Shown here piece after piece: positions 1-64,000 of a stretch of DNA of 64,000 bases (position 1 is its first letter; each line of letters opens with the position of its first letter). Under the pieces are notes generated by a model. It was not told the origin of the DNA. It searched no databases and saw only the letters and a list, made by a program, of their open reading frames with translations. This DNA comes from Puniceicoccales bacterium. GTDB lineage: Bacteria > Verrucomicrobiota > Verrucomicrobiia > Opitutales > JAIRKQ01. The stretch covers positions 6,289-70,288 of the forward strand of contig JAISBD010000023.1 in the NCBI GenBank assembly GCA_031266345.1, read 5' to 3'. Both the position numbers and the translations under genes were made by a program.

Positions 1-443
1 CGAGAACGGGCACGATTTGCAACTTCAATCACATCACTGGCTGAACATGAGTAGCTGGGGATGTCAATTTTTTGGCCGTTGACGAGGATATGGCCGTGCA
101 TCACGAATTGTCGCGCAGCGGCACGGCTCTTGGCGAGTCCCAAGTTATACACGACACTGTCAAGCCTAAGTTCGAGGGAGCGCAGAAAAATTGTACCCGT
201 AACGCCCTTGGTATTTTTCGCCCTATCAAAGGCCAGCCTAAATTGCTTCTCCGACATGCCATAGGTATAGCGTGCCTTCTGCTTCTCATTCAGACCCATG
301 GCGTACTCCGATGCTTTGCGGCGCAATCGTGGGCCATGCATGCCCGGGATGTATGGCTTACGTTCCTCCGCGTTCCCAGGCGTAAAAATTGACTGTGCAA
401 AGCGCCTGTTAATCCTCGCCCTTGGCCCTGTATATCGTGACAT
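1..443 (-). CDS. rpsD: 30S ribosomal protein S4 (N-terminal part; gene runs off window start)
   Basis: Own translation of minus strand from ATG at 443: MSRYTGPRARINRRF...YGMSEKQFRLAFDRAKN...LDSVVYNLGLAKSRAAARQFVMHGHILVNGQKIDIPSY. Absent from ORF track because no stop lies in the window. Follows rpsM-rpsK as in alpha operons. Confidence 0.9.
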   Translation of the reverse strand, partial: MSRYTGPRARINRRFAQSIFTPGNAEERKPYIPGMHGPRLRRKASEYAMGLNEKQKARYTYGMSEKQFRLAFDRAKNTKGVTGTIFLRSLELRLDSVVYNLGLAKSRAAARQFVMHGHILVNGQKIDIPSYSCSASDVIEVANRARS

Positions 444-470
444 ATCGAATTTTCCTATGTAGAGATTTTA

Positions 471-959
471 TCAAACACGGCGAGCCTTCCGTGGCCGGCA
501 CCCATTGTGTGGAACTGCGGTAACATCAACGATTTCGTCGATGGACAAGCCGAGGGATTGAACGGCTCGAATCGCCGAATCGCGCCCCATACCGGGTCCT
601 TTTACAAAAATCGTCACCTCTTTCAGCCCGTGGGACATAGCTGCCCGCCCCGCATCTTGCACAACCACCTGTGCAGCATAGGCTGTGGACTTCCGCGACC
701 CACGAAAATTACACTTCCCTGCATTAGACCAGGAAATAACATTGCCACCCATATCCGTGAAACTGACATGTGTATTGTTAAACGTGGCCAATATGGTGCA
801 CTTCCCCCTCAATATATTTTTACTTTTCTTCGCCTTCCTCACCTTAACTTCGCCGAGCTCGTCACCAAATAAACTATCCATACCCGCTTGAGCTTTCGGC
901 GCTCCTTCGGCTACTACCGGCGTCGGTACATCAACTTTGCTATCCACTGAATTACTCAT
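471..959 (-). CDS. rpsK: 30S ribosomal protein S11
   Basis: C-terminal ~115 aa are typical S11 ([12 protein letters not shown]...[18 protein letters not shown]...[17 protein letters not shown]). A ~45-aa non-conserved N-terminal extension makes the start uncertain. Confidence 0.92.
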
Positions 960-977
960 TTATTCCTTCAAATTTCC

Positions 978-1367
978 CTATTTAGATTTAGAATCACTCT
1001 TTTTCATCACCCCGACCGTCTTGCGAACACCTTTGCGCGTCCTAGCGTTTGTTGAAGTGCGTTGCCCACGAACCGGCAAACCGCGATAGTGCCGCATTCC
1101 GCGGTAACTCTTAATCGCTTGCAGGCGCTTAAGGTTAGCCATGAATTCGCGGCGCAAATCGCCCTCAATCTTCCACCCCTCCCCATTAATCACGGAGGTT
1201 ATCCTATTAATGTGCTCCTCATTTAGCTCATGGGAACGCATGTTTTGGTCTAACCCCGCCTTCAAAACTATGATTTGGGCACGTGTCAAACCAATTCCCT
1301 GTATATACATTAGAGCATATACAATCTTTTTATTATCTGGAATATCAACTCCTAAAATGCGAGGCAT
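978..1367 (-). CDS. rpsM: 30S ribosomal protein S13
   Basis: [10 protein letters not shown]...[10 protein letters not shown]...[27 protein letters not shown]. Confidence 0.95.
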
Positions 1368-1415
1368 AATTTTCTAACTATTTAAATAAATTTTCACAGG
1401 TCACTATTTCTGAAA

Positions 1416-2186
1416 TCATTTTTTTACCAAAGTCAAGATTTCTGGAGAACTATTTGTAACTAAAATTGTGTGTTCGCAGTGAGCCGCCAATAACCCATCG
1501 CGGGTTTTCACGGTCCACTCGTCGCCGCACACATATACGGCTGGGCTCCCCTGGGTAAACATCGGCTCTATGGCCAGCGTCATTCCCGCTTTCAATGTGG
1601 GGCCGGTATGGGGCCGGCCAAAATTCGGAATCTGCGGCTCTTCGTGCATATCCTTCCCCACACCGTGACCGACGAATTCCCGCACAACACTAAAATTATT
1701 TTCCCTGGCGTGCATTTCAATGGCATGGGAAATATCTCCGACGCGATTGTCGGCAAGTGCTTTTGCAATGCCAATCATCAAGGCTTCCTCGGCTATTCGT
1801 GACAATCTTTCAGCCTCCGGGTCGACGTTGCCGATTCTCACTATGCGCGTATTATCCCCAACGAAGCCCCCATAGGACAGCGCAAGGTCAATGCTCAACA
1901 CATCGCCATCCTTCAAAATTACATCCTTTGAAGGAATTCCGTGGACGAGTTCATCGTTGAGTGATATGCAGGAATAGGCCGGATACTTGATTTTTTTTCC
2001 TGGACCATAGCCGAATGTGGTGCTCGTTGCGCCGGCTTCCTTGATCAAATCGCGGCCAAAATCATCGAGGTCCTGGGTAGATATTCCCGCCCTGGTGAAG
2101 TTTACCATTTTTTCCAATACTTCAGCGGCAATGCGACATGATAGGCGCATTTTTTCTATTTCTTCCGGCGTTTTTATCGGTATCAT
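1416..2186 (-). CDS. map: methionine aminopeptidase, type I
   Basis: MetAP motifs: ISLNDELVHGIP, GDVLSIDL, FVGHGVG, LAIEPM, CEHTILVT. Sits directly after secY. Confidence 0.93.
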   Translation of the reverse strand: MIPIKTPEEIEKMRLSCRIAAEVLEKMVNFTRAGISTQDLDDFGRDLIKEAGATSTTFGYGPGKKIKYPAYSCISLNDELVHGIPSKDVILKDGDVLSIDLALSYGGFVGDNTRIVRIGNVDPEAERLSRIAEEALMIGIAKALADNRVGDISHAIEMHARENNFSVVREFVGHGVGKDMHEEPQIPNFGRPHTGPTLKAGMTLAIEPMFTQGSPAVYVCGDEWTVKTRDGLLAAHCEHTILVTNSSPEILTLVKK

Positions 2187-2192
2187 ATCCCC

Positions 2193-3680
2193 TCACCCAC
2201 GAAATACCCACAGCAACGCAATCACCGCAAAGGCGGCAATTAAACACCAGGACACCACATTAAAATACTTCGCCTTCCCCTTGCCTGAATTAGCTACCGC
2301 ACTGCGCAAACGCCCCTTGCTTCTTTTCATGAAACCATCGTAGTTTTTCTGGAGCAAGTAACCCTCCACCTGTTTCATCGTGTCCAATATTACGCCAACG
2401 GCAATCAATGTTCCAGTTCCGCCGAAAAACAACGCAATTGAATATGGTATGCCGCAGGCGAAGCATACAAAATCCGGTAACAGAGCAACCAACGTCAAAA
2501 ATAGTGCGCCGGCTAGTGTGAGCCTAGTCATGACAAAATCGAGAAACTTCGCCGTATCGTTGCCCGGCCTCACGCCCGGGACATAGCCCCCATTTTTCTT
2601 CAAATCATCGGCAATTTGGACTGGTCGAAACATCATGGATACCCAAAAGTAGCTGAAACATAGTATCATTGTCCCGTAGGTGACGTAGTAGGTAATTGAA
2701 CCGTGATTCAGGGCAAGGGACATTTTTTGGAAAAAATTTATGCCCGTGGAAGCGCCAATGTATGCAAAAATTTGCTGAGGAAAGAGCAAAATTGCGCTGG
2801 CAAAAATGACTGGCATTACGCCGGAGTAGTTGATTTTTAGGGGTAAATATGAGGATTGCCCGCCGTACATTTTACGCCCAACTACGCGGTTTACATACTG
2901 TACGGGAATCCTGCGGTCAGCCTGTGTAACGGCAATCATCAACGCCACTACGCTGAACAGCAAAGTAACCATCATTAACCCGTGCCAAAGCCCAAGAGAG
3001 CCGCCATCCATCCCAACCGGCGCCCGCAGCAATGTTATTGCCTGGGAAAGTGCCGTCGGCATGCTGGACAGTATGCCCGCCGCGATCAGCAATGATATTC
3101 CATTGCCGATGCCATGTTGCGTGATTTGGTCACCGAGCCACATTAGAGCCATCGTCCCGGCGGTTAAAAATATTGTGGATGTCGCAAAAAACGACACCTT
3201 ATTGACTATTACAATGTCGCCAAACTGCGCCGAATCAAATCCGTAAAACAATTTTTCAGGATAATTTGCAAGCGCTGTCACAAGCAAAAATCCCTGTACG
3301 ATGCAGATTAAAATCGTTACATATCTAGTATATTGTGCGATCCTTTGCCTGCCCGATTCCCCTTCCTGCTGTATGCGAGCCAATGACGGATTAATCGCCG
3401 ATAGCAGCTGCAAAATGATCGATGCACTGATGTAGGGCATGATGCCAAGACCAAAAATGGCTCCTTTCATCAACGCCCCTCCGGTAAACATGTTAAACAT
3501 GCCCAATAGCCCACCGGCATTAGCAGCTTTGGCTAGCATAAATTCGTTCAGCGGTGAGGTATCGATGCCGGGTAGGGGGATATTGGCGCCGATGCGTGCG
3601 ACAAATAATAAAACGAGCGTCAAAACTATCTTTTGCCGAAGTTCATCGATTTTCATGCAATTGGCGAACGCGGAAAACAT
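2193..3680 (-). CDS. secY: preprotein translocase subunit SecY (with extra C-terminal hydrophobic tail)
   Basis: IPLPGID, MFTGGAL..GAIFGLGIMPYISASII, NGGYVPGVRPG. Position is after rplO. 495 aa. Confidence 0.95.
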   Translation of the reverse strand: MFSAFANCMKIDELRQKIVLTLVLLFVARIGANIPLPGIDTSPLNEFMLAKAANAGGLLGMFNMFTGGALMKGAIFGLGIMPYISASIILQLLSAINPSLARIQQEGESGRQRIAQYTRYVTILICIVQGFLLVTALANYPEKLFYGFDSAQFGDIVIVNKVSFFATSTIFLTAGTMALMWLGDQITQHGIGNGISLLIAAGILSSMPTALSQAITLLRAPVGMDGGSLGLWHGLMMVTLLFSVVALMIAVTQADRRIPVQYVNRVVGRKMYGGQSSYLPLKINYSGVMPVIFASAILLFPQQIFAYIGASTGINFFQKMSLALNHGSITYYVTYGTMILCFSYFWVSMMFRPVQIADDLKKNGGYVPGVRPGNDTAKFLDFVMTRLTLAGALFLTLVALLPDFVCFACGIPYSIALFFGGTGTLIAVGVILDTMKQVEGYLLQKNYDGFMKRSKGRLRSAVANSGKGKAKYFNVVSWCLIAAFAVIALLWVFRG

Positions 3681-3683
3681 ATC

Positions 3684-4139
3684 TTACTTCGAATCGACCC
3701 CCATAGCAAGTTCTATCGCCCGCCCACCAGATTTCTCTATGGAAGCGCGCGCACTTGCGGAAAATTTATCGGCAATAACGGTAATTGCCCCACTGAACTC
3801 ACCGGTTCCTAGAATTTTCACCGATTCACCCGTTGACCGTATGTAGCCTTTGCTGCACAGGTAAGCTTTGTCTATGGAGTCGACGCCCGCGTTCTCCAAA
3901 TCGGCTAAGTTTACGATGGAATACTCCGTCCTAAACTTAAAATTTGAAAATCCGCGCATTGGAAAATGGCGGTAAAATGGCACACCGCAGCAACATGGCG
4001 CTGGAGAATATCCCGCTCGCGCCTTGCCGCCCTTGTGTCCACGGCCAGCTGTCTTGCCCTGTCCGCTGCCCACTCCCTTTCCTCGACGCTTCGTCGGCTT
4101 TGAGTAAGCTCTTAATTTTGGCAGTTCGTTGAGTTTCAT
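3684..4139 (-). CDS. rplO: 50S ribosomal protein L15
   Basis: KRRGKGVGSGQGKTAGRGHKGGKAR motif and spc-operon position. Confidence 0.93.
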   Translation of the reverse strand: MKLNELPKLRAYSKPTKRRGKGVGSGQGKTAGRGHKGGKARAGYSPAPCCCGVPFYRHFPMRGFSNFKFRTEYSIVNLADLENAGVDSIDKAYLCSKGYIRSTGESVKILGTGEFSGAITVIADKFSASARASIEKSGGRAIELAMGVDSK

Positions 4140-4151
4140 CTCTGAAAATTT

Positions 4152-4724
4152 TTAACCTATTAAATTATCGTCGCTACCCGCTAAACGGATTCCCTTAATC
4201 TGCTCATATGTCCTGATTTTCCGCAGAGCATTGATTGTGGCACGCACAACTGAAAATGGATTTTTGGAACCAAGCGACTTCGTCAAAATGTCCTTCACCC
4301 CAAGTGCCTCGAGAACGGCACGAACCCCGCCACCAGCTATAACCCCCGTACCCGGGCTCGCGGGCCGCAAAAGTACGCGCCCCCCATCGGATACGCCGAT
4401 GGACATGTGTGGAATCGTGTTCTCCTTCATATTAAAGGACATCATATTTTTTTTTGCCTTTTCCGTCCCCTTCTTTATTGCATCCGGCACTTCCTTTGCT
4501 TTGCCATAGCCAACCCCGATTCTCCCCATCTGATTGCCTACAATAACAAGGGCCGCAAATCCAAAACGCCGCCCGCCTTTCACAACTTTTGCACAGCGAT
4601 TAATGTGCACAACCTTCTCTTGTAAAACAATTTCCTTCTCCACGGTACTGGGAGACGAAACCACCCGTTCCCTTCTTTTCTTGGAACTTGAATTAACCTT
4701 ATCCGTTTTCTTTAAGTCACTCAT
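4152..4724 (-). CDS. rpsE: 30S ribosomal protein S5
   Basis: [46 protein letters not shown]. Carries a basic/Ser-rich N-terminal extension. Confidence 0.93.
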
Positions 4725-4734
4725 GTCTAAAATG

Positions 4735-5097
4735 TTAAAACTCTAATCCCGCTTCACGGGCAGCGTCGGCAAATGCCTTGATGCAGCCATGGTAGCGATG
4801 ACCTCCGCGATCAAAAATAACGGTTCGAATACCAGCATCAACCGCCTTTTTCCCAAAAATAGCCCCAACTATTGCCGCGCCGCTCATATTTGCAGATAAC
4901 TTTTGGCCAGCGCACTCCTTCGATAGTGTGGACAGAAACAGCAGTGTCCTCTGCGCATCATCATCGATGCATTGGGCATAGATATGCTTTGAGGAAAAGC
5001 ATACGGATAGGCGCAACTTTACCGCTGAACCGTGGATGTGCTTACGCACCCTCGCTTTTCTCCTTGCACGCAAATTTAACTTTTGTTTCAGTTGCAT
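4735..5097 (-). CDS. rplR: 50S ribosomal protein L18
   Basis: [10 protein letters not shown]...HIYAQCIDD...[28 protein letters not shown]. Confidence 0.93.
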
Positions 5098-5126
5098 TTA
5101 GATACCCTGTTCAAATTCATCGAGCG

Positions 5127-5669
5127 CTAGGCAGTCTTCTTGCCCTCCTTCCTGCGCACAAACTCCCCTACCACACGCACCCCTTTGCCTTTGTATGGCT
5201 CAACTGGATAGTAAGACTTTATGTTAGCGGCGACCTGCCCCACCAGCTGCTTATCTACGCCGAAAACGGATAGTTTCGTACCCGTTTGATCAATGTCGAC
5301 CTTGATTCCAGCTGGAATTTCATATAAAATATCATGGGAAAATCCGAGGTCGAGGTCCATAACTTTGCCCTTCATCGTTGCTTTGAACCCGACGCCACTA
5401 ATCTCCAAATTTTTCCTGTAGCCAGTTGTAACCCCAATAACCATGGATTCTATTATGGAGCGCACTGTCCCATGCATCACCAGGGAATGCTCCACGCTAG
5501 TGTCAGCCGGTGAAACGCATACTTCGCCATTTTCCATTTTGATAAAAACGGAATCATCGAAAACTTTTTCATTTTTGCCAAGTGGCCCCTCAACAACAAC
5601 ACTCGCACCGCTTATTAAAACTTTTATCCCCGCGGGAATTTTTATGGGCAATTTTCCTATTCTACTCAT
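5127..5669 (-). CDS. rplF: 50S ribosomal protein L6
   Basis: Start re-set to ATG at 5669 (MSRIGKLPIKIPAGIKV...). The track's longer ORF (to 5786) would overlap rpsH. C-terminus ...YYPVEPYKGKGVRVVGE. Confidence 0.92.
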   Translation of the reverse strand: MSRIGKLPIKIPAGIKVLISGASVVVEGPLGKNEKVFDDSVFIKMENGEVCVSPADTSVEHSLVMHGTVRSIIESMVIGVTTGYRKNLEISGVGFKATMKGKVMDLDLGFSHDILYEIPAGIKVDIDQTGTKLSVFGVDKQLVGQVAANIKSYYPVEPYKGKGVRVVGEFVRRKEGKKTA

Positions 5670-5679
5670 ACGCACCCCA

Positions 5680-6069
5680 TTACCAAACGTAGCACAACAA
5701 TTCACCGCCAACACTTTGCCTGTTAGCCTCAAACCCAGATAATACCCCATGGGACGTGGACATAATGACAAGGCCCATGCCCCCAAGCACGCTTGGAATT
5801 TCTTTAACTCTGCAGTATTGCCTACATCCCGGTGTACTCACTGTGGAAATTTCCGTGATAGCCGGAACGCTATTGACATATTTTAAATCAATTTTGAGCG
5901 AAAACTTATTATTGCCACCATCAATTCTTTCAAAATTCTTTATCATCCCATTATCTTTCAATACGCGTGCGATCCCTTCCAATAGACCAGACCACCGCGT
6001 AGAACAGGATTTCTTTACAGCTAAACTACCATTCCTTATCACGGAAATAAAATCACTAACAATGTCCAT
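5680..6069 (-). CDS. rpsH: 30S ribosomal protein S8
   Basis: ATG at 6069 gives the canonical MDIVSDFISVIRNG... The track start at 6087 is a TTG. Confidence 0.92.
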   Translation of the reverse strand: MDIVSDFISVIRNGSLAVKKSCSTRWSGLLEGIARVLKDNGMIKNFERIDGGNNKFSLKIDLKYVNSVPAITEISTVSTPGCRQYCRVKEIPSVLGGMGLVIMSTSHGVLSGFEANRQSVGGELLCYVW

Positions 6070-6093
6070 TTTTCCAAACTTTTTCAAAAAATT

Positions 6094-6399
6094 TTACCAC
6101 GAAGACTTAGTCACCCCAGGAATTTCTCCAAAAGAAATCATCTCGCGCAGCTGAATTCTCGATAAGCCAAACCAGCGATGGTATCCGCGCGAACGCCCAG
6201 TTACGGCACAGCGATTTCTCACCCGTATGGGGGAAGAATCCTTTGGGAGCTTGGCCATATTTCTCCGCTCTGCCCAATACTCAACTTCTGACAGCGTTGG
6301 ATCCAATAACTTCTTTTTTATTTCCATTCTGCGGGTAACATACTTTTTTACGAGCGCCTTCCGCCTTTCATTTCTAGCTATCGATGATTTTTTAGCCAT
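6094..6399 (-). CDS. rpsN: 30S ribosomal protein S14 (long form, no zinc-ribbon Cys pairs)
   Basis: MAKKSSIARNERRK...RNRCAVTGRSRGYHRWFGLSRIQLREM. AGGAGG lies upstream of the ATG. Confidence 0.93.
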   Translation of the reverse strand: MAKKSSIARNERRKALVKKYVTRRMEIKKKLLDPTLSEVEYWAERRNMAKLPKDSSPIRVRNRCAVTGRSRGYHRWFGLSRIQLREMISFGEIPGVTKSSW

Positions 6400-6410
6400 A
6401 AACCCTCCTA

Positions 6411-6956
6411 CTACTGTTTCCTCCTAAATGGCATGCCAAACTTCGACATTAGAGCATGCCCCTCCCTATCCGTACTTGCATTTGTCACAAAAGATATGTC
6501 CATGCCCACCACCTTCTTATCACGATCTATGCTGATTTCAGGGAAAATCGTATGATCCGCAATGCCTATCGTATAATTACCGCGGCCATCAAACTTATTC
6601 GATATTCCGCGGAAATCTCTTATTCTTGGCAGGGAGATCGCTATAAATTTTAGTAAAAATTCGTACATTTTATTGCCGCGCAGCGTAACTTTTGCCCCAA
6701 CGGGCATGCCTTGGCGCAATTTGAAATTCGATATGCTTTTTTTCGCCTTAGTTATCACGGCTTTTTGTCCGGCAATCGAAGATATATCCTTTTGAACATC
6801 CTGAACGTGCGCCTTATCTGCCGCTGCATCAATGGCAGAATTTATTATTATTTTTTCAAGCTTTGGGACGCAATGGATATTTGGATAGGAAAACTCCCTT
6901 ACCATTCCCTTGGAAATTGTATTCTTATATAATGTTTTTAAAAATGGCTCACTCAT
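6411..6956 (-). CDS. rplE: 50S ribosomal protein L5
   Basis: PKLEKIIINS...TKAKKSISNFKLRQGMPVGAKVTLRG..MYEFL...RDFRG. Confidence 0.94.
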   Translation of the reverse strand: MSEPFLKTLYKNTISKGMVREFSYPNIHCVPKLEKIIINSAIDAAADKAHVQDVQKDISSIAGQKAVITKAKKSISNFKLRQGMPVGAKVTLRGNKMYEFLLKFIAISLPRIRDFRGISNKFDGRGNYTIGIADHTIFPEISIDRDKKVVGMDISFVTNASTDREGHALMSKFGMPFRRKQ

Positions 6957-7041
6957 ATAATCCTCTCACCGCGAGCAGAACCCAGCTCACAACCAGCTGA
7001 CACGCTCAAAAAAGATATTAGCAACTCTAAGTCAAGATGTT

Positions 7042-7302
7042 TTATTGCGATATTTTACTCCTCCGCTTGTCGTCATACTTAGCCTTCAGTGCAACATTTG
7101 AAACATGTATGGACCTCTCCACCTTGATTATTGCCCCTTCCGGGTACTGTTGAGATTTTTTTACATGCTTCGCCATAAGGGCAACCCCCTCAACCACAAC
7201 GCGAGATTTCTCACGTAACACTTGCAATACTTTGCCAAATTTCCCTTTGTCATCGCCGCAAATTACCACAACTTCGTCGTTTCTCTTTAAAGTACTTTTC
7301 AT
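7042..7302 (-). CDS. rplX: 50S ribosomal protein L24
   Basis: [24 protein letters not shown] (KOW motif). ATG overlaps the rplN stop. Confidence 0.9.
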
Positions 7303-7664
7303 ATTACCTCCGGTGCAAGGGATAGTATTTTTGTGAAATTTTTTTGCCGCAATTCTCTGGCAATAGGGCCAAATATGCGAGTTCCCCTCGGATTTTTTTT
7401 ATCATCTATTATGACGCAAGCATTGGAATCGAATCTTAAATAGCTGCCATCTGAGCGGCGAATTGGATATCTGCAGCGAACTATGACCGCACGCACAACG
7501 GACCCTTTTTTTATTACTGCCTCGGGTATACTTTTCTGAACACTGCACACTATGACATCCCCCACCGTCGCCGTGCGTTTCACCTGCCCCAGGCGGCGAA
7601 TCATCTTCACCTGGCGCGCACCCGTATTATCCGCTACTTGCAATATACTTTCCTGCTGCAACAT
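7299..7664 (-). CDS. rplN: 50S ribosomal protein L14
   Basis: [16 protein letters not shown]...[28 protein letters not shown]. Confidence 0.95.
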
Positions 7665-7687
7665 TTTAACTTCCTCGCCTGCAAATC

Positions 7688-7984
7688 TTACCTTTTAGCT
7701 TCGACTGCGGAATTAATAATTCGACTCAGCCTCCAGCGCTTTAGCTTACTCAGCGGCCTAGTCTCGACAACTTCGACGCTATCCCCAAATTTACACTTAT
7801 TATCCATGTCGTGAACATGAATAACGGTTTTACGCTTGATCTCCTTTTTATATATCGGATGCGGAATTTTGTAGGAATAGGCAACTTTGACCGTCTTGTC
7901 CCCCGTGCGACTAATCACAATCCCCGTCAAAACCTTCCTATTGTTCCTATTTACTGCACTATTTTCAGCCACTTTACACCTCAT
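7688..7984 (-). CDS. rpsQ: 30S ribosomal protein S17
   Basis: [19 protein letters not shown]...[35 protein letters not shown] overlap with rpmC. Confidence 0.9.
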
Positions 7985-8172
7985 TTTGCCAATATTATAC
8001 GCTTAGTAGTCATGATTGCCGCAATGTCACGCTTTATTTCAGAAAATTTATTGGGTTTTGATACTTGGCCAACATTTTTCTTCAAATTGAGCATTTCTAG
8101 TTCACTGCGCAACTCATTTTCTTTTTGATTAAGTTCGCCCATGGATAACTCTGCAAATTTATTTTTTTTCAT
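7981..8172 (-). CDS. rpmC: 50S ribosomal protein L29
   Basis: ELSMGELNQKENELRSELEMLNLKK. ATG at 8172 is preferred over the track's GTG at 8178. Confidence 0.88.
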   Translation of the reverse strand: MKKNKFAELSMGELNQKENELRSELEMLNLKKNVGQVSKPNKFSEIKRDIAAIMTTKRIILAK

Positions 8173-8180
8173 CGCCACAC

Positions 8181-8609
8181 CTAAAAAGTATTTTGCTCAT
8201 CCCTGCTTATAAATCTACAATGAAACGGAATTTTTCCATCCGCCAAGCGCATCGCTTCACGGGCAATCGTCACTGATACGCCCGCCACTTCAAAGATAAT
8301 ATTACCTGGTTTTATCTGCGCAACCCAATATTCAACGGGTCCTTTGCCCTTGCCCATGCGCGTCTCAGCGGGTTTTTTAGTTATTGGCCTACCCGGAAAT
8401 ATGCGCATCCACATTTTTCCCTTTCTCTTTAAATGCCTGTTTATGGCCACGCGCGCCGCTTCTATTTGGGAAGCTGTCATATTGCCTCGTTCCAAAGCCT
8501 GTATGGCAAAATCTCCAAAAACTATGGAAGCTCCGCCTTTAGCATGGCCCCGATTGCGCCCTTTCTGCACCTTCCTATACTTTGTTTTCGCTGGTAATAA
8601 GTTGCTCAT
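8181..8609 (-). CDS. rplP: 50S ribosomal protein L16
   Basis: MSNLLPAKTKYRKVQKGRNRG...QIEAARVAINRHLKRKGKMWMRIFP. Confidence 0.95.
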   Translation of the reverse strand: MSNLLPAKTKYRKVQKGRNRGHAKGGASIVFGDFAIQALERGNMTASQIEAARVAINRHLKRKGKMWMRIFPGRPITKKPAETRMGKGKGPVEYWVAQIKPGNIIFEVAGVSVTIAREAMRLADGKIPFHCRFISRDEQNTF

Positions 8610-8631
8610 TTATAAAGCCTTATAAAATAAT

Positions 8632-9261
8632 TCATTTTTCAGTTTGTTTATTACATATCCAGCATTTCACCCCAATTTTTCCATACACCGTGTTTGCTTC
8701 GGAAAAACCATAGCCTATATCCTCGCGCAAGGTGTGCAATGGTACGTAGCCGGCTTTTTGCTCTTCACTCCTCGCAATTTCAGCTCCCCCCAAACGGCCA
8801 GAACATTTAATTCTTATGCCCTCAGCGCCGAAGCTCATGGATGTTTGTACGGCCTTCTTGAGTGCGCGCCTAAAAGCAACCCTGCGTTCCAACTGAGACG
8901 CAACGCTGTCCGAAACCAATTGGGCAACCAAATCCGGCTTCTTAATCTCCTGCACATCAACGAGAACATCGCCCCCCGTAATTCTGTTTAAAGACTCGCT
9001 TATGCGCTCGAGTTCCTTACCCTTGACTCCAATTACCACCCCCGGCCGAGGGGTAAGCAACTTAACGCGAACTTTTTCGCCGGAACGCTCAATGTCAACT
9101 TCGGCAATGGATGCGTGCTTCAACTTGACCTTTAAAAATTCGCGAATTTTGAAATCCTCGCTAACAAATTTTGAAAAATTTTTCTTGTCGGCAAACCAGC
9201 GTGATTTCCAATCGCGCCTGATTGGTAACCTAAATACTATAGGATTTACTTTTTGCCCCAT
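8632..9261 (-). CDS. rpsC: 30S ribosomal protein S3
   Basis: MGQKVNPIVFRL...KH domain...GAEGIRIKCSGRLGGAEIARSE. Confidence 0.95.
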   Translation of the reverse strand: MGQKVNPIVFRLPIRRDWKSRWFADKKNFSKFVSEDFKIREFLKVKLKHASIAEVDIERSGEKVRVKLLTPRPGVVIGVKGKELERISESLNRITGGDVLVDVQEIKKPDLVAQLVSDSVASQLERRVAFRRALKKAVQTSMSFGAEGIRIKCSGRLGGAEIARSEEQKAGYVPLHTLREDIGYGFSEANTVYGKIGVKCWICNKQTEK

Positions 9262-9262
9262 A

Positions 9263-9610
9263 TTACTCTTTCTCCCCGCTGATTGACTTTAATATTACAC
9301 GAATGTGACTTGTTCGCTTGCGAATGGGATGGGCGGATCCTCTGGCTGCCGGCGTGAATCGCTTAAATACGGGCCCTTCCTCAATTAAAACATTTTCGAC
9401 TAACAAATCATTGACTAAAAGATTGCCATTGTTTTCCGCGTTGGCAACGGCACTGGATAGGGTTTTAAAAATTAATCTCGCCGATTTACGCGTTGAAAAT
9501 TTTAGGAACGATAGTGCATCCGCTGCCCGTCGCCCACGTAGCACACAGGAAATGTCGCGCAACTTTTTCGCCGACATGCGTGCATATTTAAACTTTGCTT
9601 CTATTTTCAT
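9263..9610 (-). CDS. rplV: 50S ribosomal protein L22
   Basis: ARMSAKKLRD...AVANAENN...EGPVFKRFTPAARGSAHPIRKRTSHI. Confidence 0.93.
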   Translation of the reverse strand: MKIEAKFKYARMSAKKLRDISCVLRGRRAADALSFLKFSTRKSARLIFKTLSSAVANAENNGNLLVNDLLVENVLIEEGPVFKRFTPAARGSAHPIRKRTSHIRVILKSISGEKE

Positions 9611-9618
9611 TTACAACC

Positions 9619-9891
9619 TCAGGCCTTCTGCGTATGCGGATTGTGAGCTTTAAATGCCCTTGTGTGGGCAAACTCACCAAGCTTGTGCCCAACCATGTTC
9701 TCCGTCACGTAAACGTCAATGAATTTTTTACCATTGTGCACTAAAAAAGTCAAGCCAACAAAATCAGGCGTCACGGTCGACCGGCGTGACCATGTCTTGA
9801 TCGGTTTAGTAGACTTATTCTCTTGCGCGCTAAGAACCTTGTCCATCAAACAAACATCTACAAAATATCCCTTTTTTCTAGATCTCGTCAT
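9619..9891 (-). CDS. rpsS: 30S ribosomal protein S19
   Basis: KKGYFVD...[43 protein letters not shown]. Confidence 0.95.
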
Positions 9892-9893
9892 AG

Positions 9894-10757
9894 CTAACCC
9901 CTAGTATTTTTTCTCATTTTTTTACCGTTCCGACGTATCAAGATCATGGCATTGGAACTCTTTGCCCTCTTGCGAGTCGGCTTGCCCTTTGCCAACTGCC
10001 CCCACGGCGACACGGGATGCCCACCACCAGACGTGCGCCCTTCACCCCCACCCATCGGGTGATCAACGGGGTTCATTGCTACGCCACGCACACGCGGACG
10101 GTGACCTAGCCAGCGATTACGGCCAGCTTTCCCAAGTGAACGCTTCCCATGTTCCTCGTTGCCGACAACCCCAATTGTTGCCCTGCAATCAGCATGGAAA
10201 TATCTAATTTCACCGCTCGGCATCTTCAAAGTTACTAGGTCATTTTCCATTGCAACCAGCTGCGCACTCATGCCGGCAGCACGGGCAAACTTGGCACCAC
10301 TGCCCGGCTCACTCTCTATGGAATGCACAAGGACGCCCTGTGGAATAAACCTTAGTTGCATCGATGTTCCATCGGAAAAATCATCGGTTTTGACATTTCG
10401 GCTATGCACCGTGTCACCTTCTTTCATGCTTTTTGTTGCGAGGATATAGCGCTTTTCGCCATCTTTGTACGCCAGCAAAGCAATGTTTGCCGACCTCGTT
10501 GGGTCATACTCTATCGTCTTAACGGTGGCGGGAATATCAAATTTATTCCGCCCAAAGTCCACGATTCGCCCCAATTTTTTATGACCGCCGCCACGCCTGC
10601 GCAACGTGATCCTGCCATAGCAATTCCGCCCGCTGCTGCGTATTTTGGAATGCGTCAAGCTGCGCTGGGGACTATTTTTTGAAGAAGACAGCTGCCCGCT
10701 GATTTTTGTCAAAAATCTTTGCCCAGGAGTCAATGGTCGTGATTGTATTATCGCCAT
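9894..10757 (-). CDS. rplB: 50S ribosomal protein L2
   Basis: RRRGGGHKK..., [34 protein letters not shown]. Confidence 0.96.
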
Positions 10758-10759
10758 GT

Positions 10760-11047
10760 TTATATTACCTCAATTTTATCGCCATCTTTCAGCGATACGA
10801 TCGCTTTCTTAAATGTCTGTGTTCTTCCCGGTCGGGCCTTTTTCACTCGGGCACGCCTGTGCTTGCTGCTAGTATTCAACACGTTAACCGATTCAACTTT
10901 CACTTTGAAAATTTCCTCAACAGCCGATGCTATACTATGCTTCGTGGCGCACTGACACACTTTAAAAGTATATTGATTCAAGTCAGCTGACAGACCATTC
11001 GACTTCTCGGTCAACATTATTTCCTGCAAAATTCCAAAGTGACTCAT
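10760..11047 (-). CDS. rplW: 50S ribosomal protein L23
   Basis: LTEKS...YTFKV...ATKHSIASAVEEIFKVKVESVN. Position is between rplD and rplB. Confidence 0.88.
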   Translation of the reverse strand: MSHFGILQEIMLTEKSNGLSADLNQYTFKVCQCATKHSIASAVEEIFKVKVESVNVLNTSSKHRRARVKKARPGRTQTFKKAIVSLKDGDKIEVI

Positions 11048-11688
11048 TTCATTCCCTCCGCTAATAATCCGGAACGCTTTAATAGAGCATCAATCGCCCC
11101 CTCGGATACTACTACGTTTTTAAAACGGATGATATCGTAGGCGTTAACTGAATTCCCGTCAATCATGTGAACATTACTCATGTTCCTCGATGCCAAAATA
11201 AATTTTTCTGAAAAAATATCGGAAATCAACAGTATGCCCTTGCCGCCAGCAACAGAATTTATCAGCCTCGCCGCTTCCTTAGTTTTTGGTTCGGCGACGT
11301 CAAATTCGGAAATAAGTGAAAATTCTCCCGCCCTCACCCGGTCACATATGGCTCTCGCCAAAGCCATATTTTTAATTTTTTTATTTAATTTTTGAGAAAA
11401 ATCCCGCGGTTTTGGCCCAAAAACAACTCCGCCGCTTACCCAAATTGGGCTTCGTTTCGATCCGTGGCGAGCCATGCCGGTGCCCTTTTGCCTATACGGC
11501 TTCTTCCCCGTTCCGCTAACGTCTCCACGGTCCTTGGTGCAAGCATTTCCCTGCCTTAGATTCGCTGTAAAAGCAACCACATACTGCCGCAAAGCTACGG
11601 CACCTTTGCCCTCCTCCAACATCGTGACTCCGTCCATAATTTTTTCCGGCAGTGCACTCCAATCTTTATTGTAAAATTTCAGCTTCAT
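11044..11688 (-). CDS. rplD: 50S ribosomal protein L4
   Basis: ATG at 11688 (MKLKFYN...) avoids overlap with rplC. SGTGKKPYRQKGTGMARHGSKRSPIWVSGGVVFGP. Confidence 0.92.
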   Translation of the reverse strand: MKLKFYNKDWSALPEKIMDGVTMLEEGKGAVALRQYVVAFTANLRQGNACTKDRGDVSGTGKKPYRQKGTGMARHGSKRSPIWVSGGVVFGPKPRDFSQKLNKKIKNMALARAICDRVRAGEFSLISEFDVAEPKTKEAARLINSVAGGKGILLISDIFSEKFILASRNMSNVHMIDGNSVNAYDIIRFKNVVVSEGAIDALLKRSGLLAEGMK

Positions 11689-11701
11689 CGAATTCTTCAC
11701 C

Positions 11702-12346
11702 TCATAAAGATTTAATGGCCCGCCTGACCAAGACAAATCCATTTTTAGCCCCAGGAACGCTCCCCCTCACCAATAGCAAACCCCTCTCATGGTCAATTTT
11801 TACAACGGATAAATTCTGAATTGTGCGCCTATCACAGCCAAAATGTCCCGGCATCTTGCGGCCCTTAAACACGTGGCCAACCCACTGGCGCTGCCCATAT
11901 GAACCACCTCGTCTATGAAACATGGACCCGTGCGATGCCGGACCGCCGCCAAAATTGTACCTCTTCATGACGCCGGCAAACCCACGTCCCTTTGTGGTCC
12001 CTATCACATCTATCAAATCAGACACGGCAAACTCTCCGAGTAAATCAATGTCGCCAATTGCATATCCCTCGACGGAATCAACCCTCATTTCATGCAACCT
12101 TAAGGGCGAAAAATCAGGATTTTGCTTATTTTGGCCAAGTTCAGCTTTGGTCGAGTGCTTGGCATTTTTTTTGCCAAATCCAAATTGAATGGCATTGTAC
12201 CCGTCTCTTTCCACCGTTTTTACCCTGGATACCATGCTCTTTTCCACTTGGATCACAGTCACGGGAACTAGCTCCGATGAATCACCATAAATCTGAGTCA
12301 TCCCCAACTTTTTTCCAATTAAAAATGTATTTCTCTTTTTTTCCAT
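11702..12346 (-). CDS. rplC: 50S ribosomal protein L3
   Basis: ATG at 12346 (MEKKRNTFLIGKKLGMTQIYG...). TKGRGFAGVMKRYNFGGGPASHGS. Confidence 0.93.
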   Translation of the reverse strand: MEKKRNTFLIGKKLGMTQIYGDSSELVPVTVIQVEKSMVSRVKTVERDGYNAIQFGFGKKNAKHSTKAELGQNKQNPDFSPLRLHEMRVDSVEGYAIGDIDLLGEFAVSDLIDVIGTTKGRGFAGVMKRYNFGGGPASHGSMFHRRGGSYGQRQWVGHVFKGRKMPGHFGCDRRTIQNLSVVKIDHERGLLLVRGSVPGAKNGFVLVRRAIKSL

Positions 12347-12421
12347 ACTAAGTGGTAAACAATCCTGCTTTAAGGGGCTATAAAATGCGACTCGCCTAAA
12401 AAGCAAGCATAAAACAAAAAA

Positions 12422-12763
12422 TTATGCAGCTAACAAATCTATCTTTATTTCAACTCCGGCTGGTAAATTTAATTTTTTTAGAGAATCGACCGTGTCCGCA
12501 GTGGGCTCGAATATGTCTACCAAGCGGCTATGTGTCCGAATTTCAAATTGATCGGAAGACTTCTTATCCTTATGCGGGGAGCGATTTACGCAAAACTTTC
12601 GAATGTGCATGGGCAATGGGACAGGTCCCGTCACCCGCGCACCGGAACGCTTCGCAGTATCAACAATGTCGATGCCCGCCTGATCAACGAGCCTGTAATC
12701 AAAACTCTTTAATCTGATCCTGATTTTTTGCTTAGAATCTGTTTTTGATTTTTTTTGAGCCAT
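12422..12763 (-). CDS. rpsJ: 30S ribosomal protein S10
   Basis: ATG at 12763 (MAQKK...[16 protein letters not shown]...GPVPLP...[21 protein letters not shown]). Confidence 0.94.
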
Positions 12764-12777
12764 TTTTACACACTCCA

Positions 12778-14928
12778 CTAGCGCCTGTTATTGTTAGGCG
12801 AATTTTCTACAATTTTTGCCAATAAACTTGCCGGAACTTGTTCAAAATGAGCCGGCTCCATTGAGTATGTTGCCCTCCCCTTTGATAGGGAACGCACATC
12901 CGTGGCATAGCCAAACATCATTTCAAGCGGCACAAATGCGGTAATCATCGTCAAACCATGCTTGGATTCGACGCCATGTATTTGTCCGCGGCGGCGATTC
13001 AAATCCCCCACAATGTCTCCCTGATATTCATCGGGTGTCGAAACATCAACTTTCATGATCGGTTCAAGGAGTATCGGATTGGCCTTCCTCATGGCCTCCT
13101 TGAATCCGAAAATACCAGCCATCTTGAATGCTAATTCGGAGGAGTCCACTTCGTGGTAGCTACCATCGACAATCCTTGCCGTGAAATCGATAACTGGATA
13201 GCCGGCTATGACACCGCTATTTGCCCCCTCCAAAATACCCTCCTGGGTAGGCTTAATAAATTCCTTCGGAATAACACCGCCCACGATTTCATTTATGACT
13301 TCGATTCCCTTTCCGCGCTCAGCCGGCTCAATTTTTATGACAGCGTGGCCATATTGCCCATGCCCACCTGTCTGCCTAATAAACTTCCCTTCACCGGCCG
13401 CAGCGGAAGAAATTGTTTCCTTATAGGCGATTTGCGGCCGTCCCGCATCCGCTTCAACTTTAAACTCGCGGAATAACCTGTCGCGAATTATGTCGAGATG
13501 CAACTCCCCCATGCCGGCTATGATGGTCTGCCCCGTTTCCTGGTTTGTTGTCACCACAAAGGTAGGATCTTCTTCGGATAAGCGCTGCAATCCCGTCGAA
13601 AGCTTAGTTTGATCGGCTTTGGATTTTGGTTCGATGGACATACTGATGACCGGCTCTGGGAAGGTAGGTGGCTCCAAAATCAGATCAAGGTCCTCATCGC
13701 ACAGGGTATCACCGGTAACAACATTCCTCAGGCCAACTACGGCACAAATATCCCCCGAGTAGGCAACGTTGATATCTTCGCGCGCATCCGCTTTCATCGT
13801 CACTAAACGACCTATGCGCTCGCTTTGGCGGGTTCTGGGATTATAAACCGTAGTGCCTTTTTTCAACTGGCCGGCGTACACGCGGCAAAATATCAGCTTC
13901 CCAACGTATGGGTCCGTCATCAATTTAAAAGCTAGCGCGGCAACTTTTCCCCCATCGCTAATGGGAATGCCAACCTCCTCGCCATCATCGTTAAATGCAC
14001 GCGTCGGCGGCAAATCTAGAGGGCTGGGAAGATAGTCGACCACAGCGTCCAACAGCATCTGCACGCCCTTGTTCTTAAATGAACTTCCCGGAATCACCCC
14101 AATGAATCTCATCGAAAGCGTAGCCTTCCTAATGCCGATTTGCAGTTCTTCGGCTGAAATTTCTTCACCTTCCAAATACTTATTGGCCACATTTTCATCG
14201 AAATCCGCAACTGCCTCAATTAGTTTCTCCCGATATTTTTCCGCGGACTCAACCATGTCGGCGGGAATGTCTACGACATCGTACTGCACCCCATTGATGC
14301 TGTCTTGGCAGTATATGTAAGCCCTCATCTTGACAAGGTCAACCAGGCCCCGGAAAGTTTCACCGGAACCGGCGTTCAGAAAAAGTGGATGGGCATTGCC
14401 CCGCAATTTTTCCTTGATGTCGTCAATGGCACCAAAAAAGTCCGCCCCCGTCCGATCCATCTTGTTTATAAAAGCAATGCGCGGCACATTGTACTTATCC
14501 ATCTGCCGCCACACCGTTTCCGATTGCGGCTGCACACCGGCAACCCCACAAAATACCGCCACCGCCCCATCTAAAACACGCAGCGAACGCTCAACTTCTG
14601 CCGTAAAATCCACATGGCCGGGGGTGTCTATGATATTTATCCTTTGTCCTATGCCGGCGAAGGGACCTTCCTTTGTTGTCCACGAGCATGAAATCGCGGC
14701 GGATGTGATTGTTATGCCCCGTTCGCGTTCCTGCTCCATCCAATCGGTGACGGCAGTTCCGTCGTGCACCTCTCCCATTTTATGCACCACCCCGGTGTAG
14801 AACAGTATGCGCTCGGTGGTCGTTGTCTTGCCGGCGTCAATATGGGCAGCGATCCCTATATTCCTTGTAAATTCCAGTGGCGTGCTCCGCGATTTTGCAT
14901 TCACTGGCGATATTTCATGTTTTGACAT
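12778..14928 (-). CDS. fusA: elongation factor G
   Basis: ATG at 14928 (MSKHE...). [51 protein letters not shown]. The track's longer ORF overlaps rpsG. Confidence 0.96.
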
Positions 14929-14953
14929 CACATTCCCTTTTAAAATTTTTACG

Positions 14954-15427
14954 TCACCAGCGCAGATGGGCAAAAGCGCGGTTTGCCTGTGCCATGCGGT
15001 GTACCTCTTCCTTCTTTTTAACGACGGAACCAGTATTATTATACGCATCCATAATCTCCTGCGCCAAAGCTTCCCTCATCGGCATTCCCTTCCGCGAAGA
15101 AGCCAGGTGAATCATCCAGCGAAAAACCAAAGTATGCTGCCTTTCATAGGGAACTTCAACGGGTACTTGATAGGTTGCCCCCCCCACGCGCTTACTCTTC
15201 ACTTCCACTTTCGGCCGGGCATTTTCCAGGGCCCCCAACAGCAAATCGACGGGGTCCCCCTTGCCCAATTTTTCACTCACCCGCTCTATGGCACCGTAAA
15301 CAATCGACTGTGCCAGAGATTTTTTCCCACGCTCCATGACCATATTTATCAATTGCCCGATGAGCGTGCTACCATAGCGCGGATCCTTGACCCCGGGACG
15401 TTTTTCTGCTCTTCTACGACGAGACAT
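14954..15427 (-). CDS. rpsG: 30S ribosomal protein S7
   Basis: [10 protein letters not shown]...[19 protein letters not shown]...AFAHLRW. Confidence 0.95.
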
Positions 15428-15462
15428 TTTTTTTCCTAAAAGACATTTTTTTCCTAAAAATT

Positions 15463-15840
15463 TTACTTTTGCTTCGGCCGCTTAACACCGTATTTCGACC
15501 GACTTCTGCGCCGCTTCTCCACGCCGGAACAATCCAATGCGCCGCGAACAACATGGTAGCGCACGCCGGGCAAGTCCTTCACGCGACCGCCACGGACAAG
15601 AATGACGCTGTGCTCCTGCAGCTTGTGGCCCTCATCCGGAATATAGGCTATAACCTCTGACCCGTTTGTCAGACGCACCTTAGTAACCTTGCGGATGGCT
15701 GAGTTTGGCTTTTTCGGCGTGCGAGTCATAACCTGAATGCAGGTCCCCCGCCGAAAGGGGTTCCTATCCAACGCCGGTGCCTTCGACTTGAATAACTTGC
15801 TGACCCGCGGCCGCTTTATTAACTGGTTAATTGTTGGCAT
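15463..15840 (-). CDS. rpsL: 30S ribosomal protein S12
   Basis: ATG at 15840: [12 protein letters not shown]...[51 protein letters not shown]. Confidence 0.96.
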
Positions 15841-15942
15841 GAACCTCCATATAAGTTTTAAAGTTTTTAAAGTTGAATCAAAACCATGAAACAATGCAAG
15901 AAATTTTTTCGAAAAGATGCACTTTGTGCCGCACATTTTTGC

Positions 15943-18900
15943 TCATAGCCGCGTAAGTTCCTCCGCTTGAGACTCGTTTTGCCTAGATGCCGATTCAGCC
16001 ATGGCCGCACTAACCAGCGTATTAATCTTTATGTACCTGTACATCGGCAGACCTGTCCCGGCTGGAATTAGGTGGCCCATGATGACATTTTCTTTGAACC
16101 CCTTGAGCTTGTCGACCTTGGATGTGGTCGCAGCATCGGTCAAAACGCGGGTTGTTTCCTGGAAGGACGCCGCCGCAATGAAGCTTTCCGTCTCAATGGA
16201 TGACTTCGTGATGCCGAGCAGAACGGGCTCAGCGGTGGCGGGCTCTCCACCGGAATCGATGATTTCCCTGTTAGCCGTTAGGAAAGCGTCTTTGTCGATT
16301 TGCTCGCCCCAGAAAAAGTCGGAATCGCCCGGATCGACGATGCGCACCTTGCTCAACATGCAAGCCACAATGATTTCTATGTGCTTATCATTGATAGTCA
16401 CACCCTGCATGCGATATACCTTTTGAATCTCAGAAATTAGGTATTCCTGCAGGCTGGCGATGCCGAGGATATCGAGAATTTCGTGGGGATCCTGGGAGCC
16501 ATCGGTCAAATTTTGCCCCTTATTGACAAAATCGCCCTCGTGCACAATGATGCTCCTGCCGTGGGGAATGAGATGTTCCTGGCGCTGGCCGGATTCGCTA
16601 TCGGTAACCCAGAGGCGCCTCTTATTGCGCACCGTTCCGCCAAAGGACACAATGCCGTCCAATTTAGCCATCTCGGAAGCATCTTTCGGCCGGCGAGCTT
16701 CAAAGAGCTCGGCGATGCGCGGCAGTCCGCCGGTGATATCCTGCGTTTTCGACGCGGAACGGGAAGTTTTAGCGAGCAATGCGCCGGCTTGCACCTCGTT
16801 GCCATTATCGACGATAACTTGAGCGCCCGTGGGGATACTATAGGTGGCGACGATTTTATCGGGCGGGATGCCCTGGTCATTGGCGCCAACAACCACATCG
16901 ATGGCAGGGTTCAAATCTTCCTTGTGCTCGATAACAACGGTGGTAACTCGGCCGGCGGAGGCATCCATATCGCGCTTGATTGTGACGCCAGGAATCATAT
17001 CCCGAAAACTTATAACGCCGGCTTTTTCCGATAAAATTGGCATATTATGGGGGTCCCACATGGCCAGAATTGTGCCCTTTGCCACCTTCTCCCCATCGGA
17101 AATTGACAGCAGTGCACCCGGCACCATGGTGTAACTTTCAATTTCCCGGCCCTTGTCGTCCAAAAGCTGCATTGTGCCGGTTTTATTGAGGACAATGTTC
17201 GCCCCATCCGCCGTTTGGACGAGTCGTAGCCCATTAAATTTCACCGTGCAATCACGTTTGGCACGATATTCCGAACTTTTCAAGACCTGACTCGCCACAC
17301 CGCCGACGTGGAAAGTGCGCAGGGTGAGCTGGGTACCGGGCTCACCGATGGACTGCGCCGCGATTATCCCCACCGCCGTGCCGCGCTTAACCATACTATT
17401 TGTAGCGGGATCGATGCCATAGGCCTTTGCCGGTATGGTGTTTTTAAACACTTGCGTCAGGGGAGACATTATCTTAACCCGTTCAATGCCACATTCTTCT
17501 ATGCGATGAGCAATGTCGACGGTTATGAGATCGCCCGCCGCAACTATGATCTCATCGGGATCAAGCGGATTCCTAACATCTTCACTGGAACACCTTCCGG
17601 AGATGCGGTCACTCAGTCTCACGATTTCATCGTCACCCTCGATGATGGCCTGTTTCCAGACGCCGGAGCGATCCCCCACGTCCTCGTCTCCTATGACGCA
17701 ATCCATGGCGACATCGCACAATTTTCTCGTCATGTAACCGGCATCGGCCGTCTTCAAAGCCGTATCCGCTAGACCCTTCCTGGCACCGTGGGTGGATATG
17801 AAATACTCCAATACTGACAGCCCTTCCCGGAATGAGGATGCGATCGGCCATTCTATAATTTCCCCCGAGGGTTTCGCCATCAATCCACGCATGCCGCAAA
17901 GTTGGCGCACCTGCTGCCGATTTCCCCGCGCACCGGAATCCATCATCAGAAACACTGGATTAATTTCGGAGCGGCCATTGTTGCCCGCGAGGGAATCAAA
18001 AACTAACCCGGCAATTTCGTCCGTCGCCGACGTCCACACGTCCACAATTTTGTTATAGCGTTCGCCGGAAGTTATAATTCCGCGCTTGTACTGCGCCTCG
18101 ACGTCGTCGACCTTTTTACGCGTAGACGCGATTATTTCAGCCTTATCCACTGGAATTATCATGTCATCAACGCCGATGGACAGCCCCGCCCGCGTCGCCT
18201 CATTAAACCCAAGCGACTTGAGCTTGTCCAAAATTTCAACGGCGCTTTCCTTACCCGCCACTTTATAGGTGTTTAAAATCAAATCATCCAACCTTCCCTT
18301 GGCAACCGGCTGATTGACAAACCCCAGCGAACGGGCAAATATGCTGTTGAATACCACTCGACCGAGGGTGGTTTCGATTATTCTGAGCTCGCCATTTCCA
18401 TATCTCGTCTTCTTTTTAAAGTCGGGATTTACGAAGCGTATGCGGTCATGCTTCCTCAAAATACCTTCGGCGTCCAGCATTAGGGCTTCCTCCACCGTGC
18501 TGACAAGTGGTAAGCACTCCTCTCCCTCCTTCTTGCCGGGCTCCAGGGTTAGGTAGTAGGCGCCGAATACAATATCTTGGGATGGTGTCAAAATTGGCTT
18601 TCCGCTGGACGGAGAGAAAACATTGTGGGAAGCGAGCATGAGCAGCTTTGCCTCCATGATCGCCTCCAGAGACAGCGGAACGTGCACCGCCATCTGGTCA
18701 CCGTCGAAGTCAGCGTTGAATGCGGAGCAGACAAGTGGGTGCAAACGGATGGCATCTCCTTCAATGAGAACCGGTTCAAAAGCCTGGATGGATAATCTGT
18801 GCAGCGTTGGAGCGCGGTTCAACAGGACCGGATGACCACGGGTGACCTCATCCAAAATATCCCAAACTTCAGGCGCCTGTTTCTCTATCATCTTGCGTGC

Positions 18901-20094
18901 GCTGCGAACGGTGTGAATAAATCCGAGCTCCTTCAAGCGGCGGATGATAAAGGGCTCGAATAGCACAAGGGCCATTTTTTTCGGCAGCCCACACTGGTGC
19001 AATTTAAGCTCGGGCCCGATGACAATAACCGAACGCCCACTGTAATCAACCCTCTTCCCCAAAAGATTCTGACGGAAACGCCCCTGCTTCCCCTTGAGCA
19101 TCTCGCTCAAAGACTTCAGCGGCCGATTCCCAGCCCCCACCACGGAATGGCCGTGGCGATCGTTGTCAAATAGCGCATCAACGGCCTCTTGTAGCATGCG
19201 CATCTCATTGTGAATAATTACATTGGGTGTCCTCAAACTTAGCAAGCTTTTTAGGCGATTATTTCTGTTGATCACCCGCCGATATAGGTCATTCAAGTCG
19301 CTCGTAGCAAAGCGGCCGCCATCGAGGGGGACAAGGGGGCGCAAGTCCGGCGGAATTATCGGCAAAGTCTCCAAAACCATCCATTCCGGCCGCATGTTCC
19401 CTTCTAAAAATCCGTTGACAAGCTTCAATCGGCGCGTAATTTTTTTCTTATTCTGGCGGGAATGGGTGCTCCGCAGTTGTTCCTGGAGCTCATCGGAAAG
19501 CTCGGTCAAATCGATGTCCGCCAGCACATCGCGAATTGCCACCGCTCCGATTTTTGCCGTAAAAGCTTCCTCGCCGTATTCTTCCTGCAATTGAATATAT
19601 TCCTGGTCGCTGATCAGCTGACATTTCACCAGGGGCGTTGAACCCGGATCGATGACCATGTAACTTTCATAGTAAATAATTTTCTCCAAATCCTTGGCTG
19701 TCATGTCCAGCACTAAGCCAAGCCTGCTCGGTAAACTTTTTAGAAACCAAACGTGGGCAATGGGCACGGCAAGCTCGATGTGGCCCATGCTCTCCCGGCG
19801 TATGCGCGAAACGGTGACTTCCACTCCGCATCGCTCGCAAACGACGCCTTTGTATTTTATCCTCTTATACTTCCCGCAGGCGCATTCGTAGTCGCGCACC
19901 GGCCCGAAGATTTTTTGGCAAAATAGCCCACCCGGCTCGGGCTTGAAAGTCCGATAGTTGATCGTTTCTGGGTTTTTAACCTCTCCCCGCGACCAGGAAC
20001 GTATAACGTCCGGAGACGCCACGGAAATACTAACCTGGTTGTAGCTGTGAATCGGATCAAAGCCCAAAAGTTCTTTTACGTTCTGATTACTCAT
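15943..20094 (-). CDS. rpoC: DNA-directed RNA polymerase subunit beta'
   Basis: 1383 aa. CACGKY...CERCGVEV zinc motif, [14 protein letters not shown] catalytic motif. Confidence 0.97.
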
Positions 20095-20106
20095 CTGATG
20101 TAGTGC

Positions 20107-23100
20107 TTAAATATTGTCCATCTCCAATGTTGGATCGTTTTCCAGCCTGATGTCGAGGCATAGTCCCTGCAACTCTTTCATTAAAACATTAAATGACTGC
20201 GGAATGCCGGCGTCGAGCGAAGTGTCGCCCTTGACTATGGATTCATAGATTTTCGTTCGCCCCTGGGAATCGTCGGACTTCACCGTCAGTAACTCCTGCA
20301 AGGTGTAAGCTGCCCCATAAGCCTCCATGGCCCAAACCTCCATCTCTCCGAATCGCTGGCCACCGTACTGTGCGCGGCCACCGAGCGGCTGCTGTGTGAT
20401 CAAACTATAGGGCCCAACCGCACGGGCATGCACCTTATCGGCGACGAGGTGATTAAGCTTCATCATATATATATACCCAACGGTGACACGCTGGTCAAAT
20501 CTTTTGCCCGTACAGCCGTCAAACAGCTCCGTTTTTCCATCGAGGGGGAGGTCTGCCTTCTCCATCAACTCCTGAATCTTTTTTTCGGAAGTGCCGTCAA
20601 ACACGTGGGTAGCGACCTTAATGCCGAGTTTTCTACACGCCGCACCAAGGTATGTTTCCAAAATTTGCCCCACATTCATGCGGCTCGGCACGCCCAGTGG
20701 GTTCAAAATGATATCAACGGGGCGCCCATTTGGCAAAAATGGCATGTCTTCCCGCTTAACTATGCGGGATACAACGCCCTTGTTGCCGTGCCTCCCCGCC
20801 ATTTTGTCGCCCACCTGAATTTTGCGCTTATTTGCGATGAATACTTTGACATTCTTTATGATGCCGGATTCGTCCAAGTCGCCCGACTCGATGGCCGCAA
20901 TTTTGTGCAGCCGCTCCTCTTCCAAGTCATCGAACTTCGATTGAAATTGGTCAATGATTTCAAAAATTTTGGTTTTAACGGGCGAAGATGGCATGTCGAT
21001 GCTACGCCCACTTGCAGCCAATCGGCGTAGCAATGTTTTTGTAATTTTGCGATTTGCCGCCAGGATTGTCTCATTGGTTTCCGTATCGACGATATCAAGC
21101 GGAATTTTTTCCCCCAGCAATATGCCGGAAAATGCTTCGGTTAAGTCATCGCGTATGTGGTCGGCCTGGATGCGAAATTCTTCATTCACCTTTTTTATGC
21201 GGCGGCGACACTCGGATTCCGTAATATCTTCCTTCTCATGGTCCGTTCTGCTGGATATTTTTATTTCCATGACAGTTCCGTAGCAGCCGGCGGGAGCAAC
21301 CAGCGATGTGTCCTTCACATCGGCTGCCTTTTCACCGAAGATCGCCCGCAATAATTTTTCTTCCGGGGCAAGATCGGTTTCAGTTTTCGGGGTGACTTTT
21401 CCAACGAGAATGTCCCCGGGCTTGACCTCTGCACCGACTTTAATTATCCCATCGCGGTTTAAATTTTTCAAGACCTCGTCGCCAACATTGGGAATGTCGC
21501 GCGTAATCTCCTCTATGCCCAATTTCGTATCCCGCGCCGTGACCTCATATTCGTCGATGTGAATTGAAGTGAAAATATCGTCGGTGATCATCCTTTCGCT
21601 CAGAATTACGGCATCTTCAAAATTATATCCGTTCCAGGGCATGAAAGCTACGAGAACATTCTTGCCAAGCGCGAGCTCGCCGCGGTCCGTCGAAGCACCG
21701 TCGGCGAGGACATCCCCCGCTTGCACCGCTTGCCCCTTTGATACAATGGGATGCTGATTGAAGCAGGTGGCTGCGTTGGAGCGCATGTATTTGACCAACT
21801 TATAGACCTGAATGCCGGGATCTCTGTTCTTCGACTCATTAAAATTGGCGGCCAGGGTGCCATCCGCGGAGACTATTATCCTGTTGCTATCCACGGAAGC
21901 AACGATGCCATCTTGTTGTGCAATAACGACATGCCCCGAGTCATGCGCAATTTTTTCTTCAATGCCAGTGCCCACCAATGGGGTTTCGGCTAGCAGCAGG
22001 GGAACACCTTGGCGCTGCATGTTTGCCCCCATCAATGCCCGGCTAGTGTCATCGTGCTCGAGGAAGGGAATCAATCCCGCCGCGATGGATATGACCTGCT
22101 TTGGTGACACGTCCATGTAATTTACCTCGGCGGGCGCCACATCCAACAATTGGTCGGATTTGCGAACGGCCACCTTCCCTAGCAAATTTCCCTCGCCGTC
22201 CATTTCGGAATTGGCCTGTGCTATGATTTTTCCCTCCTCATCGTCGGCGTTTAGAAATACAACCTCGTCGGTCACACGCCCGTCTCTTACAACGCGATAG
22301 GGAGTTTCGATGAAACCAAAATTATTTATGCGCGCATAGGTGCTTAGGGAATTGATAAGTCCGATGTTTGGCCCCTCCGGGGTCTCGATGGGACAAATCC
22401 TTCCATAGTGGGAGGGATGCACGTCACGCACTTCTAGGCCCGTGTGCTCCCGATTCAACCCATTGGGCCCCAATGCGGATAGGCGTCGCTTATGGGTGAT
22501 TTCCGACAGGGGATTGATTTGGTCCATGAATTGGGACAGCTGGCTGCAGGCGAAGAAATCGCGAATCACCGACATCAGCAGCTTCGGATTTATCAATTTT
22601 TGGGGGGTTAGCATGTCAACGCTCTGGTCGAACAGCGACATGCGCTCGCGAATGACGCGCTCCATGCGAGCAATTCCCACGCGACACTGATTGACGAGTA
22701 ACTCGCCAACGCCGCGCACACGCCTGCTTCCAAGATTATCAATGTCGTCTATGAAACCCGTTCCATTGCGCAATGAACACAAGTACTTCGTCGCTGCAAC
22801 GATATCATCGGCCCCGATCACGCGGTCATCTAAGTCCTTATCCAAACCAAGTTTTCTGTTCAATTTGTAGCGCCCAACTTGACTTAAATCATATCTCTTG
22901 TTGTCGGTGAACATCCTGGCCCAGAACGACTTAGCGTTTTGCAAGTTCACCGGTTCGCCGGAGCGCAACAGCTTATAGATCTCAAAGAGGGCCTCCTCCT
23001 CGTTGTGGGAATTATCCTTGCGCAAACTCCTGACTATCAATCCACCATCAAAGGACGTATCAGCATAGGAAACCCTATTTATGCCCGCCTCTTGAAAGCT

Positions 23101-23886
23101 TTTTAGGAGAGTTTTTCCGATGTTATCATAGGCACGGGCGATGACGATTCCCTGGTGAACATCGATGATGTCGTCCGTCAAAACGTAATTTATCAGCGAA
23201 TCCCTCTTCAATAGCTCATCGACATCGGATTCCTCAATCCTGTAAAACAGAGACAAAATATCGTGGTCAGAGCTGTATCCAAATGCACGCAACAACGTGG
23301 TAACAAGAAACTTGCGCCGCCTATGCCTGCGGTCGAGATACACATAGATGAGGTCATTTTGGTCCGTTTGGACCTCAATCCATGTCCCGCGATCGGGCAT
23401 AACTCTGAAGGCGTACAAATTTTTGCCGCTAGTGTGTTGCGTAACTTCAAAACATATCCCGGGCGACCGGTGTAGCTGGCTAACAACGACGCGCTCCGCC
23501 CCGCTAATTATGAACGATCCGCGCTTGCTCATCAGAGGAATTTCTCCGATGTAAATTTCTTCCTCGCGGGACTCATCGGCACTTGTCAGCTTCAGTGTTA
23601 TGTATAGGGGAGCCCCGAACGTTGTCCCTTCCTTCAGGCAAAAATATTCGGAATATTTGGCAGGTGCGACCCTGTAGGATAGGTAATCCAGCGAGACACT
23701 GCCATCGTAGCTAGTTATCGGAAACGCATCCCGAAAAACAGACTCCAAACCAACATTGCGCCGCTCTTTCACGTCCACATCCTGCTGCAAAAACTCCTTA
23801 AAAGAATTTACTTGGCTTTCAATGAGGTAAGGCGGCGTTATGACCTCTTTCAGCTTCCCAAAATTAACGCGATGGATATCCGACAT
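20107..23886 (-). CDS. rpoB: DNA-directed RNA polymerase subunit beta
   Basis: 1259 aa. ...[27 protein letters not shown]..., [15 protein letters not shown], ...MNVGQILE... Confidence 0.97.
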   Translation of the reverse strand: [1259 protein letters not shown]

Positions 23887-24004
23887 ATTTAAAAAATTTA
23901 CAAAAATTCACATGACACAAACTCCGATGGTCATCGCAAAAACAGCGCTGACCTCACTGACCTCACTAAGTTTCAGATTTTTGACTGAAAATTTCTAATC
24001 CCGT

Positions 24005-24385
24005 CTACTTCAGCTCCACGGAAGCACCAGCGCTTTCCAATTTGCTCTTCATCGCAGCCGCATCAGCCTTAGATACGCCTTCCTTCAAAGGCTTTGGTGC
24101 ACTTTCCACCAAATCCTTTGCCTCTTTCAGTCCAAGACCGGTTAACTCGCGCACAGCCTTGATAACCTCGATCTTTTTGTCACCAGCCGCCTTCAATATT
24201 ACCGAAAATTCAGTCTGTTCCTCCTGGGGCGCAGCGGCAGCGGCTACGGGCGCCGCAGCCACGGCTATAGGTGCCGCAGCGCTAACACCCCACTTGTTTT
24301 CGAGTTCCTTCACCAGGGCCGCAATCTCGAGTACGGACTGCGAACTCAACCATTCGATAACTTCTTCTTTCGTTATATTTGCCAT
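24005..24385 (-). CDS. rplL: 50S ribosomal protein L7/L12
   Basis: Ala-rich hinge plus [45 protein letters not shown]. Confidence 0.95.
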
Positions 24386-24478
24386 TTTATCTCTCTCCTG
24401 AAAGCTACACTAGCGAATTTCAAAAACTCATTTAAGGGCACCTCCCCTAGCGCAACATCCATTGTTTTATTAAAAATT

Positions 24479-24991
24479 TTACATTTCAGCCCTTGCTTGC
24501 AAAACATTCAACATGCCCTGCGGCACAGCATTCAACACGCGCACGCACTGCTGGGCAGGGGCACTCAATGTGGCCAACAATTGACCGCGTAGAACTTCCT
24601 TGGAAGGTAGCTCGGCAAGTGCATCAATATCGCTGCAAGATAGCGCTTCGCTGTCCAAAACACCACCCTTTACGATAAATTTTTCACCGTTGGAACTTTT
24701 GTTAAATTTTTTTATAATTTTTGCAACTCCAGATGGATTATCCCCGCCAACTATAATGGCATTTTGTCCCTGCAAAATATCCTTAGCTATGGGCAAGGAG
24801 TGCTCACTTGCTGCGATACTCAGAATAGAATTCTTTACCACATGGAACTCTCCCGCCTCTTTGGCGAGCTCCCGCCTCAGTTTCGTGACCTCCTTTACGG
24901 TCACTTTGGAAAAATCAGCTATAAAAACGTAATTCGACTTATCGAGTTGGCTGCGTATCCATTTGGCTAAAAGCTCCTTTTCATCTCTCAT
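24479..24991 (-). CDS. rplJ: 50S ribosomal protein L10
   Basis: Position is between rplA and rplL. ...VTVKEVTKLRRELAKEAGEFHVVKNSI... Confidence 0.9.
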   Translation of the reverse strand: MRDEKELLAKWIRSQLDKSNYVFIADFSKVTVKEVTKLRRELAKEAGEFHVVKNSILSIAASEHSLPIAKDILQGQNAIIVGGDNPSGVAKIIKKFNKSSNGEKFIVKGGVLDSEALSCSDIDALAELPSKEVLRGQLLATLSAPAQQCVRVLNAVPQGMLNVLQARAEM

Positions 24992-25004
24992 TTTTGCGCC
25001 TTGT

Positions 25005-25697
25005 TTAAAATTTTGAGTATATTTTAGCCGATAGTTTTATGCCTGGGCTCATCGTTGCGCTGAGGGACATTGACCTGATAAACTTGCCTTTAAACTCCTG
25101 GGGGCGCAACTTCGATAAAACATCAATGGCCGCCTCAATGTTTTCGGATAATTTTTCCTGAGGAAATGAGACCTTGCCAACAATGATCGACACATTCGCG
25201 CTCTTATCCATCTTGAACTCGACTCGACCAGCCTTGACGGCGCCTATCGCCTCCGCCAAATTATCGGTTACGGTGCCAGTTTTGGGGTTTGGCATCATGC
25301 CGCGAGGCCCAAGGATACGCGCAACGGAGCGCACTTCCTTCATCGCTGAGGTCGTGGCAACGGCAACGTCAAACCCAAGCCAGCCTCCATTGATTTTTTC
25401 AATCATATCCTGCAATCCAGCGAAATCTGCCCCGCCACTCAAGGCTCCTTGCGCATCTTCCGTAAATGCCAGAACGCGAACACTTTTCCCACTGCCATTT
25501 GGCAGCGAAACCGTCCCCCTAACCATCTGGTCACTCTGCTTTGGATCAACTCCAAGGTGCGCTGATATGGACACCGTTTCGTCGAAACGTGCCTTTGGCA
25601 TCCGGCCCAGTATTTCCACGGCTTCGTTCACCTGATATTCTTCCCTCAGGTTTTCAGCCTCCTGTGCCCGCATATGTCGCTTACTTGACTTTTTCAT
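25005..25697 (-). CDS. rplA: 50S ribosomal protein L1
   Basis: ATG at 25697 (MKKSSKRH...) avoids a 14-nt overlap with rplK. ...FDETVSISAHLGVDPKQSDQMVRGTVSLPNG..., LGPRGMMPNPKTGTVT. Confidence 0.93.
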   Translation of the reverse strand: MKKSSKRHMRAQEAENLREEYQVNEAVEILGRMPKARFDETVSISAHLGVDPKQSDQMVRGTVSLPNGSGKSVRVLAFTEDAQGALSGGADFAGLQDMIEKINGGWLGFDVAVATTSAMKEVRSVARILGPRGMMPNPKTGTVTDNLAEAIGAVKAGRVEFKMDKSANVSIIVGKVSFPQEKLSENIEAAIDVLSKLRPQEFKGKFIRSMSLSATMSPGIKLSAKIYSKF

Positions 25698-25707
25698 AGT
25701 AAAATTT

Positions 25708-26130
25708 TTATTCAATTTCAATGCCCATGCTGCGGGCGGTTCCCTCGATAATTTTAGCGGCGGCTTCGAGCGAATTGGCGTTTAGGTCCTCCATCTTAGT
25801 TTCGGCAATTTTCAAAACATCAGCCCTAGTCACCTTGCCGACCTTGGTACGATTTGGCACACCGGAAGCCTTATCTATTCCGGCTGCTTTTTTCAACAGC
25901 ACGGAGGCGGGTGGCGACTTCAAAATAAAACTGAAAGACTTGTCGGCGTACACCGATATGACAACGGGTAAAATTAAGCCGTTTTGATCCTTGGTCTTGG
26001 CATTGAATTCCTTGCAAAAACCCATTATGTTCACCCCCGCAGCACCAAGCGCAGGGCCTACCGGCGGCGCAGGGCTAGCTGCCCCAGCGGGAAGCTGCAA
26101 CTTTATTTCTTTGACAACTTTTTTTGCCAT
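25708..26130 (-). CDS. rplK: 50S ribosomal protein L11
   Basis: [43 protein letters not shown]. Confidence 0.95.
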
Positions 26131-26148
26131 CTCATGTCCTAAGTTTCA

Positions 26149-26727
26149 TCAATTATCACCAGCCTCAACCCTTTTCACCTGCCAAAATTCTAGGTCCACC
26201 GGAGTGAGCCGCCCAAACATCGACACTTGTACTCGAAGCCTGCCAGTTTCAGTATCAATCGCTTCTACCTCGCCTGTCAAGTTTAAAAATGGCCCATCGT
26301 TAATTTTTACAATTTCACCAATGTTATAGGAGAATTTTGGCACACTTTTTCCCTCCATAGCCTGCATCTTAGCCATTATGTCACTGATTTCATTCTCCTT
26401 AAGTGCCACCGGATTGTTGTTGCCCACGAAGCGCACAACCCCGTTGGCATTTCTGATCAGCTGCCAGGGGGTTTGCAAAATTTCACCATTTTTGTCGCAC
26501 ATTTTCATGTGTATAAAAACATAGCCGGGGTAAAACTTGCGCGTGCGCGTATGTTTCTTTCCATTTTTTATCTCAGAAACTGTTTCCGAGGGGATTAGGA
26601 TTTCGGAAATTAGGTCCCCCAAATTATTCTCCCTTATGATGGTCTCAATGCTAGTTTTGACCTTATATTCCTGATTCGACAGGGTCTGCAACGCAAACCA
26701 TTTTGCCTCCGGTAAATCTTCGTACAT
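26149..26727 (-). CDS. nusG: transcription termination/antitermination factor NusG
   Basis: KWFALQTLSNQEYKV..., YPGYVFIHM, C-terminal KOW (GEIVKINDGPFLNLTGEVEAID). secE-nusG-rplK context. Confidence 0.93.
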   Translation of the reverse strand: MYEDLPEAKWFALQTLSNQEYKVKTSIETIIRENNLGDLISEILIPSETVSEIKNGKKHTRTRKFYPGYVFIHMKMCDKNGEILQTPWQLIRNANGVVRFVGNNNPVALKENEISDIMAKMQAMEGKSVPKFSYNIGEIVKINDGPFLNLTGEVEAIDTETGRLRVQVSMFGRLTPVDLEFWQVKRVEAGDN

Positions 26728-26745
26728 TTTCGCCTGGATCCTATA

Positions 26746-26949
26746 TTAGCTAGCCATCGAGTGAATTAACTTGATTCCGTGAAAAAACGAAAAATCAAGC
26801 ACACTAACATAGGCACCAAAAAGAAGCATCGCCACAACAACAATTATGGTGGATTGGCGCAGCACCTTCCCCGTTGGCCACGTCGACTTTTTCAGCTCAA
26901 TGACTATCTCCGCAAAAAATTGCTTAACTTTTTTAAATGAAACTTTCAT
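26746..26949 (-). CDS. secE: preprotein translocase subunit SecE
   Basis: 67 aa with a single C-terminal TM. ...ELKKSTWPTGKVL... Lies between tRNA-Trp and nusG. Confidence 0.82.
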   Translation of the reverse strand: MKVSFKKVKQFFAEIVIELKKSTWPTGKVLRQSTIIVVVAMLLFGAYVSVLDFSFFHGIKLIHSMAS

Positions 26950-26968
26950 ATCTTAGTGAAATTTACCT

Positions 26969-27044
<76 letters not shown>

Positions 27045-27081
27045 AGGATTGATAGAAATTACTAATTTTCGCAATTTAATC

Positions 27082-28272
27082 TCAGACATTAATCTCCGTT
27101 ATGCGGCCAGCGCCTATGGTATGTCCACCTTCGCGGATGGCAAAACGCTGCCCTTTTTCCATGGCGATCGGCTTCTGCAACTCCACTTCCACGCCTAAGT
27201 TGTCCCCAGGCATTACCATTTCAACGCCTTCCGGTAGGTGCACAACTCCGGTGACGTCGGCCGTACCAAAGAAGAATTGCGGACGATAGCCATTAAAAAA
27301 TGGAGTATGCCTGCCGCCCTCGTCCTTCGTCAATACGTAAACTTCCGCTTTGCCGCGCGTGTGAGGCTTTATCGAGCCGGGTTTTGCCAAAACATTGCCC
27401 CGCTCAATTTGATTTTTTTCTATGCCGCGTAGCAATATGCCGACGTTATCGCCAGCCTGCCCCTGTTCGAGCAACTTGCGAAACATTTCAATGCCGGTAC
27501 ACGTTGTCTTGCGAGTTTCATTTAGGCCAACGATCTCCACTTCTTCGCCCACCTTTATGCAGCCACGCTCAATCCTGCCGGTGGCCACCGTACCACGCCC
27601 AGTTATGGAAAACACATCCTCCACCGCCATGAGGAAGGGTTTGTCGATATCCCGTATGGGCACGGGGATGTCCTTATCGAGAGCCGCCAGCAGCCTATTG
27701 ATTGCTTCAACTCCTTCGCTCTTGTCTTCCAAAGCCGCCAGTGCGGAGCCGCGTATGATGGTAATGTCGTCACCCTTGTACTCGTATTTAGTCAGCAAGT
27801 CGCGAACTTCCATCTCGACGAGGTCCAACAACTCCGGATCGTCCAATAAATCAACCTTATTGAGAAAAACAACGATATTCGGAACACCAACCTGGCGGGC
27901 AAGAAGGATGTGTTCGCGGGTTTGTGGCATGGGACCGTCATAGGCACTGACGACCAATATCGCACCGTCCATCTGAGCCGCACCGGTGATCATATTCTTA
28001 ACAAAATCAGCGTGCCCCGGGCAGTCGACGTGGGCATAATGCCTATTTTCACTTTCATACTCAACGTGTGAAACGGCAATCGTGACGGTTTTGCTGGCAT
28101 CGCGCACCGTTCCCCCCTTTGTGACATCTGCGTATGACTTAAACTTAGCCAACCCTTTGTCAGACTGAACCTTCAACAAAGCCGTCGTTAGAGTTGACTT
28201 ACCATGGTCAACGTGACCGATGGTGCCGACATTAACGTGAGGCTTCGTTCTCTCGAATGTTTCCTTTGCCAT
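27082..28272 (-). CDS. tuf: elongation factor Tu (atypical switch I segment)
   Basis: [45 protein letters not shown]. 396 aa. Confidence 0.97.
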
Positions 28273-28315
28273 TTTGTTCCTTTTTTCTCTTTAAAAATTC
28301 TAAATACTATAAGAC

Positions 28316-28391
<76 letters not shown>

Positions 28392-28611
28392 ACATGCCCA
28401 AAGCAATCCAAAAGAATCACTCGGAGACCAATCAGCAGCACTCTGCATGGCTATTCGCAAACGTCAACACTTATTTCAAAAAACAAATTTAATCACCATT
28501 TCATAGCCACAATTGCAAACTTTATTGCTTATTTTTATAGCCTACAGTGAACATGTAGTCCCAAAAATAAACTAGGTCAAAAATTTTGAAAATAAGCGAG
28601 AACTCAGGTAG

Positions 28612-29421
28612 TCAGCAAACTGACAGCTCCACTGCGAATGACTCCCCTTCGTTGGGTTGGATGCAACGGTAGTGCGACCAATCCTTGAAATCGGCGTCAC
28701 AGTTGGGCAAGTCGGGCATGCAAAGAAATTCAACGCAGCCCCGCTTTTCACCCCGCCTCAGGGCAAAATAGGCCCGGGGATATTTTCCGCAGAATATTAG
28801 GGACAGGGCTTCTTCCTCGTTCTTCGTTACTAGGGAAGCTTTGTAATCCTGCATGGCGCTGATTGCTAAGACGTTGCCCTCCGGCAGAACGACTGGAATT
28901 TTATCCCCGCATTTCGCCGATTCTATGAGGGATAAATCTTCGTTTAGGAGAAATTTTTTCTTCGCTTTGCTGCGGATTGAGTATTGGTCAAGGGTCAAGT
29001 CGCTGTGCCAGGGGATGCGAATCGGCATGCGGATTAGGGGGCACCAGTGCAGCGGAAATGTGCCAACGTTATCCAGACTGATTTCGAAACGCATGGATAA
29101 ATCTGATAATCTATAGCTAATCTTCGGTATGCATGGGTGGCAGAGCTCGGAATCTTTGGGCCCAAACGCTAGGCAATCCCCCTCGGCGGGGTAGCGCACA
29201 AATTCAATGTCGGCGAAGGCAAGTTCTCCCAAACCGGCCACGGGCATGGCCCGCGCATTGAGCTGCCACTGGGAACCGATGCCGCTGAAAAGGACGTCGC
29301 GCCAAGAAGAATCCGCTAAGCCTATTTGCCACCCCATCAAGCGCGCAGAGCCATCCCCAGCGATAAAATAGCGGGACGGCCCAACATCGATTTGCAATAT
29401 ATCAGCTTCCTGATTCTCCAT
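28612..29421 (-). CDS. hypothetical protein (weak resemblance to aldose-1-epimerase/mutarotase-fold proteins)
   Basis: 269-aa ORF packed 14 nt downstream of the GalE-like gene. The functional guess rests only on neighbourhood and loose motif resemblance (..CHPCIP.., beta-rich). Confidence 0.45.
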   Translation of the reverse strand: MENQEADILQIDVGPSRYFIAGDGSARLMGWQIGLADSSWRDVLFSGIGSQWQLNARAMPVAGLGELAFADIEFVRYPAEGDCLAFGPKDSELCHPCIPKISYRLSDLSMRFEISLDNVGTFPLHWCPLIRMPIRIPWHSDLTLDQYSIRSKAKKKFLLNEDLSLIESAKCGDKIPVVLPEGNVLAISAMQDYKASLVTKNEEEALSLIFCGKYPRAYFALRRGEKRGCVEFLCMPDLPNCDADFKDWSHYRCIQPNEGESFAVELSVC

Positions 29422-29435
29422 GGCACAAACAATGC

Positions 29436-30413
29436 CTATGCTTTCTCGGCATTCAACTCAAAATTTTTCCAAATGGAAAGTATTATATCTTTCAAGGTTT
29501 CATACTTGGGGCGCCAATCGAGGGTCGTCCGCGTCCTAAAAGCATCGAAATAGAGGCGGTCGGCATCGCCCTCCCTCTCGGGAAAATCCTCAATTTCGAT
29601 CGTTTTTCCGATAATTTCCTGGGCACAACCTATTACTTCTTTCACGGAAATCGCCTTGCCAAGACCAACGTTGAAAATTTGCTTTTCCCGGCGCACCTCC
29701 AGGTGGGGCATGACGCGCAAGCATGCGTCACAAAAATCATCAACGTGCAGATAATCGCGGGATGCCGTGCCATCGATCGTGGGATAGGAAGTGCCGTAGA
29801 TGTCAATTTTCTCCCGCTTCCCCAGGGCAAACTCTATGATGGATGGAATCAGACCAACGCCAAGATTTTCAATGAAGTGTTTGTGCTCGCTGGTACTCAA
29901 ACCGGCTAAATTCGATGCCCGCATGATGGCGTAGCTTATGCCGTGTGTCAGACGATAAGATTCCAGCATCCCCTCAAAAAATAATTGGGAATAGCCCAGC
30001 GGATTGATGGGAGCTTTGGTTGTATAGTCTGTGATTGGCAGCTTGTCCTGGGCGCCAAAAACCGAGGCCGAAGAGATGTAAATTATTTTTTTGACATTGT
30101 GATCCAGGAGAGTGTTCAGCAAAAAAATGCCCCCCACCACATTGTTTGAATAATATTTCATCGGTGTGGCGACCGCCTCGTCAATGCGCGAAAACCCACC
30201 GGCACATACAACCATTTCGATGTGCTCCTTGCGTAAAACATCGCCCATGAGACCAATGTTCCCGCTGTCCCCTTTGTAAAATGAAATGGTGTAGTCGAGC
30301 AGCGATGGTACTTGAACGGTGTCCACAACGGAAATGCGGTGCCCGCAGGACTTTAGTGCTTTCACCAGGTGATACCCAACGTAGCCAGACCCACCGATTA
30401 CTAATATATTCAT
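29436..30413 (-). CDS. NAD-dependent epimerase/dehydratase family protein (GalE-like extended SDR, catalytic YxxxK not in register)
   Basis: ATG at 30413: MNILVIGGSGYVGYHLVKAL (Rossmann GxxGxxG). Overall GalE-like layout. The track's 48-aa extension overlaps the upstream gene. Confidence 0.82.
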   Translation of the reverse strand: MNILVIGGSGYVGYHLVKALKSCGHRISVVDTVQVPSLLDYTISFYKGDSGNIGLMGDVLRKEHIEMVVCAGGFSRIDEAVATPMKYYSNNVVGGIFLLNTLLDHNVKKIIYISSASVFGAQDKLPITDYTTKAPINPLGYSQLFFEGMLESYRLTHGISYAIMRASNLAGLSTSEHKHFIENLGVGLIPSIIEFALGKREKIDIYGTSYPTIDGTASRDYLHVDDFCDACLRVMPHLEVRREKQIFNVGLGKAISVKEVIGCAQEIIGKTIEIEDFPEREGDADRLYFDAFRTRTTLDWRPKYETLKDIILSIWKNFELNAEKA

Positions 30414-30459
30414 AAAATTTAAGTTTAATTTTCGGTGGAGTCTAGTAAAGTAAAATAAT

Positions 30460-31953
30460 TCATGGAGCTGACAATGCCTGCTCGCCTTTGGCAGGCTGCA
30501 CCGCGGCAGGTCCAACATTGTTTTCAACACTTTGGTCAACTTTCGCTTCGAAGCCATTCATGGCATTGAGCTGCTCCTTCGTGGCAATCGCCGTTGCAAC
30601 CAGGCGGCTATCCTCAAATTCAGCCACATAGCCCTCGTGTAGCAGCCAATTGAGGTCCCTTACAAACATCGACAAATTTTCATCCTTTTCGGACAGGGTA
30701 TCATCCGGTATGGCGGCGGCGGGATAAAGCTTTCGATAAATATCCATCGGTTTGCAGTTTTGGTTGGCCTCTATGCAATCAATCACCCGCTGAATGTTAT
30801 CATCGAAGCGGTCTTCAGTGGACCTGAACTTGCGTTTCACCGCACAGGTGTAAGTTATTTTCGATGCGGACCCGATCTTATAAATCGTAAATTTTTCGCG
30901 GCGCAGCTTGCTGCGGAGGTTATTGGCCAACCCAAGTGGGAACTTTTTTTCACGGAGAAACAGGATAAAAATAGATTTGCCCAGTATCCCGTGGGGCATT
31001 GCATTGAATGTCGTGCCCGTTATTCGGAAAGAATCCGCGACTTTTATGACTTGTTCCTTGAAATTTTCAAGGAAAAATTTCCGCACATCGGCCAAGCGCG
31101 TAAATCGCCTATCGATGCCCTCCACTTTGGGGATGTACACTTTTACCTTTGAAGCGGCGGCCTTCCACTCATCAATCGCCGCTTGGTCGGTTATGGACTC
31201 CACGCTTTCTTTGAACCGTTGAAAAGACATCTTCGGGCAATGCTCATCGTGGTGCTCCATCAAAATTTCCTGGTAGCGGTGATAATTTGGCGGACAAAGA
31301 ATTTGATTGGTTAACCCGCATTTGTGGAGGCAAATAAAAGTGCCATTGGGAGGTTCCACATTTTCCTCCACCACTTCGAAATATTTGTCACAATGGTTCG
31401 CCAAAACATGTCTGACTGCACTCTGCTCATCGGCAAAAATGAAGCCGTCATCCGCTGCTAGGTACAGGTTTTTGTCATCCTGAATCGGCGTTTTTTTTAT
31501 CACAGCGACGAAGCGTTCCGGTTTTTCCAGAAACAAGCGGGCAACATTGAAAAGTTCGTAAGTTTTGCAGGTCAGACGGAATGCTGCTATGGCGGTGCTA
31601 AAATATGAATCTTCGGGGTAAAAATTTGCCTCAACGATGGGGATGAATTCCTGATTTCTATCATTGAATTGCCGATTTTTCCGGAAATCTTGCCCATCGC
31701 GGCGGCGATTTCTATTGAATTGAAAATCCCCACCCATGCCTGGACCACGCTCGCTTCGATAGCCATTTTTCCTTTTTTCGCTCCCATCGGAGTGTTTCTT
31801 CCACTTCTCCTTTTGACCATCATGCCTATCCCTGAGGTCGTGGGAAAAATCCTCGCGTTCTCCGCCATCGTGTTTGCGCAACCTGCTCCCCCAGTCCGGC
31901 TCGAAGGAAAATTCCTTTAATCCGAGTAAATCCAAATCATCATCATCGCCCAT
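30460..31953 (-). CDS. hypothetical protein, 497 aa, Arg/Asp/Lys-rich low-complexity N-terminus
   Basis: Long uninterrupted ORF in operon-like array prmA/lipoprotein/this/GalE-like. No family recognised. Confidence 0.6.
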   Translation of the reverse strand: MGDDDDLDLLGLKEFSFEPDWGSRLRKHDGGEREDFSHDLRDRHDGQKEKWKKHSDGSEKRKNGYRSERGPGMGGDFQFNRNRRRDGQDFRKNRQFNDRNQEFIPIVEANFYPEDSYFSTAIAAFRLTCKTYELFNVARLFLEKPERFVAVIKKTPIQDDKNLYLAADDGFIFADEQSAVRHVLANHCDKYFEVVEENVEPPNGTFICLHKCGLTNQILCPPNYHRYQEILMEHHDEHCPKMSFQRFKESVESITDQAAIDEWKAAASKVKVYIPKVEGIDRRFTRLADVRKFFLENFKEQVIKVADSFRITGTTFNAMPHGILGKSIFILFLREKKFPLGLANNLRSKLRREKFTIYKIGSASKITYTCAVKRKFRSTEDRFDDNIQRVIDCIEANQNCKPMDIYRKLYPAAAIPDDTLSEKDENLSMFVRDLNWLLHEGYVAEFEDSRLVATAIATKEQLNAMNGFEAKVDQSVENNVGPAAVQPAKGEQALSAP

Positions 31954-31991
31954 ATCACCCTACTGCATATTAATTAAAAAATTTTACGGCA

Positions 31992-32483
31992 TCAGTGGTT
32001 GGGGAATGTCCGCATGCGTTCAAATTTCACTCTTTGCCGCCCTAGTTCCACGCATTGCCGTTCAATTTCGATCAACTGCCTATCGATTTCGATCAATTGC
32101 CTATCTATTTCCCACTGCCTAGCTGCACTCGCTTCCTGCTCCAATCGGTGCCGCTTCAACGTCAACTTTTCCCGCTCCACTTCCAAACTTTTGCGCTCAC
32201 GTTCAAACTCCACCAACTGCCTGGGCGTGCGGTAACTGTCCCGCTGATAAGAATTGCTGGATTCTCCGCTATTTTCACTGGTAACGTGGTGTCCAATTGC
32301 GCCGCCGGCTAGCCCGCCGATGACGCCACCCGCCACCGCGCCACCGGACTTCCCAAAGGCGTACCCCACACCGGAGCCAGCGGCGGCACCGATGGCAGCA
32401 CCTCCCAGGGTGCCCGTGGTGGAGTCGCACCCAACTGCCAACAGGGATATGGCCAATATGAATGGTAAAAATCTATGCTTCAT
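31992..32483 (-). CDS. glycine-zipper lipoprotein with C-terminal coiled coil
   Basis: Signal peptide with lipobox (LLAVGC). Gly-zipper GGAAIGAAAGSGVGYAFGKSGGAVAGGVIGGLAGGAIG. Heptad-like ER/LE-rich C-terminus. Confidence 0.7.
   Translation of the reverse strand: MKHRFLPFILAISLLAVGCDSTTGTLGGAAIGAAAGSGVGYAFGKSGGAVAGGVIGGLAGGAIGHHVTSENSGESSNSYQRDSYRTPRQLVEFERERKSLEVEREKLTLKRHRLEQEASAARQWEIDRQLIEIDRQLIEIERQCVELGRQRVKFERMRTFPNH
32066..32110. repeat. 21-bp tandem repeat (~2.2 copies) inside the lipoprotein gene
   Basis: tttcgatcaaCtgcctatcGa / tttcgatcaaTtgcctatcTa / tttc..., encoding IDRQLIE-IDRQLIE. Confidence 0.75.
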
Positions 32484-32525
32484 CCACTCAATATGTTAAA
32501 AGTTTTGCGATAAACGCAAGCAAAA

Positions 32526-33416
32526 TCACCCGCGTAAAAATATTAGCGTGTTCCAGTTGCCATACTTCGCGCTATTTTCTATGGATGAAGTCCAAAATTT
32601 TTTGAATGATTTTTCGAATGCTGCGCGGACAGCGGGAACTTCCTCCAGTAGCATTCCACTTAGGCAGAGCATCCCGCCGGGCCGCACTGAACCCACTAAA
32701 ATATCGGCATTTTTTATGAGGACATCGGCCAAAATATTTGCGAAAATCAAATCAGCCTCGTGGCCCAGTAAGCCCACTTTCAAATCCGAGCAACTATAGT
32801 CAATGCTACGCGGGTCGATGCCATTATTACCAGCATTTTGCTTGCTGGTCGCGATGGCATCCTCATCGCTATCAATGAGAAGGGCATGCTGCAATCCACA
32901 CTTTAATGCAGAAATACCCAAGATTCCCGTTCCGCAGCCCACATCGATGCATTTTTTTACCCACCAACTGTCATCCCTGCGGAACATAGAAACGAACATG
33001 ATCAGCGCGCGTGCACACAGGCGCGTACTTTCGTGCATACCCGTGCCAAAAGCCAAACCCGAATCGATGTACACCGGCACTACGTATTCGGAGGGGATCG
33101 GCACCTCGTTTTTTCGGCACAGCGGAATCCAGAACAGTTGCTGATAGGACCAGGGCTGGCAATGCTTTTTATACTCGTTGACCCAGTTCGTTTCGGCGAC
33201 GGTCTCCATACTCACTTCGCCGGCCAGCGAGAGAGAATCCTGCACATTTTTAAAAACTTCGCCGCCCAATTTTTCACTTTCAAAATATCCGCACAAGTAG
33301 TGTGAATCTGAGTCGCAATCGTGGTCGAGTACGCATTCCCGCTGCTCATTTTCCAGCAAAAACGCATTCACCGCTTCCGCGCACTCCCCATCTATTTTCA
33401 GCATAAACTTTATCAT
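32526..33416 (-). CDS. prmA: ribosomal protein L11 methyltransferase
   Basis: ATG at 33416 (the track start 33443 is TTG). SAM motif IDVGCGTGILGISALKCG. FGTGMHESTRLC. Confidence 0.85.
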   Translation of the reverse strand: MIKFMLKIDGECAEAVNAFLLENEQRECVLDHDCDSDSHYLCGYFESEKLGGEVFKNVQDSLSLAGEVSMETVAETNWVNEYKKHCQPWSYQQLFWIPLCRKNEVPIPSEYVVPVYIDSGLAFGTGMHESTRLCARALIMFVSMFRRDDSWWVKKCIDVGCGTGILGISALKCGLQHALLIDSDEDAIATSKQNAGNNGIDPRSIDYSCSDLKVGLLGHEADLIFANILADVLIKNADILVGSVRPGGMLCLSGMLLEEVPAVRAAFEKSFKKFWTSSIENSAKYGNWNTLIFLRG

Positions 33417-33545
33417 TGCGAGTAATTTAAATAAATTTTCCAAAAAAATCGAAAATTTTATGTAAAAACATTACTTTTATAAAATTTTAGAAAATTCCTT
33501 GACCAAGAAGGATTATGCTGCTAGTCCCTAGCACGTCGTTGAGTT

Positions 33546-34430
33546 ATGGCTGCATCAAAAATAATCCAGACCCTATCCCACCCGCTTGGGGAAACTCCTA
33601 CCCAAGTGAAACCGAAATTGAAAAAATTGAGCGACATACGGGCGGTCATATTCGATGTGTACGGAACCCTACTGATATCCAACGTTGGTTCAAATTCCAT
33701 GTCCAATGTTTCCCTTGAAAGTGATGGAGCCATCCAGGAAGCGCTCATTGCTTCCGAATTCGAAATCCTCGAGCCGGAAGCGAAATTGAGCGAGCAGTAC
33801 GTTGGGTACATCCACGCCCACTACGACATCCGCCGCTCGGAGGGCATTTTATTCCCTGAAATTAACATATATGACGTGTGGCAAGATTATCTAAATGAGC
33901 TATTTACGCAGGGAATTATAGACGGTGATTTGACTGAGTGCTCAATTAAGCGTGTCATATTGAACCACGAATTCCGGGTTAATCCCGTATGGCCGCGCAA
34001 GGGGACACTGGAAGTTCTAAGGTCTTTGCAAGACAGCGACATCTGCTCGGGGGCAATATCAACGGCGCAGTTTTATACCAAACTTGCCCTTGAGACCCTA
34101 TATCAAAACAGCTTGGATACGCTTGGTTTCAAAAAGCCGATATGCGTATGGTCCTTTGAACACTGGCATGTCAAGCCGTCGGATGTGCTATTCGAAGCGT
34201 GTATCGCGGGACTGCACGCTCTCAAAATTGAGCCCGGCGAGGTGTTATACGTGGGCAATGACATGCGCAACGATATCATACCGGCCCACAAATTTGGGTT
34301 TAGGACAGCGCTATTCGCCGGCGATAAAAAATCCTACAACATAACCTCAACGGAAGGGGACATCAACGCCTGCAAGCCAACGGTAGTTTTTACGGAATTT
34401 TCGCAACTTCAAGACTGTTTGCTCTATTAA
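33546..34430 (+). CDS. HAD-superfamily hydrolase (haloacid-dehalogenase-like, DxYGT motif I)
   Basis: AVIFDVYGTLL (motif I), YVGNDMRNDI (motif IV). Confidence 0.8.
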   Translation: MAASKIIQTLSHPLGETPTQVKPKLKKLSDIRAVIFDVYGTLLISNVGSNSMSNVSLESDGAIQEALIASEFEILEPEAKLSEQYVGYIHAHYDIRRSEGILFPEINIYDVWQDYLNELFTQGIIDGDLTECSIKRVILNHEFRVNPVWPRKGTLEVLRSLQDSDICSGAISTAQFYTKLALETLYQNSLDTLGFKKPICVWSFEHWHVKPSDVLFEACIAGLHALKIEPGEVLYVGNDMRNDIIPAHKFGFRTALFAGDKKSYNITSTEGDINACKPTVVFTEFSQLQDCLLY

Positions 34431-34910
34431 AAAACTCACAGAGGCGGAAAGATAAGGAAACGGGTGGCGAAAATAGAATGGGTACATCTGCCACAGTTCA
34501 TGGCAATGCGGCCACTAATTTTTTAATTTGCTAAGGTTTTTTACCCCATGCCTTTGCCTGCAAAACATTCCTTGCACAGAAGTTTAAACTCTCTATTTTT
34601 TATATATTTTTTCGCTAGCGCTAATTTTTATCTTGACATTTTTATTCGTTTTGCAGGGAGTATGGAAACTGAAACTCAAATTTGGAAAACGTATGAAAAT
34701 AGGGAAAAAAGAAAATAGTAGTGGTTTTAATTTGACCAAGCTGAACAAGAAAAAGTTTCGCACGGGGTTAACTTCGACATCCCGCAGCGAAGATCTTGAT
34801 ATTAGCTGTGCCATTGGCGAATTCGGAATGATGCGCGTGGGCGTCGGCATGGATTTCAGCACCGTGTCCAAATTAGTGAAAGCCTCCGTAGCTCTGATTG
34901 ACTAGGCCTT

Positions 34911-35267
34911 TTACTGCCAATTTCTGTTGGCAATTAGGGACTTGTACTGGATGCCGTCCATGGTTATTTCCAAAAAAAATAGGTCTTCTTGATCCGTTGG
35001 GGTTATGGCAATTGCGAGGGAGGTAACTTTGCCATCGGGGAGGGTTAGGCTTGAAATGCGGATGGCATCGTCAATGGACGCTGAATTTTGAATAATATGT
35101 GCCGCGAGGGTGTATTCAAGGTGATGTGCATTGCGATTTGCCACATTGCGGCGGCATAGCAGACCGTTCGCCATGCTTATCGTCAGTGTGACAGCGGCGA
35201 TCGAAAATATGGCCAGTGCTACGATAACCTCAATTAGGGAAAAAGCCTTTCTATTTTTTCTCTTCAC
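34911..35267 (-). CDS. pseudopilin, prepilin-type N-terminal cleavage/methylation domain (GspI-like size)
   Basis: KRKNRKAFSLIEVIVALAIFSIAAV. GTG at 35267 gives a canonical short basic leader. The track start 35309 would overlap the upstream gene by 59 nt. Confidence 0.68.
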   Translation of the reverse strand: MKRKNRKAFSLIEVIVALAIFSIAAVTLTISMANGLLCRRNVANRNAHHLEYTLAAHIIQNSASIDDAIRISSLTLPDGKVTSLAIAITPTDQEDLFFLEITMDGIQYKSLIANRNWQ

Positions 35268-35661
35268 GCAAAACTCCGGACAACACGTCGGCATCATATT
35301 CCACGCCATCCAGCTTCACAGTAAATTTTGTGAAAAATCCCAATTCATCGAATCTTGCCACCCATTTTGTGTGCAAATCTGCCGGAACATCGCATAGTCC
35401 GCGGTCAAGCTCGCCAATTTTTTCCCCGGAGCGGCTAAAGATTGCGAATTTTCCCGAGTCGCAGCGCAAAAAAATTGACTGATTTGTCCAAATGGCCACG
35501 TGGCGAGCATGTCTCAGTGCCCCATTGATGGCGGAAATATCGCTTTGATTTTCGAAATTTGTGTGAAAATTGGTCGAAAAAATACCAACCAAAGCGGCTA
35601 CCAATCCAATGACAATGAGCAATTCGATGAGCGAAAACGCCCTCCCGCACTTCACGTTCAC
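35251..35661 (-). CDS. pseudopilin, prepilin-type N-terminal domain (GspH-like size)
   Basis: KCGRAFSLIELLIVIGLVAALVGIF. Probable GTG start in a GTGA overlap with the gspG stop. Confidence 0.68.
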   Translation of the reverse strand: MNVKCGRAFSLIELLIVIGLVAALVGIFSTNFHTNFENQSDISAINGALRHARHVAIWTNQSIFLRCDSGKFAIFSRSGEKIGELDRGLCDVPADLHTKWVARFDELGFFTKFTVKLDGVEYDADVLSGVLREEKK

Positions 35662-36056
35662 CAATTCCCTATTTTTTCATCTTTGCCGGGGTTTCCCCGT
35701 GACCAAACATCGTACTTCGCCCCATTATGGAGCCCCGGATAGGCGTAGCAGTAATCATTTCCCCAGGGGTCCTTGGGTAGGGACTCCAAGTATGGACCTC
35801 TCCACCTATGTTCCTTATCCGCAGGAGCTTTCATAAGCGCTTTTAGGCCTTCCGCCGTAGAAGGATACTCCCCCACGTTTATTTTATAGGCCATCAGCGG
35901 CGCTCGCACCGTCTCATTGGCGAAAATGTGTGCAATTTGCTCCTTGCTACTCCCAAATATGCTGTCCAGGTTGGACACCAATAGGCCAGTTAGGCCGGCG
36001 ATTATTGCCAAGACGATCAGTATTTCAATCAGAGAAAATCCCCTATTTCTGCTCAC
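35658..36056 (-). CDS. gspG: type II secretion major pseudopilin GspG-like
   Basis: (GTG start) SRNRGFSLIEILIVLAIIAGL...YK..VGEYPSTAEGLKALM..P......WRGPYLE.LPKDPWGNDYCY. Confidence 0.87.
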   Translation of the reverse strand: MSRNRGFSLIEILIVLAIIAGLTGLLVSNLDSIFGSSKEQIAHIFANETVRAPLMAYKINVGEYPSTAEGLKALMKAPADKEHRWRGPYLESLPKDPWGNDYCYAYPGLHNGAKYDVWSRGNPGKDEKIGNW

Positions 36057-36170
36057 CGCCTTACTTTTATATTTTTTTGCACACTTCGCAATTTAAAAAA
36101 GCAATCCGCTGCAAATTTTGCTTTACGAGCGTTGCCATATCAATTTTATGACAACCATTCTTATAAAAAT

Positions 36171-36821
36171 ATGACGGCTAATAAGTTGAATTGGTGTATC
36201 GTTCGCCTTGGCGAAGATTTTAATTGGTGGGTCAGTGAAGTCAGCGATGACATACATTGGGAAGCGGAAGGGCTGGGGATCCTCGACCCTAACCAGGTTG
36301 AATACATGGTAGATCTACTCGTCCAGATGCAGGCTTATGGGCTTAGAAACGATGTCGTTGAGGATGCCTTTTTTAAATTTTCCATTGAAAAAGAGCTGCC
36401 AAAAAGCATGATTAGGCTTGTTGCCAGCAGCGAAGAATTGATGTTCAGTAAGGAAAAAATTTTTGCGATGCCGAATGCCATAGATGATAATGAGGGCCCA
36501 TACGTGGATTTTATAGATCACATAATAGCAATTCGAGTCAAGATGCTGAATGCCAATTTAAATTTTAAGCAACCCTTTGAAATTGAGGAACTAGAGGAAG
36601 CCATACGCGATGAGCAGCAAGCGGATTATGTCAGCGGGAAGGGGCACCACGTCTTCGAGGAAATAGTTTCGATTTTGGACTATGTCCCACTGGGATATAG
36701 CTTGGATGACGACGCTACGGAACAAGACTTGGAAGCGGAGGTCGATTTGCCAGACTTTGAGGATGAGCTGGAAAGCGAAGATTCCCGAGTTAAGGAGTGG
36801 GACTATGGGGATTATAACTAA
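36171..36821 (+). CDS. hypothetical acidic protein
   Basis: ATG at 36171 (the track start 36132 is TTG). 216 aa with a D/E-rich C-terminal tail. Immediately upstream of candidate effector A on the same strand. Confidence 0.55.
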   Translation: MTANKLNWCIVRLGEDFNWWVSEVSDDIHWEAEGLGILDPNQVEYMVDLLVQMQAYGLRNDVVEDAFFKFSIEKELPKSMIRLVASSEELMFSKEKIFAMPNAIDDNEGPYVDFIDHIIAIRVKMLNANLNFKQPFEIEELEEAIRDEQQADYVSGKGHHVFEEIVSILDYVPLGYSLDDDATEQDLEAEVDLPDFEDELESEDSRVKEWDYGDYN

Positions 36822-36916
36822 ATTTTCACCTCCAATGGGAAGCATAACTTTTTAGCCTTGAGTTTTTATTTGGGCGACGTAAAATATTTCCCATTTACTT
36901 CAATGGTGAGGTTGGG

Positions 36917-38560
36917 ATGGATGGTGTTTTGGATGCAGAGGAAAGTTCCGGGGATGGGGAAAGTCTTGCAAAAACGAAAATGTGCCAAGGGGAGGCCGCA
37001 ATTTCAAAGAAAGACTTCCGCCAGTTATTTCCGGAAAATTTAATGGAGCTGGAGAATCCTGCCAACATCAAAAAAGTGCCGCTGGAGTGGTTAAAGTATC
37101 TTACTCCAAAGCAGTTGCAATATTTGAGCGCAAAGCAAAGGCGTGCTTTGTTAGCGGAGCAAATCGACGCTGAATATGTTTACAATAGCGTGGATAGTAA
37201 GCTCACGGAGTTGATGGGGCGCTCAGCGGAGAGCATTGCTTCCGAAGCCAAAACTTTGTGTAGGGAAAAAATGGCATCCCTTGGGGCAATAAACAGGGAG
37301 GAAAATAGGAAAGAAATTTTGCTTTTTTTAGCGGCCATTGGGAAACATGCTTTGAACAACGTAGCATCAAAAAGTGAAATTAAAAGACTGAGACAGGCGG
37401 TATTTCATCTGTGTACGGCACCGCTAGTTGCCGGATCTTCCGTAAATGAATTGGCGGATGAGTTTGGCGGCGACTATCCAAGCTCAAATTTTTTAAAGCA
37501 GAATAATCCGAGCTGCGTAGAAATAGCGCTGGAAGCCGAAGCCACGCTAATTATGCTGGATGCGAAAAGAGATGGCCACATCGGGCTAGCGGTTACCCCA
37601 TTGGCCCGGGGAGACTACAATACGGTTTATGCGTCCGCCGACGGAGCCTTGGCCCTGAAGTTGTGTGATAAATTTAACCCAAGGTTTTCCGAAAGAATAA
37701 AATTTCAAACGGCGGTGGGAAAGGTAGTCGGTGCGTACAGATGCAATTTGGCTACGGATGCGGTGCAGCGACTCATGGAGCAGGCTGGAGCTCCACACGT
37801 AGTGGCGAATGTTGCCGCCGGTGTAATGAAAAATGGCAGAGCATGCGTCGCCACGGAGATGATTGGCGAAGAGCTCGAAGTCTTCGGCATACTGCACAGC
37901 GAAAATTCAAAATTGGTAAAAGAATTCATAGAAAGGGACACGTGGATACAATTGGAGGACATTTTAACCGGCCAGGTCGATAGGCATGATAGCAACGTTA
38001 ATATTTCCTCCGCGGGGTGGCCGGTGGGGATCGACCACGACCTGTGTTTCCCAACCATGGCTAGGGTCCAACTCTTTAAAGATTCTCCCGCCTGGGGATT
38101 TAGGAATAATACCTGTCCCGCCGAAATTAAACCCAATGTGGCAAATACAATACCCGATACACTCGTGGCAGTCAGCGGGGAAGGCGTGGAGGTAAAGAGC
38201 AAGGGGCAAGGCTCAATTGGGGTGGATGGTGGCGTGAGGAAAAACTTTTGCATGCCGCCGGTGATAGATGTTGGGATGCGCGATGCGATCCTTGGGATAA
38301 ATTTGGACGAGTTGGGGAGCATTTATGGGGATTGCGGCTTGACGCGGGCTGAAATCGAGCCAGCTCTGAAGAGAGCGGAGCTGCTCAAGGCAAGAATTAG
38401 AAACATGGCGACAAATAGGGTAGTAAAACCGGAGCAGTGGAGCGCAGCCCTCATAGGAGCGAAGGGATGCACCTCGGTAAATTTTTACGCACACAGACAT
38501 TCGGAATGCGTGCTCATGAAAAATTCTCTGGGCTACGAATGGTCCGGAGTGGCCAGCTAG
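36917..38560 (+). CDS. candidate T3S effector A with protein-kinase-like catalytic motif
   Basis: 547 aa. GGTGAGG SD-like element 6 nt before the ATG. Motif LTGQVDRHDSNVNISSAGWPVGIDHDLCFP. Paralogous core to the ORF at 44920. A T3S chaperone gene is convergent downstream. Confidence 0.6.
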   Translation: MDGVLDAEESSGDGESLAKTKMCQGEAAISKKDFRQLFPENLMELENPANIKKVPLEWLKYLTPKQLQYLSAKQRRALLAEQIDAEYVYNSVDSKLTELMGRSAESIASEAKTLCREKMASLGAINREENRKEILLFLAAIGKHALNNVASKSEIKRLRQAVFHLCTAPLVAGSSVNELADEFGGDYPSSNFLKQNNPSCVEIALEAEATLIMLDAKRDGHIGLAVTPLARGDYNTVYASADGALALKLCDKFNPRFSERIKFQTAVGKVVGAYRCNLATDAVQRLMEQAGAPHVVANVAAGVMKNGRACVATEMIGEELEVFGILHSENSKLVKEFIERDTWIQLEDILTGQVDRHDSNVNISSAGWPVGIDHDLCFPTMARVQLFKDSPAWGFRNNTCPAEIKPNVANTIPDTLVAVSGEGVEVKSKGQGSIGVDGGVRKNFCMPPVIDVGMRDAILGINLDELGSIYGDCGLTRAEIEPALKRAELLKARIRNMATNRVVKPEQWSAALIGAKGCTSVNFYAHRHSECVLMKNSLGYEWSGVAS

Positions 38561-38679
38561 CAATCCATTTGCATAGGATTTCCAACTCCGCTCCCAGGGA
38601 AAAAATATGCTTCACAGGCAGCCCTCTTTCCCCCTCTCGGGAAATTTTTTACTTACAAGCTTGGGAAATATATGCTTTG

Positions 38680-39171
38680 CTAAGCCCCCATCATGAATTG
38701 GGGCCCTAAATTACCTGCCACTGGTGCCTGTTCCTGGCCTTCGGAAGATCCCTCGCCTTCCGGTATTTCGCCTTGCATGAAAGCCATAATGCGCTTTGTC
38801 CACCTCTCAACTTCATCCAAAAACAGCTTAAAGAATTCCTCAAAACCCTCATCTGCTAAAAATCGCAGTGGATATTGATACCCCAGAGCAGCCTTCCCGC
38901 TTTCGGAGTTATAGGAAAGGGTCATACCCTTTGTTTCTTCCTGATTATCGTTCATCCTTAGCAGATATCTCATAACTACGGCCCGATTGATCTGCGGAAT
39001 TTCACCGATCTCGGCGATGAATATCATGCCATCGCGCTTATTATCGTATTTCAGATGGACAAGCATACCATTGTCTACGTCGAGGCAACAGTAACCCGAT
39101 GGGTCGATTTTCAACCCCATCAAATTTATCTTGTTCGCAAAACCATTTAAAATCGAAGAAAATTTGTCCAT
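38680..39171 (-). CDS. class I type III secretion chaperone (CesT/SycE-like)
   Basis: 163 aa, acidic. Pattern FSSILNGFANKINLMGLKIDPSGYCCLDVDNGMLVHLKYDN..DGMIFIAEIGEIP...VMRYLLRMN...LSYNSESGKAALGYQYPL..L...GFEEFFKLFLDEVERW. Confidence 0.7.
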   Translation of the reverse strand: MDKFSSILNGFANKINLMGLKIDPSGYCCLDVDNGMLVHLKYDNKRDGMIFIAEIGEIPQINRAVVMRYLLRMNDNQEETKGMTLSYNSESGKAALGYQYPLRFLADEGFEEFFKLFLDEVERWTKRIMAFMQGEIPEGEGSSEGQEQAPVAGNLGPQFMMGA

Positions 39172-39364
39172 TGATTACACTCCTATAAAACTAATCTTTC
39201 CCAGATTGAAGCGCAGTATAGCTCAGAGCATATGGGCGGTCAAGAAGAAATTTATAATTGTTTCCGTAAAATTATTTTTGCCGCATTTGTAAAAATTTTA
39301 TTGCCTTATGGCGGGGGAGGTTTTTTATTTCCTCTAAATTCAACTTTAAAGCTTAAGTGTAATT

Positions 39365-39913
39365 ATGAAAAAACTTGTGAGTGTATTATTGTTTAGTTGC
39401 CTATGTGTTGCAAGCGCTTCCGCATGGCCGACGTCCACGAAAATCTTATCCGTCGATATCCAAAAGGTATTGGAAAATTTTGAAAAGGCTAAGAAAACTC
39501 GATTAGAATACACCGAAGCGGTGGCGGTGGCTGAGAAGGAGCTGCGCGCAGTTTATGAAGAGGTGATGAAGATCAATGACGAAGTCAAGGAACTTCAGGC
39601 CAAGGCAGATAACAGCGCTTTGACGGATACGGCTCGCAGCAAATTCAAAGCGGAAGCGACGGCCAAGGGAGAGGAGCTGCGCAAAAAAGACCTGGAGCTT
39701 GCCCAGCTTCGCCAGGATTTGAATAAAAAATTGACAGAGCGCCGCCAGGGGGAGATTGCCGAGCAATTCAAAGAATTGGAGGCGGTGGTAACGGAAATCG
39801 CCAAGGATAAAAAGGCAGATGTGGTGCTAAATAAGCTTTCTTCAGCGTTTTATGTGGATGATTCTCTAGACATAAGCGATTTGGTCATCGCGAAATTGAA
39901 TGGCAAGAAGTGA
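39365..39913 (+). CDS. skp: periplasmic chaperone Skp/OmpH
   Basis: Signal peptide followed by a long coiled coil. Directly upstream of lpxD, the classical skp-lpxD pair. Confidence 0.85.
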   Translation: MKKLVSVLLFSCLCVASASAWPTSTKILSVDIQKVLENFEKAKKTRLEYTEAVAVAEKELRAVYEEVMKINDEVKELQAKADNSALTDTARSKFKAEATAKGEELRKKDLELAQLRQDLNKKLTERRQGEIAEQFKELEAVVTEIAKDKKADVVLNKLSSAFYVDDSLDISDLVIAKLNGKK

Positions 39914-39967
39914 TTGATTTTTGAACTTTATCATTGTCCTGCGGATGTTTTGTTTGCAGGATTTTTC

Positions 39968-41011
39968 ATGGTTAACATAAAATATTCGCTGGAAGAAATT
40001 GCTGCCATAGTTGCTCCCATGGGCATCGTCGGTACCACTAGCTGTTCCATAACTGGCATAAAATCACTGGTGGAGGCGGAGGCTTCCGACCTGTCGTTTT
40101 TGGGAAACAAAAAATATGGGGAGCAACTGGTGGTGACGCGGGCTTCCATCGTGCTCATCGGTGAAGGCATCAATTTGCAGCCGGCAAAGAACCAAGCTTT
40201 TGTGATTTGTAAAAACCCATCCTTTGCGCTCGGCTTGCTATGCCGAGATATCGAACAAAAATATTTTCCGAAGAAATCTGCCACCATTCACAGCAGTGCC
40301 GCAGTGGCGGACTCGGCCAATCTCGGGCGCAATGTTTCCATCGGTCCCCACGCCGTGATAGAGGAGGAGGTGAAAATCGGGGATGGTGTGACATTGGATG
40401 CGGGTTGCTACGTTGGTCGCGGTGCAACTATTGGGGATAATACGAGGCTGCATGCCGGAGCGAAGGTGATGCCGTTTTGCGTCATCGGCAAAAATGTTAC
40501 CCTGCATCCCGGCGCCGTGGTGGGGTCGGACGGCTTTGGCTATGAAACCGTGAATGGTGCCCATGTGAAGATGCCCCAGATAGGCAATGTTATCATTGGG
40601 GATGACGTCGAAATTGGCGCCAACGCGACGATAGACCGCGCCCGCTTCAGTTCGACGCGCATTGGTGCGGGGACGAAAATCGATAACCTGGTGCAAGTTG
40701 GGCACAATGTGGTCATCGGCGAGCACTGCCTCATCGTTTCCCAGGTCGGCATCGCTGGAAGCGCCACCATCGGTAATTATGTGGTCATCGGCGGGCAGTC
40801 CGGCGTAGCTGGGCATATTCACGTCGGCGATAATACGATGATCGCAGGGCAAGCCGGTGTCGCTTCCAGCTGTAAGTCAGGCTCATTCCTGCGTGGCTCA
40901 CCGGTGATGCCCTACAACGAGGCGAATAGGTTCCTTGTCTGCCGCAAGCGATTACCGGAGCTTCTCAGACGGGTCAGCGCAATTGAAGATAAATTAAAAA
41001 ACATCCCCTAG
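39968..41011 (+). CDS. lpxD: UDP-3-O-acylglucosamine N-acyltransferase
   Basis: ATG at 39968 ([12 protein letters not shown]...). Hexapeptide-repeat left-handed beta-helix (...[13 protein letters not shown]..., [29 protein letters not shown]...). Confidence 0.93.
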
Positions 41012-41397
41012 GCGATAGTCCGCAGCACCTCAAAAGTGCCCGCTATTGATTTTTCAAAGATTCGGTCACCGGCTTGCACGCGTATCCCGGCGATGAGGGA
41101 ATTGTCAACCGCAACCCTGGGGAAAAATTTTTGCCCGAGTACCCGCTCAAAATATTTTCGGAGACTTTCCACCGTTTTGGCTTCCAGTTTAGCGGGTGAG
41201 CATATCAGCATCGTTTGCCTGCGAAGTGTGCGCTCAATTAGGACAGAGTATTCCTTCAATATCGCCAAGGTATCGTGCTGCATGGGCAGGGCCTTTATAA
41301 CCATTCGAATCCTATCCTCGCCCAGCAAACCATCACTCCCACAGGAAATACGCAGCAGCTTCCTGGCGGATACCTTTGCCCTGTTTTTCGTCCTCAT
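41008..41397 (-). CDS. atpH: F-type ATP synthase subunit delta (OSCP), short form
   Basis: C-terminus [29 protein letters not shown] matches the delta/OSCP signature. ATGA overlap with atpF. Only 129 aa. Confidence 0.75.

Positions 41398-64000: not shown

Follow-up and report, generated by a model that had tools for sequence, protein, structure and literature searches.

Organization of the locus

Within the window, our term for the whole 64,000-nt stretch of DNA analysed here, a plus-strand gene for a 547-residue kinase-like protein converges on a minus-strand gene for a 163-residue protein. Both open reading frames lie where the initial annotation placed them (36917–38560 and 38680–39171), and an SD-like GGTGAGG is found 6 nt upstream of the kinase ATG. 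The features of the locus, together with the more distant genes that bear on its interpretation, are as follows.

36171–36821, plus strand: acidic protein, pI 4.06, 216 aa from its ATG, no family match
36917–38560, plus strand: PI3/PI4-kinase-like (PKL-fold) kinase, 547 aa, candidate type III secretion system (T3SS) effector (ORF, homologues, AF2 model, Foldseek)
36917–37306, plus strand: kinase residues 1–130, N-terminal region unique to the window copy, proposed secretion signal and chaperone-binding region (blastp, pLDDT)
37307–37576, plus strand: residues 131–220, family-conserved helical extension ahead of the N-lobe (blastp, model)
37610–37660, plus strand: Gly-rich loop (G232) to beta3 lysine (K248), ATP-binding N-lobe elements (alignment, model, profile)
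37979–37996, plus strand: catalytic loop D355-R-H-D-S-N360 (alignment, model, PI3_PI4_kinase profile)
38033–38041, plus strand: D373-H-D, whose metal-binding Asp corresponds to that of DFG and lies 13 residues past N360 (alignment, model)
38243–38269, plus strand: family signature N-F-C-M-P-P-V-I-D, residues 443–451, ahead of the C-lobe helices (alignment)
38627–38644, plus strand: terminator-like GC hairpin with T-run in the kinase–chaperone intergenic gap (consensus match only)
38680–39171, minus strand: CesT-family class I type III secretion chaperone, 163 aa, acidic, pI 4.70 (Pfam, PDB matches)
54976–55632, minus strand: SctR, injectisome export-apparatus protein (NCBIfam models)
55616–56905, minus strand: SctQ-like cytoplasmic ring protein (Pfam FliMN_C, 2.8e-14)
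58690–60237, minus strand: TLC-family ATP/ADP translocase, marker of an intracellular energy-parasitic lifestyle (Pfam TLC, E 2.6e-172)

The acidic protein upstream of the kinase, which would be 229 aa long if started at the TTG at 36132, had been proposed to belong to the same module. We found no support for this proposal: the protein has no match in Pfam, NCBIfam, PADLOC or the PDB, it does not recur in other loci of the kinase family, and it is unrelated to the partner proteins described below.

Conservation of the catalytic residues

The initial annotation had recognized a kinase-type catalytic core in LTGQVDRHDSNVNISSAGWPVGIDHDLCFP, which corresponds to kinase residues 350–379 (nt 37964–38053). 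All conservation counts refer to an alignment of 34 homologues with identities down to ~20%, and across these homologues the segment is conserved beyond chance. In the catalytic loop, D355 and N360 are present in 34/34 homologues, R356 in 33/34 and H357 in 30/34. The metal-binding D373 is likewise found in 34/34, accompanied by D375 in 30/34 and by H374 in 24/34, with an asparagine replacing this histidine in 7. The core itself is real, and of the D/H/N/D residues whose invariance was to be checked, D355, N360 and D373 are invariant.

The ATP-binding elements of the N-lobe are similarly retained (G232 and K248, each in 32/34). No invariant Glu was found in alphaC in either the 34 homologues or the model; the conserved polar residues there are N277 and Q284. 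Downstream, the signature at residues 443–451 is conserved at P447 (33/34), P448 (32/34), I450 (31/34) and D451 (32/34), and it is also seen in P0078 and in Paracidovorax P0081, the latter as LPPVVD.

Fold and superfamily placement

AlphaFold yielded a useless model from the single kinase sequence (pLDDT 36), whereas the 34-sequence alignment produced an AF2 model with a pLDDT of 82.2 and a pTM of 0.81. Its elements follow the canonical order beta1-3/alphaC/beta4-5/alphaE/catalytic-loop/beta7-8 of a bilobal kinase. G232 lies in the beta1-beta2 turn, K248 in strand E245-249, the catalytic loop comes after helix H331-351, and D373 comes after strand E369-371. Every top match that Foldseek gives in the PDB is a kinase (GRK, Rio2, FGFR, Csk and CDC7; probabilities 0.97–1.0, with low TM-scores of 0.2–0.4). 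Fold matches in BFVD are also kinases, and the best one is a phage PI3/4-kinase catalytic-domain protein. The AlphaFold model, which was to be searched with Foldseek as a check, matches only protein kinases.

Profile comparisons place the active site closer to one branch of the superfamily. Against PDB sequences, the family profile matches the catalytic loop and DFG segment of mTOR, SMG1 and TOR2 (E 5e-4 to 1e-3), and the catalytic loops of ATR and PI4KA are also among the matches. The N-lobe profile aligns with IKKb, CDK7, MARK and PKA over their Gly-loop/VAIK region. The window kinase itself scores 14.3 bits against Pfam PI3_PI4_kinase (PF00454; E 0.039), over residues 348–381 only and below the gathering threshold of 27.1, with its catalytic loop aligned to profile positions 141–175. 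Among the relatives, 24/34 match the same profile (best E 2.3e-8), and P0078 clears the threshold with 84.9 bits.

The family shares with PF00454 proteins, which include eukaryotic PI3K, type III PI4K and the PIKKs mTOR, SMG1 and ATR, a (G)DRHxxN loop, an Asp at N+13 and an ATP-binding beta3 Lys. It differs from them in several respects. DFG is replaced by D-H-D or D-N-D; next come a long variable insert, the family-specific NYCMPPVID motif and a helical bundle at the C-terminus. PIK, FAT and C2 accessory domains are absent, and the N-lobe looks more ePK-like (LGxGxxNxV ... K). Fold matches favour ePKs and Rio2 over PI3Ks. A resemblance to type II PI4K had also been drawn from the IDNG-like and MPPVI segments. 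We rejected that kinship, as PI4K2A/B are absent at E<=10 from the PDB sequence matches of the family profiles and of residues 340–500, and from the top 50 Foldseek matches. Based on the model and the alignment, the kinase is a PKL member, predicted to be catalytically competent, with an active site of the PI3K/PI4K/PIKK type (K248, D355-R-H-x-x-N360 and D373).

A sparse family with several paralogues per genome

An exhaustive search of 1.84 billion representatives recovered 80 relatives at E<=1e-3, of which 21 reach E<=1e-30. The exhaustive mode was needed; a word-indexed search finds only 2 relatives, and 2–4 even with a 25-sequence profile. A genome scan with a 3-sequence alignment found 3 family loci. 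The protein had been called an orphan; with about 80 relatives, it is not one in the strict sense. No described effector family could be assigned to it initially, and none fits now.

Nearly all relatives are unnamed proteins from Puniceicoccales (Verrucomicrobiota) MAGs, joined by a Holosporaceae MAG and by Paracidovorax anthurii, a T3SS plant pathogen with a full-domain homologue. Single MAGs carry multiple divergent paralogues, in tandem at locus L008. The distribution is patchy, the N-termini are hypervariable and in some cases Pro-rich or repeat-rich, and some members are fused to domains of effector type, namely SidE_PDE/HD or Fam20C-like ones. Scans of metagenomes and viral contigs found no relatives, the collections evidently being without relevant samples. 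A role in anti-phage defence was considered and rejected, since PADLOC reports no defence-system match. These proteins form a small, previously undescribed kinase family, expanded in Puniceicoccales MAGs with several paralogues per genome.

These features bear on whether the protein is instead a cytoplasmic housekeeping or regulatory kinase, for example one that phosphorylates a small molecule or an envelope precursor, with no tie to secretion. Many PKL families do phosphorylate small molecules, the kinase is surrounded by housekeeping genes (T2SS pseudopilins, skp-lpxD and ATP synthase), and its base composition is ordinary (GC 0.45–0.46, compared to 0.43–0.54 elsewhere). However, so few representatives, multiple divergent paralogues within single MAGs, variable N-termini and an absence of conserved metabolic neighbours are poorly matched to such a function, and we consider it very unlikely.

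The CesT-family neighbour and the unique N-terminus

The 163-residue protein had been proposed to be a class I type III secretion chaperone, and database searches bear this out. It matches Pfam CesT (PF05932) with an E-value of 9.7e-14 and 52.0 bits, against a cutoff of 22, over profile positions 2–118 of 119. Its best PDB matches over the full length are SpcS, CesT (three entries) and ShcA, and it also has a weak match to SicP. The protein is acidic and, at 163 aa, falls within the range of about 130–170 aa typical of these chaperones; 119 bp separate its gene from the stop codon of the kinase. The two genes are convergent and therefore not co-transcribed; the chaperone gene has a promoter-like site of its own at 39243–39215.

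The kinase's N-terminal region is divided into two parts. Residues 131–220 match 16 family members by blastp and are modelled as helices H128-147, H152-167 and H198-219 with a pLDDT of about 90. Residues 1–130 have no blastp match (E<0.01) among the 80 family members, and residues 1–31 are predicted to be disordered (pLDDT <50). We propose that residues 1–130 function in secretion and chaperone binding. Speaking against this, the first 30 residues are acidic, with 7 D/E compared to 4 Ser and 1 Thr.

Because a type III secretion chaperone is encoded alongside it, the bacterium probably injects the kinase into a host cell. Our preferred explanation is that the protein is a PI3/4-kinase-like effector delivered by the T3SS, and that its unique N-terminus of 130 residues is used for secretion and for binding the chaperone; we assign this reading a probability of roughly 0.55. 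In its favour are, besides the chaperone, SctR and the TLC translocase, the partly disordered N-terminus, the patchy distribution, paralogues and domain fusions of the family, the homologue in Paracidovorax anthurii and the lack of a defence-system match. Against it count the convergent orientation of the two genes, the lack of a CesT gene at the 12 other family loci compared and the conserved partner at 7/13 loci (below); the sub-threshold Pfam score, the missing invariant alphaC Glu and the low TM-scores weigh against it as well.

It is also conceivable, if unlikely, that the kinase is secreted and host-directed while the adjoining CesT protein serves another substrate, with the kinase exported by another route or by the T3SS free of a chaperone. 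The gene arrangement would allow this, since the two genes converge, each has its own promoter-like site, and a terminator-like hairpin lies in the gap. No CesT gene was found at the 12 other family loci, the Holosporaceae locus included, and some members belong to lineages whose secretion systems are not established. On the other hand, class I chaperone genes usually adjoin the gene of their substrate, the other neighbour of this CesT gene is the housekeeping skp/lpxD unit, and the 130-residue N-terminus is unique to the one copy that has a CesT neighbour. From the loci compared, the CesT pairing appears to be unique to the window copy. The initial description of a dedicated chaperone consequently does not extend to the family: 12/12 other loci are without CesT, and 7/13 have a different downstream partner.

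A conserved downstream partner in relatives

In these seven loci, the kinase gene is followed 11–60 bp downstream by a co-directional gene for a conserved ~190-aa protein. They span Puniceicoccales, Opitutia and Holosporaceae, and the partner profile recovers two loci left out of its building with E-values of 5e-42 and 2e-23. The partner is missing at the window and at five other loci, all with an intact kinase, and the window contains no gene for it at all. A relationship of the partner family to the window's CesT or acidic protein was rejected (hhalign probability 0.2). A PDB profile search with the partner family found nothing, and one partner has a faint match to SUKH-1 (SMI1/KNR4) with an E-value of 0.005, below threshold. 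The ~190-aa protein may be an inhibitor or an immunity-type protein, and its conservation in 7/13 loci hints that the kinase activity can harm its producer.

Such a partner raises the alternative of a toxin/immunity or toxin–antitoxin-like pair, in which the targets of the kinase would be bacterial, in its own cell or in competitors, the partner would neutralize it, and the window copy would be an orphan toxin. The partner's position directly downstream in several lineages fits this arrangement, as do the faint SUKH-1 match and an Ntox8/Imm30 cassette in the neighbourhood of locus L009; HipA toxins are also PI3/4K-like kinases. In contrast, none of the members has a recognized toxin-trafficking domain (RHS, PAAR, LXG or FilH), no PADLOC match was obtained, and the SUKH signal is sub-threshold. 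No HipA_C match occurs among the 34 members, in which a single HipA_2 match was seen (E 0.049). Six loci keep the kinase without the partner, and the SidE-type PDE and Fam20-like fusions, together with endosymbiont-type genomes, indicate eukaryotic targets. We judge this explanation to be quite unlikely.

The family resembles HipA and SUKH systems in its D-x-H-x-x-N loop and in having a small conserved protein beside the kinase in most relatives. Unlike HipA, its partner lies downstream and is not an upstream HTH antitoxin, and the neighbours are not HTH proteins. Unlike SUKH pairs, the window copy has no partner at all. SUKH proteins are frequently encountered as immunity proteins (PMC3482391).

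Injectisome genes and a probable intracellular lifestyle

Injectisome genes had been placed at 55–57.7 kb. SctR is identified by injectisome-specific models (NF009438, 284.5 bits > 179; TIGR01102, 262.9 > 208.6) and falls below the flagellar FliP cutoff (175.7 < 217.45). The SctQ-like ORF is weaker, matching TIGR02551 SctQ at 2.9e-18 and 66.9 bits, under the 100.8 cutoff. The ORF at 56912–57742, which had been counted with them, has no family match, and Pfam does not identify the 78-aa ORF that follows sctR as SctS. SctR therefore places an injectisome in the same organism, and the window carries only part of the apparatus.

The TLC translocase, the T3SS and the T2SS pseudopilins could suggest a chlamydial origin. 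We rejected this origin, as RpoB is 92% identical to that of a Puniceicoccales MAG and ~67% identical to Opitutales. The window comes from a Puniceicoccales bacterium, and this verrucomicrobial organism looks like an intracellular symbiont.

Comparison with known effectors and proposed mechanism

Bacterial kinases of atypical PKL or PI3/4K-like type that rewrite host phosphoinositides include OpiA (Francisella, T6SS), LegA5/AnkK, LepB and MavQ (Legionella, T4SS) and Risk1 (Rickettsia, T4SS). [quoted passage not shown] The window protein resembles these as a PI3/4K-like kinase of an apparently intracellular bacterium with a proposed delivery. It differs in that delivery would be by a T3SS with a CesT chaperone, and in that the producer is a verrucomicrobium. 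The 20 named relatives include no protein from Legionella, Francisella or Rickettsia, and LepB and MavQ are absent from the PDB sequence matches and from the top 50 PDB fold matches.

As for secretion, the locus resembles the CesT-Tir, SicP-SptP, SpcS-ExoS and SycE-YopE pairs in that a small acidic CesT-family protein is encoded beside a larger protein whose N-terminus is unique and disordered, and in that the genome has an injectisome. Unlike those pairs, the window genes are convergent, the pairing is not kept in the kinase's relatives, and binding and secretion are putative.

According to the effector reading, a CesT dimer would bind the kinase's unique N-terminal region inside the bacterial cytoplasm and hand the kinase to the injectisome, which would translocate it into a eukaryotic host cell. 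There, the kinase would phosphorylate a host phosphoinositide or protein, and thereby remodel the symbiont's niche. Between lipid and protein, a phosphoinositide substrate, as had been suggested, is a guess.

A broader interpretation would combine the effector, the partner and the taxonomy. The kinase would found a new family of effector kinases, the hallmark means by which verrucomicrobial protist endosymbionts (Puniceicoccales, 'Nucleococcus-cluster'-like) manipulate their hosts, and the family would be passed between them and Holosporaceae living in the same place. Within the bacterium, the kinase would be restrained by its own ~190-aa inhibitor or escort of novel structure. The window lineage would have exchanged this partner for a CesT chaperone together with a new module at the N-terminus, so that the kinase would go to the injectisome instead. 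We regard this combined account as speculative and, taken as a whole, unlikely.

Implications for the family

The bacterial kinases known to act on host phosphoinositides or signalling proteins, such as OpiA, LegA5, LepB, MavQ and Risk1, come from a few proteobacterial pathogens and use a T4SS or T6SS, and we know of almost no effectors in protist symbioses. The family described here would add Verrucomicrobia, type III secretion and protist symbioses to the settings in which effector kinases operate. Its active-site variant (DRHxxN...DHD...NYCMPPVID) is distinctive, and at ~80 representatives it is small enough for comprehensive characterization. The partner found in relatives provides a testable handle on how the kinase is controlled inside its producer. 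If the combined account is true, the window would contain the first phosphoinositide-type kinase delivered by a T3SS, and the kinase locus would be an example of a swap in which a secretion chaperone took the place of an immunity-like protein.

Catalytic residues and predicted fold

We recovered all three ORFs of the initial annotation: the kinase candidate, a convergent 163-aa protein and an upstream acidic protein. An SD-like GGTGAGG precedes the ATG of the first.

36917-38560, (+), kinase, 547 aa
37964-38053, within the kinase (residues 350-379), peptide LTGQVDRHDSNVNISSAGWPVGIDHDLCFP

The kinase sequence alone had no PDB match, and its Pfam PI3_PI4_kinase match was sub-threshold (E 0.039, 14.3 bits vs 27.1), covering exactly residues 348-381. 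In an alignment of 34 family sequences, down to ~20% identity, Q345, G352, D355, N360 and D373 are invariant, K248, G232 and R356 nearly so (32-33/34), H357 and D375 are each kept in 30 and H374 in 24, with Asn there in 7. Because D355, N360 and D373 never vary and the His residues are mostly kept, the D/H/N/D pattern first read as catalytic stands. Among these positions is the canonical kinase quartet: the Lys of beta3, the catalytic Asp, the Asn that binds metal and, at N+13, an Asp of the DFG type.

PI3_PI4_kinase was matched by 24 of the 34 members (best E 2.3e-8), and a few also touched Pkinase, PK_Tyr_Ser-Thr, APH, ABC1 or HipA_2; PF00454 itself covers protein kinases too. The catalytic-loop and DFG segment of the family profile matched mTOR, SMG1, TOR2, ATR, Tel1 and PI4KA (E 5e-4 and up), and its N-lobe matched the Gly-loop/VAIK region of MARK, IKKb, CDK7 and PKA.

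The AlphaFold model had a pLDDT of 36 from the single sequence and 82.2 (pTM 0.81) from the 34-sequence alignment. Residues 1-31 are disordered and helices follow to about residue 219. The N-lobe strands are 226-231, 236-240 and 245-249, the last bearing K248; a helix at the alphaC position (273-289) precedes strands 299-304 and 309-314. Helix 331-351, the catalytic loop (355-360) and strands 361-363 and 369-371 lead to D373, after which come a variable, lower-confidence insert (~380-445), the motif NFCMPPVID (443-451) and a C-terminal helical bundle. The top Foldseek matches in the PDB were all protein kinases (GRK5/1/6, Rio2, FGFR1, Csk, CDC7, RET, PAK3; probability 0.97-1.0, E ~2e-4 to 3e-3), but with low TM-scores of 0.2-0.4. 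The best BFVD match was a phage 'Phosphatidylinositol 3-/4-kinase catalytic domain' protein (E 3.7e-5), followed by PI3K/PI4K-domain and Ser/Thr-kinase proteins. The leading matches in both databases are thus kinases, and neither search pointed to a non-kinase fold. The active-site loops resemble PI3K/PIKK and the N-lobe and fold matches resemble eukaryotic-type protein kinases; the protein is a protein-kinase-like (PKL) enzyme with a PI3/4K-type active site, remote from any solved structure.

The type II PI4K resemblance proposed initially found no support in profile or fold searches: no PI4K2A/B chain appeared at E<=10 with either of the family profiles or with residues 340-500 alone, and none was among the top 50 fold matches. 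OpiA, LegA5/AnkK, Risk1, LepB and MavQ are the nearest functional analogues; among the named relatives and the PDB matches, no sequence link to them was found. As before, no described effector family fits.

Relatives of the kinase

A word-indexed search of 5.8 billion proteins returned two relatives, and HMMER, run exhaustively over 1.84 billion cluster representatives, returned 80 at E<=1e-3, 21 of them also at E<=1e-30. Almost all named relatives are 'hypothetical protein [Puniceicoccales bacterium]', and a single MAG contributes several paralogues (LBJ94_01490, LBJ94_02285). A Holosporaceae MAG relative is 43% identical over matched stretches, and 'Phosphatidylinositol 3-/4-kinase [Paracidovorax anthurii]' aligned with the family profile over the whole domain, LPPVVD included (hhalign probability 99.7%, E 3.5e-27).

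Some members carry SidE-type PDE/HD domains as fusions (P0031, 1370 aa; P0051, 789 aa), and P0078 (2154 aa) combines a threshold-passing PF00454 (PI3_PI4_kinase) domain with a Fam20C-like kinase domain. N-termini are hypervariable, Pro-rich or repetitive; in the window kinase, residues 131-220 are conserved and residues 1-130 match no other member. Such fusions, hypervariable N-termini and a unique N-terminal segment are typical marks of effector families.

Individual loci (L numbers; coordinates within each locus) vary further. The 781-aa homologue at L001 3234-5579 carries tandem ~14-residue repeats (…SNKQTPAPKSDxNNE/K…) at translated residues ~190-290, in its N-terminal half, a feature common in effector proteins. 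Tandem paralogues lie at L008 6101-7741 and 8001-10043 on one Puniceicoccales MAG contig. In another such MAG, the homologue is broken up over two ORFs that overlap in different frames (L002 5015-6124 and 6010-6756), which would be a pseudogene or a misassembly.

Companion genes

The 163-aa protein was borne out as a class I T3S chaperone by Pfam CesT (E 9.7e-14, 52 bits vs 22, profile positions 2-118 of 119) and by its best PDB matches, SpcS, CesT (three entries) and ShcA, along their full length; its SicP match was weak.

38680-39171, (-), CesT-family class I chaperone, 163 aa, pI 4.70
38627-38644, terminator-like hairpin between kinase and chaperone genes
36171-36821, (+), acidic protein upstream of the kinase, 216 aa from ATG, pI 4.06

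The kinase and chaperone genes converge 119 bp apart, each with a promoter-like site of its own. No other kinase-family locus examined has a CesT gene, so the pairing is peculiar to the window copy. That the kinase is secreted while the adjoining CesT serves another substrate is an unlikely, though not negligible, alternative. The acidic protein, once suggested to belong to the same module, had no match in our searches and did not recur in other family loci, so nothing links it to the module.

Seven of the 13 independent family loci carry a conserved partner gene 11-60 bp downstream of the kinase gene and on its strand; the encoded protein has ~190-240 aa and the motif AFGQxGYGFNSxxFDIxYxxxKFGYxFxIPFGGAF.

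L002 6787-7368, partner (intact, downstream of the split kinase)
L003 2778-3338, partner
L006 2216-2938, partner
L007 1181-1759, partner
L009 (Holosporaceae) 5115-5729, partner
L010 1965-2558, partner
L011 6846-7424, partner

Pairwise E-values between partners reach 8e-49, and two partners left out of profile building scored 5e-42 and 2e-23. The partner had no Pfam, PDB or PADLOC assignment except one sub-threshold SUKH-1 match (E 0.005), and bears no relation to the CesT or the acidic protein of the window. Because it occurs in 7 of 13 loci whereas no other locus has CesT, this uncharacterised protein, not CesT, is the family's usual companion. It is absent from the 64-kb window and from the L008 tandem pair.

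The partner may serve to inhibit the kinase or confer immunity to it, to escort it, or to act beside it as a co-effector. A toxin/immunity-like kinase acting on bacterial targets, of which the window copy would be an orphan, is a somewhat more doubtful reading than a mismatched chaperone. An Ntox8/Imm30/DUF2750 polymorphic-toxin-type cassette (L009 7756-9137) and several coiled-coil orphan proteins lie ~2-4 kb from the Holosporaceae kinase-partner pair. At L011 7575-12305, the pair is followed by two proteins with no Pfam family, one coiled-coil (965 aa) and one made of repeats (484 aa), which may form an effector island; this contig and the window come from the same sequencing run, SRR14710922.

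Organism and secretion context

20107-23886, RpoB
54976-55632, SctR
58690-60237, TLC ATP/ADP translocase (E 2.6e-172)

The 73-kb contig that contains the window is on record in NCBI, JGI and Logan. RpoB shares 92%, 78% and 76-77% of its residues with its counterparts in 'Puniceicoccales bacterium' MAGs, against ~67% with those of Opitutales and Coraliomargarita; on these identities, we place the bacterium among the verrucomicrobia, class Opitutia. They rule out an environmental chlamydia, first hinted at by TLC, SctR, SctQ and T2SS pseudopilins. SctR confirms the expected injectisome gene, exceeding injectisome-specific NCBIfam cutoffs (NF009438, 284 > 179; TIGR01102, 263 > 209) and failing that of flagellar FliP. 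The T3SS genes (54368-57742) are only a fragment: a 276-aa unassigned ORF, an SctQ-like gene and SctR. SctS/T/U were not found after SctR, where the next ORFs encode a 199-aa protein (faint TsaB match) and MlaD. Several loci must share the genes for the apparatus.

The translocase and injectisome together indicate an intracellular lifestyle, and give this verrucomicrobium an 'intracellular toolkit' like that of chlamydiae. Within the Verrucomicrobia, the 'Nucleococcus cluster' consists of protist endosymbionts that live in the nucleus or the cytoplasm (PMC8204192). For the kinase, a non-secreted bacterial enzyme is the least probable reading. Five ORFs without match could encode further lineage-specific effectors or apparatus proteins.

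44920-46554, (+), 544 aa (Pfam and NCBIfam scanned)
46580-47332, (+), 250 aa (Pfam and NCBIfam scanned)
28612-29421, (-), 269 aa (Pfam scanned)
30460-31953, (-), 497 aa (Pfam scanned)
56912-57742, (-), 276 aa (Pfam and NCBIfam scanned)

Proposed mechanism

The best-supported reading, with a probability of roughly 0.55, is an active PI3/4-kinase-like effector delivered by the injectisome. Its lineage-specific N-terminal 130 residues would supply the secretion signal and chaperone-binding region, a CesT dimer would hold the kinase and hand it to the injectisome, and the kinase would phosphorylate a phosphoinositide or protein inside the host cell. Of this scheme, the fold, catalytic residues, chaperone family, injectisome and taxonomy rest on direct results, whereas secretion, chaperone binding and substrate are inferred. 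We rate the kinases as a new PKL/PI3-4K-like family of candidate effectors, in a new phylum and a new delivery context, whose enzymology and secretion we infer; the conserved partner family is also new.
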